Source: Hormiphora californensis (taxonomy: Eukaryota > Animalia > Ctenophora). Taken from it: 64,000 nucleotides of DNA. This document shows, one piece after another, positions 1 through 64,000 of this stretch (positions within the stretch are counted from its first letter, which is position 1; the number at the start of each line of letters is the position of its first letter). The stretch covers positions 3,968,001 through 4,032,000 of the forward strand of contig CM035354.1 in NCBI GenBank assembly GCA_020137815.1, read 5' to 3'. The notes under the pieces were generated by a model that did no database searches, was not told the DNA's origin, and saw only the letters and a list, made by a program, of their open reading frames with translations. The position numbers and the translations under genes are program-made.

Positions 1-80
1 AGATAATACTCAATAGATGACAGTTGAGTTGGTCCCACTGTACGAAAGAACAAGAAGTGGGAAGATAAAAAAGTGTTTAC

Positions 81-740
81 CTTATTTTGGACCACTTTAT
101 GTTGCCGTTGGATGGTGATGGGAACTCCTAGAGCACGTATCTTCTCTTTAGAACTATAACTTTGTATATTTTCATAATCCTGTGGAAATGGGGGTTAATA
201 ATAACTTTGAGTAATTGACATAATATACCCAAATCAAACAGTGTGATAAGTTTCACCGATCACCCAACATAGTCAACAGTCAACACCCAACTAACAACTA
301 TCACCCAAGTACCAACACCCAACTATCACCTGTTGAACGCAGTGTACAAGATGGGATATGTTGTCGAGGCGGCTATGGTGTGACTCCAACAGATTCGAAA
401 GGCTCCCAGATAGGGAGGTGAGCTGATGTGTCACATTTATCAGTGATTGCACCACATACCCCTTACTTTGATCAAACACGGCCTGTAGAAATAATTATGG
501 CTTGATATTCACTACAAAAACTATGTTTTCTCATGCTAGAATGACTGTTTTTGTACTGTTACACACAACATAATTAGGGTATGGGGTAGGGTAGGATGGA
601 ATGCTCACCTGTTGATCTGCTGACGAGAGGAAGCTTTGCTCACAGAACAGTGCAAGTTGCTCGAGGTTTATGGAGCTCTCCTGTAGTTCCCGACGAGTGT
701 TCAGGACCTCGTCATTAAACAACGCTTCGTCATACAACAT
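81..740 (-). CDS. ABI: Abl-interactor (Abi/ABIL) family protein, 5' part; continues beyond window start
   Basis: Exons 740-609, 482-330 and 179-81 with GT-AG ends give MLYDEALFNDEVLNTRRELQESSINLEQLALFCEQSFLSSADQQ-AVFDQSKGYVVQSLINVTHQLTSLSGSLSNLLE..., matching the Abi N-terminal WAVE-binding helices (human [26 protein letters not shown]...KAYTTQSLASVAYQI). Confidence 0.75.
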
Positions 741-994
741 CCCTGGATCTATCTACCATTCCATCTACATCTTTTGGTTTAATGGTTATTCATTTCATTT
801 GTTACAACGGGCTCAGACATGGCGTCGGTATAGATAATTTGCTACAAACATGATTAGCAAATTATTCGGGACTCGGATCAAGAACAAGACGCTTGATTTT
901 AATTAATTGTTTTCGTTGATTTTTTCAAAGCTGGATAATAGACAAAAACATTTGTTACACTAAGCAAAACCAAACGGAATTATGGGTACGTCAG

Positions 995-1263
995 TCACTC
1001 TGCACGAGGCCCCAAGCGCCATCGAACCCCACCGGGGGCCAGCCCTCGCTCTACACTTCCGCTACTGAGTACTGGCCCCGTCGAGGGAGCTGGGAGTCTC
1101 CCGTCTCCGCCCAAATTAGTGTACGCAGATGTATGACGGTGTGAATAAGGTACAGCGAAAGACTTGGCATATGCTAGGCTACGGAACCGTAGTGCGGGAT
1201 GAGCTAATGCGGCAATTTTCAACCGACGCACGGGACAAATCACAAATACAAATACAAATACAA
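995..1263. other. GC-rich structured non-coding island with a (CAAATA)n tail; possible ncRNA or SINE-like element
   Basis: Crossing helices GGGGCCAG(1035-1042)/CTGGCCCC(1072-1079) and TACACT(1052-1057)/AGTGTA(1118-1123); hairpins at 1086-1108 and 1179-1192; B-box-like GGTTCGAT on the - strand; AT-rich flanks. Confidence 0.4.
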
Positions 1264-1480
1264 TTATAATTTATATCCCGCTTTTGGGCCTATGCATTGT
1301 TAGTGCTAGGAGGACGCCGTTTCAATCAGTCGATTGAAGCAACGCACCCACCACTAACAAGCCTTCTAAAACACAAACATGAAACAACGTTAAAAAATTA
1401 CGAGGGGTTTTTTTTTCGTTTTCACACATTTCTTTTTTTCGTCTTCACACTCTGCGCGGCGTTGGTCCTGGCAGACACGT

Positions 1481-1602
1481 TAAAGTGCGTTTCAAACGAC
1501 TTGACCTGAGATTCCTGGAAATTCAGGTTTCCCCTGTGTAAATACACGCGCAATGCGCCAAATTCCAAGAATTACGGGTCAAGTCGCTTGAAACGGACTT
1601 TA
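1481..1602. mobile_element. Small MITE-like inverted repeat
   Basis: Imperfect ~42-bp arms TAAAGTGCGTTTCAAACGACTTGACC... / ...GGTCAAGTCGCTTGAAACGGACTTTA. Confidence 0.6.
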
Positions 1603-2164
1603 GTTACTGGCACGACTTTCCGATAAATATTCATGTAGCGCGCGATATTTTGTGTTGTCGCGCCGCCAGTTTTCATATCGAGTTTATTTCGCATTTTTTA
1701 AATTTTGTCGGTTTGTCGTTTTAGACTTTCAAAGTTTGCCCGTTGCCGTCTATTCTGATGAAGAGTGGTTTTATTTTAGTGTATGCCAAACTGCACAGAA
1801 AGCAGCAAATCTTTTGATCCCACCCATGGTAAAGTCCATTTTTTTAAACTGTTCACCCGTCTGCAGTCACCGGTCACCCCCATTTTGTTGGCGGATTTTG
1901 TTTTGGATTTGCTGGCATCTTATCACTTCTGCTATATTTATTTCAAAAATCGGAATATTAAGTGTAACTTGATTTGATTTGATGATCGCTAAAGAATCTG
2001 ATGGCTATGGCCTATGCAGTAAACGTGCTTTTTAAATTTTAGGACTGTGCAGGGAAATTAACCAAATGAGCGATCTCGCTGTTTGTTCTGGCTTTTGCTC
2101 AGTTCCACCAAAATATTAAATCACTGTATTATTCATCAGTCATCAAATTTAGCTTAAAGGACTG

Positions 2165-4018
2165 ATGGAAGGCAAATTTATCACTCTATTTGAGTTCCTG
2201 CTAACCCGAGGAATTCAAGAAGGATGTGAAGAGTTCTGCAAAATTCTCCTGCGATTTCGTTCCCAGCCTCGCTCACCGGAGGATATTTCTAAAACATCAC
2301 ATTCCATTGAATCATCTGCATACAATCACTATCTGTTGAAGCATCTTACTTGCAGTGATATTCAACGTCTTCTCAAAGACTATGACGTGTTAGTAAAACT
2401 ACCAAATTCCAATCTGCTCCGGTTCGACCAAGAAAAAGTTTCAGTTCCTCAGAAGCTTCCCTTTTTGCTGCCATTCAGTGCACTAAAATCTAACAAATGG
2501 GCAAACAAAAGGTGTCCCCTGAGTGATCGGATGGAAAAGTTTAGCAGACTTGGAGGCGAGTCACAGGCTGGTTATCTGAGTGATGTTGTCTTCGAAGGGA
2601 ATCTGGATCATGAGAAATATGACAAATTATATGTTATCAGAGCCCTGACAATGATCTATTCACGAGCCAAGAAACTCAATTTTGAATCCCTTCTACCTTC
2701 TCCACCGACCTCAATAAACTCTGTGGTCGATTGTGAGATCTCAAGCAATCAGATCGGACACTTTATATCCCAGGTTATCATACTTCTTCTACCAAAATCA
2801 GTCATTCCAGTTCCATTTCGACGGAAGTTAATTAAAGGACTAAATGGGTTAATTGCTGGGAAACGAAAACAAGATTTCCTCCACCAATTACCATCTCCCT
2901 CGAATTCTTGTTCCCTCTCCTCCCTTCCTCCCCTGGCACTAACGGCCTGTCTTCACACCATCTGTGCAGAGATCATTGTCCCACTGATATCTTCCCGTGT
3001 TTGTATAATAGGGAAATCAAAATCCACCCGATTCTTCCACAGAGATCCCTACACACGTCATATAGATGTGAAGTATCATGATTACATAGAGCTGGTTCGT
3101 CCGAAGCCTCCAAAATTCGAAGTTTACGGAGTATATCCGGTAGTTTTGAGGCCCAAAAGAGGGATATCTGGTGGTCTGAGGATGATTTCACAACTAAACA
3201 AAAAGATTGGAGATAATGGGATACCCATGAATGTGCTGTTGACACCACTACACGCTATTTTGAAATCTGTACACTCTGGGATGCGAGACCGTTGGAACAT
3301 TTCACCAATCAAGGGTCGGATAGACCTGACAACGAAGATAGCAAACTTCACAACCCAAATGAAGGGATGTCCCTTGTATTACTGTATTGTGGACGCTGAA
3401 TCGTGCTATGATAACATGAATCTATCCCTTCTCTCCGGCGAAGTTCTGGAAAATCTGCACATGAGTGACTGGTATCACGTGATTAAGGTCCGGGTCCAAG
3501 AACACCACTCAGATAGAACTCGGTTAGAGAGCTTTGCCATTCCCTCTACAACATCCACCGCAGTGTCCCTTGAAACTGCCCTGTCCCATCTACCCAAACA
3601 TCTATCTCACTGTACCGTTTCATTTGTCAAGCAAAGTTCATTTTCGGCAAAATATGCCAAAGATTGGCTCCGGAAATTCCTACTCCGGTCGGCTGCTATG
3701 TTTCGAGGTCAGTTATTCATTCGAAAAAAGGGAATTCCCCAAGGTGCGACCATCTCTAAAATCCTTGCTGACCTGTATTTTGGGTACCTGTTCCGCCATG
3801 TTAACCTCGGGGAGCGGCCGAGTCTCTTTCTCTCTGCTACAGATGACATTCTCCTTGTTTCCACTGAACACACTGTGGTGGATGTGTTTTACAAAGACTG
3901 CAAAGAAGGGAGGTTTGAGTTCGTGGTAAAGAAAGAGAAAACACACTCGTATGAGGAGAGAAGTGGTCATATCATCAAGTTTTATGGCCTTGAGTTTGAT
4001 TTGTCCACTAATAAATAA
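2165..4018 (+). CDS. TERT: Telomerase reverse transcriptase (TERT)-like protein, divergent, intronless, lacking the C-terminal thumb
   Basis: QFP-like SNQIGHFISQVIILLLP; degenerate T region IIVPLISS...TRFFHR; motifs 1/2 RPK..GGLRMI; motif A YYCIVDAESCYDNM; long insertion between A and B'; motif B' KKGIPQGATISKILADLYF; motif C TDDILLVS; motif D FVVKKEKT; motif E FYGLEFD; then stop. Confidence 0.85.
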   Translation: MEGKFITLFEFLLTRGIQEGCEEFCKILLRFRSQPRSPEDISKTSHSIESSAYNHYLLKHLTCSDIQRLLKDYDVLVKLPNSNLLRFDQEKVSVPQKLPFLLPFSALKSNKWANKRCPLSDRMEKFSRLGGESQAGYLSDVVFEGNLDHEKYDKLYVIRALTMIYSRAKKLNFESLLPSPPTSINSVVDCEISSNQIGHFISQVIILLLPKSVIPVPFRRKLIKGLNGLIAGKRKQDFLHQLPSPSNSCSLSSLPPLALTACLHTICAEIIVPLISSRVCIIGKSKSTRFFHRDPYTRHIDVKYHDYIELVRPKPPKFEVYGVYPVVLRPKRGISGGLRMISQLNKKIGDNGIPMNVLLTPLHAILKSVHSGMRDRWNISPIKGRIDLTTKIANFTTQMKGCPLYYCIVDAESCYDNMNLSLLSGEVLENLHMSDWYHVIKVRVQEHHSDRTRLESFAIPSTTSTAVSLETALSHLPKHLSHCTVSFVKQSSFSAKYAKDWLRKFLLRSAAMFRGQLFIRKKGIPQGATISKILADLYFGYLFRHVNLGERPSLFLSATDDILLVSTEHTVVDVFYKDCKEGRFEFVVKKEKTHSYEERSGHIIKFYGLEFDLSTNK

Positions 4019-4085
4019 TCCGATTTGTTTTTTTAACATTTTTTATTGTTTTGTAATAATCTAACTGATATTTTAATATTTTTAG
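4010..4085 (+). promoter_or_regulatory. Intercistronic signals: AATAAA, U-rich tract, branch point and unpaired splice acceptor
   Basis: AATAAA 4010-4015 overlaps the last TERT codons; U-rich tract 4024-4053; CTAAC 4061-4065; TTTTTAG ends at 4085, 81 nt before the Raf ATG; no convincing upstream donor. Confidence 0.55.
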
Positions 4086-4166
4086 TATTAAATTCAAGAG
4101 TGCTCAGCTTCCGTTTCTATCGAACTTTGTTTAACCTTTCCTCCCTTGATAGCGGCAGGAAGAATA

Positions 4167-7100
4167 ATGGACAACACTGTAAAAGACAACACTGTTAAAG
4201 ATATTAAGCAGATTCAGGAGATAAAGAGAATAGAGGAGAAGAGTCTGCAAAAGCTGGAGCGACAGTTTGGGGGACTTGAAAATCCACCATCCATCTACCT
4301 AGAGGTGAGTAGATAATGAATTATGTATTTCATTACAACCGAGAGAGAAGAAGAGTGAGAGATCAGGAAATTAAATGATTTGGAATCCTTGATTGTTAAG
4401 AATCTAAAATGAGTGAGTAGCGTCATTCTATCCTTAATTCTAGCTCTATCTCGAATGCCTAAAAAATAATACTTCGTCTCTCTATCCACTAATTCAGTAA
4501 CTACGCCCACGTACAGCAGCAGTAGCCTACAAGAAAATCAATTTCAAATTTTAGTAACCACGTACAAAAAAGTATGGTACCTCAATGTATAACATACCTA
4601 ATACTCTCTATCGCTATTATTTTCCTTCACTTTTCTTCTTTTTTACACTTTCTTTAAAATCTACTCAATCCAATAGAGATGGCACAGTGAGGAATTTAGA
4701 GACGGAATAAAAGAGAGATGAATGGATATCAATAGGAGAGATAGAGAGAGAGAAATAGAGAGAGTCTGGGAGAAAGAGCGAGAAGGAGAAAGAGAAAGAG
4801 ATAGAATGAAAGCGAGTGAGAGGGAGAAAGAGAGAGAGAATGAAAGATAGAAGGAAATCAAATTCTTGTAATATGCATCCGTCTTTTCTCATTAATTTGA
4901 AGGCATGGAAAAATGCCTGTATTTTACAACAGACCATGTTTACCACACACACTAAAAAAACCTTGACTATTGCTCTGAATACCTTCTACGACAAAAGAGC
5001 GTGGGTAACCAGAAAAAAATCTTGTCTGATCGTTCCCTTTTTAATAACTAGTAATTCAATTTAACTTGACTAAATCTTCAAAACTCTGTATCGTATTGAC
5101 GGTCCTTGTCTCTTCATTTGTATTGAAACAATTGTAAACTGAACTAACTTGACTAAATCTACAACACTCTGTATCATGAATTGTATCACAATAGAGTTTA
5201 TAATAGAGGTCAGAGGGGTTATTAAAGGAGCACTATAACTGCAGCAGCCCCTGATAGAAAGGTGATATAAAATGAAAGCATATTATTATAATAACTGTTA
5301 GTTATGAATAACATCACCTATTCTAATTCAGTGCCCACGTACTGTAGCTCTATCTCTCAGTCCCTATCTTTCTCTCCCTATCTCTCATTCTCTCTCATTC
5401 TCTCCATCTCTCTACCTATCTCCCATCTTCTCTCTCCATCTCCCTCTTTCTCTCTTCTATCTCTCTATCTCACTCCTCTCTCACAGGAGAAGGAAGAGAT
5501 GCAGCGGAAGATTGGAAATCTCCAGGAAAAGATTATGGAGATGAGGCCACCGGATAAGACCATGTCCGCACTCAGTGGGAAGCATATCCGCGTTCAATTC
5601 CCAGAGACCCATACGCTGGTAAATGACGGAAGGCGCCGTGACATATCCCTTAGATTGGAGTATCGGACGGAGCGCGGGCGCGCGCCCCCGACCTGTGCTT
5701 CTCTCTTGACCCGATTTGTCCCCGATTCTGCTCCGGTCTCGGGCGACTCTCAGTAACACTAAGTTCCCTCTGTGGTGGCTCTAGATCAAATTCGAGTACC
5801 CTTTCCTCCCGTATCATTCCTTCCCCATACTACTAGGTCAAAGTTAGGAGTGGAGTTACCTTGGACGCCGCACTGAGTAACAAACTGCGGAACAGGAATC
5901 TTAGTAGCAATAGATGTAACGCCTACGATACACTCACAAGGTAAAGAGATGTATGTGTGTACGTGTCGTCGTGTCGTGGTTGTCTCGCAGTGATAATTGA
6001 TGATATCCCAATATGAACTATTCAGAGAGCTGTATCGGACAGACCATGCTGCGACAATGACAATGCTGTAATGACTGACAACTGACAAGGATGACTCAAT
6101 GACTGACAATGCTGACAACGTGAGTGACAACTTTCTCTCCTAAAAGTTCCAATTTTCACTAATTCCCATATGTTTCAGGACCCAGATAGATTGGGATCAG
6201 TATCTAGATCAGATAGACGCCGATCAGATATCAATATTTCTGATCGATCAAGATGGCCCTCCTGTCACCACCCCTCCTCCTATTCCCACCACACATCCTC
6301 TAGAAAAGAAAACTTTCATCAAGCCATCCTACTGTTCATGTTGCTCCAAAATCATGTTCAACGGCTACAGGTAGTATTTCATATCCATGATATCACAAAT
6401 CCCTGCTAGTTTTGATCCAAGAATTAATTTTCAGGATACCACAAATCCTTGCTAGTTTTGATTTCACTTCAGGTGCACGGTTTGCAATGAGCGGTATCAT
6501 GAAAAGTGTGTGAAAAACGCTCCTCTCTCCTGTAACGTGAATAACACTGCCTTTGATGAACACGACCCAGAGGAGGACCCCTTTACCAGGTTCGTTTGTA
6601 ACGGTTTTAGGGCGATCAAAGTATTTCTTCCTTGGACAACCCAAAACACCAATAGTGGTCTTGCCTAAACATGTCTTGAATCTTGATAGCTCCGATTGTT
6701 CCTTTAAATCATTCCAACCTAATATATCTCCCTCTCAGGAATACGGATGGAACCCCAGTCCACACGCCCATCTACCCCTCGGACGATAACTTCATCCCCC
6801 GAACCCGGAGCATCTCTGAACCGAATGTCACCTACAACGTCAACAAGTTTGGCAGCTTGCCAAAGCGGGCGGGTAGCGTTAAACCACCGCCCAGCACCGT
6901 GGTGTTAAGAAGGCCCCCAGAGACAGAACCTGAAGCTACTCCCAGTACCAGTGCAGTGACCACACCAAGTACACCCCGGCATATTGGAGTTTCTACTCCA
7001 ACACCTCGGAAACCAAGGGTCGCAGCCTCTGATGATTGGGAGATAGATCCCAACGATTGTAAGATTTATAAGGATATCATTGGATCCGGATCATTCGGGA

Positions 7101-8576
7101 CAGTTTTCAAGGGTTACTGGTTCGGAGTGGTAGCCGTCAAAAAACTCAATGTTACGTATCCGACACCCGCCCAGTTACAAGCATTTAAAAATGAAGTCGC
7201 TATCCTGCGGAAGACACGGCATCGTAACATCCTGTTATTCATGGGATGTATATCAGATCCTTTTGCGATTGTGACGCAATGGTGCGATGGTTCCACGCTC
7301 TACACTCGGCTGTATGTTGAGGACCATAAGTTCGAGATATCCCAGATGGTGGAAATAGCCAGGCAAACTGCCCAGGGGATGGATTACCTACACGCTAGGA
7401 ACATCATACACAGAGACCTCAAATCAAACAACATTTTCCTGTCGGAAGAGATCACGGTTAAAATCGGGGATTTCGGCCTGGCTACGGTTAAAAGCCGGTG
7501 GTCGAGTACAGAGCAGGTTATGATGGAACCCACTGGTTCCGTCCTCTGGATGGCACCTGAGCTGCTCAGATCTGAGACACCTTACTCAATTTACACTGAT
7601 GTCTATGCTTTTGGTATTGTCCTATATGAACTCAACACCAACTGTTTGCCTTATAATCACGTGCAAACGAAGGAGGAAATTATATTTCGGGTGGGTATGG
7701 GAATCTTGATTCCAGATGTCAAGAAAGTCAGGAGAGACTGTCCAAGGGATCTGAAGAGTCTTATGTTGGAGTGTTATAAGAGTAAACCTGCGAAGGAGCG
7801 ACCCACTTTCAAACAGGTAATATAGGAGTGTTGTGTGTGTATGTAATACTCATACATTGTTCCCTCTCTTTTGCACCACTTGTGCAGATGTGTATAATTT
7901 CTGTTTAGTTTGGTGCGTGAGTTAAATTATTACCATACATGTGTTTCAGATAATTAAGGGGATAGAAAAGGTGAAAGCCAACCTGCCGAGTATCACAAGA
8001 AGCAAATCAGAACCGAGTCTGTGCAGGTACGTGATAGTTCCAAAACCCACAGACCACAGTCTGACACCCAGCTTGCTGCTTGGGTGACCCACAACATACA
8101 CACACATACCTTTCACCACAAACGAACCAGAAAGTGCCCCTTGACTCACGAATTTATCATTTGATGTTCAAAGGTTTTCTACCCCTCACTTCACCCCTCG
8201 AACTTACCTCACCCCCTCAGTCCTCACTCACACTCTCACTCACACCTGCAGCGGCGACTGTCTCTCAGTTGAGTTGTTTGTACGAGGGTACAATCTAGCG
8301 ACACCTCATCACCACCACTCTACTTGCACCAATATATGGTATTTGTACAGTAGTGTTCACGTTGGGCTTTGTCTAGAAATAAGTGGCAACTTTTTCTGGG
8401 TAAAGCCCAAAGTTTGTAAAGATCCCACATGAACACCCTGTATTAGTAGACACGTGATCACTTTTGGACAAACCATGGCGTTTTGTTAAACCTTCTCCCT
8501 CTATTTCAGATCGAAGAATCTATCATCGTCCCCTCCGACGATTGATACAAGTCCACTGAATATAGGAGAGGCCTGA
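4167..8576 (+). CDS. BRAF: B-Raf-like serine/threonine kinase
   Basis: Exons ~4167-4304 (BRS motif [13 protein letters not shown]), 5487-5618 and 5837-5940 (Ras-binding domain), 6179-6370 and 6473-6589 (C1 zinc finger), 6740-7816 ([41 protein letters not shown]), ~7949-8026 (RSKSEPSL) and ~8510-8576; splice phases consistent. Confidence 0.95.
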
Positions 8577-9535
8577 CCTCATACTTCCTAGGACGGTACC
8601 CCCGCGATATAATAGACTTGAAATATCTAGTTTTGATGGACTCAGCTACCCCTATTTGAGTGTGTGCTGTGATGCTAGTTTGTGTGTGTGCAACTCTTTA
8701 TAGGTTTTAGTAAGGCCTGGGTGTGAACTGTGTGTGTGAATGGGTGTGAAGTGTGTGTGAAGTGGGTGTGAAATGGGCTTGAGTATGTGTGTCTGTTTTG
8801 CTGCTTCTGTTCAGAACAAATTGTGCTGAGCTGTTGAGGACTCAACAAGTGCTGAGTGCTGTGTTAGGGCTGGATCGCTGTATTATATACAAATTAATTG
8901 TTCTAGAAAGCGCCTTTATAGGAGATAGGTTCTGGTCACTGATTGGAAATGTTTTCGTTTCGGTGAAATAGGTACAACGCTGTGTGTGTGTGAAGTCATA
9001 GTATCTTGGGATTCGGGTTTTGCACAGATATGATATATTTTTTGAAGACTTTTGCAGGTGTATTGAAACAGAAAACGTTTGTTCCGAGCTGATAGCTATT
9101 ATTAGTGTGCTACTTTCTCTTCTCTCCTCTATCTATCTCTCAGTATCTCTCTCATTTTCTCGATCTCTCTATCTCACTCTCAGTATTTCTGTCTCTTTCT
9201 TTTTGTATTTCAATATGTTTCATTTATTTCTGCGGCAAAGGCCCTACCGGTGCCGACAATAAATCAATGATGTTATGATAGTCGAAAAACAATCCAACAT
9301 CCCTTCTCCAACTGACCACAACAACTACTTATTGTGCATCATCATCACTACTATTATCATGTACCACCGTAACAGGCCTACTGCTGTGGCTTTACCTTCA
9401 CACAACCACTCACAGACACTTGAGAAAGATAGAGAATGTGAGAGAGATTGCGGGGGCATGATGAGAGAGGGGATCAGCTAGTAACGATGAGTAAAAACAC
9501 ATACAGTGTGAACCCACGTGATCACTGTGTAACAA

Positions 9536-9537
<2 letters not shown>

Positions 9538-9580
<43 letters not shown>

Positions 9581-9588
9581 GAGAGAGA

Positions 9589-9630
<42 letters not shown>
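9538..9630. repeat. (GA)n microsatellite
   Basis: Direct reading. Confidence 0.95.
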
Positions 9631-9635
<5 letters not shown>

Positions 9636-10010
9636 GGCACTCGTCATGAAACAGCGACAATTGTGAGAACTAAAAACGACAGATTTTTATTGTTTTCTTG
9701 ACCTGGTCTCCTGCATCTCTGCAATTTGACACACATTTTTATGTTACACAGTACTCCGGTAAGTTTTACACGTGACCAAGCATGCATAACACATATTATA
9801 TTCACTCATATCTTGAGAGCACTTGGCCATGTCCCCCTGAGCTGTGTCTTGACGATATTGGGTTTAAAAGTTTTGACGCACTCTCTAAATCTCTCACTCT
9901 GACACACTTTGATAGCTGCTTGATCTTGATCTCTCTCTGACGTAGATATGACACTCTCCCTCTCTCTGTGTTTTTACTTGTGACCGCCCCTCCCTCTCAG
10001 CACACATAAC

Positions 10011-10796
10011 ATGAGCACGAGCCGACTCCAGGACGCTCAGTCAGACTTTGGTAGCCTATCTAAACTTGATACCGTCTCCGATCGCCTTTCTAAAGCGTAC
10101 AGTTTGACCGATCTGAGTGAAGTGAAGAGAAGAAAAGTTAGTGGTGATAGTACTTTCAATAAACCGACAGCCTCATCATCCTGCAAGTGAGTTGATACCT
10201 GTTACCTGTTCTGGTGTAGCAGTGTTGTTGAGTAACTGTGTAACTGTAAGGGGGTGGACAGAGGGGGTAGGTAGGGGGGGGGGGGGGGTGTTGTATTGTA
10301 CGTGTTCCTCATCGCCTGTAACAAGCACTCTTGTTCTAGCTAGCTAGTGGTGATTTTACAAGTTCATCCACATATTTCACATCTAACTACCAAGTCCAAT
10401 CAAGTGTGATATATTCATTTTCAATTTCACTGTGTGAACTAAAATCGTTTGAGGAACGATCAAAGCGGCTATCTTTTGTTCAAATGCAGCTTCACAATTT
10501 CTGTCGAGCCAGGGGCGTTACATGCTTGTTTCGAACAAGATAAAGAGAGAGAGTGGTGTAAATTGAGAGAGAGAATGCAGTTCGATGTTCATGCGAGTAC
10601 GATTGCATGTATCCTGCCCTTGTCACAAGTGCACAGTGCGTCCTGGCACTTTTCAGATACTCTCTCACAGCTCGATCATAGCTCACTGACCACCAACCTT
10701 GGCAGCTTTGAAAATCAAGCACTTGTTTACCGAGAATCATTATCCTTGAATCTCATTGTGATTCTTGTGGTTTATAATCTGTGTGAGAAAGTTTAA
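10011..10796 (+). CDS. Putative two-exon protein of unknown function (~160 aa)
   Basis: ATG 10011 after a CAG acceptor; phase-2 donor AA|GTGAGT at ~10185 joins in frame to the acceptor at ~10489, read to TAA 10796. No recognisable domain. Confidence 0.35.
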
Positions 10797-11027
10797 CAAC
10801 GATTTGATTATTTGTTTGATAATTTGTTTCTGCTCCTTTAGGACTAAGAAGTCTTGGTCTCGTATTGAAGAGTCGATAGCTCGTGATAGAAACAGGAAAA
10901 TCTCTGAATCCAAAAGGTATGCAATATGAATTCTCTAGAAGAGTGTCTCGCTTTTTTAAATCCCAACTTTGACCCCCATGCCTAATTGCGTGCTCCACAG
11001 CATCTCAAACCTCACCTTCTCCCCAGA

Positions 11028-12725
11028 ATGAGGGGAGTTATTAACCAAACGACAGCACACACCGCATCTAAACGCCGGGACCAAGCCCTCCTTTCTGGAG
11101 GGGGCACGAAACTTCCCCACATAACCCGGTCACCAGTTGTGTCTGGGGGCGAGAGGAGGTCCCGGGTTGAGGTTCTCTCAGGAGGTGAGAGGAGATCCCG
11201 GGCAGAGGTTTTATCGGGAGGAGAGAGACGTTCCCGAGTGGCACAAGGAGGTGGCCCACCTAAACGAGGTGGAGGAGGGCCCAGAGTGGCATCAAGTGGG
11301 GAAGTGCGACAGAAAGGTGGGGAAGTGCGACAGAAAGGCAGGCCACTGGCAGCTCGGCAAGATAACCAGAACACTATCAGGGACAGGTCAAGTGGGAGGA
11401 ATATTAGATCTAGGATAGCATCAGATGAAAGTAGTGATTCGGTAAAGAGGTGGAGAGATGCGGCATCTAGGAACAAAGTTAATAGACCTGCTAGGACCAT
11501 GGGAGATGTAGCGGACAGACTCGTCCCCAAATCAGGTACTACATACTCATCAGCATTGTTATTATGTTTAGCCAGAAGTTTTTTTGATCACTTTCTCTGT
11601 TCAATTCCATTTCAAAATGCAGGCTCCCTTCTGCATTCATTCTGCCTTACCTCTAAAACCCAGGAGTAACAGTTTCACTCTCTAATATCCCCTGGCCCTC
11701 TGCAGGAGTAACACTAACACTAATTTCCTCCCCTCACTGCCGCTCAGGAGCTGCTCGAAAACCCAAATCAGACATGGACCTGAACAAGAAATACTCTGGT
11801 TGTGTGTGTGAAGTTTGCAGTATGCAGATCCACGAGAAACTAAAGAGGGGTTACACAAAATACAAGCAGCTGGAAAACCCAAAAGCTTGGTAAGGATGGT
11901 TAGAGATTTTTGTCGGTTTTGAAATTTACCCCCATGGCTCTGCCCGGACTTGGATAGTTTAGGTTTATTGGTCTTGATTCTTGACATATTGGTATTTCTG
12001 TTTCAGTAACAAGTGCAAAAAGAAGGAGGTGGATTTTGATTTTTACCAGATTTGTGTAGCTTGTGCTAAAGAGCTAGGAGTGTGTGCAAAATGCGCTACT
12101 GGATCAACCAAGTAAGTAAAATTCTGGGTCAATGCCCTGGGTAATCGTCATTTTAAATTTTTAAGAGGTAACCTGATGGTGATATGAACCTGATGATGAA
12201 TCTTCATCGATTTATTCTCTCGATACGATGAGCTGTACCTGCCATTATACATACCAATTTGAAAACCAACCAGCACATAACTTTTCAGGTTGTCAGGCGC
12301 ACGGTTTGTGGAAGTGGTTCGTGCAGGGGTTGAGGAAAACTTCCTGGAAATGAGTCCCACACAACTTCGTAAGTGTAGTCCTAGACGGTTCTAATTGGCC
12401 CTGGTTTTGGGGGAGTCTTTATTTGTTCTGATATCATAAATGGTTTTGGTGAATGATTTGGGGGACAACACAAACAGTGAATTCCTGATTTTTAACACCT
12501 CTCTAATCCACAGAAAAGTTTGCTAAGAGGCAGGCAAAATTAAAGTTTGTGGAGCAAGAAATAGAGGTGCTGGAAGATACCGTGGCAAGCCCTGCCTCCT
12601 CCTCCCGACCATCCTCAGCCGCAAGTACAGTAGTAAAACTACCACCCGTGGCTGGAGAAGAGAGCAGGCGGAGAAAGAAGAAATCCACGGTACGATCTTG
12701 GGAGATAATCCCCTTCCAGAGATGA
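11028..12725 (+). CDS. C9orf85/DUF2039-like zinc-binding protein with a G/R-rich N-terminal extension
   Basis: Exons 11028-11535, 11748-11888, ~12008-12111, ~12289-12368, ~12513-12725 give ...GCVCEVCSMQIHEKLKRGYTKYKQLENPKACNKCKKKEVDFDFYQICVACAKELGVCAKC, versus human C9orf85 GVCQRC..YSKYKPLSKPKKCVKC..YHIMCRPCACELEVCAKC. Start codon uncertain. Confidence 0.75.
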
Positions 12726-13139
12726 TAGGGAGAGAGCATCTATCTTTGCCGAGAAGTTGAGATTCTTGTGAGAGTATTTTATTTTTTTGAGAACATGATC
12801 ACTGCAACTGATCAGATTCAGAGTGAAAGAAAGTGAGTCCGGGCGAAAAAAGAGTTGACATGAAAAAAAATTTGTGCCTCGTCCTTTAAAATCTGTGTCT
12901 AGTTTCTTTTGACTATCAAATCACACATTTCCAAAATATCTGTCCGTCAGTATATCTGTGACTTGGACCTCCAACCACTAAACAAGTGCACCTCATTTAA
13001 AACCGTCTCATTAAATCGTGCTGCCTATAAAAAATGACAAGCACTTGTCGCTCATAAAACTAAAAGACTGAAGGGAGAGAGAGAGAGAGGTAAACCTGTC
13101 ACTGTGCGTGTGTGCATGACAACTGTAACATAAAAGCAG

Positions 13140-16100
13140 TTGGAAGATTGCCAAAATATTTCCAACCTCTTCAGGCGAGTGGAAGCAGATCTCTGACATC
13201 CTCAACAAGCCCCCTTGTCACATCTTCCTCCAGTCCTCTGCCCGATCAGCCCCCTAAACGGAGATCTGCCCGCCGTAGTGCTGCTCGACAGAGAAAGGTG
13301 GGCGTGTTTATTGGATACCATGGTTACCGTTCATATCAGAGTTTAACTTTTAGGATCGAATGTTCTAGAACATTCTAGAACCTTCTAGAACCTTCTAGAA
13401 AACACAAGAACATTATAGAATAGAAACATTCTCACCCCACCCTCCTTACCTCACCATAAAATACTTTCCATCTCTCTACTACTTATTCTCTCAGAGTTCA
13501 AGCGAGGTAATTCGTCAAATCCGATCCTTGACGAACCTGGATGTCACTTCACCAACAGCCGCTGCTTCCGTGCTGCGAGAAATTCGGTGAGTGACGTGTA
13601 TTCCATGCGTCAAACTGGATAATTTAAATATTTCTAATGATCACATTATAACTCGTGTATTCAGTGAATAATTCACACTGTAATGTACACCGTCACGCAC
13701 ATCACACAATTGTGTGACGTGCTGCTTGTTGTGAGTCAGCTCACAGTTTTTAAAAACATCACAAAAATAGAGTTTGAATTCTTTCTCACGATCCCCTCCC
13801 TCCCCACTAGGTCGCTAACAGATATCAATCTCTATGAGTTGGAGGAGGGGTCAATGGAGGGTGGGAGCTCAGCAGGGGATCTGGCTGATCCAGAACAACA
13901 GGAGGAAGAGGAGGAGGTTTACACACCATTTAGTGAGGAAGATGTGGAGTGTTGCACTTCACCGACCATTCCCGTGATCAGCGTTACCATGGCAACCAAG
14001 GTGGAAGATGGGAAGGAAGAACAACAATTGGAGGAGGAAGAAGGGGAGGATTATGGGGAGGAAGAGAAGGGGGAAGAAGTTGGGGAGGAAGAACAACAGT
14101 TGGGGGAGAAAGATGAAAATATGGATGAAGAAGATGTAGAGCATGAAGTTGGGGAGCAGGTAGATGATTCACATTTGGACGAACAAGAGGATGACCAAAT
14201 CGAGAAGGATTTAGAAGAGCAGGATAAAGTTCAGGATGTTGAAAACAAAAATGAACATGGACAGGAAGAGGAAAACGAGGGAGAGGAAGAAAATACGAAT
14301 CAATTAGATCAAGAGGACGTTGAACCTGTGAAGGAGCAGACTCCTGAACCTGTAAAGGAGCAGACACCTGAACCTGTGAAGGAGCAGACACCTGAACATG
14401 TGAAGGAGCAGACACCTGAACTTGTGGAGGAGCAGACACCTGAACCTGCGAAGGAGCAAACACCTGAACCTGCGAAGGAGCAAACACCTGAACTTGTGAA
14501 GGAGCAGACACCTGAACTTGTGAAGGAGAAGATACCTGAACCTGTGAAGGAGCAGACACCCGAACCTGTGAAGGAGCAGACACCTGAACCTGCGAAGGAG
14601 CAAACACCTGAACCTGCGAAGGAGCAAACACCTGAACCTGTGAAGGAGCAAACACCGGAACCCGTGAAGGAGCAGACACCTGAACATGTGAAGGAGCAGA
14701 CACCTGCACCTGAGAAGGAGCAGACACCTGAACCTGCGAAGGAGCAAACACCTGAACTTGTGAAGGAGCAGGCACCTGAACATGTAAAGGAGCAGACACC
14801 TGAACATGTGAAGGAGCAGACACCTGCACCTGAGAAGGAGCAGACACCTGAACCTGCGAAGGAGCAAACACCTGAACCTGTGAAGGAGCAGACTCCTGAA
14901 CCTGCAAAGGAGGAGACACCTGAACTTGTGAAGGAGCAGACACTTGAACATGTGAAGGAGCAGACACCTGAACCTGTGAAGGAGCAAACACCTGAACCTG
15001 TGAAGGAGCAGATACCTGAATCTGTGAAGGAGCAGACACCTGAACCTGTGAAGGAGCAGACTCCTGAACCTGTGAAGGCGCAGAAACCTGAACCTGTGAA
15101 GGAGCAGACACCTGAATCTGTGAAGGAGCAGATACCTGAACCTGTGAAGGAGCAAACACCAGAACCTGTGAAGGAGCAGACACCTGAACCCGTGAAGGAG
15201 CAGACACCTGAACCTATGAAGGAGCAAACACCTGAACCTGTGAAGGAGCAGATACCTGAACCTGTGAAGGAGCAGATAGCTGAACCTGTGAAGGAGCAGA
15301 CATCTGAACTTGTGAAGGAGCAGACACCTGAAGCTATGAAGGAGCAAACACCTGAACCTGTGAAGGAGCAAGCACCTAAACTAGAAGGAGCAGACAACTG
15401 AAATTCCAGAAGATCCCACACCTGTACCTGGCAATAGCTTCCCTAAAATCACTCCTGAACCCAAAGAAGAACTGGGCTCCACCTCCCCAAAAACAGCTGG
15501 CCTTCTTCTACAGCAGATGTGTGCCACTCCACCCGAAACCTCCAACCCCGTCTGCACCCCTGCTGACGAAGATCCACCCTCGACAATGGGAACTGAACAA
15601 TCTGGGGATAATTACCAAGAGGAGGCCGGCCAAGATGATTATGAGGCTGATTTTGAGTCCGATGATGATGGTGATGATGATGATAGATCGGTTGGGTATA
15701 CTGGGTACGAGAGGGAACCTGTTGAGATGGTGGGTGATGCCCTTATTGAGAGGTTCAATCATATGCAGATGGAGGACAACCTCAATATACTAGAGGTAAA
15801 TATGTTACAGTAATAGGACCTCCTATTATAGGAGGTTAACATAACCTCAATATACTAGAGATAAATAGGGAGTGGGTTTGAATTTTGAAACTTGAATGTG
15901 GGGGTCCGTATTGTGTCTTGTGTCTGATTTCCCCCTCCTAACACCCAAGTTTCCTACGCAAAACGTTGTCCTTGTTATGTATGATCTCGCCCTCCTAACA
16001 CCACACAATGTTTCAGATCGACTATGAGGATGAGCCCTGCCGAGAACCACCACCTCACCACTACACCGAACCTGACCAATACTACTTTCTATCGGGGAGG

Positions 16101-16250
16101 TTGAGAAGGCGGTTAGACGATATTCCCGAGGAGGGGTCCCTCTCTAAGGACACTACTTTTGTGAGCAGCGCCATGACAAAGGAACCCACGTTCGAGCAAA
16201 TGAGCCGAGAAACGAGTAAAGTAGACCCTGAAGTTGTGGTGACCACGTGA
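13140..16250 (+). CDS. Acidic low-complexity protein with tandem PEPVKEQT repeats; apparent frameshift near 15384; 5' end uncertain
   Basis: Exons ~13140-13297, 13494-13586, 13811-15795 and ~16017-16250 with GT-AG ends; Glu-rich tract followed by 8-aa repeats. Confidence 0.6.
14323..15400 (+). repeat. Coding 24-bp minisatellite, roughly 45 copies (PEPVKEQT)
   Basis: Unit CCTGAACCTGTGAAGGAGCAGACA with variants. Confidence 0.95.
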
Positions 16251-16996
16251 TGAACAGTGCACGGTAGATTTACCGACCATGTGTAAATATAGGCTGTGGT
16301 GTTATACTACATGACTGTATTGTCCCGCACGGTTCGGATAGGACCTGAGCAGTCTGAGACAATCACAAAGGCTGTGTTGGTGCTAGGAATAGGACCCCTA
16401 GGACATGAGATATTGAGATAAAGATCAGGATATATCTGACGATCTTTCAAAGAAACTGAACTGGCCGAATACAGAAACAGTAATCTTTTTCAGCTACTGC
16501 TGCTGCAGTTTAAGGTCTTTCTGGCGGCGCCGACCCGATATGAGCACACGGGGTCACCGTCTTAGGTCTGTTTTGATACTGATTTGAGAACAGTGAACAG
16601 TTTTAATTGTTGTTCGAAAGTTTTTAATCCTTTTTACCAAACCTTATTCAAGACATTTGTTAATTTGTTCACTATTTATCTCCCGCACTTTTCTCACGGT
16701 AGAGAGATGGTTCTCCCGCCTCCTCAGACCCCATTTCCGGTTTAAACAAAGAAAAAGGGGTGTATCTCAGGGTGGAAATATACAAAAGGAGTTCTATCAT
16801 ACATAATGTCGTAGTGTGTCACATAAATAAATCTCTTTCTCTGTAGATAAATAAAATAAGTGTTCTGATATTGCACAATGATCAGTCCTTCTCAAGTGTC
16901 CCAGCACTTCTCACGTGTCCCGCTCACGTTCCCAGTCCTTCTCAAATTGCTATAGTGTCTGGTGTCATCACAAATCCTAGTTTCTCTTCTCTGACT

Positions 16997-28485
<11,489 letters not shown>

Positions 28486-28841
28486 GTTCAGCTGCTGTTG
28501 TTGCTCCTATCTCTCTCTCTCTCAGTTGTTATTTTTTCTCCTTATTTCTGTACCCACTCTCAATACCCCTTTATCATTACTCTTTGAAAGCTAAACAAAA
28601 TATAATGGTTCTCAGCTGGGTGATGGGGCCAGGGGGGGGGGGTGACGTGGTCAATGGTCATTGGTTGGGGTAGGTTTTAAAAGGTTGACAAAAGGTTTTG
28701 CATACTATTATTAGAACTGGGGTACCAGGAGAAGAATGGTGATGTACCGGCGACCTAGCCTCGTCTTTAATACATGAAAGCTCAATGGTTTGTTCTTCTC
28801 CTTCTCGTTTTTCTCATTATATGTACTAATTCGCCTCTCTC

Positions 28842-29512
28842 TTAAAGTAAGAGTGACGCGCCGTGTTTTCTCACAAAACTTAGTGGATGAACGGGGAGTA
28901 CCACCAGGACCATTGGTACGGTATCGAAAATTTCCAATTCTGTCTCGTTCATTAGTTATGACGTAATATGTTCATTATTTAAACTTTTATAAAATTGCTC
29001 TACAGAAAAATCTGTGCATTGTGGGTTGAAATGGATGCTTGCATCGTGTTCAGCGTCAAAAAATAGCCGGGGTACCAAATTTTGGTGTCTCTACCTTGTC
29101 TGTGATGCGATATATCGACATTTATCAAAAATGACCAAAAATGGGAGAAAGAGAGTTTGTTATCTTTGGGTGCTAGTTGTTTGTGTGCGCCACCCAACTG
29201 TAACAAACTCTCTTTCTCTCACTTTGGTTGTTTTTTATATTTGTCAATATCTCGCGTCACAGACAAGGTAGAGACACCAAGATTTGGTACCCCGGCTATT
29301 TTTTGACGCTGAACGCGATGCAAGCATCCATTTCAATCCACAATGCACAGATAGAGCAATTTTATAAAAGTTTAAATAATGAACATATTACGTCATAACT
29401 AATGAACGAGACAGAATTGGAAATTTTCGATACCGTACCAATGGTCCTGGTGGTACTCCCCGTTCATCCACTAAGTTTTGTGAGAAAATACGGCGCGCCA
29501 CTCTTACTTTAA
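28842..29512. mobile_element. Foldback MITE with ~260-bp arms and TTAA flanks (Kolobok-like termini)
   Basis: TTAA-AGTAAGAGTG... / ...CACTCTTACT-TTAA; near-perfect long inverted arms. Confidence 0.85.
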
Positions 29513-29672
29513 ACTGGGGTGCCTATCATATTTTCTTGCCATTTGTAATTTGTAATAATTTGTAATAATTTGTAGTAAATTTAGAATCCACTGATCTCAA
29601 TTATTATCAGCTGGCATACCCTAAAACTGTCTTTTAACTCCCTGCTAACGTGAACCCATGTTTTAGCAGAAG

Positions 29673-30581
29673 ATGAATGTTTCTCTGGTACTCCAAGTAG
29701 CCTACACGATAGTAGCCTGTTTTCTGGGTCTATTGGGAAACACCCTCGTCCTCCACGCCACCCAATCCACCAGGGCTTCATTCAAAGTGGATAAAATTAC
29801 CGTTTTTCTGATCCGTAACCTGGCCATATCTGACTGGCTTTACATTGTCCTGGTAATCCTTCCATCTGCAAATTGTTTCTTAGGCAATGAGTGGCACCTG
29901 GGCACCTTTACCTGCTACTTTGTAGCCTTTGTTGGGACATGGTTAGCATCCGCTAATCTCCATTTCCTTCTCTTCGTGGCAGCTCATCGGTTTCTGAAAT
30001 GCGTCGCACCATGGAAGGCCTATAAGCTGTCTAAACAGCATGTAATAGTGATTGGAATTGCGATATGGGTCTACTCAGGAGGAAAGATAATGATTCTGGC
30101 AGCGATGGGATGCGGGATCAAGTATATCCCCGATGTGTACCGCTGTGGTGTGGATTATGTTGATTTTGGACACGAGCACCCTCCAGTCCTTATCTTTGTT
30201 TGGATCATTGGAAAATGGATCCCTTTCACACTGATCCTAGTGCTGAACATTTGCCTGTTGGTGATTGCAAGAATTCGATTTGGGAGGACCACTAACCGAG
30301 GACTAACAATGATTATCTCCATCTCTCTAGTTCTCACGGTAGCCTGGATACCACCCTTTCTGTACAGTATTCTGGGTGCTATACGACACCCGACTCTCAC
30401 CGCACCTGGTAGGATAGTCCTATTTGAGCTGGCCGCCTATAATTTCTACATGATTGGACTGTTTGCAAATCCCATTGTTTACGGATTTAGAGATAAACAC
30501 TTCCAGGCGTACATCAAGAAGAATTGTGAGAGACTGAGGGTCTGTTGCACCCCCACACCACCGTCTGTTGAATGGAGCTGA
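29673..30581 (+). CDS. Intronless rhodopsin-like (class A) GPCR
   Basis: Seven hydrophobic segments; GN in TM1, NLAISD in TM2, HRF (DRY variant), WIP in TM6, NPIVY in TM7. Confidence 0.9.
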   Translation: MNVSLVLQVAYTIVACFLGLLGNTLVLHATQSTRASFKVDKITVFLIRNLAISDWLYIVLVILPSANCFLGNEWHLGTFTCYFVAFVGTWLASANLHFLLFVAAHRFLKCVAPWKAYKLSKQHVIVIGIAIWVYSGGKIMILAAMGCGIKYIPDVYRCGVDYVDFGHEHPPVLIFVWIIGKWIPFTLILVLNICLLVIARIRFGRTTNRGLTMIISISLVLTVAWIPPFLYSILGAIRHPTLTAPGRIVLFELAAYNFYMIGLFANPIVYGFRDKHFQAYIKKNCERLRVCCTPTPPSVEWS

Positions 30582-31359
30582 AAATGTTGCTCATAGCGTT
30601 AGAACATAACCCAACTGCTGAAGTGTGTGTGAATATTATATTACAATGATCTATATTTTATGATTTTGTAAATCCTTTGAAATCCGAGTATTTTATATAA
30701 GCTTCCATAATACAAAATATATGCATTTCTTTCGAGTCATGTATTTATCTGTGGAACTAAATCCTAAAATGATCTGATGACCGAAAGGACAGTTTATTGA
30801 ATCATAATTCCCAACCTTAGCACGATTTATCGCCTTATATCGAAGATTACATATTGCAATTGCAGTAAAATGTAAGTATGTACTGTTAGTACTGCTATTC
30901 GCAGTTCGCTATCAGCTACGAGATTTGAGATTCTCCAATCCGTTTAATCAATACACAATACACAGGAAAATTTCCATTGGAAATGAGCAACTTGAACAGC
31001 TTACATTATATGCTAATCATTTACTCAATGCTCCGAGAGACTGACAACAGTTAGGTTTTGTGTAAAAAAGTCAATCGAATTTCATCAAGTTTGCGAAGAC
31101 TTGCAAGTAAATGCAGCAACTCAGCATCGCGTCGTTGAAATATCATAAGACATGGATAATCTGAGTAGACCCCTTTAGTCTTTACTTGGTGTATAACTGT
31201 TCCTCTCCTTAGAGGGCAGTAAGCAAGTTTTTTGAAGTGGAGTTTTAAGTGGAGTTTGAAGTGGATAATGGATATTGAACTTGAACTTGATTATTATATC
31301 AAAAAGCCCCGAGAAGCAAGAAACAGAGTTAATAGGCCCTTATATAGAGCATCAGTGCG

Positions 31360-31472
31360 ACTTAAAATTTTTTTACAATTTGTAAATTTGTACGCCCTTT
31401 GGCCTCGCTGACGCACTGCGTCAGCGAGGCCAAAGGGCGTAAAAATTTACAAATTGTAAAAAAATTTTAAGT
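31360..31472. repeat. Near-perfect ~110-bp palindrome
   Basis: Centre ...GGCCTCGCTGACGCA-C-TGCGTCAGCGAGGCC... with AT-rich outer arms. Confidence 0.9.
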
Positions 31473-32334
31473 TTTTTATTTCCAGCTGCCAACTTTTTTT
31501 TTACTTGAATCAAACAATGCGCGGCGCAAAATGCATCGTAATCCAAAAGTGTTTGGCGCGTTACAAATATAGTGGGGAAAATGGGGGGGTGCGCGGCGTC
31601 GTTTTTCGATTTGCGCGTCGGAGCGCGCTGCGCGTTTTGTACATTTTGAAAATTTTTGTCGATTTCGAAATTCCAAGCTCAATTTGACCCAGACTTTTTT
31701 AAAAAAGTGTGCATTTTTAAAAAAAAGTGTGTATTTTTTGTTTTGACTTTTGCTTTCCTAAGAACGACTTCCCAAACAATAAAAAACCTTTGGAAAGGCG
31801 AATTTATGATTCTCCCGTCATTGATAAGTAAAAAATGCCAGCAAACAGTCTATGGTATGCGATTGGTTGTCCTCTGACCGTCAGGCCCTATTTGGAATTC
31901 TGGAAAAAAGGGCATATATGGCGTCTGGCGAGTACTAAACTTTGCAGTTACTATACAATTGATGGAAGAGGTGGAGTTGGAGGGTTATGTGAATAAAAAA
32001 GGTTTGTTCTAGGTATTGACTTCAAGCCACGGCTCTCTTTTCATTTCTTCCCCTTCTTGTCAGCACGGGTCCACTGATAGAAGTGTTAAAATGGGTAATG
32101 GGCTACCAAAAACGAATTTCTAACGACCAAATCCCATTCAGGAGTACCTCTGGCTATTAAAATGTGCCACCACCGGGCACCGAGAGTTACGATGGTGTGT
32201 AATCCACAGTCAACGGAGTGTTCGACTACCACATGCGGCATGGGACAGTCCACTTCTTCTGTTGACCCTCATCTGGAGATATCTCCATGATAGGTTAGTG
32301 TGTTATGCGTACAGCTACCCCAAGCGCCACTACC

Positions 32335-33858
32335 CTTTCTCTTCTCTTCCCTTCCCTTCCCTTCTCTTCCCTTCTCTTCCCTTCCCTTCCCTTCTCTTCC
32401 CTTCCCTTCCCTTCCCTTCCCTTCCCTTCCCTTCCCTTCCCTTCCCTTCCCTTCCCTTCCCTTCCCTTCCCTTCCCTTCCCTTCCCTTCCCTTCCCTTCC
32501 CTTCCCTTCCCTTCCCTTCCCTTCCCTTCCCTTCCCTTCCCTTCCCTTCCCTTCCCTTCCCTTCCCTTCCCTTCCTTCCCTTCCCTTCCCTTCCCTTCCC
32601 TTCCCTTCCCTTCCCTTCCCTTCCCTTCCCTTCCCTTCCCTTCCCTTCCCTTCCCTTCCCTTCCCTTCCCTTCCCTTCCCTTCCCTTCCCTTCCCTTCCC
32701 TTCCCTTCCCTTCCCTTCCCTTCCCTTCCCTTCCCTTCCCTTCCCTTCCCTTCCCTTCCCTTCCCTTCCCTTCCCTTCCCTTCCCTTCCCTTCCCTTCCC
32801 TTCCCTTCCCTTCCCTTCCCTTCCCTTCCCTTCCCTTCCCTTCCCTTCCCTTCCCTTCCCTTCCCTTCCCTTCCCTTCCCTTCCCTTCCCTTCCCTTCCC
32901 TTCCCTTCCCTTCCCTTCCCTTCCCTTCCCTTCCCTTCCCTTCCCTTCCCTTCCCTTCCCTTCCCTTCCCTTCCCTTCCCTTCCCTTCCCTTCCCTTCCC
33001 TTCCCTTCCCTTCCCTTCCCTTCCCTTCCCTTCCCTTCCCTTCCCTTCCCTTCCCTTCCCTTCCCTTCCCTTCCCTTCCCTTCCCTTCCCTTCCCTTCCC
33101 TTCCCTTCCCTTCCCTTCCCTTCCCTTCCCTTCCCTTCCCTTCCCTTCCCTTCCCTTCCCTTCCCTTCCCTTCCCTTCCCTTCCCTTCCCTTCCCTTCCC
33201 TTCCCTTCCCTTCCCTTCCCTTCCCTTCCCTTCCCTTCCCTTCCCTTCCCTTCCCTTCCCTTCCCTTCCCTTCCCTTCCCTTCCCTTCCCTTCCCTTCCC
33301 TTCCCTTCCCTTCCCTTCCCTTCCCTTCCCTTCCCTTCCCTTCCCTTCCCTTCCCTTCCCTTCCCTTCCCTTCCCTTCCCTTCCCTTCCCTTCCCTTCCC
33401 TTCCCTTCCCTTCCCTTCCCTTCCCTTCCCTTCCCTTCCCTTCCCTTCCCTTCCCTTCCCTTCCCTTCCCTTCCCTTCCCTTCCCTTCCCTTCCCTTCCC
33501 TTCCCTTCCCTTCCCTTCCCTTCCCTTCCCTTCCCTTCCCTTCCCTTCCCTTCCTTCCCTTCCCTTCCCTTCCCTTCCCTTCCCTTCCCTTCCCTTCCCT
33601 TCCCTTCCCTTCCCTTCCCTTCCCTTCCCTTCCCTTCCCTTCCCTTCCCTTCCCTTCCCTTCCCTTCCCTTCCCTTCCCTTCCCTTCCCTTCCCTTCCCT
33701 TCCCTTCCCTTCCCTTCCCTTCCCTTCCCTTCCCTTCCCTTCCCTTCCCTTCCCTTCCCTTCCCTTCCCTTCCCTTCCCTTCCCTTCCCTTCCCTTCCCT
33801 TCCCTTCCCTTCCCCTCCCTTCTCTTCCCCTCCCTTCTCTTCCCCTCCCTTCCTCCCT
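32335..33858. repeat. (CTTCC)n pentanucleotide tract, ~1.5 kb
   Basis: Direct reading; nearly perfect, with two single-base slips. Confidence 0.98.
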
Positions 33859-34642
33859 AAATTCTCCCTAATTTATCCCTAATTTATTCCTAATTTATTC
33901 CTAATTTATTCCTAATTTATCCTTAATTTATCCCTAAATTCTCCCTAAACTCTCCCTAAATTCTCCCTAAATTCTCCCTAATTTATTCCTAATTTATCCC
34001 TAATTTATCCCTAATTTATCCCTAAATTCTCCCTAAATTCTCCCTAATTTATCCCTAATTTATTCCTAATTTATTCCTAATTCATCCCTAATTTATCCCT
34101 AAATTCTCCCTAAATTCTCCCTAAATTCTCCCTAATTTATTCCTAATTTATTCCTAATTTATCCCTAATTTATCCCTAATTTATCCCTAAATTCTCCCTA
34201 AATTCTCCCTAAATTCTCCCTAAACTCTCCCTAAATTCTCCATAAATTCTCCCTAATTTATCCCTAATTTATTCCTAATTTATTCCTAATTTATCCCTAA
34301 TTTATCCCTAGTTTATCCCTAAATTCTCCCTAAACTCTCCCTAAAGTCTCCCTAAATTCTCCCTAAATTCTCCCTAAATTCTACCTAAATTCTCCCTAAA
34401 TTCTTCCTAATTTATCCCTAATTTATTCCTAATTTATTCCTAATTTATCCCTAATTTATCCCTAATTTATCCCTAAATTCTCCCTAAACTCTCTCTAAAG
34501 TCTCCCTAAATTCTCCCTAAATTCTCCCTAAATTCTCCCTAAATTCTCCCTAATTTACCCCTAATTTATCCCTAATTTATCCCTAATTTATCCCTAATTT
34601 CCCCTAATTTCTCCCTAATTTCTCCCTAATTTCCCCTAATTT
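33854..34642. repeat. CCCTAA-containing 11-mer satellite (CCCTAATTTAT / CCCTAAATTCT variants)
   Basis: About 70 tandem 11-bp units in alternating blocks of the two variants. Confidence 0.92.
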
Positions 34643-36431
34643 GGTAACTTCTTCTGTTATTGTAACCCCTAATCCCCAATTCCCTTTTTAGGTGTGATTG
34701 GAGGAGTGGTGACTGTAATCCTTTAAATTGTTGGATTCTTGCTATTGAATTGATGAGAGACAGGAAAACACAGCTATATATACCGCAAAGTGATGGAGCA
34801 CATCTTGGTCCAGATAGATCAGCCATCGGGTGTATCTTTTGCCCAGCTTATTATACTGTTTACTTCAATGGACTGTTTTTTAATTTTTATAAATGTGTGG
34901 TGGGGGGAGGGCTCCCGTATTAAAACCTTATTTCCGAGAGTGCTCGGATTTACATGATAAATGCGCTCTCTGTCGCCAAAAGTACACTGTGCTATAAGGC
35001 ACTTAAAACAACCAATTACTTCAGTAGTGTCCTCTCTCTCAGTCTTCCTCTGAACCCTCGAAGTGAAAGAGTGACACTCCTCGCCATGGAAAAAGATAAT
35101 CTCAAGCGAATTTAACTCACAATCTTTGTATCTTTGTTCCGCAAGAAGCGGGAGAATTCTCCCTTGTATATAAATGTGATGATGTTTTAAATTGTTTATG
35201 TTTTTAATATATTTGCAGTGTTTACCGTTTTATTATCCATATCAGTTTAAGTTACTGGTAAACAAATACAATGAATAGTGTCGTTGAATAATTAAAACAT
35301 GTGTGTAGATAATTATCTGTCTTTCTCTCTGTCTCTCCCTACCCCTCTCTACCTCTCTCTCACACTCTTACTCGATTTCTATCTCCATACAAACATGTTT
35401 TAAACTGTGAGTTTGATATCGGATTACTGAAACCTTGGAAATGGTCATGAAATGAGGAAGAAATTATCAAACATGATAATTGCCAGTGCTCTGTCTGGAT
35501 GAAATCTGTCCAAAATGAGGTCTACTTACCTTGCGCGCGATATACATAGGTCTTGCGCGCGATGAAAGTAAGCATTGTTATCGTTCTAAAAAGACGCGCA
35601 CCCATGCAAGTTGCCCTAGGCTCAAAAGCCTAATTTGGAACCTATTTTGATCAAATTTTAAACTGTATCTTGTGAACACATGAATTTAAAACACCAAGGT
35701 TTTTACTAGACTCAAATCCGATCTATCAATCAGAAATGAGAGGCATTTGTCCGTTTAACTGGCAAACAGGGGTTTAATTAGCTTCAATTAGTCATTTGAC
35801 CCGGGTACAAACACTTTTTGAAAAAATTTTTTCCACAGATCTGTTTATAAATTGCCCTTCTTCACTCCTGAATAGGTCACAAAAACGTGCCTTTTTGGGG
35901 GGGTATTTTCCCCACTAATACGAGACGCGCGGCGTACGTTTAAAAAGAATCGAAATTTCGCGAAATCGGAAATTTCAAACTTTGAAATCTTTGAAATTTT
36001 GAAATTTGTTACGAAACACATTTTCATTTGGCCGTTGGCGCTTGCACCGTTTCACCCCTGATGTCGTTAGTGGGAGCAAAGTTTAAGCACAAAATCCCCT
36101 CGAACCTATCTGACCGCGTTGCAGAGTGAACACCACTTTCCAAATCAGAGTGTGCTCTAATCGGGACTGGCGTGACTGGTGAAAAACAGCTGAGTGGACT
36201 GTCCCTATGTAAACCGTATGTGTGGATACTGGATAGGTTATGGACAGTCAGAGTTTTGTATATTACTCTACGGTCATCTAGAATGCAGAAAGGTCCTGCT
36301 CGGAAACTAATGCCTTTCAGAGGATCAAAGAGGATATGCGTTCATCTCAGGGCCCAGGGCCCAAGCTGATGGACGATGGTTCATCTAAATGTTTGTATTC
36401 TATTAAAAACATCTGTTCTCAGTATAGGAAT

Positions 36432-37332
36432 ATGTTAGCTGTGTTACTCCTTCTCGCTCTGGTCGGATTAGAAAATGCCAGTCCTCCCACCAAACGTAAG
36501 TAAACCCATTGTGTGCGTGAGTTGTCTTGTGCTGAAAAGATTTCACTTGCAGCTGTCTGGCTGAAATACACTTCTAACTGCGATCTGATTATTGGCCGTG
36601 CGAGAAACACTACCCTGACTCCTCGTGATGAGATCCGATTCTTCTTTGTTGCCCTCAACTACTCCTTCCGGATACGTCTGGATGCCGAGGAAAGCAAGAT
36701 TTACATTGAAAATCCTCGGTTTGCCTCCCTCCATCCCCAATCGATAGGGAACATCTCTGAAGTTCAAGATGTGGAAGAGTTCCCGTCGAATCCCAACAAT
36801 TCTTATCTGCTGTACACATTTAGTTTCACCGCTACTTCATTAATTGTATTTGTGGATGAAGCAGAGGTTGCAGCTATCGCCCTGTCTGATATCGCTGAGG
36901 ATGTCCCGGATTTTTTGAGGAAGGTGAAAGGGATTCAGATTGGCGAGGAGTTCAATAATACTCTTCTCAACCCCAAACACAACTGTAGAGGTGTGTGTCA
37001 TCATATAGCACGTGACGTCATATCAGCATTTGTGTGACGTCATTGTGAGTGTGACGTGATCCTGGTGGGTTTGACACGTGCAGTGTAGCAACGGATGCAG
37101 GAGCGGCGTTTGGGATAGCCTGGGGATTTGCCATTATCTGGAAACGTCGTTGAGAGTCTAGACACCGTGACTGGAACCTGTGTTATAAGCACCTTGGACA
37201 GCATCGATTGAACAAGATGGGTTTTGAGCATGTGTGTCTCGCTTTTTGCGGTTTACCACCATACTACACTCACATTAATTACATCGCACCAGACATGCTT
37301 ATATTCTCTCTCATTTTCTCTATCTCTCATTT

Positions 37333-37375
<43 letters not shown>

Positions 37376-40300
37376 CTTCTCTCTCTCTCTCCTCTCTCTC
37401 TCTCCTTCTCTCTCTCTCTCTCTACTCTCCCTCTCTCTCTCTCTTTCTCTCCCAATCTAATAAGTCTGTTACACTGTAAATCCCACTCATCAGGATCGGC
37501 CTGTGAAAGCAGTGCAGAGTGCAGCGTCGAGAACTTCACCAGTGGAGTATGTGTATCAGGGAGGTGTGTTTGTCACCCTGCCTACCTTCCACCAGGACCT
37601 TGCAGTATCGTTCGGAACACACCCGGCGAGCCTTATGGTAAGAAAATAGTTCGGGGTGGGGACTGTTTGGGGGGGGGGGGGGTTGTAGTGCAGTTGGAGC
37701 TGTTTATTCATTGACCGGGATCTTAGAGCCGATAAAGTAACAAAACACAGACTCATTTCGGGGTGAAGAGGTTGGAATTCGACTGATTTGCTGAATTACC
37801 CGGTACCCCTCCTACAGCCATTAAAACCTATCTACTGGTGGACACAGTTGAGGGATGTGAGAAATCTTTAGCTAGTCCTGCTAAGATAGAGAGTTCATTC
37901 GAGGAGACATTGGCGGTTGCAGTTCTATTTGACCAACGTGTTACAGCAGCAATTTTCTCTCTTTCGTACAGGTAAAAACGCATCTAAATGAATTCCAATT
38001 AACAAGATAGAGAGACAGGCGAGAAAGAGACACAGAGAGAAAGAGAAAGCAACTAACCTTGCCACGCACCGTTAATAATCAACCATGCACACAGCTCTCG
38101 TGGTGGTTGGATGTGGGCTGACGGCTCTAGCATTTATCTAGACGACTGGGTTAGAGGCAAACTACCAGCATCACCTGCAACAGATGATATCAAGATACAA
38201 ATTAGAGCTGATGGGATCTGGCAGGTTTCCAAAGATCTCAACAAATATACCCTCTGTGAACGTGATGGTAGGACCATGCTTGTTCTTTATATTTTCCACA
38301 TACATATAATGACATATAATCATGATAATTTGCACTTATCAGTGTCTTATCATTCATTGAACTTGTTGCTACTTGCTACCTAGAAATGTAATCTAGAAAT
38401 GTCACGTATTATTTCAACAGGGCGGCCAAGGTATGAGTTTCACGATGACCCAGAGAACTACACCACAGCTGAGAGGGTGTGCAGGGACACAGGGATGGAT
38501 GTGGTATCTGTCAGAAACTACCAAGAAATGGGCTTCATTCGGGCTATTTACACGTGAGTGCTACACTTCAACCATCTTATACCTGGCTGTTTTATTTGTC
38601 AAGTTCATAATTGGGGTCTCTCGGGGTTCGACGTGGGTGAGACAGAGAGAGAGAAAGAGAGAGAGATAAAGAGCTAGAGAGAGAATATGTTGTCATATTA
38701 TGACTGTTCATTAACATGTGCTGTTCATAATGGTGTTAATTAAAGGTCGAGGAAAGGAATGGCCTGTAAGGGAACGCAGACAAAAACCGGAACCAACGTT
38801 TTCCCACTTGGGAAAGAGGCATTTTACTGCTTCCTCTCTCTGGTTGGGCGTCCGAGAGACAGGCGGAGGAGCGAGAGCGAGTAGAGAAAAGGGGGGGAGG
38901 GGAGAAGAGAGACGCAAAAGGGGGGGCAAGACGAGAAACGAGAAGAGAGAGCGAGAGAGATGAGACGGGAAGATGAAGGGGCTGGAGAGAGCAGAGCGCA
39001 GGAGAGAGGAAGGAGAGAGAGAGAGAGTTGGGGAGGGAGACGATATAGAGAGTCTATTCGAGAGGTGCCCTTAGGGAAACAAAAGGCTCTCTCTTCGTTC
39101 TTCCATCTCTCCCCTCTCTTCTCCTCTCTCTCCTCTCCTCTTCTCCTCTCTCTCTCCCTCCCTCTCTCTCTCCCCTCTCTCTTTCTCAACGTATAAACAT
39201 TCCCGCACCCTTGCATGAAATTTCAATTTTATCTTTTCCGTGTTCGCCATGGTTTGTGCGTCAGTGTGTCACCCACACACTACTGCACAGGTACCTACAT
39301 CATTTAGACTGGCCGGGAGAGTATCATTGTTACCTATATCCTAACCCCGACCCATAAACTAACCGGGTCGAGCGAGGTAACGATATAACTCATGCCATTT
39401 CGGTATAAGGCCGTGGAAGCTCTAATTCGCGGTGCGTTCACTTTACACACACACCCCTGTTATAGCAGATGGCTGGATAATTGCCACAATATTTAGTGGC
39501 AGAAATATAAGAGTGATGTGAACTTGAGAATCTGTCGGGTCGAGTAGTAATGCACAGAATCAAACCCTTCTCTCATTCGGGTGGACGGTTTTCACCCTTT
39601 CTCTCACTCCCAGGAATGTACAGGGTGATCTCCCCTTGTCACATTTAGTCTCACAGAAGTATATAGGGTGAGTTTAGACCCTTTTCTCAGTTCGCCAGGA
39701 ATGAAACCCCGGTGTTCTCAACCCTTGTCTCTTCATCTCGCAGGAATGGTACCGGGTGTTCTCACCCCCTTTCTCTCTCCAGTCTCCCCAGGAATGGTAA
39801 AGGGTGTTCTAACCCCCTTTCTCTCTCCAGTCTCGCCAGGAATGGTACCGGGTGTTCTCACCCCCTTTCTCTCTCCAGTCTCGCCAGGAATGGTACCGGG
39901 TGTTCTCACCCCCTTTCTCTCTCCAGTCTCCCCAGGAATGGTAAAGGGTGTTCTAACCCCCTTTCTCTCTCCAGTCTCGCCAGGAATGGTACCGGGTGTT
40001 CTCACCCCCCTCCCTCTCCCTCCCCAGGAATGGTATAAAGGGTGTTCTAGTACCCCCTCTCCCTCTCCTTCTCCTCATCTCCCTCCTGGTAAAGGGAGTT
40101 TTAACCCCCCCTCCCTCTCCCAGGAATGCCAACAGGAATGGATGGGTTGGAATGGTAAAGGGTGTCGAGGAAGACTGGATATGGGGAGATGATACCCCCG
40201 TAAACCGAACCATCCGATTACCTAGCACAGCCCCCTACGGGCAGACCTCTCGGGTTGTACTGTTTCATTCAGGATTGGCGGTGGTCAACGAGACTACTAA

Positions 40301-43118
40301 AGTACCGTTCATCTGCAAATCTACTTCAGGTGAATATCTGCAACTGGGCGGTACTGGGACTCTGGCTTTGAATGCTGGGTGGGGCTGATATATGGAATAC
40401 TGGGTTGGTATAAAAAGGATTGTATTAGTACATTTGATTTCCATTCCTGACTGGTGAATGGGTCGATTAACTGATGTCGATTTGTGAATACTGAATGATA
40501 CTTCTCCTCTAGTTGTACGTGACTGTAAAGTACTCAAGAGTATCTCACCGAACCTCAAATCAGGACGATACAGAGTTCGACCTTTCTACAGTGACTACCA
40601 GGTACCTGGCCTAAAATTGCTGGTCTCTTAGGGCCACTCATTACTCTGAACTCTAAAGTGTATTCGTCCGGCTCTGATTATCACGCACGCTGCTCGAGTG
40701 GCCAGCTGCTTTTTAAAAATGTGGCACCATCACCAACACATGGTCCAGCAGCAATAGATTAGTAATGATACATTTGTAGTTTGTCTGTAGTAGTAGTCTG
40801 TATACAATCTACGACACGCACGTGTGACATAGTGACATGATATGATGAGTAATCACACACTGGAGAGAGACAGGGAATGAGTACTGTACTTTCTGGTAAT
40901 GACTCTGTCAACAGTGAGAACTGAGAGCCTTATCATCAATCCAGCAATCCTCCCATTTTCTAGATAGGTATACGGTGCTTTTTTAGCTCTGTTTTCTTCC
41001 CTTCCTCTCTGTCCACTCTCTTTCTCCCCTCTCTCTCACCTTTTCTCTCTCACTTTCTCTCTCTCCCCACCTCCCTCTCTCTCTTTTCGCATGCAAGGAC
41101 ACACATAAATGTCAATTGACCCGGATTTAGAGCCTCCGTATATAATTCCTATGTTAAATACACACACGGCCAGTGGCGTGAAATCACGTCTAATATTATG
41201 CACAGGAGGGTAGGAACCAGAGTGTCCCCCTCTCTCAATACTAAGTATACTATATAGGACCGATCACACGTCCACTTCTCCAAATCACCATTCTCAATGA
41301 AATTTGTGATAATTACCTGTTGACCTAGTTCTGCTGCACTGCAGCTAAAGAATCGTTCTCCTTAATTCCGATTCTAAAAGAGATTCAATATCCAGGTGTA
41401 CTGTGATATGACGACAGACGGGGGAGGTTACACTTACTACATAAACTCAGCGGTACAGAATGCCATTACTTCCACCTCTACTATCAAACGGTTCTGCAGG
41501 GACTTTGATCCCATCGACATTGTATCTACCAGCCAGGTATGAGAGAGAGAGCAACTAAACCCCTCGGTATACTTGGTAAGTGAAATACCCTGGCGTTCTG
41601 TTAATTATTCATATATAAAAATATTGGTTGAATAGCCATATGCTTGCGGCTTCGCTTTACCCGCATACGCGGTGCGTGTATGGCCTCACCCCATGAGCCC
41701 CCCTTATCCACGTAGTTCAGTGTTATCATGCATTAGGGGTGCTTGAACAGGTCTCCTAAGGACGGACGGTCGTTATATCGGGGATTAGTCAGCGGCGAGT
41801 CCATCTCTGTTCCGGGTAGTGTTCACAAGATTTTACTAGGAGTATTTGTACTTACCCAATGAGTGTAATATGCCCAATGGGCCCATATCCAGATAGCATA
41901 GTTTACCATCTTTAAAACAAACAATTCCAATAGGAGGCTAAAAAAACCAGAATACCTCACAGTATAACAGAGCAACGTCTCCTGTTTTCAGGTGTACCAA
42001 CTACACGTGCTTGGCGTAGCAGGTTTCCTACTTCTAAGACGACACCCGTGTTGTTATCATTCCGGAATTTTCACTCAGCGGATCCAAATCCTCTCTTCTC
42101 GATGTTCCCGTACTGTTCTTCACATGCTAGGGTTTAATATGTTCCCAATTGGGCAAAAGATGGCCATATTTTCCTGTTCGACCATCTTAGAACATAAAAT
42201 GTTCCCATATTAGGGGTGGTAAAAACTAAGGAATAACATCACACTAGAGACATGGAGGGGGACGTTTCTTTTTTCCCATGTCACCACACACACACACTCA
42301 GCTTGTTCAGCTTCCCTCTTTTCTAATTTATTTTATCACATTCTCTCTCTTTTTTATCACTTTCTCTCTTTTTTATCACTTCATCGTTCCTATTATCTCT
42401 CTCTTCTTCTCATTGTGCTTCCCTCTGTTCCTTCCATCATCCGTCACACTTGTACGAATTCACTCCACACTGTTCAGGCCAATTTTATCTGACGTCAGGA
42501 TGACATGATAGCACAAAACACACAAACAAACAAACAAACAAACAAACAAAACACACCATCCCTCTCTACCTTCCTAACATACCCACATCACTAAAAACAC
42601 ACCCTTCCCCTCTACTTCAACCACCTCTCTCGCCCCGTTTCTCTCCCTAACTCCACCCCATACACAGGAGAGACCTATCTGAGTTGTTACTACGACTGGA
42701 GTTATTTCATGGTTTGAAGGTTGAGCACCGGAGTTCCCCCGGTTATGGTACCATGTTAGGGTTGTCAGGGGAGAATAAACTGGTTTCTTTCAAGAAATAC
42801 GACAGGTTGGAGATCGTTGCTGCTTTATGTGGATACAACAACAAACCAGGTTTTCAGGAAGGGAGAGAAAGAGAGAAAAAAGAGAAAAAGAGAGAAAAAA
42901 GGGGGAATCAGTATAGTAACAAACTCCCCCCTTAGCACCCCCGGATTCCTTTTCCGTGAACTATTTCTCCAACTGGCAAGCTCGCCCGGAAGTCGTCTTA
43001 TCCTACCCCGTTCCGTTCCCTCTTTCTGAGTACACACTGTGTGTCTGGTTCGCTACAAATGAGACTGGGGTAAGATCATCTCTCTTCTATTCCTTCCCTT
43101 TTGTCTGCCTTTCTCTCG

Positions 43119-43206
<88 letters not shown>

Positions 43207-44318
43207 ACTCTCTTCCTATCTCTCCCTATCTTTATCTCTACATGAGCTCATTCCAGGGCACGCTATTGTCGTTTGTGGCGGGAGAGGAAGAAACTGCGAT
43301 TTCTATTTCTGAATCAGGTAACAATAGTGTCATAGATCAGCTAGTAGTAATATCCCAACTCACATTTATTTAGAGTCTGAATAGGACAGCATAATGCCCC
43401 AACTCACATTTATTTAGAGTCTGACTTAAATCATATTCCCTCTCCATATCCCCCAACTTGTAATAAGGTCAGTTCTCAACTTTTAATAAGGTCAGCTCTC
43501 ATTTCCCAGGTTTTTCTGATGGTCTGCCCCACCGTCTCTGTTTACTTTCCTCTGGAGGCGACCGCCAGAGCTCGTTTATTGACGGTGTGCAGATAGAAAA
43601 TCTGCCGGCTCCCGCTGTCCTCAGTGGCATTATCACAGTCGGTAGGTTTGCACTGGAGAGAGAAAGAGGGAAAAACTGGAGAGAAAGGAGGGTGAAAACG
43701 AGAATTAAGAAAAATTAATTTCAGATAATTTTCCCTATTTTCCTACAGGTTACAGCAAAAGAAAACCTCAAAATAGATTCGTTGGAAGGATTGAAAGTGT
43801 GGATATTTGGGATACCGCCCAGCAGGTCTGTTGAAGTTTCCCATTAAATTCTTAACTAGTATACCACCCGGCGGTTCCGTTTAACAGTTCATTGACACTC
43901 CCTGCTAACACCCAATTCATCTTCTCAGGCTGTAGGTGTGTCCCTCAGCCCCCTGTACATTCCTGGTAATATTCTCAAATGGAGTGATCTGTACCCCCTC
44001 TCTCCAGATTCCCTCGTTTTTACAGCACCCCACCTTTTCGGTAAGAGCTTTGGTGCGAGCGCGCGCGACCCGTTCCTTTTGATGAAAGTACATCACCGTC
44101 GCTTTGCGCGCGCTCCTGCACGTGCTGAAAACTCTACCTTGGCCGTGGGAAATAGGAGGGAAATATACTTCAGAACAATATTAGCGATGTGGCGGCCGAT
44201 CCATCACCACCACAATACCAGTGGAACCTTCCCGGTAGCAATTATTTATACAGTGATACCTCGATTTACGGGAACCTCGATTTACCACTTCAAAACAACA
44301 CACATTTCAATATTTTGA
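36432..44318 (+). CDS. Large secreted multi-exon mosaic protein: EGF-like, C-type lectin domains, fibrinogen-like N-terminal subdomain, pentraxin/LamG-like; 3' end uncertain
   Basis: Signal peptide MLAVLLLLALVG; CVSGRCVCHPAY; WMWADGS..YTLCE; YTTAERVCR..GWVGM..WIWGDDT..PFICK; RDCKVLK..SGRYRV-VYCDMTTDGGGYT; YTLCVWF; GNILKW. Exon structure only partly traced. Confidence 0.7.
39690..40135 (+). repeat. Intronic 48-bp minisatellite (6 core copies plus degenerate ones)
   Basis: Units CAGGAATGGTA(CC/AA)GGGTGTTCT.ACCCCCTTTCTCTCTCCAGTCTC start at 39741, 39789, 39837, 39885, 39933 and 39981. Confidence 0.9.
43121..43203. repeat. (CT)n microsatellite
   Basis: Direct reading. Confidence 0.95.
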
Positions 44319-44348
44319 AAGAGGGTTAAAATACACAAGAAAACACAA

Positions 44349-45826
44349 TTAATCAACGTTTGGGGGCTGATATTTAATAGTAAAACTATCCCTGCCATAC
44401 CCAAATTGTTCTGCACACTCCAAAAACCGGACCGCTCTCAAATTGTTACTGTAGCAATAGAAAATCTGGGGTGACAACTGCAAGGCCCGATTGTTTTGGT
44501 ACGCCTTGTTTGTAAGAGCCTTGTAAATCGTGAACCCATCCGAATCCTCCAAGATGGTCTTGGTGATGTTAGCAAGACTGCTATACCCAATATTCTCTAC
44601 CCCCATGATCTCTCTAAGAGATTGGTATCTGAAGTACCGGGGAGGGGTCTCCGCAATACTGTAGAACTCCAGCCAAGTATTATACGTATGTAGATCTACC
44701 AGCTCGCCCTTCTCACTAATCTGAGCTATGGTATAGGCTGGCTGACTGGAATAAACCGGTGACACACTAGGCAGACTATACACCAGGACTCCCCTTTCAT
44801 TCAGTGAGAATGTGTCCTCGTGTTCGTGCCCCCAGAAAGTTGCTATGATGTTCTCCCTATGTTTCGAGCAGACCGAGTTGAACACGTAGAACCAATCCTC
44901 GTGCCAATTCTGCTTTAGCGCCCTGTTACTGTACAGCTCGTACAGACTCAGAGAGGGTGGGGTGTGTCCAATGATCAGTATTTTACCGGGTGCCGACTCT
45001 ACAGAGTCCTCTAACCAGGCAAGTTGTGCTGCTGCGTGTGCAGCTGATATCACATGTTCCTGCATATTAACAGAGAACATGTTGGTGTTCAGGACTATGA
45101 TTGTCAGTTTATCGTCCCAGGTTGCTTTGTAGTACCCTCCTTTGAGGAAGGTCTCTCTAAAATCCGGGGCCAGAACTATCCTGGAGTCTTTTAGCAGGAA
45201 GGGCTCATACAGAGCTAACAAAGACAGATACCAGCCTGGTTTGGGCAGTAAATAGAACCCAGGGAGATCATTATTGCCGATCACAGGAAATATCGCCAGA
45301 CCAGGGAGGAATTTATCGAACTTCTCCGCGGCTGCTGTCACGTAATCCAGGGTTTTGGAAGCGTCCCACTCTGATAGGGCTTGATGGGCAGCAGCATCCC
45401 CCAGAAACAACCCAAACTGCTGATTAGGTGCACGGGTTTGTAGCGTCTCGTTGATGTGGTGGAGAAGGTTATCAAGGAGCATGGGGGCTGTATCACACCC
45501 TGCCATTCCATAGGTCCCCATCTCAATGTTATAGTTTTTACAGTCCTCTATATCAGGTGTAGAGATGAACATCTGTGAAGATTGGAATCACAAGATCACC
45601 GTCCTTTAACGTCCCAAGGATCGTGGCGAGAATCAAGGTCCCATGCAGTCACAAAGAACAGGGCTGCTGCGAGGACTACCACTAGGATGATTAGAGTGAC
45701 GATGGTGAATATTGTCCCGGTGTTTCCCTCGGGTTTGTATTCCTCCCCCGGCGGGATGAGACCTCCTTGCTCTTCGTCGCTGGCACTGCCCTTCCCGCTG
45801 TTGATCGAGAAGTACTTGGCGCCCAT
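44349..45826 (-). CDS. Type II membrane metallophosphoesterase of the acid sphingomyelinase-like/PPN1 family; two apparent frameshifts near 45555-45605
   Basis: N-terminal TM segment; TDVH motif in a third frame; GCD.AP.L; LGDAAAH; IGNND; GGYY; IIGHTPP; GHEH; PSVSP. Confidence 0.8.
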
Positions 45827-47904
45827 CTAGGAGGAGGACTGTTAGATTTGTTATGTTCTAACTCTCCTTTACATTTGTAACGGAAAGAGGGTCGAGCTAG
45901 GCAATGTTAGATACAGTTGTCAAATATACAATTCAAACTAATAGGATATCTAATACAAGACCTACATAACCACTTGAATACTCCCAATAATTATTTTGCG
46001 GGACAATGGGATATATTATACGGATATGAAACATTTGATGAGGTGTGTCACGTTGCTGAATTTTAGACCCGCCCCTTACATTGTACAACTAACCTATGAT
46101 AGAAGTGTGACTGCTGACTGTGTGACCTATAATATTAGCAGTGTGTGACTGTGTGGCTGTGTACAACAAGCAAAGTACAAGACAAGCTACACAGATGCAG
46201 AGTGAAGCGACACCTCAATATTCCCCCAAATACACCAGTTAGTTCTTCATATGTAAACAAAACAATAAAAAACAGCGCCATGATCTATTGTTATAACACT
46301 ACTAGAACTACCAATAGATATCGCTATTTTTTATTGTTTTGCAACGTGCACTACCAGTGGTAGTTCACTGCTAGTACAATGGTAGTTCCATGAGGAAACT
46401 TGATAGTTTTCTCCTTCCGGCTGGACAAGATGAGTTGGTGGGTCTTGTTTTGTAGCTACAACAAAAGATCCGTAAAGAGAAAACTAAAACTTCCTCATTG
46501 ACCGCTAATAAACAATTAACCTATCCTCCACCGATTCTCACTGGTAGTTCAGCTTCATATGAATTATAATGACACTACTGTTATAATACCCCTCTGTGCG
46601 AACGTCCCATCTCAAATGGGTGACTTCATAACCGATCCAAACAATGTGTCAGTCTGCTTACCGTATCATCGTCAGATTCCTCTCCACTACCTGGATTGGC
46701 AGCAGTCATATTGCCCTATGATATTATTAGATAGTATTTGGAGATGGAGATGTGTTCTAAACGAGGAGAAATTCAGGTTTTAACTATCCAACCTTGTTGA
46801 GTAACTCTCAACAAATCCAACCGGCCCACGCCCCTGGGTAAGGTGAGGTTTTTTTCGAACACTCATGGAACTTTGTTTTAGGCATCACTAGAGTTAGACC
46901 TCTACCAAAATACATACACCCAAATATATGGGCTAAGAATGGTTGCGTGTGCAATTGGGGCAAATCAAAACCGTGTCTCACCCAGGGGAGGGGGCACGAA
47001 CGGAGGATTCTGAGCAAAAGAGGGCTGATAATTCCAGGTTTAACTCGAGCATAAGATGGGGCAGATAAATCGCGACACGATACAATCCGAGACTGATGAT
47101 TGTATCATTCACTACCCTCAACATTGCACCCACGCACATGATGCTCATAATAATATCCAGTGAGAGACTATCCGGCATCCTCTTACTCAACAAGCATTCA
47201 CCCCTTTCTAAGGAGTCTAAGGAGAGGTGAGACTATCCACCTCATTCAAAGGAGACAGAATGATCCTTGGTCCGTGTTCACTTTTCAAAGAAATTCAGAG
47301 GGAATGCAAATGTGCATACCACATGTGCCACTAGTGCCACACCTCACCTTTCATTGCTGATTGCCATGATATAAGAACGTTCTGAGTTTCGATTCGTACT
47401 AAAGTCCTACAACCTACATATACACCCCATACCATGACACTAAGTTACACTCAGACAGTAAGCCAACTTTAACTAACCTAACTGAAAACACTATTAGATT
47501 TCCCATTATTCATCACCTTGCTAAATTTGCATATTGAAACTTTATTACTGTTCGAAGGGTACAGTGGGTGGTCCTGACTGACAGAAAAGCGATTATTTGG
47601 CTTCAAAAGTACCTGTCAAGGACTGACAGTCACCTGTCAGTGTCACCTCCCCTATAACATGTTAGACTTGAGACTACATTGCCTTGCTCGACCCTGTTTC
47701 ACCGAGGCCCCACACGGCGAAACAAATGTAAAAATAGAACAAAAGGCTACACCACAAAGAAATTAATGAAGATGTACCTACTGGAGAAGATGGAGTGAGG
47801 AGTATTTTACAGCAAACGATCAAGGATCAAAACGAAACTCAAACTTAGACGTGGAAAATATCAGATAAGAATGAGATAAGACATATAAAACATACAACTG
47901 ACAC

Positions 47905-49175
47905 TCAAATAACTGTATCTCGCCTGATGGCTCGAGGTTGTAAATGCTGAAGACGTGAAATACACTTTGAGGTGATGAGTGCACTGTTAGTTCTACTCCT
48001 GGAACTGAGCTGGTACTCTGCCGTCCCTCCCAACCTGGGACTCCGCATTATTGAGATAGACATGCCCGTCTCTGATGTCTTCCATATCTTCCCCTGCTGG
48101 GGCTGGTTGGTAAAAGTGTCCATGTAAAACTCGTCCGACCGGACCTTGCTGGGGCTGAAGAAGTTGTTTACCCACCGTCTTAGCCGCTTCATTCGACAAT
48201 AGTAGAGCACCGGGTTGAGGGCTGCGTTCCAGACCATACACTGAACCTTGGCGATGTGCCAACTGTACCAAAACATGAAGGGAGAACCGAAGAAGAACCC
48301 AGGGTAGGCGATGTCAAAATACTTGGACGCCACGTTGTGAATTAGATTGGTGAACAGGGGTAGGTTACAAAAGAGAAAGAGTCCTGTGAACATTGCTATG
48401 GTAACGCTAGCTTGGAATCTCCCCTGTTCCTTCTTAGCCCCGCCCGAGGCCGGGGAGTGCTGCCTAGCAGCCGTCACTTTAGTGGAGTAATGCAGCTTTA
48501 TAATGGAAACAACCAGACTTACAAATATTAGTATCGGGGGTAGTCCGATCTGGATGGCGTTAACAACGTGTTCCCAGGGGTACTTGTAGTTGTAATAACA
48601 GTAGACCCCGTCCCAACTGTACCGGAACCGCTCCCTTGTCGTGGAGTTGATAACAGCGAATAACAACCCAGAGATAAGGAGGAGGGGGTATCCCACTACC
48701 GCCACCAGAACGGCCCACTTTCCGCACTGTGTAGAACGGTTTCACAATGGCAATCGTGCGTGTTGCACTCAGGATTAACACCAGGAATATTGATAGTTTC
48801 GTTTGTAACAGGGATACTGACTCCCACAGAATACAGAGTGCCTTTGTACTGGAACCACAAGGGTCGTCTCCCCGCGAAGAGAGATACAGCGACGGGGAGA
48901 TTGAAAATACACGATACACTATCAACTACACAGATAGTTATGTAGAGTCGAGTCACTAGATCCTTCCGGGTCTTCCCAGCGAAGAACTGTGCTGATAGGA
49001 CGTTGCCAGGACAACCTATTACAGCACAAACCACCAAGATGGTTGCTAGGAAGTAGTCCAGGGGAGGACTGAAGCACCCCACTGTTTCGTATTTGGGGAA
49101 CTTCTTTAGACAGAATGGATCGCGAGAGCTGCAGTTTTCAAACTCCATCGTGAACGCAAAACACCGACCTGTCAT
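47905..49175 (-). CDS. Intronless class A GPCR split by two single-base frameshifts (assembly error or pseudogene)
   Basis: TM1 IGCPGN and TM2 ICVVD in frame 1; TM3 LSATRTIAIVKP in frame 2; TM4-7 with CNLP and LNPVLYY in frame 3; shifts at ~48843 (AAA) and ~48715 (GGG). Confidence 0.8.
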
Positions 49176-49407
49176 GTCAAATCATACACAGCAGCTGCAA
49201 TCCTTCTATCCTGGAGGGAAATTAGAGAGTAATTTAGAGACAATGACACCTGACAAAAGGGAAATTATAGCGGCATTATAAGTTCAATAGAATGAGAAAA
49301 ACAGAGAATATATCGAGAGATTGAACTATTAAGATTGTACAAAACTCGATCGAGTGGTGCCAGCGATTGAGATCTAATGTTATGAAGTTCATATACCAAT
49401 GGTAGAG

Positions 49408-51014
49408 GGGGGGGGTTCCAACCTATTTGTTGTACGTTTGTACGGAAAAAAACACGGGTTTCCTCAAACAAAAAAATACAAAAAAATACAAAAAAGTACA
49501 AAAAAATACAAAAAAATACAAAAAAATAAAACGGGGTATAAACGATTAAACAAAGCTTTTCTGATCGTTGAAACTTTAGTTTATGATCATAATTGTGTCA
49601 TAAATTCCTATTAAACTGTGGTTTCATACAAAATTAGCAACTTTTTCTTATAATTGGAAGATAAAAACATCTTTTAATCATGTTTTAATTGTTCTTTATC
49701 AAAACACAAGGAAATATTCTATTCAAAATTTTCGAAATCTGAATCAATGATGTTTACTTTTTCGAATTTCGAATGAAAGATAATAATTACACGACAAACG
49801 TTCCTAGGTGGTACATTAGGACAAAAGGAACCCGTCCATGAACTTTTACTAGGCACCCACCTCCATAATTTGTTGTGCTTTTTTTTGTACTGTTTGTTTG
49901 CCAGGTTAGACTGTTTTATAAAATAAAAGAGTTTGAACAAAACAACTGTTTGTACGAAAAATTGGAATTTCTAAGAGAGAAAATCTTTCCAAATCGAACT
50001 TTCTATCCAAGAAAGTATTACCGAATCGCAATTTCTTACCGAGAAAATTTTTCTCGAATCGTATTTTCTAAGCGAGAAATTTCCCCGAATCGCAATTTCT
50101 TACCGAGAAAATTTTCTTGAATCGTATTTTCTAAGCGAGAAATTTCCCCGAATCGCAATTTCTTACCGAGAAAATTTACTCGAATCGTATTTTCTAAGCG
50201 AGAAATTTCCTCGCATCGCAATTTCTTACCGAGAAAATTTTTCTCGAATCGTATTTTCTAAGCGAGAAATTTCCCCGAATCGCAATTTCTTACCGAGAAA
50301 ATTTTTCTCGAATTGTATTTTCTAAGCGAGAAATTTCCCCGAATCGCAATTTCTTACCGAGAAAATTTTCTTGAATCGTATTTTCTAAGCGAGAAATTTC
50401 CCCGAATCGCAATTTCTTACCGAGAAAATTTTCTCGAATCGTATTTTCTAAGCGAGAAATTTCCTAGCATCGCAATTTCTTACCGAGAAAATTTTCTCGA
50501 ATCGTATTTTCTAAGCGAGATATTTCCCCGAATCCCAATTTCTTACCGAAAAAATTTCTCGAATCGCATTTTCTAAGCGAAAAATTTCCCCAAATCGCAA
50601 TTTTTACCGAGAAAATTATCCCGAATCGAAATTAGTACCGAGAAAGTGATCTCCAACTGAGAAAATTTTCTCGTAATCGTAACGGTAATCTGAATCAATG
50701 ATTTCGTTTTTTTAGAATTTCAAAAACGTGTACTTTTACACACTTTTTTAGTATGTAATTTTAGCAGGAAAATGGACGACAATGGAACTAAAAACGTTCA
50801 TATATATGATAGATGGTACATGAACATAAACGGAACCCAGCTATGTATTATTTATTAAGTATAAATACTTTTATCAGGCACCCACATCCTTCATTATTTT
50901 TTTGTATTTTTTTGTATTGTTTGTATGGAAAAAAACAGGAATTTCGGATACTTTTATGTATGGTCCGTACAAAACCGTACAAAACCGTACAAAAAAATAG
51001 GTTGGAACCCCCCC
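49408..51014. mobile_element. Non-autonomous DNA transposon with GG termini, 8-bp TSD and an internal ~60-bp tandem array
   Basis: TIR GGGGGGTTCCAACCTATTT..TGTACG; direct repeat TGGTAGAG at 49400-49407 and 51015-51022; about 10 copies of CCGAATCGCAATTTCTTACCGAGAAAA... at 50021-50640. Confidence 0.8.
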
Positions 51015-51164
51015 TGGTAGAGTTAATGCGGGATAATATATGTTTGACAATAATTTGACAAAAATAAACTCTCTTTCTCTCTCTCTTTTGTCCAACAATA
51101 AACTCACTCCATCTATGTTAAACTATCTACAAAACTCTCCGAGCTCTTAATATGTGAAACAGCT

Positions 51165-51719
51165 TTAAAGGTCCTCTGACTCGAAAAAACAACTTTGTCT
51201 AAATTGATAGTATGTGAAAAATCATGAAGATTCCAGGTTATCTCACACTCTACGGATTCCTCCTTCCCCCTCTAATTAGGTGTTAAAAGGTTGCCCCCTT
51301 CCGAGCTGAGACAGCATATGAGATCTCTCCCCCTTTGTGTTTACACACAAAAATTGAGTACATTTACAAACAATGAGATTACTGACAAGTGTGATATCGT
51401 AATTTATCCATGATAAATAAAATTTAAAAAGGAAATCTCAAAACACGTTTCTTCAACTTAGTGAATGATTTGTATAAGTCATAAATCATCGCAGATGACA
51501 ATAAACTGAACACAATGTAAACTTTTACACATAAATACAAAGAGCCCCCTTTCCCATATGCTGTCTCAAGGGAGAGAAGTTCCACACCTGTCAACACCTA
51601 ATTAGACCCCTTAGAGATAACCATATGAGGTGGGACATACATCATTGTTCATGATTTTCCATGTAGTGTCATAATAAGTCAAAAATAGAAAATTGATTTT
51701 CGGGTCAGAGGGCCTTTAA
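51165..51719. mobile_element. MITE with TTAA flanks and AGG termini (Kolobok-like)
   Basis: TTAAAGGTCCTCTGACTCGAAAA / TTTTCGGGTCAGAGGGCCTTTAA; inner inverted blocks AAAATCATGAA/TTCATGATTTT, CTAATTAGGTGTT/AACACCTAATTAG and TGAGACAGCATATG/CATATGCTGTCTCA. Confidence 0.75.
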
Positions 51720-54336
51720 TAAAGTGCTGTTTATATTCCTGAACATGTTCTAAACATGTGTAATTAGACTGCAGTAACATGTTCTACTAAAGTCACTATG
51801 AAGAGAATTAATTGCGAGGAAGATTGCAGACTTGCAGGCGGTATACAGGATAGAAAAATTGATTCATATCCTGGTACATTGCATCATTGCAACAACGACA
51901 ACAGATCTGACAAATCTTTATTCTTTCTCAGGAGAATAAGAAATCAGATCCTCTATTATACCCATCAAATTATTTCCAAGTGTGCTGTAATAAGAGTGGT
52001 GCCTCAGAGGGCAACTTCAACTGTCAATACAGGGCAACTTCAGCTGTCGCTGCAATTCAAGAGACGGTGTTGACAGCATAGATATAGATAGATATAAATG
52101 TCAGATACACGACAGTTTTGTCGTTTGAAGAGGGCACAGGATAAAGTCAAACCTGGCTCCTCGGAGGAAAAGGTTATGCTCGATAAATGGAGGTTTGATT
52201 ATGTATGTGTCGCCTACTTAGTACTTACTGGTATATGGCCATTTATACTGACTAAATGGGTGGCAAAGATTAATATCCAGGACAAGATTAAGACAATATG
52301 TTAGTGTAAGGAAAACAGACGATGGGGTAGCTCAAACTCCTTAATTCTTGCTTGCTAAAATGTGAGGAAGGTAAGGTCAAGGACATGGTGGGAATCATTG
52401 AAAAGGACCGCCAAACACTAGCAAAAGGGGAGCTCGCAGTACAAAACTATTATGATTGAAGAGGAAAGGAAGAGGAAAGCTATCTGGGATGGGCCAAGAA
52501 TTTATGACAGGGAAAGGAAAAGGGAAAGACTTTCGTGACAGCCTGTTTAAACCTCAAATGACAGGAATTGTTGCGTAAAGGGAGGTACTCAACAAAGAAC
52601 TGTCAGCGTGATGCCTGAAAGACAAAATAAAGGTATTTCGGACATGACGACAACTTTGAAGGAAGTTAATATCCTACATACCACGTCGTCTACTTAAAAC
52701 GGAAAGTAACCTACTAACCTAATCGCTTTATGCCACTATATAGACGTTACAAAGGCCAAGGTACGGAGCTGTCTCTGTCTCGAGATTATCTGATTATATT
52801 ATATATGAGCCTTGCAGTACAATTATGCACATGGTCATGGTATGGCAATTAATATATAGAAGAAGCTGCAATTAATATGGAACAGCTCCGAGCTCTAAAA
52901 TGGGAAGACAGAGCTGCTCCGGAGCAAGAGGAGGGAGGGGGTTGTACACAAAGCACTTCATTGTTTACTGTATAATAATAGGAATAAGGAAGGCCTCCGA
53001 AGACCGTTTAAAATTGTTACACAATTCCTAGAAGTTGTATAATGAAGCTAGATCTGACTCTGAGGAGCATAGCTGTCACATACAGATGCCTGCACGCGGA
53101 GTGAATAGTAATAGTGATATGCATAAACTGGTGATCTTTTACCATCATGATTAACGGATAAGCCAAGAAGAGCCCAAGGAGGCGTGTTTATATCTAGTAA
53201 TACTACTACGAATGAGATGTTTATCCAGTACTGATTCCAGCCTTTTCGTACGAAAGTGGCAGTAGGGGGCAGTAGTGTAAGTTACTAAACGATGACCAGG
53301 GTCATCAGTTCAATGCAGCTAGTTCATGAAGTGAGGAATGAGGAGGCAGAGATGACAATTCAGTGACACAATATGATAAAAGCTTTGACTAACGACTTCT
53401 AGAACATTCCAATCGGCGTTTTCTATCCCATGAAAAGTCAAAAGTATGACGATCGTGCTCCATAACCATTTACCCAGTAAATGCATGTCGCAAGTGCACT
53501 ATTGGAGATAGAGAGGGGTAAATTGTTACACTTCTTCACCAGACACCAGCTGTGGCATCCATCATCTTTACAGACATGGAATGCGTTATAAAGAGCTTCA
53601 GTGAATATAGGAGTGAGAGACTGGGAGTGAGAGACTGGGAGTAAGAGACTGAGAGTGAGACATATATTGAGAGACAATGAAGCGAAGTAAGGAGGTGACA
53701 GAGTTATAATATACCGCCACGGTAAAGAAGTGAAAAGTGAAACCGCAGTCCAATTGAGCTCAAGTACGATTTTTATTTTCATTAGTAAAAGGCGAGAGAT
53801 TTATTCGTGATACAGTGAGCAGTGAGACCAATTGAGAATAGGAAAACAAAGAATCGTTATTGCGATTACTACAGGTGCAGTTACCTGTTGACAAGTTGAA
53901 ACCTAATGAGCGAGACAAGTACTGCACAGAGTTAAATGGAACTTTGATGCCAGGGAATGTAATTCGACTACAAAGTGTTTAACGGCCTAACGCGTACACC
54001 TCCGGCACATTCTCGCTGGTTGCCATGGTCAACATGTCAACAACACAGCAATGATGGTTCAGGTCGCAGTGACAAAAGGAAATAAACTGGATGAATTGTT
54101 ACTTCATATGTATAGTAGTGGCGGGACAATGACTAAAGAAACACATACAAGCTTTCAGCTGTGACCTCAAATGGCCAGGAAGAAAGGGATTGAATCACAG
54201 TATGAAGATTGGAGAACTCCGGAGGTGCAAGGGAGGCCATTATTATGAGGGGGAATGTGGACCCTCATCACGATAAAGTCCTTATACGGAACCTTTTGGA
54301 AAACCGGAAAAAAATGTGTTTCTGCAATCTACCTTA

Positions 54337-54613
54337 GGGTCACCACACACCAAAGTTAAAATTAAAATTAAAATTTTGATTTTAAACCCGCACACACCAG
54401 CGGCCGTTAAAATTTCTCTCCCCATTCTAAAAGTAACAATCTCACGCACGATTTTGACGGTCGCGTTGGATGACAAAATTTTAACACGCCGTTAAAATCG
54501 CGCGCGATATTGTTACTTTTAGAATGGGGGAGAGAAATTTTAACGGCCGTTGGTGTGTGCGGGTTTAAAATCAAAATTTTAATTTTAATTTTAACTTTGG
54601 TGTGTGGTGACCC
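54337..54613. mobile_element. Palindromic Tourist/PIF-Harbinger-type MITE
   Basis: TTA-GGGTCACCACACACC...GGTGTGTGGTGACCC-TTA; 3-bp TTA duplication. Confidence 0.85.
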
Positions 54614-55699
54614 TTATAGATAATTTTGCTAAGATGATTTTTTCCTTCCGGATAATGTTTAATGAAATGTCTTAAAAACATGCCTATTTACTTGTTGAGT
54701 AACTCAACAACTATTTACCGTAAAAACGTTTCGGATAAAACTCTGAGTGGAGTCTTAAAAGCGTACCAAAAGAGGGGAAATTCCCATAGCACTTTATTGT
54801 CTAATTGTAGGTGTGGGTAAGAGAGTCAAGCAACTGATAGGGAAATTGAAGAAAGGCAGCTGTAGGTGCCACACAGATTTTTTGCTAGCCGCAATATTAA
54901 AAAGTGAGATCAAGCGTAGGGTGGAATGAAAGGTTAAGTTCTTGGAAATTGGCACAGTGATCTATGTGGTGTTTATTTTCGTTCGGTAGTTATACTACCA
55001 CGGTAGTACTACGGTATTACTATAGAGAGCATTCCCCAAGGGGATATTATAGCATTCATAATGTCTGTACCAGGGGTCGGTTCCTAAAACTCTAGATTAG
55101 CATAGTAGAATATTATTAAGTAGCATTTAGATGTAGTAGAAGTAGCATTTAGAACGCTCAATCAGAGAATGAAAATCTGACCTTTTCATCCAGAGAAAAT
55201 TAATAACCTATCAAACTTAAATAGTGTTAGTAGAGTATACCGGCGGCCTCTAGGGTTGAACAACATGTAAACACGGTGGTATCAAACTTATTATGATTAT
55301 TCTAGAAGTTAAAAGAAATGAGAGAAAGAGAGAAAGAGATAAAGAGAGATAGAAATATAGTTTAGGCTTCTCGTACTCGCAGAGCTAGACATACGTAAAG
55401 CAGCTTGAGACCTAGTTTATTATATGATATACTCAGCACAATCTCCCTTTATACAGCTCGTGCCCCCCCTTAAATAGTTAACAAACTATCTGAATGAAAT
55501 ATTCGACTGCTATTTACTTTGAGAGAGAGCGAGAGTTGACTCGCCCCATGAGGCGGAACACATGGGGTGTTCCTTACTTTGATCAGTTCAGCAATGACGC
55601 CGGGAAATTAATTATTTAGCGTGGTGGAGGAAATGGTTGCCTTGCTCGACCCTGTTTATAAAGATAAAACAAAATGGGTTTGAACAAAACAATGAAATG

Positions 55700-55900
55700 G
55701 ATCGGTTTAACTTGGATCGGAGTATAAGGGACTAATTGGGATATGAAGTAGAGCCCTTGTTTTGCGGTTCCATGTACTTAGCACGTATAATATTAAATAT
55801 ATACCGGTCCATCGCAACTGTAATGGCCATTAATGGCAGTAAGCTCAGTGGGTAGAATACACTTACGTCTAAGACTAATAGGTATCCGAGACTGCATTAC
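55700..55900 (-). pseudogene. Possible decayed GPCR fragment
   Basis: Minus-strand frame LVLDVSVFYPLSLLPLMAITVAMDRYIF (TM3/DRY-like), followed by a stop. Confidence 0.25.
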
Positions 55901-58179
55901 TACCAATACTGGTGAACAATGGAACTGAATTATTGTCCCGCGGTGGCTATGAGAATTGTTGGTGAACATGACGTGTAGATTTGATGTGGTGGTATTGGTG
56001 GTGATATTTAATTGTAATCAGATGAGAAACAGAGAAATCGAGATGAAGAGGGAGAGAAATTGTGATGGATTATATACTTGATCTGTGCAGAAGTGATGCT
56101 GGCGAACACGTGCTCGACAGTGTTACTGAACAACATGAAACTTTGAGTAAACAAAACATCTAGTTTCGATAAAGGGATATGAATATGAATATACTAAGAT
56201 CTGCGAGGGGAGAGAAGAGATGCTGGCGAGGGGAGCTGGGAGACAATGAAAAATGATCAAAGGGAACTATATAACTGTGAGAATGAGACTCTGTGATACA
56301 TTTTCTAAATAGACAAGAGAAATTATTCAGACGGTGGTCTGTATGTGGTGTTAGAAAGCATACCATATTCGTTTGAACCTTTAACTAACCCGGGCGCCCA
56401 GACTTTTCGTAAGTTGCTCGAAGACTAAGCAGTACAATCTTCATTAGATAAGAATGAAGATTAGAAGGACAAGAATAGAGGTAGAAGAGAAAATAGAGGT
56501 AGAAGAGGAAATAGAGAGGATTGAGATTAGAATAACCATGCGTGGTAATCTTGATCCTGGCCAGTAGAGGAGAAGGAGACGGAGAGAGAAGTTTGGAAGC
56601 GAAGGAGAAGGAGAGGGAGGGGCGGAGGGTATTTCCAACTGACATCAGCACAGATTGGAATACCGCTAATTGGAATTTGGCCTACAAATATATATGAAGC
56701 ATATCGAGCTGTCCAGTGAACATGTGTAACGTTCTACAGAAGTTGTCAGTGGGTCGAGCACTAGCAACTAGTCAGAGGGATCGAACAAACTGCACCATTC
56801 ATTTGTCCAATTATACTGCAGCGCGAAAGATAATTATCCGGAGACAAGCTTTTGATCCCAGACTGGATAACTATGCAGTAAAACCTCTTATTATTCCAGA
56901 GGCTTATACCCCCTAACTGTTTTGTATATAGTAAGAATATAATCCAGTATGCACCGTGACACCAATTGTAAGCGAGGTAGAATATGCAAAGTTTAATCTA
57001 CTAAAGGCACGTGCAGCTTTATAATCAATCGAAATTTTGAGCAAATCCAATCCCATTATGAACCATCTCGCTACATTTTCAAACGCTATGGCGTTATTAA
57101 TTTGTATCTGTTTCGGCTCTCATTCAGTTACATAATAGAAGATGTTAGAAAAATATGACGAGGCCACTAGATACAAGAGTCTTGGTGGAATAGGGATATA
57201 AAACAACCGTTCAAAGAGCCCCAAGAAAGGGTTAGCGACACGCTGACTCGGCGTGATGCCTGGTAGTACTGAGTTGCTTACTTGACAGTTGAACAGTTCA
57301 TAGCAGACGCCCCTAATTACACCATCGGTGTATCAGACATATAGCTCATTATACGCCATGCTTTTGAATAAGCAAACGTATTTATTCAAATCAGGTTGTG
57401 CACAAGTCTTTATTCAAATCAAGTTGCGCACAAAGCAAGATCTTACTTTAAGTAACCAGCTGCTGTCTCGCCAGTATCACAACTATGAAACTAAAATGAG
57501 TGATTTGGTGACTTATGCTAAGCAAACTGCATAACGCCCGGGTATGGGTAACTACATGGCACTGGACTCCTTCATCTCGGATATTCTATTGAATTAAATA
57601 CTTTTTACCAGGGACTGCAGCAAATTACAGTCTTGTATCGTATATGATATAAAACCCCACCAAAGGGAGGGGTTTATATACTTTAAATAAGTCAGGATTT
57701 ATTGATCATAAACTTTAGCGGCTAAACCGGACTTGGATGTTGATACTATTATATTAACTCGAAAGCATATATATATAGACGATTAAAAACGTAGATCAGC
57801 CACCACTACCGGTGTGTATAAAATAAAGAGATATGAAACTGAGAGCGAGATCGAGATCGAGAGGCGAGATCGAGAGATTCAGAGAGCGATCGAGATGTAT
57901 AAGAGAGCGAGATGCAGAGAGCGAGCGAAAGAGAAAGATTCATAGAAGGACTCTTTCCATGAGTTTTTATCTCCTTCTCACTCAACTCTATTTTAATTGG
58001 AAATTCGATCATAGGAGAATTATAATGCCATCTTGCTAGAAAAGCTGTACTGTTTATTCGGGGCCTGGCAAGGCCCCCCGACCCGAATATAACCCAAACT
58101 CAATCCATCCCCCCTAAAACATCCCCCCTAAAACTAAAACAACGGGGCCGAGCCGACAGGCCCTTAATACCAGATGAAA

Positions 58180-60335
58180 AAAAAACCATAAAACCATAAA
58201 CCATAAAACCATAAACCATAACCATAGATATTTTTAGAGTGAAAGTTTTGAAGCCCCCTGAAGTAGAAGAGAGGTGTTCTATGGCTCGTTGGAAAGGTCT
58301 CGAGGTCCCGCGACGTATAGGGGGTGTGGCGATGGCCATACCCAAACCTATAAGGGGCAGGACGCGAAAAACAGTCAAAATAAGGGGTATACAGAACTCG
58401 GCAATTAGAAGGAGTAGAAAGGTGTTCTAGGGTGCGTTCGAAAGCTCTCGAGGTGCTGAAGTAATTGGAATGTAATTGGAAGTAATTACATGTAATTAAA
58501 ATGTAATTACATGTAATTAAAGGGTAATTACATGTAATTAAAAGGTCTAAATGACCCCAAAAGGTTATTTAAACATATTTTGACGTATTTGGAGGCCCTG
58601 AGACCAGCGGGTGGCCAAATTAAATCCGGTTTCGGGTCGGCTGACGTAAAAACTCCGCGTTTTGGTCGATTAAACCATAAAACCATAAACCATAAAACCA
58701 TAGATATTTTTAGAGTGAAATAAACCATAAACCATAACCATAAACCATAACCATAGATATTTTTAGAGTGAAAGTTTTGAAGCCCCCTGAAGTAGTAGAG
58801 AGGTGTTCTATGGCTCGTTGGAAAGGTCTCGAGGTCCCGCGACGTATAAGGGGTGTGGCGATGGCCATACCCAAACCTATAAGGGGTAGGACGCGAAAAA
58901 CAGTCAAAATAAGGGGTATACAGAACTCGGCAATTGGAAGGAGTAGAAAGGTGTTCTAGGGTGCGTTCGAAAGCTCTCGAGGTGCTGAAGTAATTTGAAT
59001 GTAATTGGAAGTAATTACATGTAATTAAAATGTAATTACATGTAATTAAAGGGTAATTACATGTAATTAAAAGGTCTAAATGACCCCAAATGACAATTCA
59101 GACATATTTTGACATATTTGGAGGCCCTGAGACCAGCGGGTGGCAAAATTTAATCCGGTTTCGGGTCGGCTGACGTAAAAACTCCGCGTTTTGGTCGAGG
59201 TAAACCATAACCATAAACCATAGATATTTTTAGAGTGAAAGTTTTGAAGCCCCCTGAAGTAGTAGAGAGGTGTTCTATGGCTCGTTGGAAAGGTCTCGAG
59301 GTCCCGCGACGTATAGGGGATGTGGCGATGGCCATACCCAAACCTATAAGGGGTAGGACGCGAAAAACAGTCAAAATAAGGGGTATACAGAACTCGGCAA
59401 TTAGAAGGAGTAGAAAGGTGTTCTAGGGTGCGTTCGAAAGCTCTCGAGGTGCTGAAGTAATTGGAATGTAACTGGAAGTAATTACATGTAATTAAAATGT
59501 AATTACATGTAATTAAAGGGTAATTACATGTAATTAAAAGGTCTGCATGACCCCAAATGACAATTCAGACAAATTTTGACATATTTGGAGGCCCTGAGAC
59601 CAGCGGGTGGCAAAATTTAATCCGGTTTCGGGTCGGCTGACGTAAAAACTCCGCGTTTTGGTCGAGTAACCATAACCATAAAACCATAAAACCATAGATA
59701 TTTTTAGAGTGAAAGTTTTGAAGCCCCCTGAAGTAGTAGAGAGGTGTTCTATGGCTCGTTGGAAAGGTCTCGAGGTCCCGCGACGTATAGGGGGTGTGGC
59801 GATGGCCATACCCAAACCTATAAGGGGTAGGACGCGAAAAACAGTCAAAATACGGGGTATACAGAACTCGGCAATTAGAAGGAGTAGAAAGGTGTTCTAG
59901 GGTGCGTTCGAAAGCTCTCGAGGTGCTGAAGTAATTGGAATGTAATTGGAAGTAATTACATGTAATTAAAGTGTAATTACATGTAATTAAAGGGTAATTA
60001 CATGTAATTAAAAGGTCTAAATGACCCCAAATGACAATTCAGACATATTTTGACGTATTTGGAGCAATTGGAAGGAGTAGAAAGGTGTTCTAGGGTGCGT
60101 TCGAAAGCTCTCGAGGTGCTGAAGTAATTGGAATGTAATTGGAAGTAATTACATGTAATTAAAGGGCAATTACATGTAATTAAAGGGTGATTACATGTAA
60201 TTAAAAGGTCTGCATGATCCCAAATGATAATTTAAACATATTTTGACGTATTTGGAGGCCCTGAGACCAGCGGATGGCCAAATTTAATCCGGTTTCGGGT
60301 CGGCTGACGTAAAAACTCCGCGTTTTGGTCGAGGT
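58180..60335. repeat. Tandem array of ~470-530-bp units (4 full plus 1 partial)
   Basis: Equivalent positions at 58239, 58768, 59235 and 59709; internal ACCATAA-type and GTAATTACATGTAATT subrepeats. Confidence 0.95.
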
Positions 60336-61805
60336 TATTAACATAACAATAATATTCCGATTATGTTATTCTACTCCAACTATACAAGGCAATTTCGTGA
60401 CTTCATCTTTGAGGTTCACGATAGAGACTTAATGAAGTTGAAAAGATATTGCCAAGTAAATTCTAAAGATAAAGTCGTCTCCGGGGTGCAGAAGACTGTT
60501 GAGCTATGACCGTGGGATAACGTAACGTGGATAATATCCACTGGATATACCTATAGCGTTTAGTGGGATTTCGCTCATATTAACATAGCCATATGTAGAA
60601 TTTGGGAAGCTTTTGCATAAAAAGAAGGGAAGGTAAAACGGCTGCTACTATTGCTCCAATTTTTCCGCGGGTGATGCTGTGCTTGAGACAGCGTGGCGTG
60701 ATACCATAGAAGTAGAGGGGGAAAAGAGCAAATTTAACCTACTCTAAAATTGTATTGGGAAGTTTTTTACGAAGGAATGGAGTCACCGGCCAAGGTTCAC
60801 CCTTTTCTGCCTAATATAATGATATCGTTTATGCTGTGAATGGCGGGTAGAGGATTACAGAATTGTTCAGCTGAAATTCAGGAGTAATATAATAGTGCGA
60901 GCATTTTATCAAATATTCAATGAGCTTATCTGATATTAGTGATTAGTGTATTGACTCATATCACGTGACACAGCACTTCTTCATGCTACCACTCCCCTCT
61001 ATGTTTTGAGAACACGGCTACACGTGATACTTCCACGAGTGGTAGTACTAGTAGAACATATGCGGTGCATTTTATATCAGCTCCTGCATGGCCTGGAATA
61101 ATAAAATATATGCTCAGTAGGGGGTCCCAACACACCCTTACACCCTCTCTCTCTCTTTCTCTCAACTCTTTCAGCCATGTGTTTATTAAACTTGTGAGGC
61201 ACAAAATCAGGTTCAACAAACGAGTACTGCGTTGTGGTATTGCACGAATGGACTGCACCGCGGGAGAGCATTCGATCAGCATAAACTTGAATAAAGTTAG
61301 AACTACAAAAAAATGGGGTTTGAACGAATAGACTAGTGACTTTATATGCCTCTCTATCTCGCTGCTCATCATCAGCATATGCAAATGTTTTATAAGCTCC
61401 CCAAACGCAGCTCACTCATTTAGTATTGCATTTGTAATGAAAAGAGGGTCTCGTGCAAAATCATTAGTTATAAAAGAAGTGAAGAGTTAAATTGTTAACG
61501 AGTGAGAGATGGTGGTGCTCAGGGGAAGTAAAGCGGGAAGGGAAATTGATAAACTGTTTATACTACCCGGCTTTTGATATGAAATGACAAACATTGCTAG
61601 AAAAGTAGTTATACCATCTTGAGCATCAAAAAATTTTAACTAAAAATGCAGTACTACACCATACAAATCTCAATCATCCTCTAGTTCTACTACAAAATTT
61701 CTCTAAAACATATCTCTACTACAAATTTCTCTATAAAAACTCGAGTTCAGGAGTTCACATCTCTCTGTCAAATCAGATCAAAGAGTGACGTCACATCTCT
61801 TTCTC

Positions 61806-63590
61806 TCAGATCAGTCCAGCCAGACTCTCCACGGAGGTCACCTCATGTTTCTCTCGGTCAGGGGTAGTGACGTAGATATTACCCTCAAACACCCACATAT
61901 CCCGAACTTGACCGTTCCGGTAGGCAGTTAGGGCCGCTTTCTTGATCTCCCGGCGACGGTTGGTCAGCTGCTCATCTACAAACAACTTCTGAGGGAACCT
62001 GGAACAAAGTCAGGATCAGTGTTAATCACCTGACACATAATGTCTTGCTGTTACAAATGTAAAGGAGGGTTAGAACATAACAAGACACAGATGTGTGAGC
62101 TGTAATGATGTAGTGTGGTTGATTATCTGCAGGATGCAGTGACTTCTTTTGGATTTTCTGGTGGTTGATTTGTGGAAAGGGCGTGAGTTGCTCTGCCGAA
62201 GTCTCATACAGCATACTCGCTCTGTGATGTCATTTAATAAAATAAAGTGGAGTGAGACCTACTGCAGCAGCACAATGCGTGAGAGTGTGGTACAATTACC
62301 GTTCGAAGCCCCGAATGGCCCTGATTGGGAAATGTTCCAGTTGTCTCTTCCTACGGAGAAGCTGTGATCTAGCCCTGAGGGCCTCCTCGTTGTGATAAAA
62401 CAGGGCAACCACCGGGCTTGTTCTACTGGGCCTCCTGCAAGATATTATTGAAAACTGTAAGACTGGGAAAGTACAATGGTATTAGCATAGTGAAAGAATG
62501 GGGGATGTGAATTCTGAACTGCAATGCCTCGTTAATACTAACCGGAACAGGTAGAAGATATCTCTGATGAGGTTTACTCTGAGAGGTACATCAACTGCCG
62601 TTGCAAGTCCGGCCACAAGTTGTTTCAGACGGCTCGGGGACAGCTGAGTGGGGACGTTGATGATAAGGATTCTGTCGTACAACTTATCTTGTCTCCTTCC
62701 ATCCTCCTCCCACTCTAGTTTCGCTATTCGCTCCTGGAAAATACAGGGGTTATCGAGTTGGTAGCACAGTATACCTACCCGTGGCTGGAGTGTGAAGTAT
62801 AGGGATTCTATGAGGGGATACTAAGGCTTGGAATGGTATGGGAAACATGTGATCATCTGTCAAAACGAAGAAGGACGTGAGTAATGAATGTGATCACATT
62901 GGGTGAAATAACGGTGAGCTTTCAAAATAAGTGTGATCACACTTCAGGGTGAAATAATTAAATAGTGATCTGTCAGGTGAAATGTGATCAGTGTGTGATC
63001 ACACTGGGTGTTTGTTACCATGCAGATTCTGTTGTTGACACTATTCTCCTCTGAGCTCTCCTGCCACTCACTAATACTCTCCATTATACCCTTGAAGAGA
63101 GCATCCAGTGCGGAATCAGTATACTGGCTCACAGCAACCTCACTACCCGTCAGGTGGGTCTCACTAGGGAGGTCTCTATCCCAACCCTGCCAGTCGTTAT
63201 CAGCCCACGGATTATTGTCTTCAATGTCACCCCAGGCATTGTCACTGTGGTTAGGACCCCATTCGGGCGGTGTTGCCACCCCCACCAGTGCATCAAGGTC
63301 TTCCACCCGCAGCGCTCCTTGGGTCAACCCTGCTGCCTCCAAACTCGCTGTACTGGGACCTGCAGCAGCGTTAATCGGGGCAGACTGCACCCTTCTACGG
63401 TTCTCACTGCTTGCATCATGAACGGATGATCTGGTCTCATTTCTGGGATCATGGACGGATGATCTGGTTTCACTAACGTGGTCGGGTATTGAGCTTAGAT
63501 TGGAAGTGATGGAAACCGTATCATCTCCAATAACTACAACACTGCTGCCAATACTACTTGTATCATCTTGTTGGGCTACAATTGGGGGAG
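61806..63590 (-). CDS. Intron-containing gene with a LINE ORF1p-like (coiled coil-RRM-CTD, FP25K-like) C-terminal half; 5' end unresolved
   Basis: Exons ~63590-63019, ~62734-62543, ~62435-62299 and 61998-61806: ERIAKLE..RILIINVP..LVAGLATAVDV..SPVVALF..RSQLLRRKRQL..LFVDEQLTNRRREIKKAA..GQVRDMWVFEGNIYV..VTSVESL. One apparent 1-nt deletion near 62400. Confidence 0.65.
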
Positions 63591-64000
63591 TTTACTTCTG
63601 GTTAGACACCATGGTTACCATGATGGTTACCATAATGGTTACCATAATGGTTACCATGGTTACATAAAACAACAACTAAACTGACTAAACTACCGGCGAT
63701 CAGGTTCTTACTAAATTGCGCTCTTTCCGACATTCTCTCTGATTTTCTTTGAAACAAAATGTATCTTTTCACAACTTTGGTGGCTTTCTCTGACTCTCGA
63801 AGCAATACAACAATTTAGGAAATGAATTAGTTAAGCTGTGATACAACGAGTATAGCTAGCTATCTCTCATGTGAAACAGCAGTGTGACAAACTACTGACT
63901 TTCACTGCCATAAGCAGGTCACAATCCCACACACATGTATTGATCTACAGCTGGGTGACGACTAGTCACTGGCGAGGTCATCACTCATCATGATTATATT

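Follow-up and report, generated by a model that had tools for sequence, protein, structure and literature searches.

A compact TERT, probably genuine, with neither TEN domain nor thumb in a pleurobrachiid-type ctenophore

Within the window (the whole stretch of 64,000 nucleotides that was analysed), the open reading frame at 2165-4018 is in all likelihood a genuine compact TERT, the sole one of this pleurobrachiid-type ctenophore, consisting of TRBD and RT domains with no TEN domain and no thumb; its activity we infer. Read from its translation, it appears as an intact frame of one exon, coding for 617 amino acids up to a TAA stop and present in a single copy genome-wide, and like all features described below it lies on the forward (+) strand. 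The protein plan would run from a lineage-specific N-terminus of 92 residues through a TRBD (residues 93-310) to an RT domain (residues 311-617) made up of fingers and palm and carrying an IFD of the TERT type. This is the extremely reduced TERT, devoid of TEN and thumb yet with an intact catalytic core, that the initial annotation had described.

An in-frame TAG (2150-2152) stands five codons 5' of the ATG, and the ...tttag at this site may serve as an acceptor for splicing or trans-splicing. The N-terminal extension (2165-2440, residues 1-92) has low model confidence and is without a TEN-like match, and its FxTLFEFLL start is common to orthologues P0002 and P0003. That no clear GQ motif or TEN domain is visible, as first remarked, agrees with the lack of any TEN alignment in the window protein, where only these 92 low-confidence residues precede the TRBD. 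The frame is intronless although the genome is intron-rich.

The motifs of the protein succeed one another in the order T, 1/2, A, IFD, B' (KKGIPQGA), C (SATDD), D and E (KFYGLEF), bearing out the earlier description of a single-exon frame of 617 residues with RT motifs in order and a TERT-type insertion from A to B'. Motifs 1 and 2 (3128-3202; VVLRPKRG..GLRMISQLNK) include K331 and R339. Motif A (3374-3418; LYYCIVDAESCYDNM) carries D410 (3392-3394), which aligns to hTERT D712, and motif C (3821-3862; SLFLSATDDILLVS) carries D560/D561 (3842-3847), which align to hTERT D868/D869, so the catalytic aspartates are where they had been placed. The SATDD of motif C is found in five of the six orthologues, and in P0005 the DD pair stands in altered surroundings. 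Between motif A and motif B' (3713-3784; KKGIPQGATISKILADLYF) lies the IFD (3419-3694, residues 419-510), an element of about 92 amino acids with pLDDT >90 that aligns to hTERT at approximately 720-830 and whose middle part is beta-rich in the model. Motif D (3920-3949; VVKKEKTHS) is followed by motif E, the primer-grip hairpin (3971-4000; IIKFYGLEFD), which aligns to the WCGLL of canonical TERTs. Ten residues are invariant in six of six orthologues: K331, R339, D410, Y415, Q526, G527, D560, D561, K592 (in motif D) and G608 (in motif E).

The predicted TRBD (2441-3094) can be overlaid on hTERT, beginning at residue 322 of the latter, and on structures of isolated TRBDs (5c9h, Z 14.6; 2r4g, Z 13.9; 4o26, Z 12.7). 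Its T motif (2975-3064, residues 271-300; IVPLISSRVCIIGKSKSTRFFHRDPY / IVPLISSRVCIIGKSKSTRFFHRDPYTRHI) is diverged, and its place, just before motif 1, is homologous: the window protein reads SRVCIIGK...FFHRDPY at the position where orthologue P0004 has SSFYILS...VFYRKPVWSKI. The FY..TE and YRK..W residues are gone from the window protein whereas the other orthologues keep them, and the pleurobrachiid T motif is much more diverged than theirs. Pfam recognises RVT_1 only in the window protein, and the absence of a match to Telomerase_RBD (PF12009) fits the rewriting of the T motif that had been reported; orthologues P0002, P0003 and P0004 pass the cut-off of that family (best E 5.8e-13). Given these changes and the long branch on which the protein sits, RNA binding may have been altered or relaxed.

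The likeness of the window protein to TERT is far above chance. Its matches in a phmmer search of the PDB are TERTs only (E 8e-7), and a profile of the six orthologues matches hTERT with an E value of 2.9e-27 over hTERT 450-903, with TRBD-only structures at about 1e-3. An hhalign comparison with a profile of 14 canonical TERT sequences gave a probability of 100% (E 6e-40), with the ctenophore profile aligned from column 172 to its last, 662, against canonical columns 335-894 of 1088. A single-sequence AlphaFold model (pLDDT 36.5) was set aside in favour of one built with an alignment (pLDDT 81, pTM 0.75), which contains TERTs, and the structure is thus partly dependent on the sequence evidence. 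The best 18 Foldseek matches are all TERTs (5e-20 to 5e-10), and the next is LINE-1 ORF2p (1e-6). In VIA-align, residues 93-617 of the model are placed on the TRBD and RT of hTERT (322-941; Z 20.3, 498 residues, 3.5 Å), and residues 94-617 on Tribolium TERT 1-400 (Z 16.6-16.8).

At the C-terminus, six residues (DLSTNK) follow FYGLEF before the TAA stop at 4016-4018. Taken as LSTNK, the tail (4001-4018) has five residues, and the stop five codons past motif E that was first noted stands as five to six, since the count varies with the end chosen for motif E. The hexamer AATAAA (4010-4015) overlies the last two codons, as had been observed, and the next ATG, at 4167, follows at exactly the 148 bp originally given. 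The intervening spacer (4019-4166) has stops in all three frames and contains a second hexamer, ATTAAA, at 4087. A kinase exon downstream is B-Raf-like (E 1.7e-108), and the exon starting at 4167 is plausibly the putative first exon of that gene. Judged from these letters, a contiguous C-terminal extension has no room 3' of the frame, in agreement with the initial annotation, and splicing onto a thumb exon appears unlikely, the last 90 nt of the frame being without a good splice donor. Since the protein stops just after the primer-grip hairpin, it has no CTE. For this thumb, usually 150-200 amino acids after motif E, hhalign leaves about 194 canonical profile columns without a counterpart, and the structural alignments of the predicted model stop at hTERT 941 and Tribolium 400, that is, without the CTE.

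The nearest protein, an orthologue from Pleurobrachia bachei with 94% identity, ends in ...DLSTN. Four deeper orthologue groups (P0002-P0005, 24-33% identity) stop 3-10 residues past motif E, in proteins that may stem from ORF callers ending at the first stop regardless of splicing. The RVT_1 match in the orthologues extends to profile position 204-205 of 205, reached 10 residues or fewer from the C-terminus. A direct search for homologous proteins gave P. bachei only, the deeper groups having come from a search of representative proteins, and the latter are tied to Ctenophora solely by eye, through the resemblance of P0003 to the CP-region segment of Mnemiopsis TERT in the supplement of PMC5405514. 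As the stop is shared by P. bachei and the four deeper groups, the truncation is best taken as a lineage trait; an assembly error, which had been raised as a possibility, is unlikely, given that the stop recurs at this position in a separate species and in four deeper orthologues. Being common to orthologues of 24-33% identity, the truncation would also be old and maintained.

In a FastTree phylogeny a long branch, of 1.24 substitutions per site, subtends the pair formed by the window protein and P. bachei. The clade groups with TERTs, the multi-copy RVT_1 elements of the genome forming the outgroup on a branch of 1.47, in a tree that left out Penelope-like RTs; the placement of the clade beside a yeast TERT, itself on a long branch, is probably artefactual. 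Apart from this gene, the 110.7-Mb genome (a 45-contig assembly) has no TERT-like locus; two canonical full-length TERT queries found no other TERT there. The same genome contains TTAGGG arrays, which a 30-nt pattern matched 618 times, compared with 0 in the control, and a CCCTAA-oriented array occupies positions 6-593 of contig C2, a contig end, in telomeric orientation.

Compact TERTs without a thumb have been described before, in a comb jelly and in Caenorhabditis, and the present one is no novel type of system; the protein is less singular than it had been presented, papers on Mnemiopsis (PMC5405514) and on Caenorhabditis TRT-1 (PMC1361356) having described the same architecture. The Mnemiopsis leidyi TERT (ML03265a) is intronless, lacks GQ and CTE, and was judged "incomplete", not extending past motif D (Lai et al. 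2017, BMC Evol Biol 17:107, PMC5405514). It thus resembles the window TERT in belonging to Ctenophora, in being intronless, and in having neither GQ/TEN nor CTE. Unlike what was reported for Mnemiopsis, the window TERT has motif E and then a stop that is positionally conserved in six orthologues. What was taken for incompleteness in Mnemiopsis is most likely a genuine feature common among ctenophores, with the protein ending right after motif E.

TRT-1 of C. elegans has 540 amino acids, fewer than 30 of them past motif E, and an unusual T motif without the conserved residues (Meier et al. 2006, PLoS Genet 2:e18, PMC1361356). It is genetically required for telomere maintenance, and its SL2 trans-splice and polyA sites have been mapped (PMC1361356). 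The two proteins are alike in being compact (540 versus 617 amino acids), with both termini shortened, an atypical T motif and close neighbour genes; they differ in that the tail past motif E is shorter still in the window TERT (5-6 amino acids against <30). Because other nematodes keep the CTE, its loss in Caenorhabditis and in ctenophores is independent, and because it is absent from the accepted Caenorhabditis and Mnemiopsis TERTs, the CTE can be called typical of TERT, not obligatory.

Absence of TEN also has precedents, in Tribolium and many protostome TERTs (PMC5405514). Tribolium castaneum TERT (PDB 3du5, 6usr) naturally lacks TEN as the window TERT does, but has a ring-closing CTE of about 200 amino acids and a short IFD, whereas the window TERT has no CTE and an IFD of about 92 amino acids. 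The best structural match of all is a Candida tropicalis TERT construct without the C-terminal domain (PDB 6zd2; Z 22.4, 446 residues, 3.3 Å). This is an engineered truncation, the native Candida tropicalis TERT having both CTE and TEN, and it shows that a thumb-less TRBD-RT body is a stable fold.

Must the thumb then be sought elsewhere? In every solved telomerase that we know of, the CTE touches the RNA-DNA duplex and closes the ring, which would favour an enzyme in which the thumb, and perhaps TEN, comes from a separate gene or is joined by cis- or trans-splicing. The IFD, retained here with its beta-rich middle, points the same way, since in Tetrahymena and human TERT the beta-rich part partners TEN. 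A separately encoded thumb had indeed been suggested in the initial annotation, and searches of the 110.7 Mb with TERT_C, TEN_TERT and two full-length TERTs found no sign of one, nor anything TEN-like, at a best E of about 1; the TERT_C family gave two matches at this chance level. These negatives are weak, because the sequences of CTE and TEN show little conservation (PMC5405514), and the Pfam TRBD and TEN (PF11474) families, which matched nothing in the genome, are uninformative because control genomes gave no match either. Against a divided enzyme stand the ends of the six orthologues, all 3-10 residues past motif E, the lack of a plausible donor near the end of the frame, the stops that close every frame of the 148 bp beyond it, and the functioning of C. 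elegans TRT-1 in vivo without a CTE (PMC1361356). We consider it unlikely that the thumb is encoded apart or joined by splicing.

A second alternative is that the gene encodes a TERT-derived RT that is no longer a telomere polymerase, its RNA specificity being relaxed or new, with chromosome ends kept by recombination or retroelements. The loss of the T-motif hallmark residues, the blindness of the Pfam TRBD family to the window protein, the long branch of the lineage and the missing thumb and TEN are all compatible with such a history. The perfect TTAGGG arrays, one of them at a contig end in telomeric orientation, speak against it, as they need a templated polymerase, and so does the lack of any other TERT-like gene in the genome; on the same two grounds the suggestion of a TERT paralogue repurposed as another RT is not sustained. 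The catalytic and nucleotide-binding residues, moreover, are invariant across orthologues of 24-33% identity, the frame is intact in a second species at 94% identity, and the TRBD fold is confidently predicted, with pLDDT 81-92 in the T-motif stretch. Loss of the telomeric role is accordingly quite improbable.

Penelope-like RTs are multi-copy, have no TRBD and no T motif, and in many cases come with a GIY-YIG endonuclease. The window TERT is unlike them in being single-copy and in its predicted TRBD, and the multi-copy Penelope-like reading, rejected on these two grounds, fails for that reason. PMC8557442 gives Penelope-like elements as the sister group and nearest RT lineage of TERT, with some copies lying at chromosome ends. 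That relationship, the intronless frame in an intron-rich genome and the RVT_1-only Pfam result notwithstanding, it is scarcely credible that the locus is a Penelope-like or other retroelement RT, or a decaying retro-copy, in place of a cellular TERT, as there is one copy in the genome, with an IFD and a modelled TRBD fold and no endonuclease domain, it groups with TERTs while the genome's own multi-copy RVT_1 elements form the outgroup (in a tree without Penelope sequences), and intronless TERTs are already reported for Mnemiopsis and most protists (PMC5405514).

If the locus is, as we think, the cellular TERT, the protein would pair with telomerase RNA through the TRBD and the diverged T motif, and would make TTAGGG repeats with an open TRBD-RT body in which no ring is closed. 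The holding of the duplex, otherwise the task of the thumb, may be dispensed with, at the price of low processivity, or may be provided by the RNA or by another subunit; by analogy, Caenorhabditis TRT-1 would have to function likewise. A further-reaching scenario, which we find conceivable though rather doubtful, is that ctenophore telomerase has been an open TRBD-RT enzyme since early in the phylum, with the role of the thumb filled in trans by a protein subunit or an element of an unusual RNA, the long IFD serving as docking site, and the rewriting of the T motif in Pleurobrachiidae marking a co-evolving change in the RNA.

These C-termini rank with the shortest of all TERTs, yet canonical TTAGGG telomeres are present in the genome. 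To our knowledge, all solved telomerases are taken to need the CTE for binding the duplex, for processivity and for closing the ring, and natural TERTs that lack it are therefore useful as minimal systems. Besides Caenorhabditis, ctenophores offer an independent, second lineage for studying what takes the place of the thumb and which RNA is the partner of such an enzyme.

As to the surroundings of the gene, an Rfam scan of the window returned no known RNA family, and in one RNA run, small in size and bearing the same species label, the reads covered only 5485-5545, in a Raf exon, came from a relative and reached no part of TERT. The short open reading frames flanking TERT gave no Pfam match, and a PDB sequence search recognised an Abi N-terminus among them.

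The window protein is encoded by an uninterrupted frame of 617 codons (2165-4018, forward strand), with an in-frame TAG five codons before its ATG and a TAA stop at 4016-4018. In alignments to PDB sequences, D410 (3392-3394) pairs with human TERT (hTERT) D712, and D560/D561 (3842-3847) with D868/D869. The initial annotation had called a minimal, thumb-less TERT here from a single-exon 617-residue ORF, and its particulars are exact: the catalytic aspartate coordinates, the AATAAA over the last codons (4010-4015, overlapping the final two) and the 148 bp between the stop and the next ATG (4167). Stops close every frame of this spacer, and every GT in the last 90 nt of the ORF is either a poor donor or one whose use would remove motif E.

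Pfam finds RVT_1 alone in the window protein (E 1e-8), and a PDB sequence search returns TERTs exclusively, as weak matches (E 8e-7). An exhaustive representative search yielded 65 relatives, canonical TERTs such as those of Toxocara and Candida included, together with P0001 (Pleurobrachia bachei EP00116 P002813, 94% identity) and four deeper full-length groups from ENA and Logan assemblies, at 24-33% identity (P0002, 672 aa; P0003, 666 aa; P0004, 655 aa; P0005, 525 aa). A profile built from these five orthologues and the window protein matches human TERT with E 2.9e-27 across hTERT 450-903, from QFP/T through motif D, and also matches crystal structures of the telomerase RNA-binding domain (TRBD) only; hhalign, comparing it with a profile drawn from 14 canonical TERTs, gives a probability of 100% (E 6e-40). 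In a FastTree phylogeny with the genome's own retroelement reverse transcriptases as outgroup, the six group together as a single clade with support 100 among the TERT matches. Of the HMM profiles proposed as checks with the initial annotation, Telomerase_RBD passes its Pfam cut-off in P0002, P0003 and P0004, whereas the window protein itself has RVT_1 alone; a structure prediction, proposed there too, gives a fold that matches those of TERTs. AlphaFold with a 78-sequence alignment gave a model (pLDDT 81, pTM 0.75) that is partly dependent on the sequence evidence, the alignment itself containing TERTs; the single-sequence model was unusable. The top 18 Foldseek matches to the former are all TERTs (5e-20 to 5e-10), followed by LINE-1 ORF2p (1e-6). 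With VIA-align, residues 93-617 superpose on hTERT 322-941 (Z 20.3, 498 residues, 3.5 A), Tetrahymena TERT 220-887 and Tribolium TERT 1-400, the best match (Z 22.4) being a Candida tropicalis TERT construct without the C-terminal domain.

The model, VIA-align and hhalign divide the protein into a low-confidence N-terminal extension (residues 1-92), a TRBD (93-310) and an RT domain (311-617) with an insertion in fingers domain (IFD) of about 92 residues. Residues 1-92 could not accommodate a TEN domain, and they align to none; no clear GQ/TEN core had been visible in the initial annotation. The chain ends 5-6 residues beyond the motif E hairpin, and in hhalign the final ctenophore column pairs with canonical column 894 of 1088, so that about 194 columns of the C-terminal extension (CTE, or thumb) are without counterpart.

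The early stop recurs in an independent assembly of another species, where the P. bachei protein terminates in ...DLSTN, and P0002-P0005 end in the same region, 3-10 residues past the motif E GL(x)(I/F), with residues after it similar to canonical D-T-x-T-L. At most 10 residues remain before the C-terminus of the orthologues when their RVT_1 match has run to the last positions of the Pfam profile, and several of their contigs measure 2.4-2.8 kb against a 2.0-kb ORF, a size compatible with transcripts. The TERT ORF is probably unspliced. Had an intron begun directly after motif E, five independent lineages would each need a stop that arose by chance in the next 10 codons, which is improbable (a few percent, by rough estimate).

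In the 110.7-Mb, 45-contig genome (window at C5:3,968,001-4,032,000) the TERT ORF is single-copy. A canonical 1131-aa TERT (P0007) and a CTE-bearing one (P0009) match this locus only (E 5e-14 and 7e-11), their remaining matches (E 0.26 or worse) being near-identical multi-copy RVT_1 elements and one chance-level ORF; P0004 likewise matches it alone, and the genome search thus disclosed no second full-length TERT. The TERT_C family gave two chance-level matches in the genome and TEN_TERT none, negatives that are weak given the rapid divergence of both domains and equally silent controls. These weak negatives leave some room for a thumb split off as a separate gene or spliced on, which, given the shared stop, we consider quite unlikely. 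A repurposed TERT paralog, also offered in the initial annotation, is not supported, since the genome shows no other TERT that could maintain the TTAGGG ends; what was observed there is confirmed, and its interpretation is supported only in part. A 30-nt TTAGGG pattern has 618 occurrences against 0 for the control, and one array (C2:6-593) sits at the very beginning of its contig, in the CCCTAA orientation expected of a telomere.

Compact TERTs have precedents. The Mnemiopsis leidyi TERT (ML03265a) is described as intronless and without the GQ motif and CTE, but seemingly as an incomplete sequence, 'not extending beyond motif D'; CTE loss is also reported in Caenorhabditis and in ant TERT models (Lai et al. 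2017, PMC5405514). Caenorhabditis elegans TRT-1, proven genetically to be the telomerase catalytic subunit (Meier et al. 2006, PMC1361356), is a 540-aa protein in which motif E is followed by fewer than 30 residues and the T motif is unusual; its gene is closely flanked by its neighbours and undergoes SL2 trans-splicing. Given these two CTE-less likenesses, the window gene is a member of an already known kind. Our literature search found no paper on ctenophore TERT structure later than PMC5405514. Whereas the published Mnemiopsis sequence reportedly ends by motif D, the ctenophore proteins here have motif E; the locus further adds a stop just past motif E conserved among deep orthologues, the absence of TERT elsewhere in the assembly and a T motif rewritten further in the pleurobrachiid lineage. 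The window T motif, at its expected position, reads SRVCIIGKSKSTRFFHRDPY, the rewriting originally described; P0004 reads SSFYILSRDGSPVFYRKPVW, and P0002 and P0003 retain F(Y/H)...(Y/F)(F/Y)xKPLW. Because these three keep canonical-like residues, the alignment confines the strong rewriting to the window and P. bachei proteins, the two of which share a long branch (1.24 substitutions per site, FastTree). The unusual ATDD of motif C is also real: 'SATDD' occurs in 5/6 orthologues, and P0005 retains DD with variant residues around it.

As a compact telomerase, the protein would presumably use the TRBD and T region to bind its RNA and the intact active site to copy a CCCUAA-type template. A TRBD-RT body without a thumb could not close the ring, and the missing thumb would therefore imply weaker duplex holding, or help from RNA or another subunit, for which the long IFD may offer a docking surface.

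TERT lies head-to-head with an Abl-interactor (Abi) gene, whose first coding exons occupy 291-740 on the reverse strand (N-terminus at 531-740, matching ABI2 residues 6-48 in a PDB sequence search, E 4.5e-4). The 1,424 bp between the start codons hold no TEN-like ORF, and the arrangement suggests a shared bidirectional promoter region. Downstream on the forward strand, a short exon followed by a GT donor (4167-4310) is probably the start of a B-Raf-like gene with a kinase exon at 6683-7825 (E 1.7e-108); the TERT stop and polyA signal 148 bp before this putative first exon recall the C. elegans trt-1 operon setting. A 61-nt Raf exon (5485-5545) is matched with 4 mismatches by a 948-nt contig from a sequencing run under the same species label; the contig diverges on either side and looks like a spliced transcript from a related strain or species.

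Elsewhere in the genome, C3:112610-112669 is a perfect interstitial TTAGGG array about 112 kb from the contig start, oriented opposite to a left-end telomere. Within 32337-34642 of the window, a (TTCCC) array (32337-33853, about 304 copies, 98% matches) runs directly into about 72 repeats of CTCCCTAATTT, an 11-mer with a 154-bp higher-order unit; the 11-mer contains the CCCTAA telomere core, though the site is interstitial. A multi-copy retroelement (loci L005-L010 on C11, C3, C1 and C6) has ORFs of about 830-990 aa (RVT_1 E 7e-34), and its nearly identical copies, with terminal branches of 0.002-0.008, suggest recent activity.
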